A stretch of 62,311 bases of DNA, counting the filler, from Basidiobolus ranarum (Eukaryota): assembly GCA_040143965.1 (NCBI GenBank). It is 6 parts of 6 records of this genome, joined end to end, with 100 filler letters (N's around TTAATTAATTAA, not from the genome) between each part and the next. Parts side by side here need not be neighbours in the genome. Positions count along the whole stretch, not along the records: positions 31,229 to 41,529 come from JASJQH010007596.1; 5 more parts are not named here. One strand, given 5' to 3'. The stretch's first letter is position 1; each line of letters begins with the position of its first letter. Below the pieces are notes generated by a model that searched no databases, was not told the DNA's origin, and saw nothing but the letters and a program-made list of their open reading frames with translations. Below, one piece after another: positions 1 through 62,311 of the stretch. Both the position numbers and the translations under genes were made by a program.

Positions 1-1689
1 TTTCTGATTAACCCAGCTTGAATGGCCACATTTGGTATGATTTCAATGTCGTTGGATACTCCCGTATGGTTCCAGAGTCACGTTACGTTGAGATTATTTT
101 AACGTTGAGATGATTGTAAAATACTCGACTAAAGCCAACTTGTGCGCCAACTTGTACGCGTTCTCTGGATCAATTTTAATCACCCAAATAGTGGTCGATG
201 ATGGTCAGAGATTGATCATATAAATAGAACAATATCATAGTGATATATAAATGTGACAATAGATATATATCCACTAATAATAGAGGGACTGAAAACCAAA
301 CCTGATAATTCTGGTTAAATTGCTTTTTTGTTCCATTACTTCATGTTCTATTACATGTTTCGTTACCTCATAACATAGCCTGTGGGCTGCTTGTGGAACA
401 CTTGCTACTACAAGACAAATATCACAAAGAAACCAAGATACTCCCATGCAACCACGCTTCAAATACTTGACGAGTTCTCCCCCAATGTGCAGTCAGTGCG
501 TGAGGCTAGCTAAGGAAGTGAAACAAGATTCCTTATTTCTCTCTTTATCACCCTTATGTTTCTAGTAAACGAGCTCAAATTAGTTCGAGCTTCTCGTGAT
601 ACTTTACTAGTAATATATGTACTGTTATAGGAATTATTTCCACAAGTCAATTAATCTCCTTCCCACTAGCTATTAATAACAATACTCTCCCTCATCACTG
701 ACTTTTAATTTAATGAATATGCTGGCAAGATTCATTTATGAAATACCATTTTAATATATCTGTACTTTATTATGAGGTATAGTACTCTGTAATTGAGGGC
801 TGTGCGCTCTAAACACCTCCTCGATTTAGTTGTGTCTATATAGGTGCTGTAATGCCTTTCCTCCAGCAATTCGCCTGGTAATTCGCCATCACAGATACTG
901 ACAGTCAGTTACAGATACCGCTCACTTCCGTTGGAACCACGCTGTATATCATTATATCTGGTACAAGTGTTAGCGCTAGAATGTAACAAATTAGGCAAGA
1001 TGTAGATCCGAGCAAGCACCACATTTAGGGAGCTTTGATCTTTGTCCATCAGCCACGCAAACAGGGCATTTCTTCCACCAGCGATCATTGATTTTCATTT
1101 CCCATTGAAACCTTTAATAAATCTACCAATTCATCGATTTGTCATTGATTTACTCTAAGTAGTTGAATGTCGATGACAATTTTAATGGTTGTATCTTTGC
1201 TTTAACCTGTACTATACACTCTCTTAGCCAGGGTAGATGGATCAACCGTTCAAATTGTACTTACTTGGAGATATCCTTCATTTCATTTTATGTCAGCTTA
1301 GATGAAGAAATACAACCTGAATTATGGCCACTTTCACCCATTCAGGGGTATAGCATCTCTACATCAATTAGGCATAACTGGCTTAATCAAGTAATGGAAT
1401 TTGTAGCTATGTTGGGCTATTGCTTTCGAAACCAAAACTACCAATTTAAGTACAACTATCCCTGGAAGCATGTATAGAATCAAGAAAATATTGTAAGCTG
1501 AGATTTTACAATGATATCACTTTTTCTAAACTCGTCACTGTTGGCACTTGCACTAGAAATTATCTCATACCTAGTGTATCATCAACTTGAAGTGTCTTAA
1601 GTAGCTGATATGCTGGCATCTGAGGTAGAGTAAAAGAATTTCTGTACTTTAACTAATCCTTAAGTTACTCCCCAACCTAGTCCACACTG

Positions 1690-2600
1690 GTAGAGTTTTA
1701 ATGCTCTCTCCAAACACTCAGCTTGAAACCTTAGTCAGTTAAAAAATTGACATACCAAATGCTATTTGGACCCATACTCCACTCTACTATTTGACTCTTA
1801 AAAGCGCCTACTTTCTAGGAACTGTGGTGAGTTTGGGAAGCTGTGTGTATAAATCTTAGTTTGACTTACTACTAGATGCAACTTGGACATAACAAGATTA
1901 CAAAATATCTGTGTTACTGTTGAAGTATTTTGGGAGTTTGTTGGAAGTGGTTTGAAGAACTACAAGAATTGGTGCTTTCACTCATTGATTTATTGAGTAG
2001 AAAGTTGACACTGTTGAAGTTAGCATATTAGACATCACTTTATTAGAGAGACTATAGAGAATAAGTTTATAGACTTTACTTATTATTCTACAGAAGAGAT
2101 GATTGCGGATATATTAATCAAACTATTAGCTAGACAGAATTTGAAAAATTTAGACCTTCCTTAGGATTAGTATATATGATTATTTAGTTGAGGGAGAGTG
2201 TTAAAATTAGCATTGCCTAAACACCTACATAGTCATATATAGTTTAGTATTTAGTTATCTTATATTGAACTAAGATATTACCCAGTATTCTCATGAGGAA
2301 TTTACTTAGAAGTTCTCAGATATATAGATTTTTTCAAACTTGTGCTAGAAGCCCCAAACTTTGCACATATGTTCCTGGGACCTTTCTTAACACAATCTAC
2401 ATGCTAATTTGTTTCCATCTGGGGTTTCTAGAACAAGTTTGAAAGAATCTATATATCTGAGAACTTCTAAGTAATTCCTCTTGAGGTGATATCTTAGATC
2501 ATTACCATTATCCAAGTAACTGTTGAAATTAGTATAGCCTAAACACTCATATAGTCATATATAGCTCAGTATTTAGTTATCTTATATTTCACTGAGTTCA
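1690..2600. mobile_element. Degenerate non-autonomous repeat family (MITE/foldback-like), CpG-depleted; related copy at ~50380-51040
   Basis: Internal direct repeat (~2199-2280 vs ~2521-2596, TGTT(A/G)AAATTAG..GCCTAAACAC..ATAGTCATATATAG..AGTATTTAGTTATCTTATATT), an internal inverted repeat, and shared blocks with contig 5 (TGTTGAAGTATTTTGGGAGTT at ~1918 and ~50465). No ORF. Boundaries approximate. Confidence 0.6.
2290..2485. repeat. Near-perfect ~65-bp inverted repeat with ~63-nt spacer
   Basis: 2295-2356 GAGGAATTTACTTAGAAGTTCTCAGATATATAGATTTTTTCAAACTTGTGCTAGAAGCCCCA is the reverse complement of 2420-2480 apart from a few mismatches/indels. Confidence 0.9.
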
Positions 2601-2704
2601 TTGTAAAATTCAAGTGATAATCCGCAATTACGGATCTCCATCCGCAGTATTTCATACATTATAAGTAATAACGAATTTTCTCCAAACAAAACTATTATTG
2701 TACC

Positions 2705-4087
2705 ATGCAAACTACAATAACTTCCAACTCAATTTTTATGGCGGTTGGTGTGGTAGCCACAGCGGCCCTACTTACCAAGCCACCAACCTCACTTACAAAG
2801 TTATGGACGAAAGCGAAATACCTAGTACAAGCCTATGCCACCGAAATACTTTCTCATTCCACACTTTTTCGACGAGAAGTACCTTTTCCAGGTGACGAAA
2901 GTATTTCTCCTTTATGGGTAACGAAATTTTTAAGAAATTCCGGTGTATTAGACGAAAGGAATAGTGTTATAAAAGTTACTATTGAAGATCTTCAAGGGAA
3001 TAGAGGACTTGCGGGTGTACTCTCTCGACTTCGTTTAACCTATAGTAGTGAAGCAGGAACTGATCTACCAGCCACACTAATTCTAAAGATGTCTCCCTCT
3101 GGAATTAACGGAAGACGTAGTGCCATAGCGGCAGGTCAATACCGAGAGGCGATATTTTATGAAGAACTAGGAGCTCAGTGCCATCCATTTATTCCAAAGA
3201 TTTATTTTACATATGGTTCTGCTGTCACTGGTACTTGCATTATAGTAATGGAAGATTTGATAGAAAATCAAGAGAGTGTAGGTGTGAATATGCTATTTGG
3301 AAATCAAATTTGGGGAGTTGAAAATCCTTGGGAAGATGCTCCGGAGCAAGTTGAGGTTTTGAAAGAAATGTTTATGTTTGCGGCTGAACTCCATGCTAAA
3401 TACTGGAATGATCACTCCTTATTAAATTCAAAATGGATAAAATCCGCTGGATGGTACAAGGGGATGGATAGGGCCAAATGGGAACTGGCTATCGATACTG
3501 GTAGATCATCATGGGAAAAATTGAAGGTAGCTATAGCTGACGGAAGTTCTGGTGTGAAGTGGTCTCCAAAATTCATCAAAGTACTCGATGCCTCATACGC
3601 AGCAACGTCCTGGGCCCACCTCCAAGAACACCTGAACGATCGTAAAATCCCCTTCACTCTCTGCCATGGCGACTTTCATGCTGGCAATATGATATGGTTA
3701 AAGAATGAGCCTACGAATCATCTTCGGGTGGTTGATTGGTCGGAAGTGGGTGTTTGGGAACCTACCGCAGATTTAGGACAAACGATTATTTCAGATGTAA
3801 AAGCATCCATCTGGCGTGATAATGATGTCAAACTGTTGAGACTATACTGGGAAAAATTGGTCAGTTTGGGTGTATCTGCTGAAGAATACCCCTTTGATAT
3901 GTGTTTGGAAAGATACGAGAGGGCCCCTGTAGAGCGATGGATTTGGGTCTTTAGTCTCATGTCTACCTTTGGACTCCCACCCATTGCCATACAATATTTC
4001 CACGATCAAATTCTATCTTTTATTGAAGCACATGGTGACCATGATGCCTATATCCTAAAGCCAGTGGTTTGCTTAGTTCTCCAGTAA
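2705..4087 (+). CDS. Ecdysteroid-kinase-like (EcKL)/aminoglycoside-choline phosphotransferase-like small-molecule kinase, 460 aa, intronless
   Basis: Kinase-like motifs: LILKMS (catalytic Lys), YREAIFY (alphaC Glu), IVMEDL, Brenner motif LCHGDFHAGN, VVDWSE; N-terminal hydrophobic stretch IFMAVGVVATAALL. Confidence 0.85.
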   Translation: MQTTITSNSIFMAVGVVATAALLTKPPTSLTKLWTKAKYLVQAYATEILSHSTLFRREVPFPGDESISPLWVTKFLRNSGVLDERNSVIKVTIEDLQGNRGLAGVLSRLRLTYSSEAGTDLPATLILKMSPSGINGRRSAIAAGQYREAIFYEELGAQCHPFIPKIYFTYGSAVTGTCIIVMEDLIENQESVGVNMLFGNQIWGVENPWEDAPEQVEVLKEMFMFAAELHAKYWNDHSLLNSKWIKSAGWYKGMDRAKWELAIDTGRSSWEKLKVAIADGSSGVKWSPKFIKVLDASYAATSWAHLQEHLNDRKIPFTLCHGDFHAGNMIWLKNEPTNHLRVVDWSEVGVWEPTADLGQTIISDVKASIWRDNDVKLLRLYWEKLVSLGVSAEEYPFDMCLERYERAPVERWIWVFSLMSTFGLPPIAIQYFHDQILSFIEAHGDHDAYILKPVVCLVLQ

Positions 4088-4198
4088 ATGTCCACAAGAG
4101 AAGATCCATTCTGCTCTTAATCAAATCTATAATTAAAGATTGGTGGCTCTTGCAGTAACTGCCAATCCACCATAATCTCCGTACGAATGCAGGATTGG

Positions 4199-4291
4199 GT
4201 TAATATCGTGATTAGAGAAGAAATAAATGTTAATATCGTGATTAGAGAAGAAATAAATAGACTGGATTAATATCGAAATTAGAGAAGAAAT
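4199..4291. repeat. Tandem repeat, 30-bp unit x2 plus a degenerate third copy
   Basis: GTTAATATCGTGATTAGAGAAGAAATAAAT twice, then TTAATATCGAAATTAGAGAAGAAAT. Confidence 0.9.
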
Positions 4292-4846
4292 GGATTGGTT
4301 TCAAATGAAATAAAAATAGAGCATTTGATTGTACGATATTCGTTCTAATCATCAAATATATTATATTGAATACTGATCTCTATCGTCATTAAAGATGAAC
4401 TGATAAACTTTTCATTCGATAGTGATCTCAGATTACCTCAGCATATAGCGTTATCGTGCATCGCAATATCATTGATGAACTCATTCGGTCTTATTTATTA
4501 TACAAGTGTGCAGCATATTTTGGAGGATTACGAAATAATTAACCAGTCATTCTTGTGGGAACACTCTGGATCAAAATCAAGGTAATTGGGAACAAAGCTA
4601 TCGTACAATTTTGCTAGCAAGTGGATGAAACAACAAACCACATTCTCATAAGAGAGTGAAAAAAAATATCTCTAGTTCAAAGAACTAAAGACAGGTGAAT
4701 TAAGAGTAGACTGTGTACAAAATTCGTTATCGAGTTAATATATGGTAACGATGAAGAGGTAGGTGGTGGATGCCTGCGAGAAACAATATAAAATAAATTC
4801 CATTTGGATTACTCCACAAGTGCTGGTCATAGTCGTTTCATCTCCA

Positions 4847-5590
4847 TTACATTTGCATGGGGTCATTCGACAAAGGAAGGCTGTGGTCGATATTTTCAAA
4901 CAAAATGAAAGGATCACAGTCACCCATCGTTATGTTTTGAAACGAGAGTAAAATCTGGGTGTTATTCGTGCGTGGATCATTGGGCATGAGAGGTTTAACT
5001 TTGACCGACATGTCTACAAACAATGGATACTCTTGGAAAAACTCTTCTACACCAAGTTGCACCACCGTAGCATCATCGCAGCATTTAGGCAATGAAAATA
5101 CGTGACCCGCACGAACCTCAACAAACACTTTGGAGAGTTTAGAAAATGAATGGAGCTCGGCTCGTGTAACGGATGAAGAGAATAGGTCACTCTTAAGACA
5201 TTGCATGATACTTTGAGCCAATTTGTCCACTTTCTCTTCCAATATTGGGATGAAATCTTGGCCATCAGCAGAGCCGGCAAGTTTGTCACCAAGCCAGTGC
5301 TCTACTACTCGGGCTATAAATGAAGTGGCAACTGATCCGTGGCTTCCGATATGTGGAATTGATAAGAAACCCCCGCCACGTCCAATATCAAAGAAGTATG
5401 TAGAACGGACGGTTGAAACGGCTGCGAAACATTCAGACTCTAGCTCTTTGTTGAAAGAGCCATACAATTGCTTGGAATGAGGATGGGAGGGTATTTTGAA
5501 TGCTCCTATCTGTGGTACTAAAGCATCACTGATAACACGGTCGGCTGAACGGGTGGCTGTAAGGGCTGGACGTATTGAAGATTCTTTCAT
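4847..5590 (-). CDS. Hypothetical protein, 247 aa, no family recognised
   Basis: Uninterrupted 247-codon ORF in AT-rich DNA, globular-like composition, ACC-ATG start context, TATA-like TATATAAA upstream on the minus strand (~5873-5880). Confidence 0.7.
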   Translation of the reverse strand: MKESSIRPALTATRSADRVISDALVPQIGAFKIPSHPHSKQLYGSFNKELESECFAAVSTVRSTYFFDIGRGGGFLSIPHIGSHGSVATSFIARVVEHWLGDKLAGSADGQDFIPILEEKVDKLAQSIMQCLKSDLFSSSVTRAELHSFSKLSKVFVEVRAGHVFSLPKCCDDATVVQLGVEEFFQEYPLFVDMSVKVKPLMPNDPRTNNTQILLSFQNITMGDCDPFILFENIDHSLPLSNDPMQM

Positions 5591-5592
5591 GG

Positions 5593-5682
5593 TTATATTA
5601 CGAATAGCTAAACAAAAAGGTTATTATCAGAGCAGTCGAACAACAAAAGAAGTACAGTACTCACCAGAAACGTTAGCTTCAT
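5593..5682 (-). promoter_or_regulatory. Candidate spliced upstream ORF (MKLTFL/LFVI*) with a 57-nt leader intron
   Basis: ATG at 5682, donor GTGAGT at 5664, acceptor TTTAG ending 5608, TAA at 5595-5593, two nt before the main ATG at 5590. Confidence 0.5.
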
Positions 5683-6895
5683 TATTCTGGAAGGAAGAGG
5701 GAGCAGTAAGCATATTAGTTGAAGTGTGATGGCGTTGGATAGAGTAGCTCTGGCTAATTCAAACAGTTGATGAGAATTGTGGGAAAAAGTAGGATTTAGG
5801 GAGTGGGAATCGTAAGAAAACTCAACAGAGAATTGGATCACTATAATCTGGATAGAAAAGGGGTATGGTAAGTTTATATATTTTCCTTTATCAGTGATCA
5901 CATTATCAGTTAGGAATAACGAGTATCACGGCCTAACCAATGGCCGTGACTCTCCGTCCACCCCTGCTGCATATATCGAGTCTAACCAAATAGTGATTTC
6001 ATCATTATCATCACGGACTGATAGCTAACTTGTAGAGTTAGGTTAGAACACAAGCAATAGGGTTAGGGTTTTGGTGGCAGAGATAACGTCTCCAAATGTA
6101 TTTTGGATGGCTCACTTGAACCTCAAATCCCCAGTGCCTGTCCTTATAATGAAGCCATATTGATTGATTGATTGATTTGCGTTTCAGCAGCGATTGGTGA
6201 TGGGAATCCCAATATGGATACCAGCTTGGATACCTATATAGAGTATGAATACGAGGGTTAGGGTTAGATTTCGCATACAGAGTTCGCCCCAACTGATTCC
6301 TAGATTATACGGTCAGTGAAATTTCTTGCCTATCTGGAAATAGAGTTAAACTCAATCGATGCGAGTAGAAGTCAGTCCTCATGATAGAAGCTTCTACGCG
6401 ATTAATCGTATAGCGTATCAGATGGTATACGTCCGATAATGATGGCTTGCGGAATAGCTCATGAGCATGTTAGAAGATAGGGAATTGGGTTGAAAGGTGA
6501 TATGCTGTTTCGAGAGCTCCTCGATATTACATCATCCTTGCCTTTCAACGTTAACATGCTGATTTGGCTCAACTAGGATCTGATCATCAACTACTGAGTG
6601 CAGGACTGCATAACTACAGTTTCTCATAGCACGGCTTGGGAAGTACTCTATCTGAATTAAGAGATATTGCCTTCCTTCCATGATTAAGCCACAGCAATGA
6701 CATCAGTGATGTAGGTGTAATAGTACCATAATTCCCACTGATATCTCCGAATAGATAACCCCATCTCTTTCCGGTAACGATAAAATCGATCAAAATCAAT
6801 CAAAATCAATCGGGAAACTCAATAATCTATCTGTATTGTTTCCATTACCAGCTATGATTGGCTAGATGTTACTTGATAAAAGAGCTATTTATCGC

Positions 6896-6968
6896 ATCGG
6901 ATTGATGTTAAATATAGATATTCAGAGAATCGGATTGATGTTAAGTATAGATACTCAGAGAATCGGAT
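6896..6968. repeat. Tandem duplication, 33-bp unit x2.2
   Basis: ATCGGATTGATGTTAA(A/G)TATAGATA(T/C)TCAGAGA twice, plus ATCGGAT. Confidence 0.9.
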
Positions 6969-7908
6969 AAATAACAAACTATCTCGATGATTCCTGATAA
7001 CCGTTCTTGTAGAACATGATAGATGCGTTAGTTTCAGTAACTGAAACAATAGGCTTCTGGTATCACGTTATGGCACACCGTCTTCATAACCAGGGAATAT
7101 CTGGACTGAATGGCAAGCATGTTTACCTCGAGTTCAAATCATGTCAAGTAAGATTGTTTGTTTCCGCCAGTATGCCAATACTCTCATTGGGAGGGTCTCA
7201 GAGTCAGTCCAATCAAGAGTAAATCATTTCCAAGAAGTGTAGCGACTAAAGAGGCGGAAAAGATAACGATGGAAGAAAGCGATATAGGATAATATAGGGA
7301 CAAATGCGTAAGTCAAAATTTCATAATCTTGGAAAAGAACTATTCCGAATAGTAGATAGTGAGCTTGACCATCGGCTAACACATATCCAATTGTTGCTTG
7401 CGATAGTGATGTTTCCTCAAAACATTGCCAAACACGTGACATGCTCAACATTTTAGAACAAATCCAAAATATGGCCGAGTAAAGTCACACTTTAGTCACA
7501 AGAGTTGTGAGATATTCAAAATAAAAGAACATACGGATACTGATATGGCAATCTCCACCAACATGCATATTCATACAACTAGTTCAGTGATTTATTGAAA
7601 TCGTATTCATACAACTTGATTTCTTGTTCAGTGATTTATTAAAATCCAATTGTTCTTTGGAATATCAGCCTTATAAGACTATGATAAATCCAAGTATTAT
7701 GTAAAGATACCTGTACCTATATGAGAAAATCTATATACAGACAATTCATGATTGTAAGGAAATTGGAAAAGAGAGTGAGTTGACTTCCAAAACAAGGAAT
7801 AAATAAAACGGTGCTAGCTTCGATGCCTACCTACTGGGGAACATACAATGGTGAATTATAAATTATAAATAAAACTAAATAAATGTCAATGTCAAATCTA
7901 TCCCCAAC

Positions 7909-8388
7909 TTAATGTCTAGCTACAGTTGGGGTAAGAGAGAAACGTAAAGTCTCTTCATACTGTCCATTACATTCATTGTAAAACCCGTTATACAACATGT
8001 CATCGAAATTCTTGGTTTTCTGGAGCCTTTTTTTGGCTGTCTCTACATCATCCTTTTGGAAAACACTGATTTGATGCTTTCTACGTTGAAAAAGGGCTGT
8101 CTTTGATGCATGTCCCGCTAACCTCGGGGACTTCAATGGTTCGGTTGCAAAGGAGAACTTAGGAGAGAGCGGGGAATGCGGCTTTGAAAGATTCTTATCC
8201 AACAGAGAAGCTGCAATCCGGCTAGTTAGCCTTTCTTCTAGATAATTATAGGATATCTTATTCCAGCATGTATGACTTTCAGTGGTGAAGTTGTGCTTTG
8301 TGGGTGATGTAACTGGTGAAATTGTGGAGCGATCCCTTTGGGGTATCAATGAAAGTTTGGGAAGTGCTTTGAAAAACTTGCGAACCAT
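7909..8388 (-). CDS. Small Ser/Pro/Lys-rich protein (159 aa) with C-terminal FSLTPxVAR module; paralogue of 9408-9716
   Basis: C-terminal ~50 aa align with the divergent neighbour; TATA-like ATATAAAA upstream on the minus strand (~8483-8490). Confidence 0.8.
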   Translation of the reverse strand: MVRKFFKALPKLSLIPQRDRSTISPVTSPTKHNFTTESHTCWNKISYNYLEERLTSRIAASLLDKNLSKPHSPLSPKFSFATEPLKSPRLAGHASKTALFQRRKHQISVFQKDDVETAKKRLQKTKNFDDMLYNGFYNECNGQYEETLRFSLTPTVARH

Positions 8389-9407
8389 TACTAAATAATA
8401 AATTAAAAAAAGTGTAGAATATAAATAAATGCTTCCGTGACCAGATGGAATTCGTTGAAGATAAACTTGGCCAAAGGCCTGCTTTTATATCCTTTCATTT
8501 ACAATCAAATGGGCGGTTATTGCATTCTTTCTAGTAATTAAGAAATTCTTAATATAAAAGGAATTCTTTATTCCGAAGGATTTACCGTTAGAACACCTGA
8601 CAGGAATATCACAGACAGTGTAGACTTCAAAAGTTAAACTCTTAATATCTACTTTCTTTTGAAGATGTTTCACTTTCATATATATTTTATCCATATTTGG
8701 CAATCATCATATGGCTTTCTACAAATCACAAATTGAGAGTAGTTGTTGTTGTTGTTGATCAGTGTGGTACAAAAGTTGACAATGTGATTGATGAACAATT
8801 AGTACAAAAAATCGTCATTCGTGATATTAGGCTTGCACAACCTCTGACTACGATCCAGTCGCTCCTTTGGATTTATTGTTCCTACCACTTTTAGAGCTAG
8901 AAGAAGCGCGTACATGTTGTATTACATAAAGAAAAATCATTGAAGTCCAATGACGCGTTCCTAGTTTAGAAATGACTTTCTACCTTGGCGCCCATTTTAA
9001 GTGGTGTGCAACTCACCCAAAAAAGATTTAATGGGTGATAGATGTGGAGTGGTCAGAGTACCCGCCTATATATGATACTATAGCACAATGCCGCTTACAT
9101 TCTATCCTTCTTTGTAGTGAGAATGAGGAGGGATCAGCAAGATCATCAGCTGAGCTGGGGATTCTAGATCGTTAGGAACGCGAATTCTAGTTCCGAAAAC
9201 GCGTCCATTTTTGGACAACATAATGGAATTAGCCTGAGTGAATGTGGTATAATGACTCTCATTTAGATATATAACAGACTTAGAAACGAAGCTACCGGTT
9301 TACATATTTTGATGTTTTGTTTTCATTAGTTTCCTTTCATTATTTTCTACTCACATATTTGTTTGACCAACACTTCTGCTAATTTTCTTTCATCTCATCT
9401 GCATACA

Positions 9408-9716
9408 ATGACAACATATTCACCTATAATAACCACACCATTCAAGATGCCTTCTCGAAAGCCTCGTGTAACTCCCGAGTTGCCTAGTATTTGGCTTGAT
9501 GAGGAAGAAAACATTTTATCGATAGAACCAAATATACGAAGCCGTTCTCCACGAGAGACAAATGGAGCACTCTTCAAAGATCACATGGAGACTGCACGCA
9601 GGAAGTTACGCATGGCGATTAGTTTTGAAGACGTATTACAAAATGGATTTTTTGTAAACGGGGAGTATCTTCCAACTGTACAATTTTCCTTAACCCCTTC
9701 AGTTGCCAGACAGTAA
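9408..9716 (+). CDS. Small protein (102 aa from ATG 9408) with C-terminal FSLTPxVAR module; paralogue of 7909-8388
   Basis: ACA-ATG at 9408; shared ETA[KR][KR][RK]L..F[DE]D.L.NGF..NG.Y..T..FSLTP.VAR; TATATAA at ~9269. Confidence 0.8.
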   Translation: MTTYSPIITTPFKMPSRKPRVTPELPSIWLDEEENILSIEPNIRSRSPRETNGALFKDHMETARRKLRMAISFEDVLQNGFFVNGEYLPTVQFSLTPSVARQ

Positions 9717-10318
9717 TTTTACTACTCCACTGAAATGAGTCTACGAGGTGAATACTCTATATATCTCGTAATACCCACAAATACCTATTCTGTTTAAAGA
9801 TTCAAAAATATTCCTCGAAGTCGCAGGAATTATAGTCGACATGATTCAAGCATCAATGTACATTGTAATAAAATGAAATATCCATATTAGCACTATTCAT
9901 GCAAGTCTAACATTTTGTTTGTTGTCGTTTTGTTTTAAAAGTATGTGCATTTCGATGAAAAAGTAACAAAGAGGTACATACACCGGCGTACTCAGTGCAT
10001 GAAATTTGAGGTCAATATATCATATGTCAGATAATTAAATAGCCGCACATGAGTATGGACCAGTGCTAACATATTAAAGAATGTCCTTTTCTGTCGCAGT
10101 TCTCTAGCACCACCAGAAAAAAGTATATATAGATGATGACGAACTATAAATAGTTGTAGTCATTACCTGCTACTGTTATTTGATATAGAAATTTATTGAA
10201 GTCAGAATCGGAATGATAATATAATTTATGGAACACAAACTCTCATTAAATTAGGCAAGCATGCATCCTCAAAATCTGAAATATTCGAAGTTTGTGAATG
10301 GATTGAAGAGGGGGAGTT

Positions 10319-10418
10319 NNNNNNNNNNNNNNNNNNNNNNNNNNNNNNNNNNNNNNNNNNNNTTAATTAATTAANNNNNNNNNNNNNNNNNNNNNNNNNN
10401 NNNNNNNNNNNNNNNNNN
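10319..10418. other. Artificial contig linker
   Basis: N44-TTAATTAATTAA-N44 (stops in all six frames). Confidence 0.98.
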
Positions 10419-10685
10419 ATCCCTTGACACACACTACAAACATGAGTCTCTTTTTAAAAACATATTTACTTTTGGCATGCATATCGTCTAGTTTTACTGT
10501 TGACATTTGTCTGAATGCTTTTCTATGATTGTTTAATTTTAGGTTAAAACCAATAAGCACTGAACTAGTGTTGGTAACTAACTGCAATGAGGTGATTACA
10601 AATAGTGATAGAGGAATTAAGTTGATAGTGTACTCGGGAATATGCTACTAAGAGGCATGAAAGAAAGGTTCCGGGAGAGGCGGAT

Positions 10686-11970
10686 CTACTCTTCTTTGGT
10701 GCCTTGGATTACTCCGACACGCATGGTAGTAATTAGGTTTTTGGCACCGTTGCTATGGTCATACACGCCACCGTAGAAAGCATCTGTAGCATCCTTACCA
10801 ATTCCTGACCTAATGAGAGCTTGGCCTCCAGGATGATCTTCGATAAAGTCATCCACATCATGGATGATGCCATTCACTAGGATCCAATTATATCCCTCCT
10901 TAGCCTTCTCTTCATATTCTTTCATTGTGTACTGTGGTAACTCTGTCAACGGTTTTCCCCAGTTCAAAGTCTTTTTTATATCACCAATCTTCTTTTCTGC
11001 CATCTGCACTTGGCCTTTGGTGATCTCATTCTTGGGGAAGCATTTTAAATTATACGTCAAGCCAACCATAGCACAGCCACGGATGAACCATTTGGTTGGA
11101 TCGTATTGATAGAACTTGATGGCATTGCGATAGTCCTGGGGGAATTCGTGGTGAAAGTTGTGATATCCCTCTCCAAAGGTTATTAGCGCAGTAATGATGT
11201 GATCCCTTGGAGAATGCTTGTCATCAAAGCTCTGCTCACCAAGATAGTGAGCAAGACTATTGACGCAAAAAGTGGAGTGGTGTAGGAATACAAGGCGAGC
11301 AATTGCTGCGAAGAGTATCCACCACGCCAGTCTCCCCAACCCAACCCGGCCACCAGCGTGGGGAATATGAATCCTGCAGATAAGGCAAAGTACGGGTAAA
11401 AGTTGTGTTGAAATGCGACCACAGGATCTTTGTTTAAATCAGAAGTATCGGCATAGCCTATTTTTCCTGGCTCGGGTTTCATAATCAGCCAACCAATGTG
11501 TGAATAGATTAACCCCTTCTCTGCACTATATGGATCCTAAGTGAATGAAAAAGAACTATTAATCTCACAGTATCTGATGGTTCAACATCATGTTTGTTTA
11601 CCTTCTCGGTGTCTGTGTGTCTGTGATGGGCTCTATGACCTCGACTCCACCACTTTATCGATCCTTGAACAGCACCAGCACCAACGAAAGCGTAAGTTAA
11701 CTGTAGTGGTAGAGTTGCTGAATATGACTTGTGTGACCAAAGACGATGGTACCCACCAGTAATACCAATCCCGGTCATGAAGTAGTATACTATAGACCAA
11801 ATCAATGTTTTGGTAAGAAGAGGAGTAGTGAAGAATCCATACACCGCGATTAGAGGAGTAAGGGTTAGAAGTAAAGTATGAACCCAGTGGATTCTTTTGT
11901 AAAGAGGACGTTTATTCCAAGGAACCTGTGATGGCTCATCAACGTTGCTTCGAGTCTTTGTGCCAGTCAT
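10686..11970 (-). CDS. OLE1: Delta-9 acyl-CoA desaturase with C-terminal cytochrome b5 domain; one intron (11601-11537); apparent 1-nt frameshift at ~11314
   Basis: His boxes HRLWSH, HRAHH, HNFHH; splicing restores TDTEK/DPYSAEKG..YSHIGW; cytochrome b5 HPGG; frame changes within GGY[F]FAAIARL. Confidence 0.93.
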
Positions 11971-14169
11971 CGAAAAGAAGTAATTCGTGATCAAAGTTTA
12001 ATAGTATTTCCCGATGATTCTAACTCCTGTTAGAGAACGTGTGGGGTAAATAGAGATTACAAAAAGCCTACGATGTGTGATAGAATTGAATGGCTGGAAG
12101 TTAGTATTTATACTGCCGTAAACCATTTCTAGCGTCACATCAATATCAAACTTGAGAACCTGCACGAAGATAACTTGAAGCCTATTAGATTAATTCGACT
12201 GGTCGCATGTGTAGTAACATGGCAATTTTAAAGTAAGGATTGTATGTGGCTCAGATAGTCGGACAAGAAAGCAGTCACGGGAATTCCTCTTATCTAACAT
12301 ACTGCTAGGGATGTCATCTCATTACAATAATAATCCAGTTCAAATCAAGCAAATGATTCTGGGGAATGACGATACGATGGACCCACATATATGTTGCCTT
12401 CTTATTTAGTGGACTATGCTGATGAAATGCAAGTGACTGCGTAAGTTCTCAAACCGTTATCGTCTTTCGTAGAGATAGGAATGAGAAATATGAGATAGCG
12501 TGATTGTTGGGTAGCATGCGCACTAACTCCAATAGACGCCGAGCTGGTAATCAAAAGGATGATCGGGATCTTTAGCCTGTATAGCATCATTGAAGGGCTC
12601 AGGGGAATTACCATCCTCTTAAATGCGTTATCAAAGCGATTCGAGTTCCTTTCAACACCAGTGCGTCAACATAGACTTCAACAGGGATGAATGGCATCGA
12701 ATAGCTAGCTCTATCGCGGTCAGATCATGTGACCCAGTGGTGAGCATAATTCGAATGTTTTTTAATCTAGCTATGTATAAAATGCTTGGGGAAGAGGGAA
12801 CCTTATTTTCCCATCATTTCCATCTATCAGATAGTGTCAAATCTACTTACAAACCATTCATATCGAAAAAGGAAATGGTAATGGTAGGTCACTGCTTCTA
12901 GACCTCAGGCACCGTCATGCTAGGGTGTACACCCAACGGGAATAACAAATATACGTTGGAAGCAAATTGGCAATCCCAGCATAACTCAATGCATACCCAA
13001 AATACTGTAACCTACCCAGTTCACTCCAGTATTTGAAATCAGCGTCAGATTACACAAAATCTCAAATAAACGCTCATCCTGTATAATATGGCAATAGGAC
13101 TTCTTTTAAAACCAACTACGTGCAGCATGTTGATTGGCCCAAGTCGAGCGAGGTGTATCAAGAGCATTCTCAATGCTCCTGGCTATGTTACTGTGTGGAG
13201 CAACAAGCCACCTCGTATAGTAGATTGGGTAGGTGTTATTTTATCGAGATAACGGTTCAAGTTGAATTCAGGTAGCATGGGACTGCGATTAGAGTTATGA
13301 TAAACGTTCTCGAAATCCCATTGGCTCCTCTCCACTCCCATCCTGAGTTAGAAGTGATCTGCTTCGACTCTTCAATACTACGTTGATTGGGAGATGGATA
13401 TATGGAGTAATTGTGATTCATGACTGAATGGCAGCATCGGTGGCTAAGTACTCGCCTACAAAAACATCTGTCAAAATGCCCTTCTTGATACACTGATGCG
13501 TTGTGAGGTCACTGAGCCGCATGCAGATGCCATGATGATTCACACCCACCAAACTGATTTCAGCAGCCTGTGTGCTACAGTCATATGGAGCAGCCGATAA
13601 AATTTACACACGCCTAGGGTACCAAGCCACCTTGAATTGGCCCCACAGGAGGCCAGCAGTTATAAATTGAAGATCCAGAAATATTGATAGAGTAGATTAT
13701 GTACGATTTGAGATAATCGGCCTTAATCTTGGGTTTGCAAGGCACTGACGTTCAAAGACTAGCGAATGTAGCGCGGGCTATCGAGGACCCCTGTAGATGA
13801 GGAACTGAAAGGGATATTGGATGCCAGATGGCTGTATTGTGCATGTGTACATATGATGTGAAAATAGCCTTGCCAATGCTAACCAAAGCTACCCTAATAC
13901 ATTGGCGATGGTAGCTTTGTATCGATTAAAGTGCTGCTATAGCAATACGAATACAATTGTTTAACTTTACCAAGCTACGAAAAAATACTAGTGGGCAAAG
14001 CATGACATAGGCATGGTTAGAATCAAAATTTAGTGTTAGAATGAGGAAATTCAACAGGAATATGGTTGAAACTGAGCTTTAAAACAATTAGCTGAATAAA
14101 ATTTGTATATTGAATATATAAACCGACGCTGTGAATGAACTAATATGTAAACAAGAAAAAATAGAATGA

Positions 14170-14874
14170 TCAAGAGTTATCATGAAGGTGAGGCGAATTG
14201 CTGGCTTCCGGGGAAACTTTACCTTTAGAGCATATTAAACTCCTGAGCCACGAAACCTTAGAAGATTGGGAACCATGTTAGAAAAAGATGAAACGCAATC
14301 CCAAGTACATTATCCATACCTCATCTTCCAGAAGATTTAATTTCTCCAAAGCACTAAATTTCTCTAGCTTTGCTTGATTCAGGTCAAATTCAAGTTGGCT
14401 AATTTGCTTTAAGAATGGATTTTCAAATTCCAATTGATGAACCTTCTTTTCCAACTTTGCACATCGATCTAGTATGTCCTTCTCTTTCTGTTTTCGTCGG
14501 TCTCGAAATTTGGCCGAAGCCGTGGCATTTTTCTTTCTTTTCTCTGCTAATATACGGCCAGCAGATGGACCTGTGAATAGGTTGGATTGGCCCATCATAT
14601 CCTCGCCGAATCTCTCTTGGACAGACTCATCCAGTCTTGACTGGTAACAGGACGAGTCAGCTGAGGTTGTTTCTGGGCTTGGATTGTTCAGAGCCAAAAT
14701 ATTACTAATCCGTAAGTCAGAGGAATAGACGTTTGATAAGGTAGTATTATGGGCAGTATTTAAGTACTCCACCCTTGCTTTTGTTGCTGGCAATGATAAT
14801 TCCTCTGAATTATCAAACGCGAACGATGACAAAGGTGGTAAACATCTTGATAGGGAAGTATTTTCTGTGGACAT
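14170..14874 (-). CDS. bZIP transcription factor, 2 exons (intron 14319-14257)
   Basis: Basic region EKRKKNATASAKFRDRRKQKE then leucine heptads; donor GTATGG, branch CTAAC, acceptor AAG; exon 2 VSWLRSLI..HDNS*. Confidence 0.85.
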
Positions 14875-15994
14875 TGTGGGAAGAAACTTCTATTATGACA
14901 TCGACTTTGCACCTTGGGACAGATTCTGGTACGTAGAAATCAGTTGGAAAGCAATTGCGGGGCCATGCGTAAATCTTATATACCATTCTTGACCTGACTT
15001 TTCCTTGGAATGATGCAATATTTGTTTAGAGCCCCTTATAACCATCAATTGGCTTTTCTGTCACTCGACAGTTGTGCTAAATCTTGCCCAAAATCACCTC
15101 ATCACTTTTCATCTCGTGGTGAGCCTTACTTCCCATATATGGTAAGAGTCATCGGTGCCATTCACTTGGATTTCTCTCGTGACCATAGGCATCTCTTTGT
15201 CATGCGAATCATCCGGGTTCTGGGAAAAGAATCAAGGAAATGGGGTTGGACAGCTTGGCCCTAAGCTACACTTAATAGCCACTTGATGCATACACAAAAC
15301 ACCATTTAGTGGAATACACATCACGAAATTTGGCTCGAATTTCTGTCTCAACCAATGGTTGTACTATATCCGTTGAATGACCCATGGATTCCTTGAGGTA
15401 CGGAGGGTGATGTTTGCGCGCCTACTCACGTCTTTTGTTCGACCAATGTCATAATATTCGGTGCCCAAGGGCGATGCATATTGGATACAGGATGCTGAGC
15501 CACTGATAGGATCTACAATCATCATTCTTGCCAGTCCATTGGTTTTGTTTCTGGCTTCTTTCCTCCTGCATTTCCCTTACACAAGTCGAACGTTTCGTAT
15601 TTAACCGCCAGCTTGCTCATTTGGAAGGCATACCATACAAAGAGCACTACAGGGCAGGAGCGGTGTCTATACCATGGAGAACTAGGATAGAAACTAGAAC
15701 TTAGCCCCTAGTTTGTATCATAAAGATGATAACGAACTAATTGGAATTACGTACAAACTAGAGTCTTTAGAGCTCCAAGATAAATACTACCATAATTGTC
15801 GTACTATATATACAATGACTCTGTATAACGACTAGGTATCATCCAGTTCTGATTAACAAAAAATCACTGGATTGATCATGATGAGGCAGCAAGATGCAAG
15901 CAGTGCCGTAGTATAGGGGTAGAGATTGGCAGGTTAAACTAGGAGACTCTCTTGAATGTGAGGGTGTAAGAGTGTGAAAACCCCTATCCTATAA

Positions 15995-16147
15995 AATGGT
16001 GGAGGAGCAGGAGCATACGACACTGGAGCCAGCGGCAATGGAAATGGTGCTGGTGGTAACGGTGGAGGATCTGGTGGAAATGGTGGAGGATCAGGTGGTA
16101 ACGGTGGAGGAGCAGGAGCATACGACACTGTAGCCTCTAGCAAGTGA
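15995..16147 (+). pseudogene. Start-less fragment of a GAGAYD Gly/Asn-rich repeat gene
   Basis: Reads NGGGAGAYDTGASGNGNGAGGNGGGSGGNGGGSGGNGGGAGAYDTVASSK*; in-frame TAA directly upstream (15992-15994); same motif as 30566-31128. Confidence 0.7.
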
Positions 16148-17504
16148 TACATAATTCATTGGCAGGTTGATTTCCTTCGATTCAACCAGAATTGACAAAA
16201 GTTACTATGCTAGTCACCATTCGCTCAAGTTGCTTCCATCACTTACTTATTACGTATTGATACCTAACCGCAACTTTCATTAGATAGTCTATGTATGCTC
16301 TGCACAAAGGTTAGCCCTGACCCGCATACAACCCTGGGCGGATACTGGGATCTCTCTCAGAGTATAATCCTGTCAAGGGCTCAAAACCGCATTACGCTTA
16401 TGGTCAAGCCGATTGACTTTGTATCATGCCAAAGGCCATATACCGAAAATTCTAGCCTTTGACGCCCTCTCTATGCATTTTGTTGAATTCTCACAAAGAG
16501 CCTGATAGAAAGAGATGCCTATCTTGAGGGAATTTGGCCGCCACTTTTGGCACAAATACTCCACCAGGAATCCCAGCTTTTCCGACGAGAATAAATCGAT
16601 GATTTCCCTCAATGCAATTAATGAGACACACAGCCATTAGTAGACATGGTTACATAAACTTGATTGAGCAGACCAATCAAAGCCTAAGACCCATCCCATT
16701 TTTAGATTGGAAGTGCAGCCTCCGCAGTTAGACCACAGCCATCTTGAGGTGACCAATCCACTCATTCAAGCCTTAACATACACAAAGCAGTAACAACTGC
16801 CTGGAATCACTCTTTGAAATACAATCAGCGACTAGATAGTGCTGCTTTACTCACTTCTCCCGCAAGAAAGACCGGTAATTAAAGTGGCTTTGTATGAGAC
16901 GGCAATTCGGTGGATTGTTCTAAAGGAACCCCGAGACATGAATAAATAGTAGTAACGTCATCAGGGTGCGTACACAAATAATCGGCCCTAATTCTTTATG
17001 AAATCCGCATCATTTTTCAACCCAATTTCATGTGGCTTTTGCGTAGTTTCGCACCACCCTTTAAGTGCTGATGGTTGCTAATTCACAATACTGATTAATG
17101 TTTTGATTGAAAGATAAATAAACAATTGAAGCACTACATCACTACTTATAGGCCTATCTATATCACGGGGTTTTCTTATTCGAAGACCATTTATATTAGG
17201 CTATATCCAGTATAATATGGGTGTCACAGCTGCCACCTAAAGTGGTATTCTATTGGATTGAAAATATCCGGAAGTGGTGTAATTCGACTTCGCGTCTATT
17301 GATGGTGAATTCTTGGTTTTGCAAGTATCTTGGAGAGCACATAGCATGAATTTCAACAAACAATTGAGGTTGTTACATTATAGTGGATCCATTTTTTTTC
17401 ATCATTTTTAAAAGCCTTGTCCATCTGTTTTGCTCCGATTAAAATCTCAACTTTTTGGTGCTTTCTCTACACTCAACCGAAGCTACCATTATATCCTTCT
17501 AATA

Positions 17505-19109
17505 ATGGAGTCTAAAGTTCCTGAGCACAGACGTAATGCATACAAGGCTAAAGGGTTGTTCAAAACTGATGAAATCCGTCGTAGACGTGAAGAAGCTCAG
17601 GTTGAGATTCGTAGACAGAAACGTGAAGAAAACCTAGCCAAGAAGAGAAACATGATTGCCCCAGTTGGGGATATTTCCGACAGTGATGAAGACGACAGCT
17701 CTTCTATGGCCATGGCTGCTGAGCTTGAGGAACAATTACCAGCTATGGTTCAAAGTCTTTATTCTGAAAATGTAGATGAACAACTCCAAGCCTGTACCAG
17801 ATTCCGCAAGCTTCTTTCCAAAGAGACAAATCCTCCAATAGAAGAGGTTATCGCTTGCGGTGTTGTTAATAGATTTGTGGAGCTTTTACGTTCTCCTCAC
17901 CCTTTGCTTCAATTCGAATCTGCCTGGGCTCTTACTAACATTGCCTCCGGCTCTTCTAACCAGACGCAGGTGGTGATTGAGAGTGGTGCTGTTCCTATTT
18001 TCATTGAGCTCTTAAGCAGTCCTGTTCCCGACGTTAGAGAGCAAGCAGTATGGGCCTTGGGTAATATTGCTGGTGACTCAGCACGCTTCAGAGATTACGT
18101 ACTTCAAAACGGTGCTTTGTCTCCTCTTTTACAACTCCTCAATGAAAACGCTAAAAATTCTTTAATTCGCAATGCCACATGGACGTTATCCAACTTTTGC
18201 CGTGGCAAGAATCCACAACCAGATTGGCAATATATCGCTCCTGCTCTCCCAACACTAAATAAACTTTTGTACTCTCACGATGATGAGGTTCTTGGTGATA
18301 CCTGTTGGGCTATATCATATTTGTCCGATGGTACAAACGAGAAGATTCAAGCCGTTATTGAATCTGGAGTGTCTCGCCGTCTTATCGAGCTATTAACACA
18401 TCACTCTACCTCTGTACAGACCCCTGCTCTCCGTTCCGTCGGAAATATTGTTACGGGTGATGATCAGCAAACTCAGACTATGATTAACTCTGGTTGTCTC
18501 TCTGCCCTTCTTAATCTACTGTCTAGTCCTAAGGATGGCATCAGAAAGGAGGCTTGTTGGACTATTTCTAACATTACCGCTGGTACTACTGATCAAATTC
18601 AAAGCGTCATTGATGCCAATCTCATCCCTCCCCTTTTACACGTCCTTGCTACTGGTGACTTTAAAACCAAGAAAGAGGCATGCTGGGCTGTATCTAACGC
18701 CACATCCGGGGGCTTGAATAGACCAGAACAAGTTAAATACCTTGTCAATGCTGGATGCATCAAGCCTTTGTGCGATCTTTTAACTTGTATGGATAATAAG
18801 ATCATCCAGGTTGCCTTAGACGGACTAGAAAACATTTTGAAAGTAGGAGAACTTGACAAAGAAACTACTGGGGAAAACCAGCTTGCTCTTTACATCGAAG
18901 AGGCAGGCGGTATGGAGAAGATACACAACCTTCAGATTCACGATAACGTTCAAATCTACCAAAAGGCTTATACCATCATCGACAAATACTTTGGCGAAGA
19001 AGAAGACGAGGATACCGGTCTTGCACCGCAAGTTGATTCCAACACGGGGGCCTTCGCTTTCCAATCTAATGTTTCAATGCCTCAAGGAGGGTTCAATTTT
19101 CAGCAATAA
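17505..19109 (+). CDS. SRP1: Importin alpha (karyopherin alpha), 534 aa, intronless
   Basis: IBB domain ([25 protein letters not shown]), ARM repeats ([27 protein letters not shown]), acidic C-terminus ending GGFNF; likely start [10 protein letters not shown] at 17505. Confidence 0.97.
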
Positions 19110-20208
19110 TTTCTAATTGGATACAATATACATGCATATATGCTCTATGACTCTCCTCCTCCATACCAATCACATTTTTCATTCTATTTTGTAAAATTGT
19201 CACAAGTTAACATCCATACCTTTATGAACTATTGTCTTGATCCAGTGCTATATCACCTAACCCTCATTTCACCATACCGCTCTTTATTACTTTTCAGTAA
19301 ACGCATTTCATTCGGAGCCTCTCTTTTCTGGAGTATGATTGGCATTATGTAACCACAGTATCTCAATAACAAGACAAAATTCAAGTAACGGCATATTTCA
19401 TGTTCAATTCAACTAGAAACTTCGTCACAGCCAAGAATATACAGTGGGCGGCGAGAATATAGAACTATGGTGCTAAGGCATGTGGTGAAGATATACATAA
19501 AGCTTTCATTTAATTTAGAGCTCAATAAAAAGGAAGATCTGAGAACTAGTTTTTCACATACCATTTACAATGAATCACCGCACCGATACTGATGAGAAGC
19601 AGTCCGGAATTCCTTGAACTCCTTAAAATGCTTGTACTCTCTCAGGAGAAACTGTGTCAAGAGTGCGAAAGGTTGGTGGGAGTGAAAATCCTAGGTGTGA
19701 ATATACAGAGTTATTAAAATCAGGTAAATTTCTACAAGAATCAGCCATCTGTGTATCCTTTTGTTCTAGACAGAGGCGTGATGTGATAGATCACGCAAAA
19801 ATTCTGATGGAGATTGTAGCGCTCATTGAATGCTCGAATTCGGTGTAGGGAGCAATCACTAATTCAAGTGGGACTAGATTTGCTTGATAAGTATGGACGA
19901 TCATATAACTGAATGCTATTGAGTATGTTACATCAAAGTTTATTAAGGGAATAGATGTCTTCCAGCCTCCATTACTCCTTGTGGAGAAGGAATGACAAGG
20001 TGGTAAAGTATATGACAATTGGTGATTATATGGATGGACTATGTTTGTGTACATGTTGTAATGGAGAGAGTGAACGCCTCTGAGCTCCATCTTCAGGTCT
20101 CAATCTGGCAAAACCATATATATTAAAAATGGGTTTGCGTGTAAATTTAGAACAGAAATTAGATAGGTATGAACAACGGCAAGTAGCCTCCAGGATCTGC
20201 TATGTTGA

Positions 20209-20723
20209 TTAGCTCCGATCCTGAGGGATGCCAGCCCTGACTAGCAAACGATCACGGTTTATAGAGGTGTATCTTGGTAACGAATTGACAATGGATCTGA
20301 CACTATCTATTGTCCTGTAAGTAGGTGCCTCGCCAAGCGGTATTCCATACTCAACTGTACGATATGTAGGAGACGGACCAAACGGTATTTGCGCACCATT
20401 TCCTCTTTCATCAGATTGCTCATTTCTACACTCCAAACGCTGTTGCTCCAACATGGCCATAGCATTTAACGCTTCTGTATTCACAATATAGCGAGACCTA
20501 GGATTATCTGCCCAACACCGATCTAAAAACGGTAAAATATCTTGAATTTTTCTACCTGACTTTATGACGATTAAACGAGTGCTATCAAAATATTCTGGTG
20601 ATCCAGGTATGGGTTCTGTGTAGTCCTGATTTTTGGAAGGACGTATAAGAACCCGACAAGGTGAAAAGGGTAGACTATAAACGTTGGAGATTTCAAACGT
20701 AACATCTCTTAGTGTTTGTTTTT
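20209..20723 (-). CDS. 3' part of an unknown protein, 5'-truncated by the contig end
   Basis: Frame open for ~170 codons from the contig edge (KQTLRDVTFEISNVYSLPF..) to the stop at 20209; internal repeat PFGPSPTYRTVE/PLGEAPTYRTID; LPRY motif. Confidence 0.65.
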
Positions 20724-20823
20724 NNNNNNNNNNNNNNNNNNNNNNNNNNNNNNNNNNNNNNNNNNNNTTAATTAATTAANNNNNNNNNNNNNNNNNNNNN
20801 NNNNNNNNNNNNNNNNNNNNNNN
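20724..20823. other. Artificial contig linker
   Basis: N44-TTAATTAATTAA-N44. Confidence 0.98.
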
Positions 20824-21460
20824 ACCTTCCTTTCTGCTTACCACCTTTGCCCCTTAACACTATATTTACATCCTCTGAGCTTGATTACATTGGTCATCAG
20901 GTTAAGTATGGATATGATCCAGTATTGTCACAATTTTTAAAAGATTGATATCTTGATTGTCACTTTGTTTAGATTAGTATTTAAGCTAAATAAAGTCCAT
21001 ACCATCTGGTGCTTTTCATTGCCCCTAAGTGTGGGATGACATGATTGGTTAGGTTTCATGGGATGTTCTAAAGAACCTGACTTTCATATAAGGTAATCTG
21101 GATGAACTAACAGAAGATTGCCAAGAAAGGATGGCACAGGAGATACAATGTCATAATCTAATAATAGAAGAGTTCTATTTGCAGTGGATCAGTTTTTGAT
21201 CCCCATTATTCCAAGTTTTTATCCTCTGTCCATTTGGTATGTTCTGAATATCTTTCTTTCTGCATTGCACCTTTGCCTCTGAATACTATGTTTACATCCT
21301 CAGAACTTGATTACATTGGCCATCAAGTTATGCATGGATATGATCCAGTATTGTCATAATATCTTAAGAGATTGATATCCTAATTGTCACTTTGTTTTGA
21401 TTAGTATATAAGCCAATTAAAGTTCACACCACTAGGTGCTTTTCATCCCCCTAACCCTAA
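20824..21460. mobile_element. Degenerate TE relic with a ~185-bp diverged direct repeat and a block shared with 31229-31340
   Basis: ~20843-21028 vs ~21268-21454 similar; ~21098-21187 (CTGGATGAACTAACA.AAGATTGCCAAGAAAGGATGGCACAG..CATAATCTAATAATAGAAGAGTTCTATTTGCAGTGG) recurs at ~31250-31339; CpG absent. Confidence 0.7.
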
Positions 21461-21988
21461 ATTCTCCAAGTTACTTCCCACAACTCTCGAGATACTTCTA
21501 CAATTTCCACCTTGTTATTATTGGGTATTAAATTGGCTTCTATACATACATCAAGAAGTAAATAAACCAACATATAGAAGATATTAAGGAAAGACTCCAA
21601 AACCTATATACAAAGTTTGGGATCTCTTGGACAGGTTTGATCCCATTGTATAATATGAGAACTAGAGCAAATACCTTGAGAATGTTTCATAACAAAAGAA
21701 AATTTTTGGTTGCCAGCTAAATATAACTATATTGATGCTTTAGCTATATCAAGTTTCAAGAATATCTTCACATACTTGGCTAGAATAAGCAATAGTGGCT
21801 AAAAATACAAAAAGATGGTACTTTTATTACATGCAAGATGAATAACAATATACCCATGCGAATTATATAAATAAGCTAAAGCCTAAGGAGTATTTTTTAA
21901 AACAGTAGTAGAGATTTATTGGACTAGTGGACAACTGTAATGTTCTAATTGACATACGTAAAAGATGTTTAAAAACAACCATGTTTAT

Positions 21989-23443
21989 TTAATTTCTTTC
22001 ATTGTCATCAGACATAATTAGTTGTACACCTTGGTCGTTTGACAATTCTTTCAACTGGTTGGGAGGAAGATAGACATGGGCAATAACACCAGGAAGATTG
22101 GATTGATTGGTTGGAAAGAAAATAACCATACCATTGGCAATCGGTGGGAGTAAGACGAAGGAGTTGGAGCCGAATCCAAGGTCAAAGTTGGCCAGAGTAG
22201 TGAACTTTTTCCATGAATTAATAAAGATGTCAGCCACATCGTAAGACTGGAAATTCATGCTACAAGCAGTTTCGGGCGGAAGCTCCGCAAAATACTTGTA
22301 ATTTCTTCGGATTTTGTGGTGATCAAAGGCCAACATACTCATTCGGATCTGCTTACAAATCTCAACAAGAGAGGGAATAAGGGAGGGACTACTCAGCTCA
22401 GAGACTAAGAGCGAAGTATGGTGGGTCATGGCAAAGTTACCGATGGCATTGGGTGGAATCGGTGGGGATTCAAAGGAGCGAATATTGGTGGGACGGATGA
22501 GAGAGGAAGTAGAGTTGGGAGCAAGCTGTCGAATCTTAGTAATGGCTCGCCAAAACACCGCAGTAACGACATCGTCAGAGGAGATGAAGTGAGGAAAACC
22601 TTGAGAAGATAATACGGCGGTTATCTCTTCCTTTAAATGCAGAATTTTGCTCTGAGAGAGGTAATACAGTTTGGAATAGACGGGCGGGAGTTGTGAGTCA
22701 TTAGATGGATTTAAGAGAGAGCTCTTTGGCACCGGAGCCCACCCGGTTGGCATCTCTGATACTATAGAATCGTCAATTCGGTTATGATAAAGAAACTGTT
22801 GCAAATCCGGCTTGTCGACATTAGTCATACCCAAGGCCAACTTGCTCCAAGTGCTCTGAAAGGTTTCATAGGAGGTACCGTCCAGTAGAGCATGGGAAGT
22901 CTGCAGGGTAAGGATAACCGAACTACATTTTAACTTAGTCACCTGGACAATTAGTGGATAATGCTGAATTGAAGGATACTGGGTTTTTAGCGCAGCAGAG
23001 TCAATGGAGAAATGCTTGGCCAATTCGATGGACTGATGTTCGATATTTGTCAAGTCTGTCAGCGACAATTCTGAGTTTTCGGACTGAACTAAAACGACAC
23101 CACTGCCATCGAGAATGATATTACCAATCTTTTCGTCGGGAATATACTCAAATGTACCAGCAAGGATGGGGAAATAATCCAAAAGCTGGGAAAGAGAAGA
23201 TGATAACTTCTCCACTAAGCTCGAAAAGGAGGTAATAGAGGACGGAAAAGCTGAAGAAGTATACCCATAAAATAAGGTGACTGAAGAATAGTTGTTCTTG
23301 TCGAGCGCGGAGAGTGGAATGACAGGATGTTCAGAGGTATTGTAGGTAGTAAAAGAACTGGGATTATAGCCAGCATAGAGTGAGGCATCGAGGGTAGGGT
23401 TGTTTGGCTTTACCCTAGAAATGGACAAGATTTTAGTGACCAT
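21989..23443 (-). CDS. BAHD/transferase-family acyl-CoA acyltransferase, 484 aa, intronless
   Basis: LSQLLDYFPILAG; PLIVQVTKLKC; catalytic HxxxD (HALLDG); SSDDVVTAVFWRAI; NIR..GN; INSW..FDLGFG (DFGWG variant). Confidence 0.9.
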   Translation of the reverse strand: MVTKILSISRVKPNNPTLDASLYAGYNPSSFTTYNTSEHPVIPLSALDKNNYSSVTLFYGYTSSAFPSSITSFSSLVEKLSSSLSQLLDYFPILAGTFEYIPDEKIGNIILDGSGVVLVQSENSELSLTDLTNIEHQSIELAKHFSIDSAALKTQYPSIQHYPLIVQVTKLKCSSVILTLQTSHALLDGTSYETFQSTWSKLALGMTNVDKPDLQQFLYHNRIDDSIVSEMPTGWAPVPKSSLLNPSNDSQLPPVYSKLYYLSQSKILHLKEEITAVLSSQGFPHFISSDDVVTAVFWRAITKIRQLAPNSTSSLIRPTNIRSFESPPIPPNAIGNFAMTHHTSLLVSELSSPSLIPSLVEICKQIRMSMLAFDHHKIRRNYKYFAELPPETACSMNFQSYDVADIFINSWKKFTTLANFDLGFGSNSFVLLPPIANGMVIFFPTNQSNLPGVIAHVYLPPNQLKELSNDQGVQLIMSDDNERN

Positions 23444-25199
23444 TATAATAATATTCTATCAAAAACCACACAGTGATAGTACACGTGCGTGTTGATATGA
23501 TATTTATACATATGCCAAAAGCATGAACTTACGTGCAACAAATCGAGCCATAGCATTAGTAGGACAAGAAGTATGGGAGACTCCCTGAAAGTGTTCATTG
23601 AAAAATCAGAAACGAGGCGCATTGCGGCTCATTGCTGCGTATAGAAACCAATAGTTTAACTATGTATATATATATATGCCTAATATATCCTATTTACGCA
23701 TCCGCAGCGGTGTAAACATTGCGGAGATGAGGATTTTTCCCACTCATTAGGATATCTGAGTGAGGATTTCCATCTTGGGAAGTGCATGATGTTCAGTGAA
23801 TTGCTGTAGTACCATTTAACCTTCGATGAAGTAGTACAGGTCTCAGTTATGGAATACAGCATGACTAGGCTCGCAGTATATCGTGCTATCGGTTGTATAC
23901 AGTCAATTTCCAATTGATGAAAGCCTCAAATGTCAGTACCATTGACCACAACTAAGCCGTGGATGCGTATTTGGCATACGTCTCGAGGATATCTACCTCC
24001 CTCTTGTCAATATCGGAAAGATCCAGACTTTTGGTGACTGGATTACCTAAAGCTATATAGCTTAGTTTCAACGAAGCAACGACTAACGCTTCATAACTGG
24101 AAATATTCCAGGGAAATGGATATCCTGCCCAATAGTTCAGGAAAGGACTGCTTTTTCAAACCATATAAAATGTTATATTTATTCAAGTTAATAAAGGAGA
24201 ATTCTTTATAGTAATTGGTAGTGTAGTGTGTGAATCCCATAATATTTCGTATGCTACGGAGATTACTGGTTGAACCGCAGTAAATGATTTCGTGGTTATG
24301 CTTGATTATTGTTAAAGAAGCTTTTTACTGCCAGGATTGACCTGACAACTTACAGCTTACAAAACTGACATGCTACCACCACGTAAAGCAGGCTCCCATA
24401 TATGTGGTAACTTACTGATATTAGATATAGATAGACAGAAAGAATATGATTTGAAGCTCATCAATGATCTCGAATTAAGTGTTTTAATATATCCTAATAG
24501 AACACAGTCATTCCTCAATGGAATTTTAGTGATACTCAAATGTTTCTAATTCTCTTACTTAAAAGAACTAATTTTTATTGAGGTGAACACCCACAAGGAT
24601 TTAGTTAGATAGGGTTGATAGAAACGAATCAATAGCATTTTGATAAATTACTGGCATTAGGCTCTATTTCAGAATTTTAAGGCCTTAACAAAATTTTGTG
24701 CAAGATAAATTTTACCAAGTGTCACATTTTCCTCTTTTTTTTGATTTACTACCAAAATAACATCATTTTATTTGTGAATTTTCAATAAAATTTAATCAAC
24801 CTTCTAATTCAAGACTACTATATGAAACTTTGGTATATCGTTTCTCTTCATTGGTACCACAACAACCAACTCAGGTGCTGACAATGGTTGAGAAGAGTAA
24901 CTCAGATTTGTTCATTTTGCATTGTGAGACTGATTGGAGCAATCACTGCTATGCGCAATAAAATCTTTGCTTTTTTATGTTACCTCATGCCCCCTTTGAG
25001 AAATAATAGTAGAAATACCAGGGAAAAGTTGGCAGAGATTTTACTTGATTTGGATTTGCCATTAGAATCCCATCATAATATAGGAGGAAAGTTGACTTCC
25101 AATTATCAAAAAACTGATTTGCAGCTCATGCAATCTATCACCCTGCCGGATTACACATTATTATAGGTTAAGAATCTTTGTAAAATCTTCCCACATATT

Positions 25200-28060
25200 T
25201 ACACTACTGTCATCTCACATGCAATAAAATACTGTGGTTTTATTCATTATAGTCTAATGAGATTTAGTCACTCTTCTATGGAACATTGAACCATTTTATG
25301 AGGAGTAATATCTCTCTTGTTACCTTGTTTTAACTATCTGTAAAGGGTCCACCATTCAATCAGTGTAATTTGTTTGATATCTTTGGCCCAAAGTGGTGCT
25401 AATCCTACAATGTGGTACCATCCAACATTCAATTTCTCTTCAAAGTCTGCTTCCCCAAATGTTATTACACCCATTTCTATAAGAAAGCTAACATACTGGT
25501 TCTGCTTGCCAACCTACTTCATTATTTAAATACTTCACAATGGCCTATAAGTACTTGTTGATATTTACAAAGCTGATTTGATGGTTGCATTTGGTTTATC
25601 TGCAGTCAAACAACTTTTATTAGCAGTTGTTTTTAGAGCAACAATTTTCAGAACCTGTGAGTTTGAGTGGCTAGCCAGCAACATTAACTTAGCTTGTGAT
25701 TTTCCTTTGGCAGCATGGCAGGGTGCAGTTTGTTTATTGGACTGAGATGTTGTAATGCATGTGCTCAGAAATACTGCATCTAGCTAAATGCTTGGCACTA
25801 GCATATGAAAACCTTATCAAGACTGTTACAGCTCGATTGGTTATCAGCACAATTCAGTGTATCATAGAAGATGAAGAACATAGCAGAGCAGAAATGGAGT
25901 ATTTTGCTGTCCATATGGGCTTTTTTAGGTGGTTAACATTATAAAGAAAGCTCCCATAAACTCATGGACAATGAGTAGCATTTAAGTTGATCATATATAG
26001 TAGCCATAGTGCAAAAGTAATATGTATGTATACTTTAGAGCTATTAGGTCAATGTATGTATGGATTTCCCCTGATCAACTATAATTCTCTAGGTGTGTAT
26101 GTGGGGATGTATATTCTAATATTGGTCTAAGATGTTAGCACAGGATATTGATTTGAGTAAGTAAAGGGATATACTGGCTAAACACTCAATGCCTATCCTA
26201 ATCATGTAATTATACTTAGTGGAAATGAGAAGAAATATGTATTTGAACATGTGCAGATTTTAAGCAGTACAATGTATATTTGCAACTGTGTCAAAGGGTG
26301 TATTTTGGGGGGGGTGAAACAGTGAGATACTGCAGATATGTTAGCTTAGTCACAATTGATTATATGTCAAAGTGATGATAGGGGAATTTATAGTAGTTTA
26401 TGACCCTCTTTACAGCTGGAATAGTTGTGTTGATAATAATAAACACTATGAATACAACACATTACTGTATCCACAATAAGCATGCTATAGGCCAGATATT
26501 TATTGCCAGAAATAGGCATAATCCAGGATAAGGGTTATGTAAATGGGATGGAGTTGCTCTTGATAAACTTGCTTCAAGAAATATTGTTGAAATCCCATGG
26601 GAATACCAGTGGGCAATGTGTGTATCAGCAGCCAAAATCCCAGTAGATGTATTTTGTGGTTATCTGACAGGTTTCCACTAATTTGATCAGGATCCAATCC
26701 AGGCAATCCAAAATTGATTTTCATACAGACTAGTTTCAAGTCTTGCCAATTTCTGAAAAAAGAAAACTGGTAGGTATGGCTTGATGACAACTGTGGAAGT
26801 GAAATAATAGACAGAGATATCCAAATTCTTATTGCTGTTGTGAAGCTGACTATGTTTGGGATTACTTTGGGATTAGCAAAAGTCACACCTTGATAGACAG
26901 CTATGGTGATTGCATATATAATTCTCAAACTGGAGATCATAAACTGTTTACCAAAGCTTTTTACCTTTGTCATGTGTATTATCTCTTTCTTTATACACCC
27001 TAACTTTTCATACATATCACCTAAGCTAGTCTATATGATTTAGTTTTGCATATATTTGAGGGGCATCACCATAGGGAAAACTGTTGTTGAGGCTTTTCAC
27101 AAGATGCTAATCAATAGATATTCAGGAATTCCCTGCATTAGTAACAATTCTTTGAGTTGGTATATGGATTTGCAGACTCAGTCCAAGATATTAGTGCAAG
27201 TGATTTTATTGAGTTTGGAACAAGCTATTCTGGATAAAAACATGACAAGTGTTTCCCCAAATTGAGCAGCAAGCTATGAAGAGTGGATATGAGAAATTGT
27301 TGTTTGAGAATTACACACAATTAAAGCTATAGAATTTGTAGCAACTTTGCCATAGTTAGTTTTGAGAGGGAAAAGCATAAGCTCAGATTGTTTATCTGCT
27401 CAATGCCAATTATGCATTTGCTTAAGTAAAGGAAGGATAATTTATTGTATTTCTTGGCTCACATTTTAGCAGGAGTAATCATGCTGATAATAATATACAT
27501 TATAAGTGATAAATGTTAGTGTATGTAGAATATGCAAGTTGAAGACCAAAGTCATATTTCCAGAAAGAAGTAATATTGAGGAAGTGGAGTGTAGAAGTTT
27601 AATTGGTTCAGTTTCAATATGTTTGCTTCAAAAAAACCACAAGAATTGTATTTCAGTCTCATTGAGTAGTCTGCATTAAAGCAGTCAAAATCCAAGTAGA
27701 TGTGAAAGTTCTCTGTAGGTGGTCTACCAATTGGAACAGGATCTGATCCATGTCATCCAAATTAATTTTCACTGGGCAGAGAAGTATTGAAATTGCTTAC
27801 TACAGTGCTATCTAAATATGATTGTATCACAGCAAACATTCATTCTGTGACTTCTCAGTATTTCTCTAATCAAAAGATGTGGTTCAACACACCAAAAACT
27901 AATATATGCAAGAGAGTTTATATTGGTGATGACCAGCCACTTGAAGCTTGGGGAGTAGGAGAAATTAATGTAGATGTTGAGGACTGCTCTAGGTATATGT
28001 TTGACACTGAAAACAAGATTTGTGAGCCTTTCCTGCAGTAGTTGTTACAGAAGACAATCG
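25200..28060 (+). mobile_element. Highly degenerate Ty1/copia LTR-retrotransposon relics
   Basis: RT-like YLLIFT(K).DLMVAFGLSA (~25552-25604; cf. YL...TRPDIAFAV..LS); RNase H-like SRAEMEYFA (25882-25908; cf. STxEAEYxA); G-tract + TG at 26307-26316; protease-like IHSVTSQYFSNQKMWF..RVYIGDDQPLEAWGVGEINV (~27838-27975); many stops, CpG nearly absent. Confidence 0.7.
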
Positions 28061-28214
28061 CTTCTAGGGATATATATACCTACTCCCAGGTTTTTTGTTA
28101 ATTCTTGGCTATTTCCAGGCCTAGTTCTACTTGGTGTTTTTTAATTCAATTAATGAGACACATTATATCTTTGTCCAAGACAGCACTTTGTATCGTTGAA
28201 TTGAGATATGTATA

Positions 28215-29260
28215 TTAATTAGCACTCAATAGAAGTGGTTGAATTGCCATGAACGAATTTCTCATCCACATATACTTGCACCATATAACGATTGTCTCAG
28301 TTGTTAATAAACTTTTTAAAAACACTAGGAATATTATGATGATCCAATAGATCAATTGGGGAATTGTTAGAGAAAAGATCAATGACCAGGCCATCCATTT
28401 GGTTGCCAATAACAAAGATATCATTCGCATCCTTCATCCCTAGAACAGGTGTAGCAATATAAACCATCTCAGCTAGTTGGAGATATTTCTCGGAGGGATA
28501 TTCAATACTGTGAGAAATTGCGGCAGAGTATCCCGTACGGATGGCATTCAAGATAGATGTTGCATAAGTTTCAGGCCTTCATTTAGTAGCTTACGTACCT
28601 TTGCAACGCCGCTGCGAAGATTGAGGTTGGACTTTAGACAGTGAGATATTCCCGCTCCTCGTCTTTTGATTAGTTGGCGCTCATCTTCTGTAGGATATAC
28701 AACATGTGCCAAAATGGAACGATTTGTCAATAAACCATAGGCATTGTATACCGAGATGTAATCAGGGTGGCTCGGGTGAATCTTCTTGACACGAGTAATT
28801 TCATCCACACTCTCATCCAGGTCAGACTGAACCAGTAGATTATATTTAGCCGCGAGATCACCGAGTCCTTTCATCAACTAAGCGGTGCAAGATGGAGCAA
28901 AACGAGGAGTAATCACTGGTGTGACTAGAGATTTATTCTTATCTAGTGCATAGTCTATGAATATTTCAGTATCTTCCAGACTTTGAGCAGTATTCTCAAT
29001 GTAATAGTCAGGAGAATGTTAATACGTATTGACTTTCCCAACAAGTGCACGTTAATATGAGTATCAATCAATCCCGGCAAGATAAGCTTGTGATTATCCA
29101 ATTGAGTTAGATTCACCCCATGGTTATGGGCAATGAGTTTGGCCTCTGACTCCGATGAGCTCCTCTCCTCCTGAGTAGAGGTTCCTGCAGTATCCACAAC
29201 GATGGCAGCTTACTTTTCCACAAAAAGATACATTCCAAGGTCAATCGAAGCGTTTGACCT
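28215..29260 (-). pseudogene. GUD1: Guanine deaminase (amidohydrolase superfamily) pseudogene
   Basis: LILPGLIDTHIN, VITPRFAPSCT, YISVYNAYGLLTNRSILAH, GAGISHC..SNLNLRSG spread over several frames; in-frame TAG at 28880-28878; metal-binding His lost (HxH to HIN, QSH to QSD); internal deletions. Confidence 0.85.
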
Positions 29261-30565
29261 AGATGGAGCTACTGGAAAAGAGTAACAAGAAACAAATGTA
29301 GCTGGTCACTATTTTGTATATGTAGGACTCGAGTGCTGAATTTCCAAGTAACGAAATACAGCCCCTCCACCATAAAATAGAAGGCTGGGAATCTATCAAA
29401 GCTTGCAAACTACTTTAATTGATCGGATCTACGTCTTGCCTTTTTGAATTAATGATATATATATATATATATAATGCAACCATTCAAGTGTAAACACAAA
29501 CCCCTTAGTTCTACTTAAAACGTTAGTTGAACAAGTCTGAGAGTTTTTTAACTAGCAACCAATCATATTCACTGGAATACCAGTGTATCTACGATTTTGG
29601 AGAAAAAGATCACTAATGAGGAATAGTAGCCCTTCTTTATTTTAGTTCACATTTTGGAATAGCTTTCTACGATTGAAATTATTATACGCCCATGCAAAGT
29701 ATCGGATACAAACAGAAATTACTAGCTAGAAACTCTCCGTAAAACACTGTTTAAAATATTGCTTACCAAATTTTCACATTACCTTCAACAATTTCAGCTA
29801 AACTCTAATACACATCGTCGATTAGGACTGTGCCAAGTGCTCTTTGGGTATAACATACCTTGAATTTATTTGCAAGTCGTAAAGTGATCAAACTCTTGAT
29901 CTCAAAAGAATACAACACCGCGTTCAGTAATATAAGCTAAAAGATTATCAGTCAGCTTTGCCAATTGTAAGTTTGGTCCCGATAGATGACAATATTTGAT
30001 AATCATTATGTTATTGATTGAGTTACAGCCATTTTCTTAAGAGGAGACATATTTGTATAAGTTCTTACATAAGATCTAATCAATGCTTAGACTAGATTCT
30101 ACCAAGTACTAGATTGATTGCACTATCTTGTAGTAGAATAGTATTGATAAAACATGAAGTTACAACCGCCAGCAATTTCCGAAATACCTCGAATGCAGTA
30201 GCTACATTGATGTTTAATTGAATTTATAGACTAAAACCCCTGCTTACGGTACTCAGGAAGCCTCCATACATATTAAAGATATATCAATGGAGTTTTTTCC
30301 ATCAAGAAATACAATTAAAACTTAATAGATAATGGAGTGCGGGGTGAGAAGAAAATAACTGCTCCGATTTGAATCTTACCCAACGCATACGCATCACGGA
30401 ATAGGAGAAATAAAATTGGCATCAGTGAAGAGAAAGGGTAAAAGAACATCTAGCTGATAGGACTATTAATGACAACCACAATGCTCTAAAGAATATCACT
30501 AAATTATCTCACTTAGATTCAATAGAAACATCTTTTAATCATCAACAACTTCTACACACTTTAAA

Positions 30566-31128
30566 ATGAAATTTTCCGCCCCCAAGTTATTATGTCTTCT
30601 TTCTGGACTTGCTGCCATTAATGCAGCTGCACTAAATCCAAGGTTGCAAGCAAGAGACAATCGAGCCTATGGTGTTAAAGACATCTTTAACGGTGGTGAT
30701 AACGGCAATGGCGATGGAGCTGGTGCCTATAATGCTGGAAAGGGTGCCAATGGTAATGGAGATGGCAATGGCAATAGCGGAGCTGGAAGTCGTGGTGACA
30801 ATGGAAATGGTAATGGCAATAATGGAGCTGGTGCTTATGATGCCGGAAAGGGTAGAAATGCTAACGGAGATAGCAATGGTGGTAATGGAGCTGGTGCGTA
30901 CGACTCTGGAAAAGGCGGTAACGGTGGTGGCAATAATGGCAACGGCGGTAACGGAGCCGGTGCCTACGATTTCGGCAATGGTGGAAACGGTGGTGGTAAT
31001 GGCGGTGCTGGTAATGATGGTAGTGATAATGGCAACGGCGGTAACGGAGCTGGTGCCTACGACTCTGGCAATGGTGGAAGCGGTGGTGGTGATGGCAATG
31101 GTGGTGGAGATAACGGCAACGGTGGTAA
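30566..31128 (+). CDS. Secreted Gly/Asn-rich repeat protein with GAGAY(D/N) motifs; 3'-truncated by the contig end
   Basis: AAA-ATG; signal peptide MKFSAPKLLCLLSGLAAINA; short pro-region ..LQARDNRAY; five GAGAY(N/D) units in G/N/D spacers. Confidence 0.85.
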
Positions 31129-31228
31129 NNNNNNNNNNNNNNNNNNNNNNNNNNNNNNNNNNNNNNNNNNNNTTAATTAATTAANNNNNNNNNNNNNNNN
31201 NNNNNNNNNNNNNNNNNNNNNNNNNNNN
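31129..31228. other. Artificial contig linker
   Basis: N44-TTAATTAATTAA-N44. Confidence 0.98.
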
Positions 31229-31830
31229 CATGACTTCATGTAAGTTAACCTGGATGAACTAACACAAGATTGCCAAGAAAGGATGGCACAGCAGATATGA
31301 TGTCATAATCTAATAATAGAAGAGTTCTATTTGCAGTGGCTGAGTTTGCTGAGATCAGAATCATGACCAACTGTAGTTTCAATATAGCTCTACCTTGAAT
31401 AGGCCTATTTGTTGCACTGTAGAGATAGGGCAAGTAAAACTGAGCTCTGTACTCTCATAGTAGTACACAAGAGGGCAGGTGCCACTTTTCAACAATTGAT
31501 AATTGGTAAACCTATGAAGCCAATTCCAGAAATGCTAAAGAGTATCTCAATGAACTCACCACATCAAAGCCAATGTCACTTAATACTAAAAAAAGATATA
31601 AGCATACAATTTGGCACATGTATACTACAGATGGTGAGCTTTATTTTTGTTGAAGGATCTTGACATAATAGGAGTATACTTTGTACATTAGAGGCAACTT
31701 ATGATAGTGTTTTAGCTACTTTATTCTTAAGAGAATATGGTGACTTATATAGTTGAGAAGTAAATCAATTGTTTGAGATATTCAGAAGTTTGTGTAATAA
31801 GATATAATAGATGAGTGGGGGTAATAAGAC
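31229..31830 (+). mobile_element. Degenerate Ty3/gypsy (chromovirus-like) integrase C-terminal relic
   Basis: NRRVLFAVAEF..IALP*IGLF resembles the GPY/F module; FVE..VYFVH*R resembles a chromodomain start; purine run GAGTGGGGG at ~31813; CpG absent; shares a block with ~21098-21187. Confidence 0.5.
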
Positions 31831-32502
31831 ATATTGGTATATAGATATAGAGATATTCCTAATTAGAATATAGGGGCTATAGATATGTTGCTTTCTGTTT
31901 CTCACAAATGTATCATAACTAAAGTTAACTAAGATGTCAAATAAAGATTAATTATCAAACAATTTTTGTGGGGAATATGTTAATATTCCTTGGATATTTG
32001 GTAAATATCTGGGTAACATCGATATATAAAATAATCCTTAAACATACAACTCAACTTAAATCAGCCAATAATGTTCAGATAGCTTGAACACCCCAAGAAC
32101 AACATATCGCAAGGCGCAAACTTACGAGTTCTGCTACGCCAGCGAGTTACGCCATTAGCTGATATTAGAATTCAATACTGATATTCTAATCACTTTCGCA
32201 TTGGTAGCGAGCCTTTATCTCGGAATTGTGTATCCGTGTCCATAGGTATATGACAGCCTTGCTTTATGCATTATTATCATTAATAGCCAACATTGGAGCA
32301 TTGGAATTCCTAGAGAATGAGGTCTTCATTGTTCGGAATTAGAATAATGTTCATTGAGGATTTTAACATAAATATTAACACACAAGTGAGATATGAATAT
32401 AAGGGAGGTAGGTAACAAAATGCACAGAGATAACTTATGAGCATCAAAATAAAACTTGGGTTTCCGATTATAAAAAGTACGCGAGATAAGAGGGTGGTTT
32501 GT

Positions 32503-34174
32503 TTACGAAAGGCTATCATAAGGTGGCGGTGGACTCTCCAAATTAGAGCTGACAGCTCCATGGCTCAGAGTTCCGTTCAATTGCTGCTGCATGATGCTTT
32601 CAAAGATATGATGTCTCTCCTCGTTCAAATGCTCTCTATTGAGTTTCAATTCATCTGAGACTGATTTATATCCACGCTCCAAGTTCGACGTCATTTGCAA
32701 GATCCACTCTTCAATGGCTCGCAGGTTTCTGTGGGATAATGCCAGGCTACGGTGGTTCTGTTGAATTTGGTCTATCGAGCGGTAAAAGAGTCGATCAGTC
32801 ACTACACAGTTTGGTTTGGAGACTTTGGAAAACACAAACCTCGAACAAGCATATCGGTAAGTATGTTGTCAAAGAACACGTCTACCAGCATGGATCCCTG
32901 TGTGACATCAAGGCTTCCGATATCCGGGATAGAGGGCAGCAATGCCTTCGCCTGATCTATATGAGCCTGTGCTGATGCAGCATAATTTCTGGCCGCTAGA
33001 AGATGATGGATTAAAAATCGTCTTGGAGATGTTTGTGTATCAAAGGGCAAGGGCATGCATTACCTCCAAGATCCGAATATTTAACCGCATCTATAAATGG
33101 GCTATTGGTAAACATATCAAATGTTGCGTTGCTCAAAGCGCTCTCCATTCTTATAAGAGCGCCACGTAGATTCTCCTCAGCTCTAGAAATGTGCGCCTTG
33201 ACTTGACTCATAACGCTAAGTTCTGACGAAACCTAAAAATTTAAAGAATAGTGTTACATGAACACACTTCTAACTAAATTAACTTTGATTCGTTCTTACT
33301 CGATTATAAGCCTCTAGCGCTTGGTTCAGCTGGCTTTCATAAACATCCTCTCTGGGAAAGTCTGATGATTTGCGTTGAAATAAGAGTTAAACACGATCAT
33401 ACCAGGCAATATAAGCGTAGTAGTCATACCAGGGGTGGGCCCATCAAAGGTCTAAACAAAACGAAATGTTAATTCGAGTTGAAAAGATAGGGTAGCTGTA
33501 GAAGTGTTGACCTTGGAATATAGATTTGCTAATTCTTTCTCCAACATTTCATGTTGATGACTATCGTTGGCAGCTTGATGCCACTTTGGAGTATATATGT
33601 TGATCAGTATCCGCTTGTTTCCGAAACATTCATACAATTAATAAAACCTTCTCTGTGGTCTCAATTAACTGAGTTTCTAAGCCCTCTAGAGCAGCTTTCT
33701 CGGAATTCTCGTTCTCAAGTGCAGCTAGAAACTCCCTTTGTTCTTTGGCCTTGCGCTGCTCCAAGTCACCCTAAATGTGTACTTTAGCATCCGGTCAAGA
33801 CCAAGAGATGTTTGTACTTCATAGATTGTACCTTCAATTTAGCTTTAAGTTTAGATAAGGAGAATCTTTCCAGTTTCTGGACATCTTTAAGTTCCTTTTT
33901 CCTAACATAAAAGTAATATAAAAAAATGGGGAGGGGGGAGTGGTTTTCAATATGGGAAACTACCAACCACTAGAGAGAAATATGAACCAGATGAAGTGAA
34001 TACTTACGAGATTTTCTGAAGTCTAGCAATATTTTGTTTTCTTTGTTCGATAGCGGATTTTAAGTTTTCAATGTGTACACTTTCCGTATGATAGATGTTT
34101 TTGGCGTTAGCTAGAGTATTTAGTTGGTTTATGATTCGAACGTAATCCGGTAAATTGGCCTGAACTTTATCCAT
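32503..34174 (-). CDS. Multi-exon coiled-coil protein of unknown function with DVFFDNI motif and C-terminal PPPY
   Basis: Exons join via GT-AG sites: MDKVQANLP..KKELKDVQKLE..TFDGPTP/DFPREDVYE..ATFDMF..LVDVFFDNILTDML..EERHHIFE..SPPPPYDSLS*; exact boundaries partly uncertain. Confidence 0.8.
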
Positions 34175-35033
34175 ATTGTAAAGGTTAGGAAGTGGGCGAA
34201 GACTTATTGAAATATGTGATTTATATCACCAGTGGAGTAAATCCATCTGTGGGTGTGGTAAACGGATTGAGTTAAATGAATCTCAATGAGATGAGGTCAT
34301 TCCATCCAAGATATATTTGGGTGGTGAATTTGGGTGGATGTGCATATTTGGGTCATCATATGATCTAGAAAGAGTCTAGTGTTCTTCATGCAAATTACAT
34401 AGGTTGTAGGTTAAATTCAAGATTGAACCATTCGAATGTACAACTGAGATTAGCCACCTTGTATAGGGTGATGGTCGGTTGGTTTAGAGTCAAGCTGGAT
34501 ATGAATCGGTAACCTGGTATCTACTAAATTAGTGTGATTTCTTGCCTAAGAAGGTTGATTCATATTACTTTCGAAGTTCGTCAACATTGCGTTCTTTTCT
34601 ATTAAAATACAATTTACTTGGACTCCTCATTTTTAGGACTTGAGCAATGTTGTTTGAGAAAGTGAAGGTAGTCAAGATCAAAAGTGCATAACAAAGAAAT
34701 ATAGGGGTTAAAAAATTCGGTTCGTATTGAAAAGTACAATGTTAAGTAGACAGTCGGAAAGGGAAGATAGGTCAAAGCAAAAGAAAAATCCTCAAGGAAT
34801 TGGCTTAGAGGATATTGTATAAAAATATGTTAAACTATGATTTGGTTACATCGAAACAAATGTTGTTTGTGTGTAACTTACGGTAAACCGAGAGAATGGT
34901 TCAATCAAAAAGGTAGAAGTAAACGCAACTAGATAGAGGCTGAATCGTAGATAAGGTCCGATGAGAATGTTATTTTATCCGACAGAAGATTGAAGTATTT
35001 TAAGATTTTTACGAGTGCTCTTGTTTACAATCT

Positions 35034-35566
35034 TCAGCTAGAAGGAGTTGGCGAGTCGTCAGCCCAAGATTTCTCAACTGTTTCTCGAACACGGCGAATA
35101 TATTCCTTACGGTTCTCTCGATAAAGTTGCGCAGCTTCGGCATTGGCCGGACTGTTGGGGTTTGGATCGTTAAATAGACTTTGAATAGACGTTAATATAG
35201 CAGAAACATCGTAGGTAGGGCTCCATCTGTTTTGAAGAATATCTAAGCACAATTCACCATTGGCATATACGTTGGGATGAAACATTTTGGAGATGAATTT
35301 AACAACAGGGGGTTTGTTTGGATAGCTTTCGTCAAACTGAAGGACAAGTTTAAAAGTACCATCTTCAAAGGGAGTGTCAGCTAAAAAAGAAACGGTAAGT
35401 ATATGACTACATAATATGGCAAGTAAATTTAAGTACTAGGGCCAAAAATAACTGCATTCCATATCATAATGTTATCGGAGCAAGGGGCACCAAACACACC
35501 ACCAGGGGGATCTTGTTGAAGGCGTTTGAAGTCCCTCATAAGACGACGACGAGATGGTGTAGACAT
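35034..35566 (-). CDS. RAD6: Ubiquitin-conjugating enzyme E2 Rad6/Ubc2, 2 exons (intron 35436-35381)
   Basis: [63 protein letters not shown]. Confidence 0.97.
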
Positions 35567-36651
35567 GACAGTGTACTTGAAGGCTGAAACGGTGAGCAAA
35601 GCTACTTTCACTAGAGCTAAAGAGAACAAGAGTGAAGCAACTAGTTGAAATGATCTATAATTTTAAAAAGGCAGAAATAGGGGTATTAACGAAATAAGAA
35701 GGGAGAAAACAAAAAGGTGTGATGTATGTGGATAACCTAAAATAAACTATCTGGATTCAGATATGGATGTTTTCCCTGTTGTAAAGATGAATAAACTATC
35801 GAAATTTGGATATGGAATGTTTTGCCATTTGTAGAAGACGAAACTTTGACTCATGATGTGACAGCAAGCTCATCTCAGTCATACGTCATATTTTGTTTGG
35901 CAGTAACCAACAAATCGATAAGAACTTAAGTGGGCAGTTCAAATATGTCTGCAAATAAGTGACGAAACCTAGATAATTGGAGTATACTTTACCTCAGCTA
36001 CAGATTTGATGTGATGCTAGTACCGATAATAGGACCCAAGCTGATCAAGCCTTAGGAACTTCTTCACGAGCTTGCGTTGACTGCTATTCCGAGTTATTTC
36101 GTCCGTCTTGGCAATGTGCGTATATAGCACGTGAGCCCTTGGCAACAATAGAGGATTCTCTAAGCTATCTGCTCGCAATCGTCAAAAATAATATAATGCA
36201 AGTATTGAGGAAGCTCGAGACATCCTATTTGATGCAGTGATGATGCTTTAGCGTCACTCATAAATCAAACCAAATCATCGGATAGATGCCCCTTAAATAA
36301 AATATGTTGTACATCATTCATTTGAAACTATATATATTCTGGCGGATGAAGGTGCTGTTCAATGTGCAGTTAATAGTGTAAACCACTGAGGTAAAATTCA
36401 CCAGTGCTTATATCATGCGGCTACCACAGTTGGCCAGCATAACGGTAGACATCTACAGAGGTTAGCGGTGCAGCAAATCAATATTAATAGAAATAAAATC
36501 AGTCATTTCTATTTCTTGGATGGTGTATTGGAATCCTTGGTTATTGCTTGTACTTGTAACAACTGAACAAAAAGTCCAAGTTTATTGATTTGCCAAGATT
36601 AATGGAGAAAACGATCAAGCAAGGGTAAGTATGATTCAATATTTTTGGTTA

Positions 36652-38695
36652 TTATTTGGATGGAGGAGGATAGGGTGCAGTAGCATTTTGAGGTGGGTAA
36701 GGAGAGTTGTTAGGAGGGGGATAGCTTGGTGAGCCACCAGAGTTTGGTGGGTATCCCGAAGGAGGATAGCCTGATTGATTTTGAGATGGATAGCCACTGC
36801 CAGGAGGATAACCTGTTCCAGTACGTGATGGGGGCTGAGCATTATTTGGTGGAGGATAAAGAGGGCTTTGAGATGAAGGGTATCCGCCTTGATTATTCTT
36901 AGGTGGATAACCAGAATTTAGCTGAGAAGGATATCCTGCGCCCTGGGGAGGGGGATATGCATTGGGTGGAGATGAAACTCGCATCGGTGGAGAGTGGATG
37001 GGAGAAGTAGTATTCAATGGAGGGTATACAGACCCTTGAGGAGGATATCCCGTCTGTGCGGGCTTTGGTGGATAGCCGGAGCCTCCCTGTGGAGGGTAAC
37101 CAGAGCCTCCTTGAGGTGGATACATCGAACCATGCTGTGGAGAGGATCCAGTTGGAGACGAGATACGGCCGGGTGTAGATTGTACTGGGGAAGTGGTTTT
37201 GGGTGGTGGATACATGCCAGTGGCAGGTGGGTAGCCTTGCTGAGGACCAGCACCAGGGCTAGAAAGAGGCAGATTATCAGGTGGGTATCCAGTCTGGGGT
37301 CTCTGAGGATATCCACTAGCTTGGGAGCCCTGAGATGGATATCCACCACTTGGCTTAGGAGGATAGGCACTAACTGGTGACGTAGGTGGATAACTGCCTG
37401 TTGGTGAAGTAGGTGGATAGTTGCCCGCAGGTGGATGACCTGAACCTTGGCTAGGAGGATAGCCCGAGCTTTGGTTAGGAGGATAGGCTGAGTTTTGGTT
37501 AGGAGGATAGGCTGAGTTTTGGTTAGGAGGATAGGCTGAGTTTTGGCTAGGAGGGTAGGCTGAGTTTTGACTAGGAGGGTAAGCTGAGTTTTGGCTGGGA
37601 GGATAGCCTGAATTTTGGTTAGGAGGATAACCAGTGTTAGGAGCGAAGTTATGCTGTGAATTGTAATTTTGGGCTCCTTGATTAAAGCCAGAGACACCAG
37701 TTGCTGAAGCATAGCCAGCAATAACCATATCTATTCCAAATTGTTGATATCTGACGCCGCTCAACTTTGACATAGGGCGATTCTATGATTCCGCATATGA
37801 AATAAAAATTACTTCCAAAATACTCATATTAAAGATTGATTTAAAATACCTACATCTCCATCTGCTACAGAAGACACCCCGGCACCACCAATATTTACGG
37901 GAGCGACGGTTATAATACAAAGGTCCACATAACCAGAAACTAAGAACTCTCGTATAATATTGGAACCGCCTTCAACCATAAGCTTGCGAATACCAAGTTC
38001 CTCAATTCTTCGAAGAACTTCAGGAATGGATAATTTATCACCTTGATTGGATACAACAAAAACTTGAACACCAGCAGCTTCAAGGGCCTATAGTTTAATC
38101 ATTAATACATTTTCAAGCAAATGAGGTAAATATAGTGAAGTACCTGGCGACGTTGAGGTGAATGATCAGGAGCACAGAAAACCCAAGGAAATTTCCCTCC
38201 ACCTTGAGAAGCACTTAATATCAAGTTCGACTTTAAAGGGAAACGAAGCTTGGAGTCAAGGATGATAGGTTGAGGTTGGACAGGTATTTCGTTAGGTTCT
38301 ACGATACGAGCTAGAAGTGGATGTTTTCAGATGAAAGGTGTATAGTAAAATGTTTGAATGTTAGGAATAAGTACCAGTCAAACGAGGGTCATCATTAAGT
38401 AATGTTCCAACTCCGATCAAAATACCATCATTTATTGTGCGTAGACTGTGTATAAAAGAGGATATATGTTTTAGTAAGTAAACAAGAGTCATCTATATAA
38501 AAAGATTATTTACCGATGGGTCACAGCCATTGACTCATTGCCACTCAAGGTAATCTGTTTACCGCCTGGACCAGCGATCTTGCTGTCTAAACTCTGCGCA
38601 TAGGTTAACGTGACATAAGGCTTCTTGTACGAATTCTCTTCAGAACGTTGGTAAATGGAGCTTAAGAAAGCTCTTGCCTCCTGAACACCAGACAT
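36652..38695 (-). CDS. RIB7: Rib7/RibD-C pyrimidine reductase (riboflavin biosynthesis) fused to a ~350-aa Tyr/Pro/Gly/Ser/Gln low-complexity tail; 5 exons, 594 aa
   Basis: Exons 38695-38514, 38445-38375, 38310-38144, 38087-37854, 37782-36652 (1785 nt, in frame). Motifs PYVTLTYAQSLDSKIA, HRLR..DGILIGVGTLLNDDPRLT, PQPIILDSKLR, LMVEGGSNII, VRYQQFGIDMVIAG, then repeats with no intervening stop. Confidence 0.9.
37438..37629 (-). repeat. Coding minisatellite: 8 x 24 bp encoding YPP(N/S)Q(N/S/G)S(A/G)
   Basis: Visible in DNA (GGAGGATAGGCTGAGTTTTGGTTA-like units on the plus strand) and protein. Confidence 0.95.
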
Positions 38696-39336
38696 ATTTC
38701 AAACTTTCTCGAGAGTTATGTCTAAAACAAGAGAAAAATGTGTAGAATAGCAAGCCTTTCGAATTTAATAGATGTTAGTTTAGCCCATGGGGTTCAAAAC
38801 ATTTACTACAATAAGCGCTCCTTCTCACCATCATCATCAGTAATTATGGTCATACGAAATGCCAATTAAGCCAATGAGCTTGCAAGATTTTAGTGAAAAA
38901 ATGGGGTCCATTTCATATCCATATTAAATATTGTCATTATTTACACTAAAATACCTGAATCTCCATCAGCCTCACGATACTTCAGCACAACACTTGAGCC
39001 AGACATTCTTCTAATGTTACTAAAGCAGTCTCAAAGTTCACGAATGTTGATGGTGCAACGTTGATGGGTTTACACCAGCATTTATAGGATTTTCGATCTA
39101 TTTTTTGACCAAAGTTTATGATATATAAGAGGGGGACAATTCACTTCACCATCAGGTTATATATAGAGCGTGCATTCGCCGCAGTTTATTGAGAAGAGAA
39201 GATCCGATTAACACAAAGCTATAGAAGAGTTGAGTATTTTGACTATTTAGCATGCATCGGTTTGAAATAAAATTTCCTTACAAAAATGCAAGATGCTACA
39301 TTGTAAGGTGAAAGATAGGGATTTGATTGAAGATGA

Positions 39337-41529
39337 TTACATGTCAAATCCATTGCTAAAAACAATCATAGCTCTAGCCAGGTTTCTAGAGAGAGCCAAT
39401 CTTACGATATCTAACTGGCGCTCTCTTTCATTTACAGTGATATCTTTTTCCGATGAGGTGGAGCTGGGCAAGAATTGCAGATAATAGTCTTTCTGGTGAG
39501 AGAGGGTAACTTCTTCAAGACATCTCATCAATTCGTAGGTATCGTCGACGTCGAATACAATTTCCTCTCCTTCGAGCAATGGGATCGCATCGACTAGCAA
39601 AACGGGCCAGAATTTTTTGGGCGCATACTCGCTTTCAAGCAGCTTCCGTAATAGTTTTCCAGCCTCCATGTACTTTCCAGCCTACACAATCAAACAAGAT
39701 CGGTCATCAATTGAGACTTACGGATATGAAGATTGGCCTGATGCATCCAATTAGATGTTTACCAACCTTGTAAAGTTCGTGGAAAGAACGATAATCAGCC
39801 AAAAACACCAAACGATCGCTGAACACCGCATCATACCCAATGCCGTCGATCAAGTCCATGCAAGACATATCCCCTAGAGAAGTGATATTAGACACTCAAC
39901 TTTTGAATGGCAACACAAGCTGACCGAAGATTACCATTTTTAAGGTACTCGTCAATAAGAATATCAGATATGGTGATAACCCGCTTAGGTTCACCAGCAT
40001 TGATATAATAAGCAATGGCTGCTGCATATTGACCTTGCTTTAACTTGCGACTGGCTAAAATCTAAATTGGGAATAGATGCTCAGTTCTCTGCGCAGATGG
40101 AATGTAGGAATAGGAGTCTTACTCTATTGATGGTGTTGAATACATGCTCAGAGCAATACTGAGCACAGAACTCCAATACTTTGCGTGCTTTCATCTCGTT
40201 TTCAATAGGAATATGCATGATATACTATATACACAATATGTATCCAGAAACGGTTAATATGTCTCTATAAAGCGATATTCGTACAACAGATTTACCTCCT
40301 CTATCGCTGATTTACCAATATTTGGACAAGCAGCCAGGTAATCTAGACCAACGTGCCACAAAGTACGATGTGGGATCAAAATTTCGGCGTAGCTAGCCAA
40401 GAAATACTCCCATACGTGGCTAACACTAAGGTTTGAATGGTATTTAGTTTAAACTTGAGAGGAATAAAGTAACAAAGGAGACATACTCAAAACGGAGATC
40501 ATTCAAATTTCCAGATTTGTAGAGAATGTCAGTCAAGTGAGCCACTAGCCACCAATCAATTCTACTGCATAATCTAATGGCTTTGCTCTTATCCTGTCGC
40601 ACCATAGCTAACAAGACACTATCTAAAATTTTGTCTTCGTCGACGGGATGACGGTCAACACAGGCTTCCACATAGTTTCTGGTAAATTGAGTAGTATAAG
40701 AGTGTGTGGTGATCGTAAATGATATTGCTCAACTTACTGTAGGCCTTCTGCCTCTACGGCAGTATATCAATAAAGCAACATAGCCCCTAAAGCGTCCTCC
40801 CATGATTCTGTAACATCCAGAATGGTCTCTTCATCACCAGACAAGATAGAGAATAATGTACAAAAGTTTACATTACGCTCATGCATAGCCAAGTGACTAA
40901 TAGAAAGAATGGTCGCTTTTTTAATCATCGATGTTGAAGTTGACGCAAAATTAATTATCAACAATGTTACCGGCATTCTTCTCTCCATATACGCCACTTC
41001 TTAGTAAATTCTCCATACGATCTATAACCTGAAGAACGAGGCATATTATCTAACAAATTCTGAGGTAAAATTGTTATTGTACTGTTGAAACAAAGTCTAT
41101 TACTATCAAAATCAACACTTACCATAGCAGAGTTGATCAACTCCTCACTTGAACCAGAAACTCTATCATTTAGCTGGTACTCCAAAAGTTTTCTGGCAGC
41201 TTGAACAAGTCCACGTACGACACACCTAAATTGAATTGAAGTTAGTAGTGTTTTAGTATCCGCTTTAAACTATATTAGTTTACTTGTTCAAATAGCTCCA
41301 GTATTGTGGATGTTGAGAGGGCTTCAATGCTTGTGCGATTTCCTCGCCTTCTTGTACCGAAGGGGCTATTAAACTAACATTAGTGACAGCAAAGAAAATG
41401 GCCCTCAAGGAGTTGGCATACCAGGGAAGTTGAAATTCAGCCACCGCATATAACTATCCATGATCGGGGCGTCGGGGATTATGGAAAGATAAAGAACCTC
41501 GCATCGATTGCAAATAGTGTAGATTCCTT
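39337..41529 (-). CDS. NUP85: Nucleoporin Nup85, multi-exon, 5'-truncated by the contig end
   Basis: HPQYWSYL..CVVRG; WEDALGAMLLY; DWWLVAHLTDIL; LWHVGLDYL; PKKFWPVLLVDAIPLLE..DTYELMRCLEEV..RLALSRNLARA. Confidence 0.88.
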
Positions 41530-41629
41530 NNNNNNNNNNNNNNNNNNNNNNNNNNNNNNNNNNNNNNNNNNNNTTAATTAATTAANNNNNNNNNNNNNNN
41601 NNNNNNNNNNNNNNNNNNNNNNNNNNNNN
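41530..41629. other. Artificial contig linker
   Basis: N44-TTAATTAATTAA-N44. Confidence 0.98.
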
Positions 41630-42065
41630 GTATACCCACTGTTACCTTTGAAGCACCTGTTGAATTGATGTCAGACAAAAGTTTACATTTGCCTATGCCA
41701 CCTGGAGTTGATATGTCTAAAGTTCCAATCTGGCACATAGGGCATAATGCAGATCCGTTGTATACAGGCTCGTGCACCGTAAGTCATCCAAGCGATTATG
41801 AACATGTGTGAGCGCTTATATTTACATCTCATCTTAGGGAATTACAAGTTCATGTTATTTTGGTGGCTATGCAATGGAAAGCAAGTGTCACACCGGGACA
41901 GCCTGCGTATATGATGTGATATCCAAATTTAAATGGAAACAGGACATAAGATCTCATCGTATTGAGACTGTTATTGAGAAAGTTTTAAAACCCTGGGATG
42001 ATGTCGCGAATTGTGAAGTAGAGAAGGATTGTGTAGATTGTGGTTTGTGGAGATACCGGGATTAG
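41630..42065 (+). CDS. ATG15: Autophagy lipase Atg15, 3' part only (intron 41779-41837)
   Basis: [70 protein letters not shown]. Confidence 0.9.
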
Positions 42066-44130
42066 GAATGTACAGCTTCCACTTTCTTTAGTATTTCGTG
42101 ACTCTATAGACATTACACACATTGAAGTGGCCACATATATCATACTGCTATGCATCCATACACCCTAAATACTCCTTGATGAAAATTCCTCATACGTGTT
42201 ACAAATTAAGCCAAGCCTCAAACCAATAATTCATTTACATTGTATATCAGTTCGTCTATAAGTATGACATGACTAGAGGGAAACACTCCATTCAATTTCA
42301 ATAAAGCCTGTTTTGTTAAGTATCGAAATGTGTGTGGTGAGTGGACTATATATCCTGATGATTTTGCCAGAAATGAGACACGTCCGCGACGTAATGTTTG
42401 CCGTATGAATTTGTACATCTACCCATTTACCTCATCAGATAGTTTGCAAATATCAATGACGAGTCAAACTGTTTAACTTTGGCTATAAAGTAACCATTCA
42501 CGATCAACTTGATGCATGCCATTTCGCATTAATTGGCTTACGAAGTAATGTATGGGTGTGAACGAGTCCCACTGAAACTACGAATCTAAACACTCGTTAA
42601 CCTGATGAATCCCAGATTTGGGCAAATCGACCCATATGTTTACTAATGATAACATCCGTGGTTGCTATGTGTACTAATTAGCCAACACTTGTTTATGCAG
42701 AGGGTGACTATCAGTTTAAGGCACTTCGATTAAGTGGTTGGAGAGGATTGTAACTGGTTTAGACAGCATACGACAAAGTGTCGAGGTTTTTGTCCATGAT
42801 TCGATTATCTGTATTGTAGAAAGTACCCAAGATACACTGTACTCGCCTTTCAAAAGGGAAGCCAGTGATGGTATTAGGAAGTGTTTGACCAGAGTACCAA
42901 TCGGGCCACCATATAAGACACCTTATTAGTCGCAATAGCCACCTATCATTTGAGGATTTTCATCGTGAATTGTTCGTCGGTATATTATATGTATTATGCG
43001 TGTTGGCAGTGTTCACTTGATGTTTCGGAAACCCTCGTACTCTCCAAATTCCCTTCTATCGCACAGCTCGGTGCTTGCATCTCTGGTTTTATGATTTCAT
43101 ATTTACCCAGCTGCTAGCTGGAGAACATTCTATCTGCACAAAAATGATGCTCACAATTCCCCTCCAGGCTCCTGGCTAATCAGAGCTACTCAATATAAAG
43201 ATTATGTAATGGCCAATGAATAAAAGATTGGATCTTGATGACTGGTTTAAATCGGTAGGAGGGTAACTTCTGTAATTTACAAGTGGAGCTACAATGTTCT
43301 CCTCGTAAAGAGAATACTCTGAACATCTAACACTCTTTGCCATGGTTAGATACGCGTGCAGTAGCTTGAGTTATCTCAATTTCACTTAGAGTTTTGCCAT
43401 GCTGGGTTTGCTCTCAGCATTATTACCGGATACGCCGATGGCGGAGAATGAACAGGATTGTTGAGAACCATGAGCTCAGCATATTGACTAGATGCATAAA
43501 TGACTCTACTTGGTTACTGACACTTGGTCGCCAAGTTTGCTCAAAGCCTGGTCTCACATGATAGATATCAATAAGGGTCAGTCAATCAGCCTAGACTGCT
43601 GATTGGTAGAAAATTACATAATCCGCACACTTATTACATCAAAGTGAAGCCTGAATAATTGAAGTTTCTAATGGATCTTCACGGAACCTGGATTCTATTG
43701 GAATTCAGAATCAAGCAGGTAAGAATATCAAGCAAAAGGTTGAGTACATAACCAAGCCCAATTGAAAGACTGGCATAAATTGATGGCCCTAACTCTTAAT
43801 CGTTTCATCGAATGTTGTAAACTGTTAAATACATGTAATGATCCCTTTCTGGGAAGTCACTGAATGATCCTAAGATTAGCAGTCCCCATTGCTCTCCAGG
43901 ATAAAATAATGGTGAACTCCAAATGCTATTGGATAGAACAGAGTCAGCCTGATACGACTAAGAGCAGCGGTGATTTCACCTATTGGGCTAAAACGAAAAA
44001 TACATATTTAAGGCTGGAGTGATGCTGGGAGAGTTGGTATAATTGCCATTAGCTCTTGGCTACGCTACATCATCACAACTTTTTCCTTAGGCGCTAGACT
44101 CTTGGAGTAGAAGATTTATATACACCGAAT

Positions 44131-44370
44131 ATGGAACATTATTACAACACTTGCTTGGAGGATTTTCCTCACCACAAGTTTATTACTGAGACTTTCCCAG
44201 AATGCCAAAGTTCCCCTCGACTCTTACACAAAGGAGATGTACCAATCTTTATTGTAGATGCCCAATTTCCTCCTGACAAGCCCAATTCATTTATTCCTCG
44301 TTCACGAAGGAATTCTCATAGATTGAGTATCAGCAAGCTGGAGCCAATCTCGGAGGACCCCAGAGAATGA
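44131..44370 (+). CDS. Small hypothetical protein, 79 aa
   Basis: AAT-ATG start, TATA-like TATTTAA at ~44005, ~2 kb ORF-free upstream region; motifs RRNS and LEPISE. Confidence 0.5.
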   Translation: MEHYYNTCLEDFPHHKFITETFPECQSSPRLLHKGDVPIFIVDAQFPPDKPNSFIPRSRRNSHRLSISKLEPISEDPRE

Positions 44371-46388
44371 CCCTTCGTATATATTGCCCTGAAAACTGGC
44401 TGACACGCAAACGAAATAATGGGCTCTCCCCCTTCACCATGTAAATAGACCTTCAAGTTGCGGTAGAGCTCACCTCATTCTACATACGGTAAATATGTAT
44501 ACTTATTATGGACTTGTAACAGATCAAACGCCTGGGATCCCCATGGAACCCTTTTAGTATATTTACCTATCATTATAACCATCCTGTTCATTGCTATGTA
44601 TAATTTATTGAGTATAATAGCTGATATTTCATCTTCCTTGCCCTGCTATCTCTCACAAAATAAATTGAATTCTAAACTCAACACAGCAATATGCCTGCTC
44701 TGATTGTCTCATGGTTGTGGCTTTTAACCAGTCAACCTCCCCTAAAAGCAATTATCAAGAAACTCCCAGACGGATCCATTGGCACAGCCCAAATGCTTGG
44801 CAACCTTTCGAAACTCCTGGTGAGTTTTTATTGTGTCCAATACAAGATATGTAAAAATGCTAAATTCGCTGATTATGGTTGACCCCCATTCCCTAATTAA
44901 ATGATAAGTTTCAAAGGAACTTTTCATAAAAAATCGGTATCATTATGACTAAGGAATGGTCACACAACTTGGATTACGAGATAGCTGGGCCCATTCATAT
45001 TCTGTTTAGTAATACAAACAGTAGAAACAGAGTTACAGTGATTGACTATCTTGGCATTTTTCCAACAGTTGGATTAGTAAGATTGTGGCGAATGTTAAAT
45101 TTATTACAATATATTACTCTGATGCAAAATCGTGAAAGCAGAGGTCTTAGCCACTTGAACCTGGAAGAATATGTACATATGATTCAATATGTGATATAAA
45201 TATTACCTTCGATGCGAACCTTACAACACTCCAAAACTACGGCGTACAGTTTATGGTGATATGAAGTTAAGCCTGTGTCACAGATACCTTCGTTAGAAAC
45301 GATTCTTGGAGATAAACTTCAAGTAGAGTCATAGTATAATCCAATATGGAGGATTTCACATTTAGAACGAATAAATTCTTAATTGTGTACAAATAGACCG
45401 TTGGAATAGAATTTTCCAAGCAAAAGTAAGGCTTGTGCCAGCCAGTTTACTAGAGAGTTTCATTTCTTATTGGACTAAATACTTTCGAAATTCCATTTTG
45501 GATCACGTGGTAATGAAAGATAAACGGGACGTATGATACGGACTCGGGTCTAGATAGGTATCCTTCATGAAAGATTACTATATACAACTTGATATCTACT
45601 GTTGAAAAGCACCCTAATAGTAAACGATCGCGCAAGAAAAGTAGCATATTATAGAGTTTTGTGCTGCTTTTATGATAGTAGCTTGGGGATTAGACCTTTC
45701 CTCGTGATGGATGTCGAATTATCGTGCTTAATTGTGTAATCCTAGTTTCAATAGCTTTGTTACATCTTTTACAGTTCGATCTGGCTCGGTACGATAGTAC
45801 AGCCCCATAGATTGTTGTACGCAACAGTGCCCATTGAATCCATCACTCCATACACGCGTAGCTGACTGAATTCCTATTTGTGAGAGAGGATTCAAGAAAA
45901 CAAAACAAGGTATACATGAACTCCCGATTATACTCGGATATCAGAATCTGATTTCATGAGAAGGGTTCATATGCCACAAGATGGTCAATGATAGTAATAT
46001 CGAGTGGTTGCCACTCTAAGTTTATTTTAGTGGTTGTACAACCATTTCACATTGCCTTAAGCAAACTAAGCCCGACCGCATGGTCAGTTTATCGAGTAGA
46101 AAACTTTCGGGTGAGATATGAATTATTTACCTAATTGAAACATATATTCGCGATGCGTCTCGGCTTCTCCTTTCTGTTCTTAGCATAATAATGTCGGAAA
46201 TATCCTACTAATACCCATCATTTTCTTGTAGAACACTGATTTCTACAAGTGAGGATGATGCGACTGGATAGCAATATATAAAGGTTGGAAGCGGCAATTT
46301 GGTAGACTTGGCCATTCCCAAATAATTTAGAATCCTTTGTTTATATCCCCTTGTTACTTTGTACATAAAAGCAGCTAATCAAACCATA

Positions 46389-47323
46389 ATGCATCCCATT
46401 AAATCCATCTACCCTTCTTACTGGAGGGAATCCGACAACTCAAGCTTCTCTACGCCAACAAATAAGAGCAAGGCTCGTACTGCTGATACTCTTGGTCCCG
46501 ATGCCATACTCCGTCCTAATAACGAGAGGTACTTACACTTCAGATAAACCACACCCATACCTAGATTTGACTAATAATATACTAAACTATTTCTTGTGAA
46601 GTTGGGGAGCTTCGCAGGAGAAGCGTCGCCTACGTAATACCAAATATAGAGTAGCATTTCTACAGAAAAAAATATTTAAACGTACGAAATTTTCAACGGA
46701 ATACCTAAAATCCCGAACTTACAGAATACCGTCAAAAGCGAGTAAACGTCGCTATAGTGGATACTCGCCTTTCCCTGGAAAACTTCATACCCGTTCTGGT
46801 TCAAATTTAAGATATCAAATTGGGTCAATAACCACCAAAAGTAGGTGCATTCGATTGAATCCAAGTTTGACCTTTGTGCTGACAAACACTACATGTTTCT
46901 CTAGGATCTCAAACATCTCCAGAACAGCCAACACATAATTTACATAGATCTTTAAATATGGACCGTTCTAAACTTGATCAATTACCTAATGCTGAACCCA
47001 CCTCTAATGTGGCTTTAGCCGATAACCTTATGTTTATAAAAGTTAAGCCAGTTGAAATTTGTCGAGTATCATTACTTTCTCGTATGATACAAACTCGCCA
47101 AAGATCATCTTTAGAGAGAAATGCAGAACGCCGTCGTTTACTAAAGGCCATGCGTCGCCATTCAGTTGATATCTCGGGAATTAGTTCGGAAATTTCTGGT
47201 CTTCCAGTAAACACCTATTTTAGACAGAGTTCTAAGATTAACAAAGCTTTTACGTACATAGGAGTAAACACTTCAAATCTCCGACAGGAAACATATTACG
47301 AATCCAGCATCAATGTTTGGTAG
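46389..47323 (+). CDS. Highly basic hypothetical protein, 3 exons (46389-46528, 46602-46840, 46905-47323), 265 aa
   Basis: Splicing at GTACTT..AAG and GTAGGT..TAG gives 798 nt in frame with no stop; TATATAAA at ~46275; K/R-rich with KRRYS and RRHS. Confidence 0.7.
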
Positions 47324-48916
47324 ATCTATGAATATCTATTAAGCACCGCGCATATACTTCTATTGTTTCGCAACACTCATTTGCTTCGTCGACCGCAAGC
47401 CATTTCCTGTTCTTTTAGTCATAACAGGCTATTCAAATTCACTCTGTATATAATCAATATTTAGCTCTTCATCAACCTGCATTTTTTATTTCCTTTAAGG
47501 CCTATCCAAGGCGTTACATTGTAGACTTACGAGTTCTCTATAACCTCAATAAATAAAGAATCTGTAAGGATTAACAAAAACACCAAGGTGTTGCGGAAAC
47601 AGCGAGATCCTCAACATGGATGTTCATTAGGAATAGTGTAATATAAAATCAGGCTTCATTAACTGTTACCTACTACTCTATTAACAATACATGAAAAAAC
47701 GTCATAAATAGAAAGTGTGACCCGATAGTACAAAGAGTGCATGCATAGATTTTTTGACACACTCACTCAAGCCAATGACCTCGAACTCTGTCTACGTTAG
47801 TATCCGCTTTAATTCTGTTAAAAAAGGCATAGCTACCACGTACAAGAATAACATTCAAATATCAACTACTTTATATGGTTGTTTTTCATCACATGCTGGT
47901 TCAATCTTGTCGTGCATTATATCTCCCAGTACAATAAAGTTCTCGTTCATTAGGCCTGACTATTTACAAAGCGTAGGCACTTTCGAATTGTGATATTATC
48001 AGGCACTTCAGGGTCATTGAGGATTTCCGGGCCCTTCCGTTGTATTTGGAAACTGTAGCCATCAGCAACAGACGAGGTAGAGATCATCACCACGCATACT
48101 CTATGCCCTGGTAAATATCGCGGATCATATCTCCTAAACTGGATACGCAGATTCTGTTGAAGAATGACAGCCCCAATGCATGAATTGCCAAAATTGCTTA
48201 AATGTTATTAAATTATAGAATTGTTCTATATCTATCAGGTGCTTCATGGAAACAAGAAATTGAAGTTTAAATCGATGGCTGCGAATTATCCGTTCAGCGG
48301 AGTATCTATGAGTCTGCTAAAGTATGCGCAGCCAATATTAACTACCTCCAAACTCTTGAATGAGAATAATGGCGCTGATTCAGTTGAGTTAGTCGATGTT
48401 CCTTGATTTATTGGACAAGAATCGCGTGGATTGATCTTTCTAAATATATAATGATCTAGATTTGTGAAAGGCGTCATAATGATTTTGGAATTGCTCTAAT
48501 AAAGTGCGACTACAAACTCAATGCACCTCAGCACCATAGTACGCATGTGCCAAGGTATGGGCATTACTTGTTGTCTTCATATGGAAATATTCCTAAGGCT
48601 GAATCAAGTTTAATTTGTGTGGAAATATTTGGGTCGCTTAATTCGGAGGGCTCAGGAGTGAAGCCAAAACAATGTACTAAAAATAGATATCTTTCGTATA
48701 TTTCAAACTTAGATATTATAGTTTGCTGGGCTTGGCAACTTTACTAAATTCGTTAGAGCATTTAAGCACATACTGGTCTTTAACACATAACCTTTATTAA
48801 AAGAGCTATTCACCCATTTCACTCATCTTAGCTTTCAACTTAGAAACGCACCTAATTATATCATATCTACATTTACACTTTCATCTTAACTTTTGTAAAT
48901 CTATTCTTTATTTTTA

Positions 48917-49852
48917 ATGGCTCCTACCTTAAAAGATTTAGAGCCAACCGCTTCTCAAACAACCACACTATGGATAATTGGTGGTTACGTTGTGGCCATT
49001 CTAATTTTATGGAACGCTCCTGTATTACGAACCATCTTATACCCATTTAAGGTTCTTAATTGATAATACTCACATTTATCTCCATCATTCCTAACTATTT
49101 CATTAGCTTGTAACGGTAGCTTTCCATGAATTTGGTCATGCTTTAGCTGGCATTTGCACTGGAGCCAAGATTATTAGTATTCAAATCGACCCTGAGGAAG
49201 GTGGTGTAACGCACATGGTAAGTAAATGTTACAAACCTTAAAGTTCGTTTATTTCGGTCTAATTTTGTTTCTTTTTCTAGCGAGGTGGAAATCAGTGTTG
49301 CACTTTACCAGCAGGTACTATAAAAAGCCCCCAATTTTTTGAACAGCTATTCTAAATCATATTATTTGTTAGGCTATTTGGGCTCATCTCTTATTGGAGC
49401 TTTGATGGTGTTTGCTGGATTCGACATAACTGCATCTAAAGTGGTGTCGGTAATTATTGGCATTTGTCTACTGGTTACTTTGTTTTGGGCAAAGAATTGG
49501 CTTACTAGAGGCATCACTTTTCTCTTCATTGGATTAATTGCTTTACTGTGGTGGTTCCAAAACGGTGCTGGTTTGAGATACTTTGTCTTATTCATGGGGT
49601 AAGTCTATTTAATTTCCTTGAAATGAACGTTATACTAAGGAACCTTCATGTCGCAGTGTTATGAGCTGTCTGTATAGTCTATGGGATATAGTAGAAGACT
49701 TGGTGCTTAGGAAAGTGAATGAGAGTGATGCTACTAGATTTGCAAAACTAAGTAAATGTTGTCCAGCACAATTATGTGGTTTTATATGGTTTCTAGTATC
49801 GGTGGTGTTTTTAGTATGTGGTATTCTAGCTGGTATTGTTACCTTTAAATGA
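48917..49852 (+). CDS. Peptidase M50B-like membrane metalloprotease, multi-exon
   Basis: ILYPFK/LVTVAFHEFGHALAG (HExxH), EGGVTHM/RGG..TLPAG/YLGSSLIG, RKVNESDA; several TM segments. Confidence 0.9.
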
Positions 49853-50379
49853 TCCCAAGTATAAATTTTGTATAACAAACCAATTTTGCAGATACTCTTG
49901 TATCTATATATGTTAGTCTTACCATGTCCCTGCACCTGATATCATTTTCATCCCTTTCTTAATCATATCTAAAGATTTCTGTATATCGTTTTTAATATAT
50001 GCTCAATAAATGCCACTTCTCCTTGAACTAATTCACTTTGTATGTTTATATTCTTTTCAACATCAAGTTGTCCATTATCGGTCTAAATCCTTATATCAGA
50101 TTTCTGGGTACTTTAAGGGGATTTTCAGCTATTATAACGGAATCACATAAGGGAGGTATAGCATCCAACATCAAGAGGAATTTGATCTTGACATATTTCA
50201 AGAATAAAACTGTATTATTGGAAAACTCGTGTTACTGAGCAGAAATTACTAACCATACGGTGTGGTATATTAACCCTGAAAATGTTAAACTTTGTGTCGG
50301 CATTCTTCATTTCTCCTTGAACTTAAAATCACCTTGGGCTCTGGTCATTACTCTTGAATTTCACCACGGCCACATTTGC

Positions 50380-51040
50380 TTGAAACTTCACTAATTGATG
50401 ATCAAAACCCAACTCTAAAATTTCCAACAATACATACAGAGTTGGTACAAATAATGCTTGAAAGTGTTGAAGTATTTTGGGAGTTGGAAGTGGCTTGAAG
50501 AACTAGAAAGAATTGATGATTTTAACTTTTTGATTTATTGAGTTGACATTTTTAGTTGGGTAAACAGACAAACGTATAGAATGTGTTAAGGAAGCATGTA
50601 TGCAAAGTTTGGGGCCTCTAGGACAAATTTTCAAAACGTTCTAAGTAAATTTGGATTTCGAATAGTAGGAGATATCTTAGTTCAATATGGAATAACTAAA
50701 TACTAAATTATGTATGACTATATAGATGTTTAAGCTATGCTGATTTCAACAGAAAGATGATCTGAATATGTGGGAAGAGGTGTTTTGGACAATTGAAGAA
50801 ACACACAATTTTCATGAGGTGCTTAAATATAAAATAAAATTTATGGACACTATAATTGAAGGATAGTATATATATATGTGTATTATTATAGTGGTCAGAA
50901 GATATGAGAGTATTGGACAGGTCCGTAAGTTTTCTTGTCAAAATGCGTTTAAGGTCATGAATAGAAATTCTAATTTCAACCTCTACACTGGTGGAGGAAA
51001 ATGACTATATAGGTGTTTAGGCAATGCTAATTTCAACAGA
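50380..51040. mobile_element. Second, rearranged copy of the 1690-2600 repeat family
   Basis: ~50580-50750 and ~51001-51038 are reverse complements of blocks in 2199-2395; ~50465-50525 matches ~1918-1998 directly. Confidence 0.6.
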
Positions 51041-51928
51041 TATAATTTATTAGTAGGTGCTCACCTCTCATCAGGTTACATGCTAGCTAACATCTGAAAT
51101 CATATTTATGTCTGCCTTGACATTATATCTTCACTAACTGCAAGCATATTGAAGCTCCAAAAATGTGTCACGTGTATTTAATTATTAATATTTCATAATA
51201 ACATATATGCCCAGTAACGTTGAAAAGTACGGGATCATTACTTGAGCATTGGCCATTTGACCAGCTGAGGTACATCTAACGGCTATTCTACTTGTTATAT
51301 TTCACTAAGATGATTAATTGGTTAGATATTGTCATCAAATTTCGTTTGATTATACTATAATCGATCAACTTACGATCAAACATTATAAATAGATTATGAG
51401 GGATAAAGGCCCAAACGGAAGTATCTTGGCGAGCATACGATCCATATATAGCTTAGAACTATGTACCATGCCCTCCAGTTGAAACCGCCAGAGGATCGGG
51501 GTCCTTTCCAATAGAATGATAGAATGCATCTCAAATGCCCAGGCGAGTAGTACAACGTCCAAAATTTAAACGATAAACCTGCCAACTCTGTGAAAATCAC
51601 TCTTTCCAGACCATATCAAATTTTAGGCAACAATAACCTTTAATCGCAGATTTATCGTTATAACTTATGTATGGAGTAATCAGAGCAAAGTCAAAGATAG
51701 ATCACTATGCAGTGGGGATAAATGGAAATGAGTACCTTGATCAAAAATGGGGCTAATTTACATTAGGTGATATACGTATATATATAGATATGTTGAGAAA
51801 GGAAATGAAAGGAGAAGAGCCTTTCCATGATTTCAAAAATGAGGGATGTTTATACTTTCTTGTGACAGTGATGACTGTCGAAGGTTAGTTTCCAGCTATG
51901 TTTATAAATGTTTAAAAAGAGTGGCGCG

Positions 51929-52028
51929 NNNNNNNNNNNNNNNNNNNNNNNNNNNNNNNNNNNNNNNNNNNNTTAATTAATTAANNNNNNNNNNNNNNNN
52001 NNNNNNNNNNNNNNNNNNNNNNNNNNNN
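51929..52028. other. Artificial contig linker
   Basis: N44-TTAATTAATTAA-N44. Confidence 0.98.
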
Positions 52029-53058
52029 TGCTAATTGATTTAAAGGTTTAGGTCAAATTCCAAATGAAGTATGCATCTCTGGACATCCACTGCGACCTAA
52101 TTGTGCTTTGTAATCCACTCATGGACTCCGGTCTAGACCATTGCTTCTAAGAACCCTACGTATCAACAGTAGGGCTTGGTGGAGAGTTTGGGTATTCAAT
52201 GCAAGTTACTGCTAATGCTTGATTTTTGTAAGTAGGAATGTATGTTGATCACGACCTTTCAAGCGTTCTACTTGATGGTCTCGAACGAGTCACCTTCGAT
52301 GCGTAAAAAGTACTTTGTGTGAGTTTAGTGTCTATCAATTAGAGGAGTCTATTTAGCGTTTTTTATCCCAAAACGATGGTCAGTTAGAGCAGCTTACACT
52401 TGGCTACCTCTCTGCTAGGATTCAGATAGCCATGCCTATAATCGCGTGGACTTCCAGAGGATGGATTGCTACTGGTCTCCTTGAATTCGTTGCACTCAAT
52501 TAGGGTTAGCCACGAGAGCTGTACAAAAGTAACGATAGCTACGCAAAATGTTGGCCATATCAATATGTCAAGATACCCGTACTTTCTTGGATAATTTCGG
52601 ATGGCAGTGTAACTACGATCAATATATTTGTCTATAATCCCACTGGTAGCTCTCTATCCGAATGCGTTAAGATAACAAACTCAGATTATATTAGTCGCTG
52701 CAATCCTGAGCTGGTATTGGTCTAGCATCGAGACCAATGATGCCTATGTACTCGGACAACAGGACTCTCGGTTGTTTTACAAAAGGTAAGAACGTTCCTA
52801 CAAATTACCATGTTACATCAAAGCTCGTCCAATAGAAATGACTTGGAGCATTTAATTTGGGAGAACAATTCATAGATACTCTGATAAGGTTTATCATTTT
52901 TGCTGTTACAAAACTAGTCATCATTGGGTTTTCCCTGACCGGTTAGATTTTCGATATTTAATTTAAGAGCTTTTTTAGAGCATAAAATTTTTAGATAGTC
53001 CATTTCTTATAAAAGAGGACAAACTTCGACTCGACCTTATCAAACTCATTTATGCTCA

Positions 53059-53817
53059 ATGAATTCGCATCTCTTGAACGACACTACAAGTATGCCTGAT
53101 TTAATGTGGGACATCCTCTTTTCAATGCCCACTCACCACGAAGACGACAAATTGAGTAGCCTGTTAGGTTGCGTTCAAACTCCTTTAGATATACAGCCCT
53201 CCTGGCTTAACCCACATTTCAATCCATTTGTTGATCAATCAGAAAGCAGCGGGCTATTTTCTCTACCAGAGTATTCTCATCAGAGCGAATTCAACGGCAT
53301 GTCATTTGGCCCGGATAATTCCTGCGAGATGTTTGCCTCCTCGAGTTCCTCCCCCGTTCAAGCTCAACAGTTTGAGTTTATCAATTGGAATTCTGAATCT
53401 ACTGATCATCCGCTCAATAAGAAGCGTTGCCGTGGCAAGAAAAGAGTGTCAAAGGAGATTCTGATGTTTTATGATGAGATTCAGTATCCATCACCCCCAT
53501 TCACTCCACATTCGGAGCCAGAATACACCGAATGCAAAGAGACCACGAATAAGCGTAGTCTTCCCACCGAGAAAGAGGCCGGGGACAACAAGAAATCCGA
53601 GAAATCCAAAGAACGTGTCTTTTCATGCGACCATTGTCAGCGGGTGTTCGCACGCAAATATGATCTTGAGCGACATCAAAGACTTCACACTGGATACAAG
53701 CCCTATAAGTGTGTTCGTTGCCATAAAGGTTTCACCCGAGTGGATGCCCGTCAACGTCATTACCGAAGCCGGGATTGTCAAAATTCCATCATCATTGTGC
53801 CTTCACCCCTGTCCTAA
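53059..53817 (+). CDS. C2H2 zinc-finger transcription factor, 252 aa, intronless
   Basis: FSCDHCQRVFARKYDLERHQRLH-TGYKP-YKCVRCHKGFTRVDARQRHYRSRDC (C2H2 plus a C2HC-type second finger); TATAAAA at ~53008. Confidence 0.92.
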   Translation: MNSHLLNDTTSMPDLMWDILFSMPTHHEDDKLSSLLGCVQTPLDIQPSWLNPHFNPFVDQSESSGLFSLPEYSHQSEFNGMSFGPDNSCEMFASSSSSPVQAQQFEFINWNSESTDHPLNKKRCRGKKRVSKEILMFYDEIQYPSPPFTPHSEPEYTECKETTNKRSLPTEKEAGDNKKSEKSKERVFSCDHCQRVFARKYDLERHQRLHTGYKPYKCVRCHKGFTRVDARQRHYRSRDCQNSIIIVPSPLS

Positions 53818-56217
53818 GATTATCATCACCACCTTCCATGTATATTTTGGATAACACATACCACGCCTAGGTGCTTCATCTCTCCTTTACCAGACGATAT
53901 CTGCTAATGATAGATGTCTTCTGGAAAGGACCATTTTTGTACATTATTTTCGACAATTTTCAAGAACACTCCTTTCCCATCCACTGTATGATTATTCTCC
54001 AATGAATCAAATAAATTCACGAACTTTAAAAATTAGCAAGGTATCTAGTTTTCAGCCCCCTGAACCGGTCTTTGAAACTGGTTACTCTCCACTCCAAGCC
54101 TACGTAATTCCGGGCAAATGAATACGTTAGATAGATCGTGACCCACAGTGGGACACTCATTTGAAACACAAGCGAGTGGCTTCAAGTCATGGTGTAACTT
54201 TTAATTACCGATATCCCGATCATACTAATCGTATACAATCCCGTGCTGAGGTGGATTTGACCGTTACACCAGCCATGTTGGGTGTCACTATTTGCATCAG
54301 AGTGTGTGGTCGAAGCGCTGGTAAGACACCGGGCATGCACCTGATCATCCATCTTTGATGTTAGACAACGTTCCTAAGGTTTCACTACGGTGTTAGCAAT
54401 CTCTCGCTTTCGGTGAGCTGAATATTTGTTGAGGTTACGTAACATCCAACCAGTTTCCATATGTCGAAAAGGGCAGGCTGCATTCCAACACGGTAGCCAT
54501 TCAGTGATTGACATTAACCGCGATCACACTTGTCGATGGGCCGATCGATGGATGAGTGAAGTATGACAGGATGTGGTAAGCATTAATGAAAAGAAGTCAT
54601 GATGAGACAATACACATATATCGCCATACCCTGGCAGCCCCAACACCTAGACACTTATCGGCACAGCATGGTGTCGTGCTAGGTACTGTTCCTCAAGATC
54701 CGCATTTTAGATATTCCAGCTTTCACCATTGCCCCAGTTGTTACGAAAGATTGCCAAAGATAGTGATTGGGGGCAACGATGATTCACACTGGCAATTTGA
54801 ATTGAAAGTCTCAGGCCATATATGGAAGGCGGTGTAATTGTTTATCAGTGCCATAAAAGTGAATAAAAAGTGCCACCAAAGATGATCTGGGTTTGGCAGT
54901 GGCTGGCCATTGGGTGGGTTGGATGCACCAACACTGTACCACTGTTGGTCCTAAGTGATGTTATTTCATGTGTGTTAGCCAATATTTTGGAATAGTCCTT
55001 TTGACATCACCGTAGTCGTCACGCGTAGTTTATCCAAGAAGGAGTTTCAACTTCGGTCTGATGTGAAGCACCTATGTGAATTCTCTGGGTTGATTTACAT
55101 TGTCCCACCAAGCGGTTCACGTAGCGGCCCAGTCACAAACGACATCTACGCGGGGTTATACAGTGTGTAATAGGTTGTCATGGAAGGACAGATTTCAAGC
55201 CAAGCGATTGCATATCAGTACAAAATTGGATGGTTAGAGAATGTAGTCACTTGCATGGATATCTAGTTTGAAACGCAGATCTTTAGAATATATCTGCTTC
55301 GGCTAATGAACAGTACTAGTCTGGTAGTGAAATTTTCGACGGCAGCTAGTGTATAACGCGAAACAGAAATCGAGTAGACTACTGTCCGCTTCTTGCGAGG
55401 GTGAAGATTGCTGTGTTTAGGCTGCACTCCTGGATAAAAGCGTCAGTGGATGAATCATAATAGTCAGATTTGGTCAACATTAGGATAAAATAATAATATA
55501 TGCTCATTTACTTACAAATCTGGTCTTTTGAAATCGAGCGATTGAGTTACAAAAGTGTCTTATTGGCGGCAGATGACTATCTACAAATTTATATAGTAAG
55601 TGGATATCTGAATGCGATATTCGCATAATGTAATAGCGAAGGTTGAGGCTAGGTTCAGTATATTCAATATCAATGGCTAGGTCGTCGCCGTTTGAAAATA
55701 AGAGTCTGCTCTAGAGATTAAAAGAGTCACCCATGCATAAATGTTCATATCCAATTTCTTGGAAAGCCAGTATTATTTTTATCAGCCATGCGACTAGAAT
55801 AGACACTTAATAATCTCCAAATCGTGGAAAAATCCAATAAATTGACTTCGTGACGGAGCGCGTAAAGCACGTTAAAGAACATAGATACATTCTTATCCAT
55901 AAGCCGTAGTCTTAACCAATATTGTATTCATCAAAGAGTCAGTAGCTATGGTCCTCTTTCTTTGTATTGAACTCTGTGCTAAAGGGGTTGACTTTTATTC
56001 GAAAGGCTGGTTTAAGTATTGTAATAGAGCTTTAAAATTGCGCAACCAAAAGCCATTGCATGATTGCTCATTCCTATTGAGTCATCATTACTTTATTAGC
56101 TAATAGCCCGTATTCGTTCTACTTGGGGCTATTTTGTATACTGAGTAGCGCGAAGACTAGAGTGATGAGTGCTTTCGTGAATATTTTGGGGTCGCAAAGA
56201 TATCGATAGATTGACAG

Positions 56218-58351
56218 TTACTGGAGTTCGAGAAATCCATCTTTGGTAGTAGCTACCTTCTTCACAATAGTACTAAGAAGCTGCTTATTACGTGGATTTG
56301 CCTTTAGTTTCTTTTTGATTTTTGCAATCAGATCTTTGGTAGTGAGACGATTGTTTTTTATTAGATCCACAATTTCATTTTCTGTAATCAAGTTGGCATC
56401 TAAAACAGATAATGGTTAGCACAAACGTTGACGTGTTGGTATGCGAGAGAATATCACCTGATACGGTGGAAGGCTTCACTATAGATGCGGAGGTAATTCT
56501 CTGCTAAACAATAAATAGATTAACAAAGGTGTGCTTTGGAGTAAATGCTCCAAAATACCTTCTTGATAGAATCACTCGTGATAACTTCGAGTTTACGTTT
56601 TTTATCTGTATTGGTAGCACCAGAAAGACGTGCAGCAGGTGCTGTTTTAGAAATGGGCTTAATAGGCTTCGGGTTAAAAAGCTCAGATTTGGCGATTTGT
56701 CCTGGTTTAATAACCCTCAGGCTTTCGATGGTTTCATACTTTTTTTTATCTTCCCCAGTCTCCTTGTCCTCTTCTCCCTTTCCTTCTACTTCTTCCTCCT
56801 TTTTAAATATATATAAAGGTTGGTTCGTTGAAAATAGAGAATAATGTAAGGATAGAACAAACGCTAAGATAGGGATTTCCATCATCATCAGAAGCATATG
56901 CAGCATTCTTTTCGAGAGTCAAAAGTGCTTTTTTCATCTCCTAAACACGGTCAACATTAGCTGCAACCTATGTTGGATTATAAAATGCGATCGTGTTACT
57001 TTTCCAGTAGCGGTCAGCTCGTCTTCTTTGTTTCTGTCTCTCTCTTCTTCGTCGTCACTGGCTACCGTCTGATTGGGTTTAATTCTGCTCTGCTAGCGAC
57101 AATATATGGTATTTTGAATATTATTCTCCGGCCTTGGAAACTATAAATCTTTACCCTGTCTTTAATTTCGTCTTGGCCAGCTTCTAGTTCAGGTAGAGTC
57201 TCTTCATCATCCTCGAATACTTCGTCAAAGTCAACCTCTTCAATATCTCCATGCTTCAACAAAGAAATGTACTGAATTTAGGAGAGCACGATGAAGTTTC
57301 GAAGAAGTAATCTACAAGTTTAGTACCTTGCTTACGATACTCCGTTTTTTCTTATTAGTAGAAATAGTATCATCATCGGCATATCTAGAACAAGTAAAAT
57401 CCACTTGAGATCCTTTGGTCCACCATTGTTAACAATAATCCATACTTACTGTAGATCATCATGGTCTACAACTTTAAGTCTTCGTGGTACACAACGTTCT
57501 TCACCTGTTTCATCACCCTCTATTTTATTTGCTAGCCGTTTGCGCATCATCCAACGGTCACTATCCTTTTTTTGTGCTTTGATCAGCTATGATCATATAA
57601 AGCTATTAATGTTGGAAATTTAATCCCTGCGAAAATATAACCAGCCTTTTACCTGCTCTTCAGCCTCCTCTATCGTTAAAGTGGCGTAAGATAATTTTTG
57701 TTGAAATCTATACCATCTATGAACGGGAACCACTTTGAAACCATCCTCCTACTCAATTTAAAAACCCCCAAAACCCAGCCGAGGAGATTAATTTCAAAGA
57801 GTAAGTTACTATTGCACATATTCTTTACAAACTTACATGACTTGTTGGGGTCTTTTTTTTACATTTTTAGAATAGCCCAAATAATCAAGACTTACCGAGA
57901 ATACAAATAGAAAGTAATTGGATTGTTGACCGCCCTCTAAATTGCCACTCCAATAATTTGTACCATCATAATCTTCGAGTATCCAAGGATTGGTCTCTTG
58001 TTCCTTGAGTTTTCTACTACTTTCATCGGTTGGAAATACCTGTTTGGTTCTTTTTTTATAAATATTTTGTTTATTACGTGAAGCCCCACCATAGGGTGCG
58101 ATGATAGTGGGGTCAGCACCGGAGGTTGAACCCGATATAGTTGTTTCGGAGGTAACTTTAGCTGTATTTAGTTCTTGTAATAATTGGGACCTTTTTAGAT
58201 TTCTTTCTTTACGTTGTAACTTGACAGGGTTAGTAAAGTGACTTGGTTCAACTGGTTTTGAGTTTTGAAACTTGAGCATATTATGTAAACTCTTATGTGA
58301 ACCAGATATTAACCGATAATCGGTAAAACTGTTTGGTTGTATATCGTTCAT
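56218..58351 (-). CDS. TFG1: TFIIF large subunit (Tfg1/RAP74), multi-exon
   Basis: IAPYGGA..KKRTKQV; PWILEDYDG.N.WSGNLEGGQ; FKVVPVHRWYRFQ..TLTIEEAEEQ; acidic DFDEVFEDDEE; C-terminal ITENEIVDLIK..TTKDLI. Confidence 0.9.
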
Positions 58352-59361
58352 GGAATACTTTGTGACCTCTTGGTTTTGCTTTCTTTAGAATAGAAAAGGT
58401 GGAAGTGAAGAGAAGAGAAGAGAAGAGTTGAAAATCTTTTGAATTATATTACTTATATATATATAGATTCATATATACATACATACCTACTTGAATCGTG
58501 TGATATCACAAGTATTCGGATTGGAGATGTTTTATCTGCTTGAAAATTCATTCCCATATTCGAGTAATATATATATATATATTCTATACGAAGTACCTCG
58601 GAATACATCAAGTGAATGAATTTCTTTATCATAATCTAATATAATGCTAAGTACATCCTGATAGTATTCAAATTCTCGCTAACTCCAGTACAATCTTCAA
58701 CCACCATAAATCGCTTCTATGTTACTCAACCATGAAAATCCTTGGATTGTCAATAGAATTTCAATTTTGGGTTCTCGTTAGATGACTTTACCCAACCTAA
58801 ACAATACTCTATTATATATACATATACATGTAAATCTCGCCTATTTGAAGATTAACTATCCTATTATTTTTATTATACGATTAAAGAAAAAGACGAAACA
58901 CGTAACATGAAGAAATAAATGCTGATATTTACTAGGGATATTGGTGCGAGCGTATCCCTGAAAAAGTAAACCAAGTCAAAACGAACATAGAAAAGCAGTG
59001 ATATGTGGAGGAACGTAAAATACAGCTCTACAATCTCCATATGGAAACAACTACAACTAGCTTATAAAATGACTGCTAATAATAAGACGTGAATAAGTTC
59101 GTGTCTGCTACGTTGGAAATGAAACTGTGAATTCCACTTTCTGGTCAAAGTAGATTCACAATCGTATAACTAGAAGGTACATTCGTTCATACCACACTGA
59201 TTTGTAATAAAATAAAATAAACCTAATTTGGGTTAGGTTAGGTTGGGTTGTTGGAGTAATCCTCTGAATTAGAACTTTCGTATAAGTGGAAGTTATGAAT
59301 ACTCAAATCCGTCTACAAGCAATGAATACATCACGTGGATTTTGGGATCTTCATGAAAGTC

Positions 59362-62311
59362 TCAATAATGTTGGCGGAACGAAGGGTGACTGTCAGAGGA
59401 AACTACATTATCACTAGAAAATTTATCTACAGAAAAGTCGGAAGACGAGGACATTCCACCTTCATGATGAAAGCCGGACGTGGTCTGGCTTCCGGATCCG
59501 TTATCATTACTGTTCATATTATTTCCAAAGCGAGGCTGAGGAGTCATGCTGGAGTGATTCTCTTGGTTTTCTTGCTTCTGATATTGGAGCTGTTGTAATT
59601 GCATTTGAAGTTGTTGTTGTTGCAGCTGTTGTATCTGCTGTTGAAGTTGGGGGTTTTGAAACTGATTCTGGCCAGTGGATCCATTGACGCCTACCAGTCC
59701 CGGAATATTCATCATAGCATACGGATTCAGGAGGGAGTTATACATGCCTGGGTTAACGTACATATTATTGTAGGCTGCTTGAGGATAGCCTGCTCCCATC
59801 TGTGGGTTGGCCAATAGTGTATTGAACATAGGGTGTTGTCCAGCACCCTGATATTGGAGGGAATTACTGCCTCCAGCACTATTGCCTTGTAAACCAGCAG
59901 ATACGTTAAGCTTGGCATTTATGTCATGGGGATTAGGGAACGCGTAGCCAGATCCACTCATATCAGAATATTGCTTGAAACCGTAGCCAAGTCCCAGTTC
60001 TTCCATCAATCGTCGATAGCCCTGTACTTGATGAACTTGGAGTTTTCCAAGCATCATCTTGACACGCTCAGAGAAAGTGGATTTTTCAGGCTCTTCGATA
60101 TAATTGCTTGCAAGTATCTTTTGAATGAGGCCAACTCCGTGCACTTGATCGCTGAGCACATCTTCAAGAACCTGGTCCCGCATGAATAAACCTTGCAATA
60201 AAAGATCACGAGCATCGGATTCAACTTTCTGATTGACAATCTTGAAAAATGTTAGAGAAGCTAATTTATGAGTGCAAAGATGGCTTAAATGACCAATAAA
60301 TTGAGGAGCCAGTGCACGGTATCTTCCAGCCAAATTGGAGGAATCGAGCAACCAAGTCAAAAGGAGCGATCCATTGGGATTTGTTGCTAAAAGAAGGGCA
60401 TTATGTACAAGGGCAACGGCGACAAGTCTCTGTTGGCGCTTGGTAGTATATTGACTTTCAAGGCAAGCACGAATGGCACGAGCACCAAATCTTCCTTGAG
60501 CAACCTCCCCGCAACGGGCGTGAATGGCATCATAAATGAATTGGTTACGCTGTGGTCCTAGACGAAGACAGCACTGAATGACATAGTTTCCAAATTGATC
60601 AAGAAGCAAAGGTGGTGCAAAAGGTCTCAACGAGGCTACTATGGGCTGCATTTGAGCGGGTGTAGTTGCGCAATCAATCATTTTTTGAATGGCCCAAGTG
60701 CCATTTTTGTGAACGCCGATAGAAGCCATATGGGGCGCAACTCTTTCAATCAACATCAACTTGTGACTGTCTCCCCCACGTTCCATTAATTTTTGAATAA
60801 CAGTATTGCCAATATAGTCTGAACAATTAGAGTGTTAGTAATGGGACCATAAACTATAGAAAACATGCAACATAGTACCTGAACAAAGGTCAACCGAATC
60901 TTCATATAGCTCTTGGAATATAGTCTCTAAATCTTTGGTTGATGATGTATGATTATCAAGTCGTTTGCGAATTTCTCGAAGACGAGATTGATCTATTTTA
61001 CGATTGATATTGGGCTCAGGAACAGGAGGAAGTGAGGATGCGTAAGGAAAGGCTATCAAATTATCGTCCATAACAAGTGGGCCCAGCAAATCTACAGTCT
61101 CGTACATTCCAGAGGAATTATTATTTACGGGCGAATTAAGAGATGGCTCCGATTCACCCGTAGAAGTCACAGGCAATCCTCCTAGGCCTGTAACACTTGA
61201 GCTCCATGGGGCCATGGAGGTTGAGGACTGAGTTAAAGTGGAAGAAAATGGAAGTCCGAAAGGAGTGGCTCCGAGTTTGGAATTAGTGGCATCTTTTGGA
61301 GGAACCTTGGCGTAACCAATTCTTACGGCAGATCCATATATCTCCTTATTATTCATTTCTTTTCTGGCTTGGACAGCATCCTCCACCTTTTCAAAGTTAA
61401 CAAAGCCACAGTTTTTATGGGTGAGGATTCTAGCAGACTCGATAGCCCCAAAGGCGGCGAAGACAGCTTGAAGAGCAGCTGGAGTGATGGAAGCAGAAAT
61501 ATTTCCAATCCCTAGTTACAATAAATGTTTGACAATAAATATCAACTCAAGAGACGAATCACGGTAAAATATAACTTACAGAGAGCCCTTGTAGGTTGCA
61601 TCGTTTGAGCATCAGAGGTATAAATATCCGCCTGGAAGGCAAATATATTCTTAGAGTGCGACTTAGGGTTGGGAATAAATATAAGATTTACCTTGCCGTA
61701 ACCCACTCGAATAATGCAATTTCCAACTCTACCACCTTGCATTTCGTCTCTAGCACGGATAGCATCTTCAATTTTTACATAATTAACGAAAGCGCATTCT
61801 TTTTCTGGAAGCAAACGAAGTGATTCGATGGGTCCATAGGGAGAAAAGATGGATATAAGATCTGCAGACGTCAAAGAACCATCAATATTTCCAATCCACA
61901 GAGAGCGTGTGGGCGAGACATGATCAGCAGTAGACATTTCAAGAGAGTCCAAATGCTGAAAATCAATATCAAAAGGCATAAATAAAAATTCATGGATTTC
62001 AGAACCAAAGTCGGTTACCTCTTGGTCAAATTCATTTCCACTTTCAAAAGATTGGCGATGGCTGAGAAACTATACGAAGCAATGTACACATGAGAAAGAG
62101 CTAGACACTTAAACCAGAATAGATTAAACTACGTACAGTGTCGGGGCCATTCAAACCTAAACCGCTATTCATGGAACCATTGTCATGATACATCAAATTG
62201 TCATTACTGTATTTGTTTGCGAGTGACATATCAGAATTTGAGCTGTTGTCAATAGGGGAAAAAAAGGTTTGTGGAGCCTCCAAAAACCCGACCGAAATTG
62301 CAAGCGTGCGA
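59362..62311 (-). CDS. Pumilio/PUF RNA-binding protein with two RRMs (Jsn1/Puf2-like), multi-exon, 5'-truncated
   Basis: RRMs (SLWIGNI..CAFVNY; KNCGFVNF), PUF repeats (GNTVIQK, NGTWAIQK, FGNYVIQC, FGARAIRA), C-terminal polyQ low-complexity region. Confidence 0.92.

Follow-up and report, generated by a model that had tools for sequence, protein, structure and literature searches.

The RIB7 locus and its reductase domain

The RIB7 gene of Basidiobolus ranarum lies on the minus strand of the 62,311-nt window, that is, of the whole stretch of DNA that was analysed. Five exons spanning positions 38695-36652 encode a 594-aa protein, P0001. An exhaustive search for GT..AG introns of 40 to 150 nt found exactly one splicing solution that reproduces this protein, with introns of 68, 64, 56, and 71 nt. 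The product matched letter for letter a predicted B. ranarum protein in NCBI and UniRef that is named 2,5-diamino-6-(ribosylamino)-4(3H)-pyrimidinone 5'-phosphate reductase. The gene model therefore stands as an earlier note on this DNA had drawn it, with five exons, 594 aa, and a last splice junction at 37854/37782. An E2 ubiquitin-conjugating enzyme is encoded by the next gene on the same strand, about 1.2 kb beyond RIB7.

Exon 1 (38514-38695, minus strand, like all the features below) begins with the ATG at 38695 and encodes an N-terminal helix and the start of the RibD_C domain, including the sequence YVTLTYAQSLD, which we take to be a substrate-site motif. Searched alone against Pfam RibD_C, it gave an E value of 4.8e-4 and 20.4 bits, under the cutoff of 24.1. 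It is followed by exon 2 (38375-38445; …LRTINDGILIGVGTLLNDDPRLT), exon 3 (38144-38310), and exon 4 (37854-38087), which carries the MVEGG motif, ends at the donor GAT/GTAGGT, and matched RibD_C by itself with an E value of 1.6e-12. Intron 4 (37783-37853) is 71 nt long with a GC content of 0.24, and reading through it leads to a stop after 9 codons.

Exon 5 (37782-36652) is where the gene departs from its relatives. Its first 24 codons (37711-37782; NRPMSKLSGVRYQQFGIDMVIAGY) specify the last two β-strands of the reductase, as seen both in the AlphaFold 2 (AF2) model and in the homologue alignment, where the start of the exon lines up with the Y..FG.D.V C termini of the homologues. As the earlier note had read it, the frame then continues with no stop into repeats, here 352 codons of low-complexity sequence (36655-37710), before reaching a TAA stop codon (36652-36654) that is directly followed by a second TAA. 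That the tail might be a separate downstream gene was ruled out, as there is no break between it and the domain.

P0001 scored 126.5 bits against Pfam PF01872 (RibD_C; gathering cutoff, 24.1), with residues 26-238 covering profile positions 1-196/197. A Rib7 alignment of 45 sequences, P0001 among them, has 25 invariant columns, all of which P0001 retains; they include T29, A33, Q34, S35, D37, H60, R63, D103, M177, E179, G180, G181, T200, P203, and D236, and take in the AQS.D and M.EGG motifs. The AF2 model had a mean pLDDT of 79 to 99 in the blocks covering residues 1-240. The two strands encoded by exon 5 (E224-233 and E236-244), which are common to 43 non-Basidiobolus homologues, fall in blocks with pLDDT values of 91 to 96. 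The best PDB matches covered residues ~20-230 (E values of 2e-27 to 2e-19), and the solved RibD_C relatives include 7lrh, 4ha7/4ha9, 6p8c, 9l1f, and 2azn. Residues 1 to ~246 form a complete, conventional catalytic RibD_C domain. In fungi, the ribosyl side chain is reduced first, by Rib7 with NADPH, and deamination comes afterwards; P0001 resembles fungal Rib7 and archaeal-type RibD_C reductases in having a full RibD_C domain, all of the invariant residues, and no deaminase domain. Judged by homology, it is the NADPH-dependent 2,5-diamino-6-ribosylamino-4(3H)-pyrimidinone 5'-phosphate reductase of riboflavin synthesis, the Rib7-type identity first proposed for it.

A repetitive tail with the marks of translated sequence

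The 352-residue tail contains 92 P (26%), 55 S (16%), 43 G (12%), 34 Y (10%), 31 Q, and 29 N residues. Apart from 5 K, 4 R, and 4 H, its only charged residue is a single D, and C, E, and W are absent. It is built of ~8-residue units ending in (G/A/S)YPP, with a Tyr-to-Tyr spacing of exactly 8 residues in 16 of 33 cases. With 32 YP[PS] motifs, 25 of the form [GAS]YP[PS], the original description of some 350 aa of Y/P/G/S/Q/N repeats with dozens of (G/A/S)YP(P/S) units, one Asp, and no Glu, Trp, or Cys was a fair one. Tandem Repeats Finder identified a 24-bp array of 7.6 copies (37447-37629; 89% matches) encoding (S/N)QNS(A/G)YPP, which is the youngest portion of the tail, and a 27-bp repeat of 2.1 copies (37376-37433) encoding YPPTSPTGS/YPPTSPVSA. 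The tail lengthens and shortens by slippage of these 24- to 27-bp units.

The tail joins directly after the last β-strand. In the AF2 model, residues 249-594 had no secondary structure and nearly all had pLDDT values below 50, and the tail is accordingly predicted to be intrinsically disordered. Its disordered, aromatic-rich, low-charge composition is of the kind seen in phase-separating Pro/Gly/Tyr-rich low-complexity domains of the annexin A11/galectin-3 type. No Pfam family matched within it, and an ESM Atlas search with residues 246-594 gave no usable feature; the TM scores of 0.11 to 0.17 in its structural rows are meaningless because the query model is disordered. In the PDB, the tail matched only the low-complexity ends of the trypanosomatid ribosomal protein eS21 (E values of 9e-7 to 1e-5), a match that we took as compositional.

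None of 5,000 mononucleotide shuffles of the 1,056-nt tail was free of stops in the tail frame. The three antisense frames contain 17 to 38 stops and one of the other sense frames contains 20, but the remaining sense frame contains only 2, as can occur in repetitive DNA, so that a frame stays open more readily here than it would in ordinary sequence. GC content at the three codon positions was 0.58/0.65/0.31 in the tail versus 0.55/0.42/0.33 in the domain, and the preference among Pro codons (CCT>CCA>CCC>>CCG) resembles that of the domain. The 32 YP[PS] motifs are encoded by 13 different codon combinations, which indicates that the motif is maintained at the amino acid level. No hidden intron was apparent in the tail: 56-nt windows never fell below a GC content of 0.375, compared with 0.24 to 0.31 for the real introns, and the only six GT..AG candidates all share the donor GTGGAT and have GC contents of 0.50 to 0.56. 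By these statistical measures, the tail behaves as translated sequence would.

Distribution of the tail among Rib7 proteins

We looked among Rib7 relatives to determine how widely the tail occurs. In a search of 1.84 billion representatives, only one other protein among the 150 best matches, P0002, shared it, and the same was true of the 120 long relatives listed out of 286. The fungal Rib7 relatives listed are ~184 to 314 aa long and end within about 10 residues past the FG.D.V strand, whereas P0001 continues for another 352 residues. Both the view that fungal Rib7 is normally a short protein and the view that this tail is unusual are upheld by these searches. The majority of these 120 long relatives are likewise extended, combining GTP cyclohydrolase II (PF00925) with RibD_C, but there the partner is a folded enzyme domain and the records are mostly prokaryote-like. 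The Pro/Tyr repeat tail was absent from five extended RibD_C proteins that we inspected and from P0010. Several of the inspected proteins look like merged or mis-spliced models.

We found no literature on a Rib7 with a low-complexity, disordered, proline-rich, C-terminal-extension, or phase-separating part. The earlier note's statement that no Rib7 of this architecture had been described agrees with our literature searches, but the protein was already public as a predicted record: a tailed Rib7 is present in the database.

P0002 is a second B. ranarum Rib7, with a separate NCBI protein accession, and its domain is 81% identical to that of P0001. The alignment of the two proteins runs unbroken from the domain through the tail to the end, with the junction (...GYAS.T...) and the tails collinear and in frame. 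Tail identity was 45% of columns, or 59% ungapped, and the tails share a non-repeat block around residues 411-440, PKTTSPVQS.PGR.SSP...HGS.YPPQG.SGYPPQG.SGYPP. The repeat units have been homogenized within each copy, to NQNSAYPP in P0001 and NNSSGYPP in P0002. The tail has changed far more quickly than the domain and contains indels as long as 33 residues, a pattern consistent with selection on its sequence being very weak or absent.

The four Basidiobolus Rib7 proteins form a single clade (support, 100/99), within which P0002 groups with one of the two Basidiobolus meristosporus proteins (support, 88/83). This grouping fits a duplication that predates the species split, and the tail probably arose in the Basidiobolus lineage before P0001 and P0002 separated. 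The two B. meristosporus Rib7 models, of 230 and 234 aa, lack not only the tail but also the last two conserved strands, and both appear to end by read-through of their equivalent of intron 4. Being defective at this end, they settle the question of the tail neither way. Searches of metagenome DNA for relatives, with the last exon and with the two-copy alignment, gave 111 and 221 pattern matches, respectively, none of which was confirmed by tblastn. A 19-genome Basidiobolus preprint makes no mention of duplication, ploidy, paralogs, or RNA-seq. Taken together, these results make it probable that the tail is a genuine low-complexity addition to an ordinary enzyme and is confined to the genus.

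Possible roles of the tail

A protein search with the last exon returned eight proteins with E values of ≤0.001, of which two, both Rib7, were from B. ranarum. The search brought up no further B. ranarum protein carrying the tail, and hence no other riboflavin enzyme with it was seen among proteins of 206 to 658 aa. Outside Rib7, the best matches were P0007, which has an EF hand, P0008, which has a C2 domain, and P0003, a DM9 protein with GYPP repeats. This supports the earlier note's likening of the tail to the GYPP-rich arms of annexin A7/A11 and galectin-3: it is similar to the Pro/Gly/Tyr-rich arms found on Ca2+/membrane proteins. The arms of annexin A7/A11, penta-EF-hand proteins, copine/C2 proteins, and galectin-3 are like the P0001 tail in their composition and their short YP-containing repeats, and phase separation has been reported for the N-terminal domain of galectin-3 (PMC7060198) and the low-complexity domain of annexin A11 (PMC6890474). 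The arm is N-terminal in P0003 and P0007 and follows the C2 domain in P0008, whereas in P0001 it is C-terminal, is much longer, and lacks defined ALG-2 motifs. The folded domains of the three look-alikes are binding domains, and that of P0001 is a housekeeping biosynthetic enzyme. The likeness is compositional. The functions originally put forward for the tail (condensate formation, Pef1/ALG-2/ESCRT docking, and a riboflavin metabolon) are unsupported.

The reading we favor, and hold to be reasonably probable, is that this is a real Basidiobolus RIB7 whose terminal exon runs in frame into a 352-residue disordered tail, translated as a flexible arm that promotes weak association. The tail would be made as part of the Rib7 enzyme and would play no part in catalysis. 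It would act as a nearly uncharged, multivalent arm, with ~34 Tyr "stickers" set on Pro-rich polar spacers, and its composition suggests that it may promote weak self-association or partner binding. Such contacts could alter how Rib7 assembles, its solubility, or its location, and selection would then act mainly on the composition and length of the tail and less on its exact sequence. It seems to us a long shot that the tail turns a soluble housekeeping reductase into a self-associating one, forming Tyr/Pro-driven assemblies that concentrate riboflavin synthesis, or sequester it, in the coenocytic Basidiobolus cells, and that selection has preserved the tail in both copies from a time before the genus split into its species.

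The tail may also be translated and yet functionally neutral, a stop codon having shifted downstream or a slippage-prone repeat having grown, with an uncharged disordered tail being tolerated because it leaves the enzyme undisturbed. We regard this as possible, though doubtful. Recent slippage is evident in the 24-bp array, and the homogenized units, the large indels, the contrast between 45% identity in the tail and 81% in the domain, and the lack of a comparable tail in other lineages among the relatives listed all fit neutrality. Against it, the two copies have both kept the frame and the YPP periodicity even though 19% of their domain residues differ, the non-repeat block is well conserved, and synonymous variation beneath a constant motif points to selection on the peptide. 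An artifact of the gene model, in which an alternative 3' end, an unrecognized intron, or an assembly misjoin means that the mature mRNA does not link the domain to all of the repeats, would leave a real protein of ~245 to 260 aa. P0001 and P0002 are indeed computational predictions, the B. meristosporus models have no tail, and low-complexity DNA holds frames open more easily, as its second sense frame with 2 stops illustrates. But exon 5 must be used, since it encodes two strands common to the homologues; the 352 stop-free codons compare with no such case among the shuffles; the tail has no intron-like segment or good donor; its GC3 and codon choice match those of a coding frame; collinearity of junction and tail in P0002 speaks against a local misjoin; and the B. 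meristosporus models have faults of their own at the same end. We consider an artifact unlikely.

Least probable of all, in our estimation, is a role for the tail in docking a penta-EF-hand protein (Pef1/ALG-2) or ESCRT-linked factors, or in scaffolding a metabolon of riboflavin enzymes. The sequence class would fit, the nearest look-alikes of the tail being EF-hand and C2 proteins, and annexins A7 and A11 are reported to bind ALG-2 via Pro-rich regions with "1-like" motifs (PMC5037681). The ALG-2 motifs are defined as PPYP/PXYP-X4-YP (type 1) and PXPGF (type 2) (PMC4346919, PMC3397542, PMC5037681). A motif search found no PPYP/PXYP-X4-YP in P0001 or P0002, with one loose PxYP-X6-YP in P0001 only, and no PXPGF in either copy, even when F, W, or Y was allowed as the last residue. 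PPxY or LPxY defines the PY-motif ligands of WW domains (Rsp5/Nedd4), and neither occurs in P0001 or P0002. One review reports that no motifs of the ALG-2 type were found in ALIX and Sec31A homologues from yeast and invertebrates and that yeast Pef1p binds Sec31p when Ca2+ is absent (PMC5037681), which likewise argues against docking. That the last-exon matches from B. ranarum were the two Rib7 proteins and nothing else counts weakly against a metabolon held together by shared tails.

If the tail is both translated and functional, as we favor, it would offer a clean natural case of a biosynthetic enzyme with a single domain that has gained a disordered sticker-and-spacer arm, with the tail-less ancestral Rib7 of every other fungus as the comparison state; were self-association real, an enzyme of primary metabolism would be regulated via a lineage-specific low-complexity arm. 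If the tail is neutral, it shows how repeats prone to slippage can make an essential enzyme more than twice as long without any visible cost. Neither outcome alters what is known of riboflavin synthesis itself. The B. meristosporus Rib7 models present an annotation problem: with both apparently cut off in the last intron, proteome comparisons would lead to the wrong conclusion that the tail is species specific.

Gene model and reductase domain

The Rib7 gene under study is a single gene on the minus strand at positions 36652-38695. We enumerated all GT..AG introns of 40 to 150 nt, requiring the product to be P0001, the predicted 594-aa Rib7 reductase of B. ranarum, and found that exactly one splicing solution reproduced it. 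The five exons of this solution (all minus strand) lie at 38695-38514, 38445-38375, 38310-38144, 38087-37854 and 37782-36652, separated by introns of 68, 64, 56 and 71 nt with the donors GTAAAT, GTACTT, GTACTT and GTAGGT and with CAG or TAG acceptors. The exon count, protein length and 37854/37782 junction proposed in the earlier note were therefore correct. The encoded protein has the same sequence as a predicted NCBI/UniRef 2,5-diamino-6-(ribosylamino)-4(3H)-pyrimidinone 5'-phosphate reductase of Basidiobolus ranarum, and the tailed Rib7 model is thus already in public databases as a predicted protein. The neighboring genes are on the same strand. Downstream, some 1.2 kb past the stop codon of Rib7, is a ubiquitin-conjugating E2 enzyme (35034-35435, minus; Pfam UQ_con, E 3e-42). 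Upstream (39337-41269, minus), exons match the nucleoporin Nup85, significantly at 39337-39681 (E 1.9e-15) and more weakly at 40967-41269 (E 1.2e-4; 21.3 bits, just under the Pfam cutoff of 22.1).

Pfam RibD_C (PF01872) covers residues 26 to 238 of P0001 (profile positions 1 to 196 of 197; 126.5 bits against a cutoff of 24.1), and no other Pfam family was found in the protein. All 25 invariant columns in an alignment of 45 Rib7 relatives, P0001 included, were kept. The closest solved structures were RibD/Rib7-type reductases (E 2e-27 to 2e-19, residues ~20 to 230), and an AlphaFold2 model built on the 45-sequence alignment gave residues 1 to 240 block pLDDT values of 79 to 99, placing the last two domain strands at 224-233 and 236-244. 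Since the first residue encoded by exon 5 is residue 219, these strands and the tail are encoded by one exon. Reading through intron 4 leads to a stop after nine codons and would delete the two strands, which are common to 43 non-Basidiobolus homologues. The reductase domain cannot dispense with exon 5.

Sequence and coding capacity of the tail

Past ...FGIDMVIAGY, the frame remains open for 352 codons (37710-36655, minus strand) and terminates in TAA TAA. This tail comprises 92 P, 55 S, 43 G, 34 Y, 31 Q, 29 N, 20 A and 17 T; there are also 5 K, 4 R and 4 H, D occurs only once, and the tail lacks C, E and W. It contains 32 YP[PS] motifs, 25 of them preceded by G, A or S, and the Tyr-to-Tyr spacing is exactly 8 residues in 16 of 33 cases. 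At the DNA level there is a 24-bp tandem repeat (37447-37629, minus; 7.6 copies, 89% identity) and a 27-bp unit present in 2.1 copies, the remainder being degenerate repeats broken up by less repetitive Ser/Pro/Thr-rich stretches. A Pfam search of the tail returned no family, and AlphaFold2 modeled almost all of residues 249 to 594 with pLDDT below 50 and without secondary structure. A six-frame search of the 62-kb window revealed no comparable YPP-dense stretch outside the tail.

None of 5,000 shuffles of the 1,056 nt was stop free in the tail frame. The Rib7 with an in-frame YPP-repeat tail described in the earlier note is confirmed, far beyond chance. Four of the other five frames hold 17 to 38 stops, and one sense frame has just 2, which shows that an open frame is more readily maintained in repeats. 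That alternative frame is open for 238 Leu/Thr/Ile/His-rich codons (37014-37730, minus); we read it as a side effect of the repeats and not as evidence of a second product.

Several independent lines say that the tail is coding and joined to the enzyme. At codon positions one, two and three, GC content is 0.58/0.65/0.31 for the tail and 0.55/0.42/0.33 for the domain, in a window with a GC content of 0.39; the third position thus tracks the AT-rich background in precisely this frame. Tail and domain share one Pro codon preference. The 32 YP[PS] motifs are written with 13 codon combinations, so that the motif is conserved as peptide and goes beyond a copied DNA word. The four introns have GC contents of 0.24 to 0.31, every 56-nt window of the tail is at 0.375 or above, and only six GT..AG candidates occur within the tail, with a weak GTGGAT donor and GC contents of 0.50 to 0.56. 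The same frame and 8-residue period are found in two diverged copies, which argues against untranslated DNA.

A second copy and the distribution of the tail

The second copy, P0002, is a predicted 470-aa B. ranarum protein with a distinct accession. It is 81% identical to P0001 in the domain (242 columns) and collinear with the P0001 tail up to its own C terminus; identity over the tail is 45% of columns (59% ungapped). Both tails share the junction GYAS.T, YPPTSPT units and a nonrepeat block, PKTTSPVQS.PGR.SSP...HGS.YPPQG.SGYPPQG.SGYPP. P0002 stops abruptly within a repeat (...GYPPQGGSG), and its model may be cut short.

A HMMER search with the full protein against 1.84 billion representative proteins gave 11,399 matches at E ≤ 0.001, and in the best 150 of these only P0002 aligned past query residue ~246. 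There were 286 long relatives (326 to 1,040 aa) at E ≤ 0.001; among the 120 listed, the tail was present only in P0001 and P0002, nearly all the others being GTP cyclohydrolase II-RibD_C fusions by their Pfam labels. Short relatives (<326 aa) gave 392 matches, the fungal ones among the 120 listed being about 184 to 314 aa. The Pro/Tyr tail was absent from all the extended relatives inspected whole (five and P0010), and several extended RibD_C relatives resemble merged or mis-spliced models, one with a GTP cyclohydrolase II-like C terminus. No related DNA came up in two metagenome scans.

For Basidiobolus meristosporus there are two Rib7 models, P0127 and P0128, with lengths of 230 and 234 aa (89% and 78% identical). 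Each ends right after ...GDV in unrelated residues, without the final two strands, as expected from read-through of the equivalent of intron 4 (37783-37853), so that they are probably truncated annotations. They do not speak for a Rib7 that lacks the tail, and the tail may be unannotated in this species rather than absent. In a tree of residues 1 to 217, the four Basidiobolus Rib7 proteins formed one clade (support, 100/99), in which P0002 and one of the B. meristosporus proteins made a pair (88/83). The other B. meristosporus protein is the one nearest to P0001 (88.9% identity), a fork that the tree leaves unresolved. This pattern fits, with only moderate support, a duplication that predates the species split, in which case the tail would be older than both. 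No description of a tailed Rib7 was found in the literature searched. The architecture is probably real and restricted to Basidiobolus.

Possible roles of the tail

In composition the tail groups with the Pro-rich arms of annexins A7 and A11, as the earlier note had reasonably proposed, and its top non-Rib7 look-alikes carry GYPP-type repeats on an EF-hand protein, a C2-domain protein and a DM9 protein. Phase separation is reported for the annexin A11 low-complexity domain (PMC6890474) and the galectin-3 N-terminal domain (PMC7060198). Annexins A7 and A11 are listed in PMC5037681 as ALG-2 partners with "1-like" motifs; the same review notes that the yeast and invertebrate homologues of ALIX and Sec31A were not found to carry ALG-2-type motifs. 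The ALG-2 motifs, as defined in PMC4346919, PMC3397542 and PMC5037681, are PPYP/PXYP-X4-YP and PXPGF. Neither occurs in P0001 or P0002, so the suggested ALG-2-type docking is not supported; PPxY and LPxY are also absent from both copies, and the dominant pattern is YP-X6-YP (16 in P0001, 8 in P0002). A riboflavin metabolon held together by like tails would predict the arm on other riboflavin enzymes. A last-exon search, in which the 8,000 candidates sharing most words were scored (proteins of 206 to 658 aa), returned eight proteins, the only B. ranarum ones being the two Rib7 copies, with no other riboflavin enzyme among them, and this proposal too lacks support.

Low-complexity extensions on ordinary enzymes are familiar in eukaryotes. 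A serious rival to a functional tail is a nearly neutral extension driven by slippage. The 89% identity of the tandem array, the homogenization of repeat units within each Rib7 copy, the large indels between the tails and the much lower identity in the tail than in the domain all favor this. In the reading that we prefer, the tail is translated, is irrelevant to catalysis and would serve as a flexible multivalent Tyr/Pro arm that alters the enzyme's self-association, solubility or location; selection would act on the composition and length of the arm more than on its sequence.

The DM9 look-alike is P0003, an unnamed 280-aa Logan-assembly protein in which ~190 residues of GYPP-type repeats, very similar to those of Rib7, are attached to a DM9 repeat domain (PF11901); it shares 56% identity with part of the Rib7 tail. 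The tail also weakly matches the C-terminal ends of the trypanosomatid ribosomal protein eS21 (6az1_Y, 8a3w_SY and 5t2a_AR; E 9e-7 to 1e-5); we presume that here, too, a housekeeping protein carries a low-complexity extension specific to its lineage.
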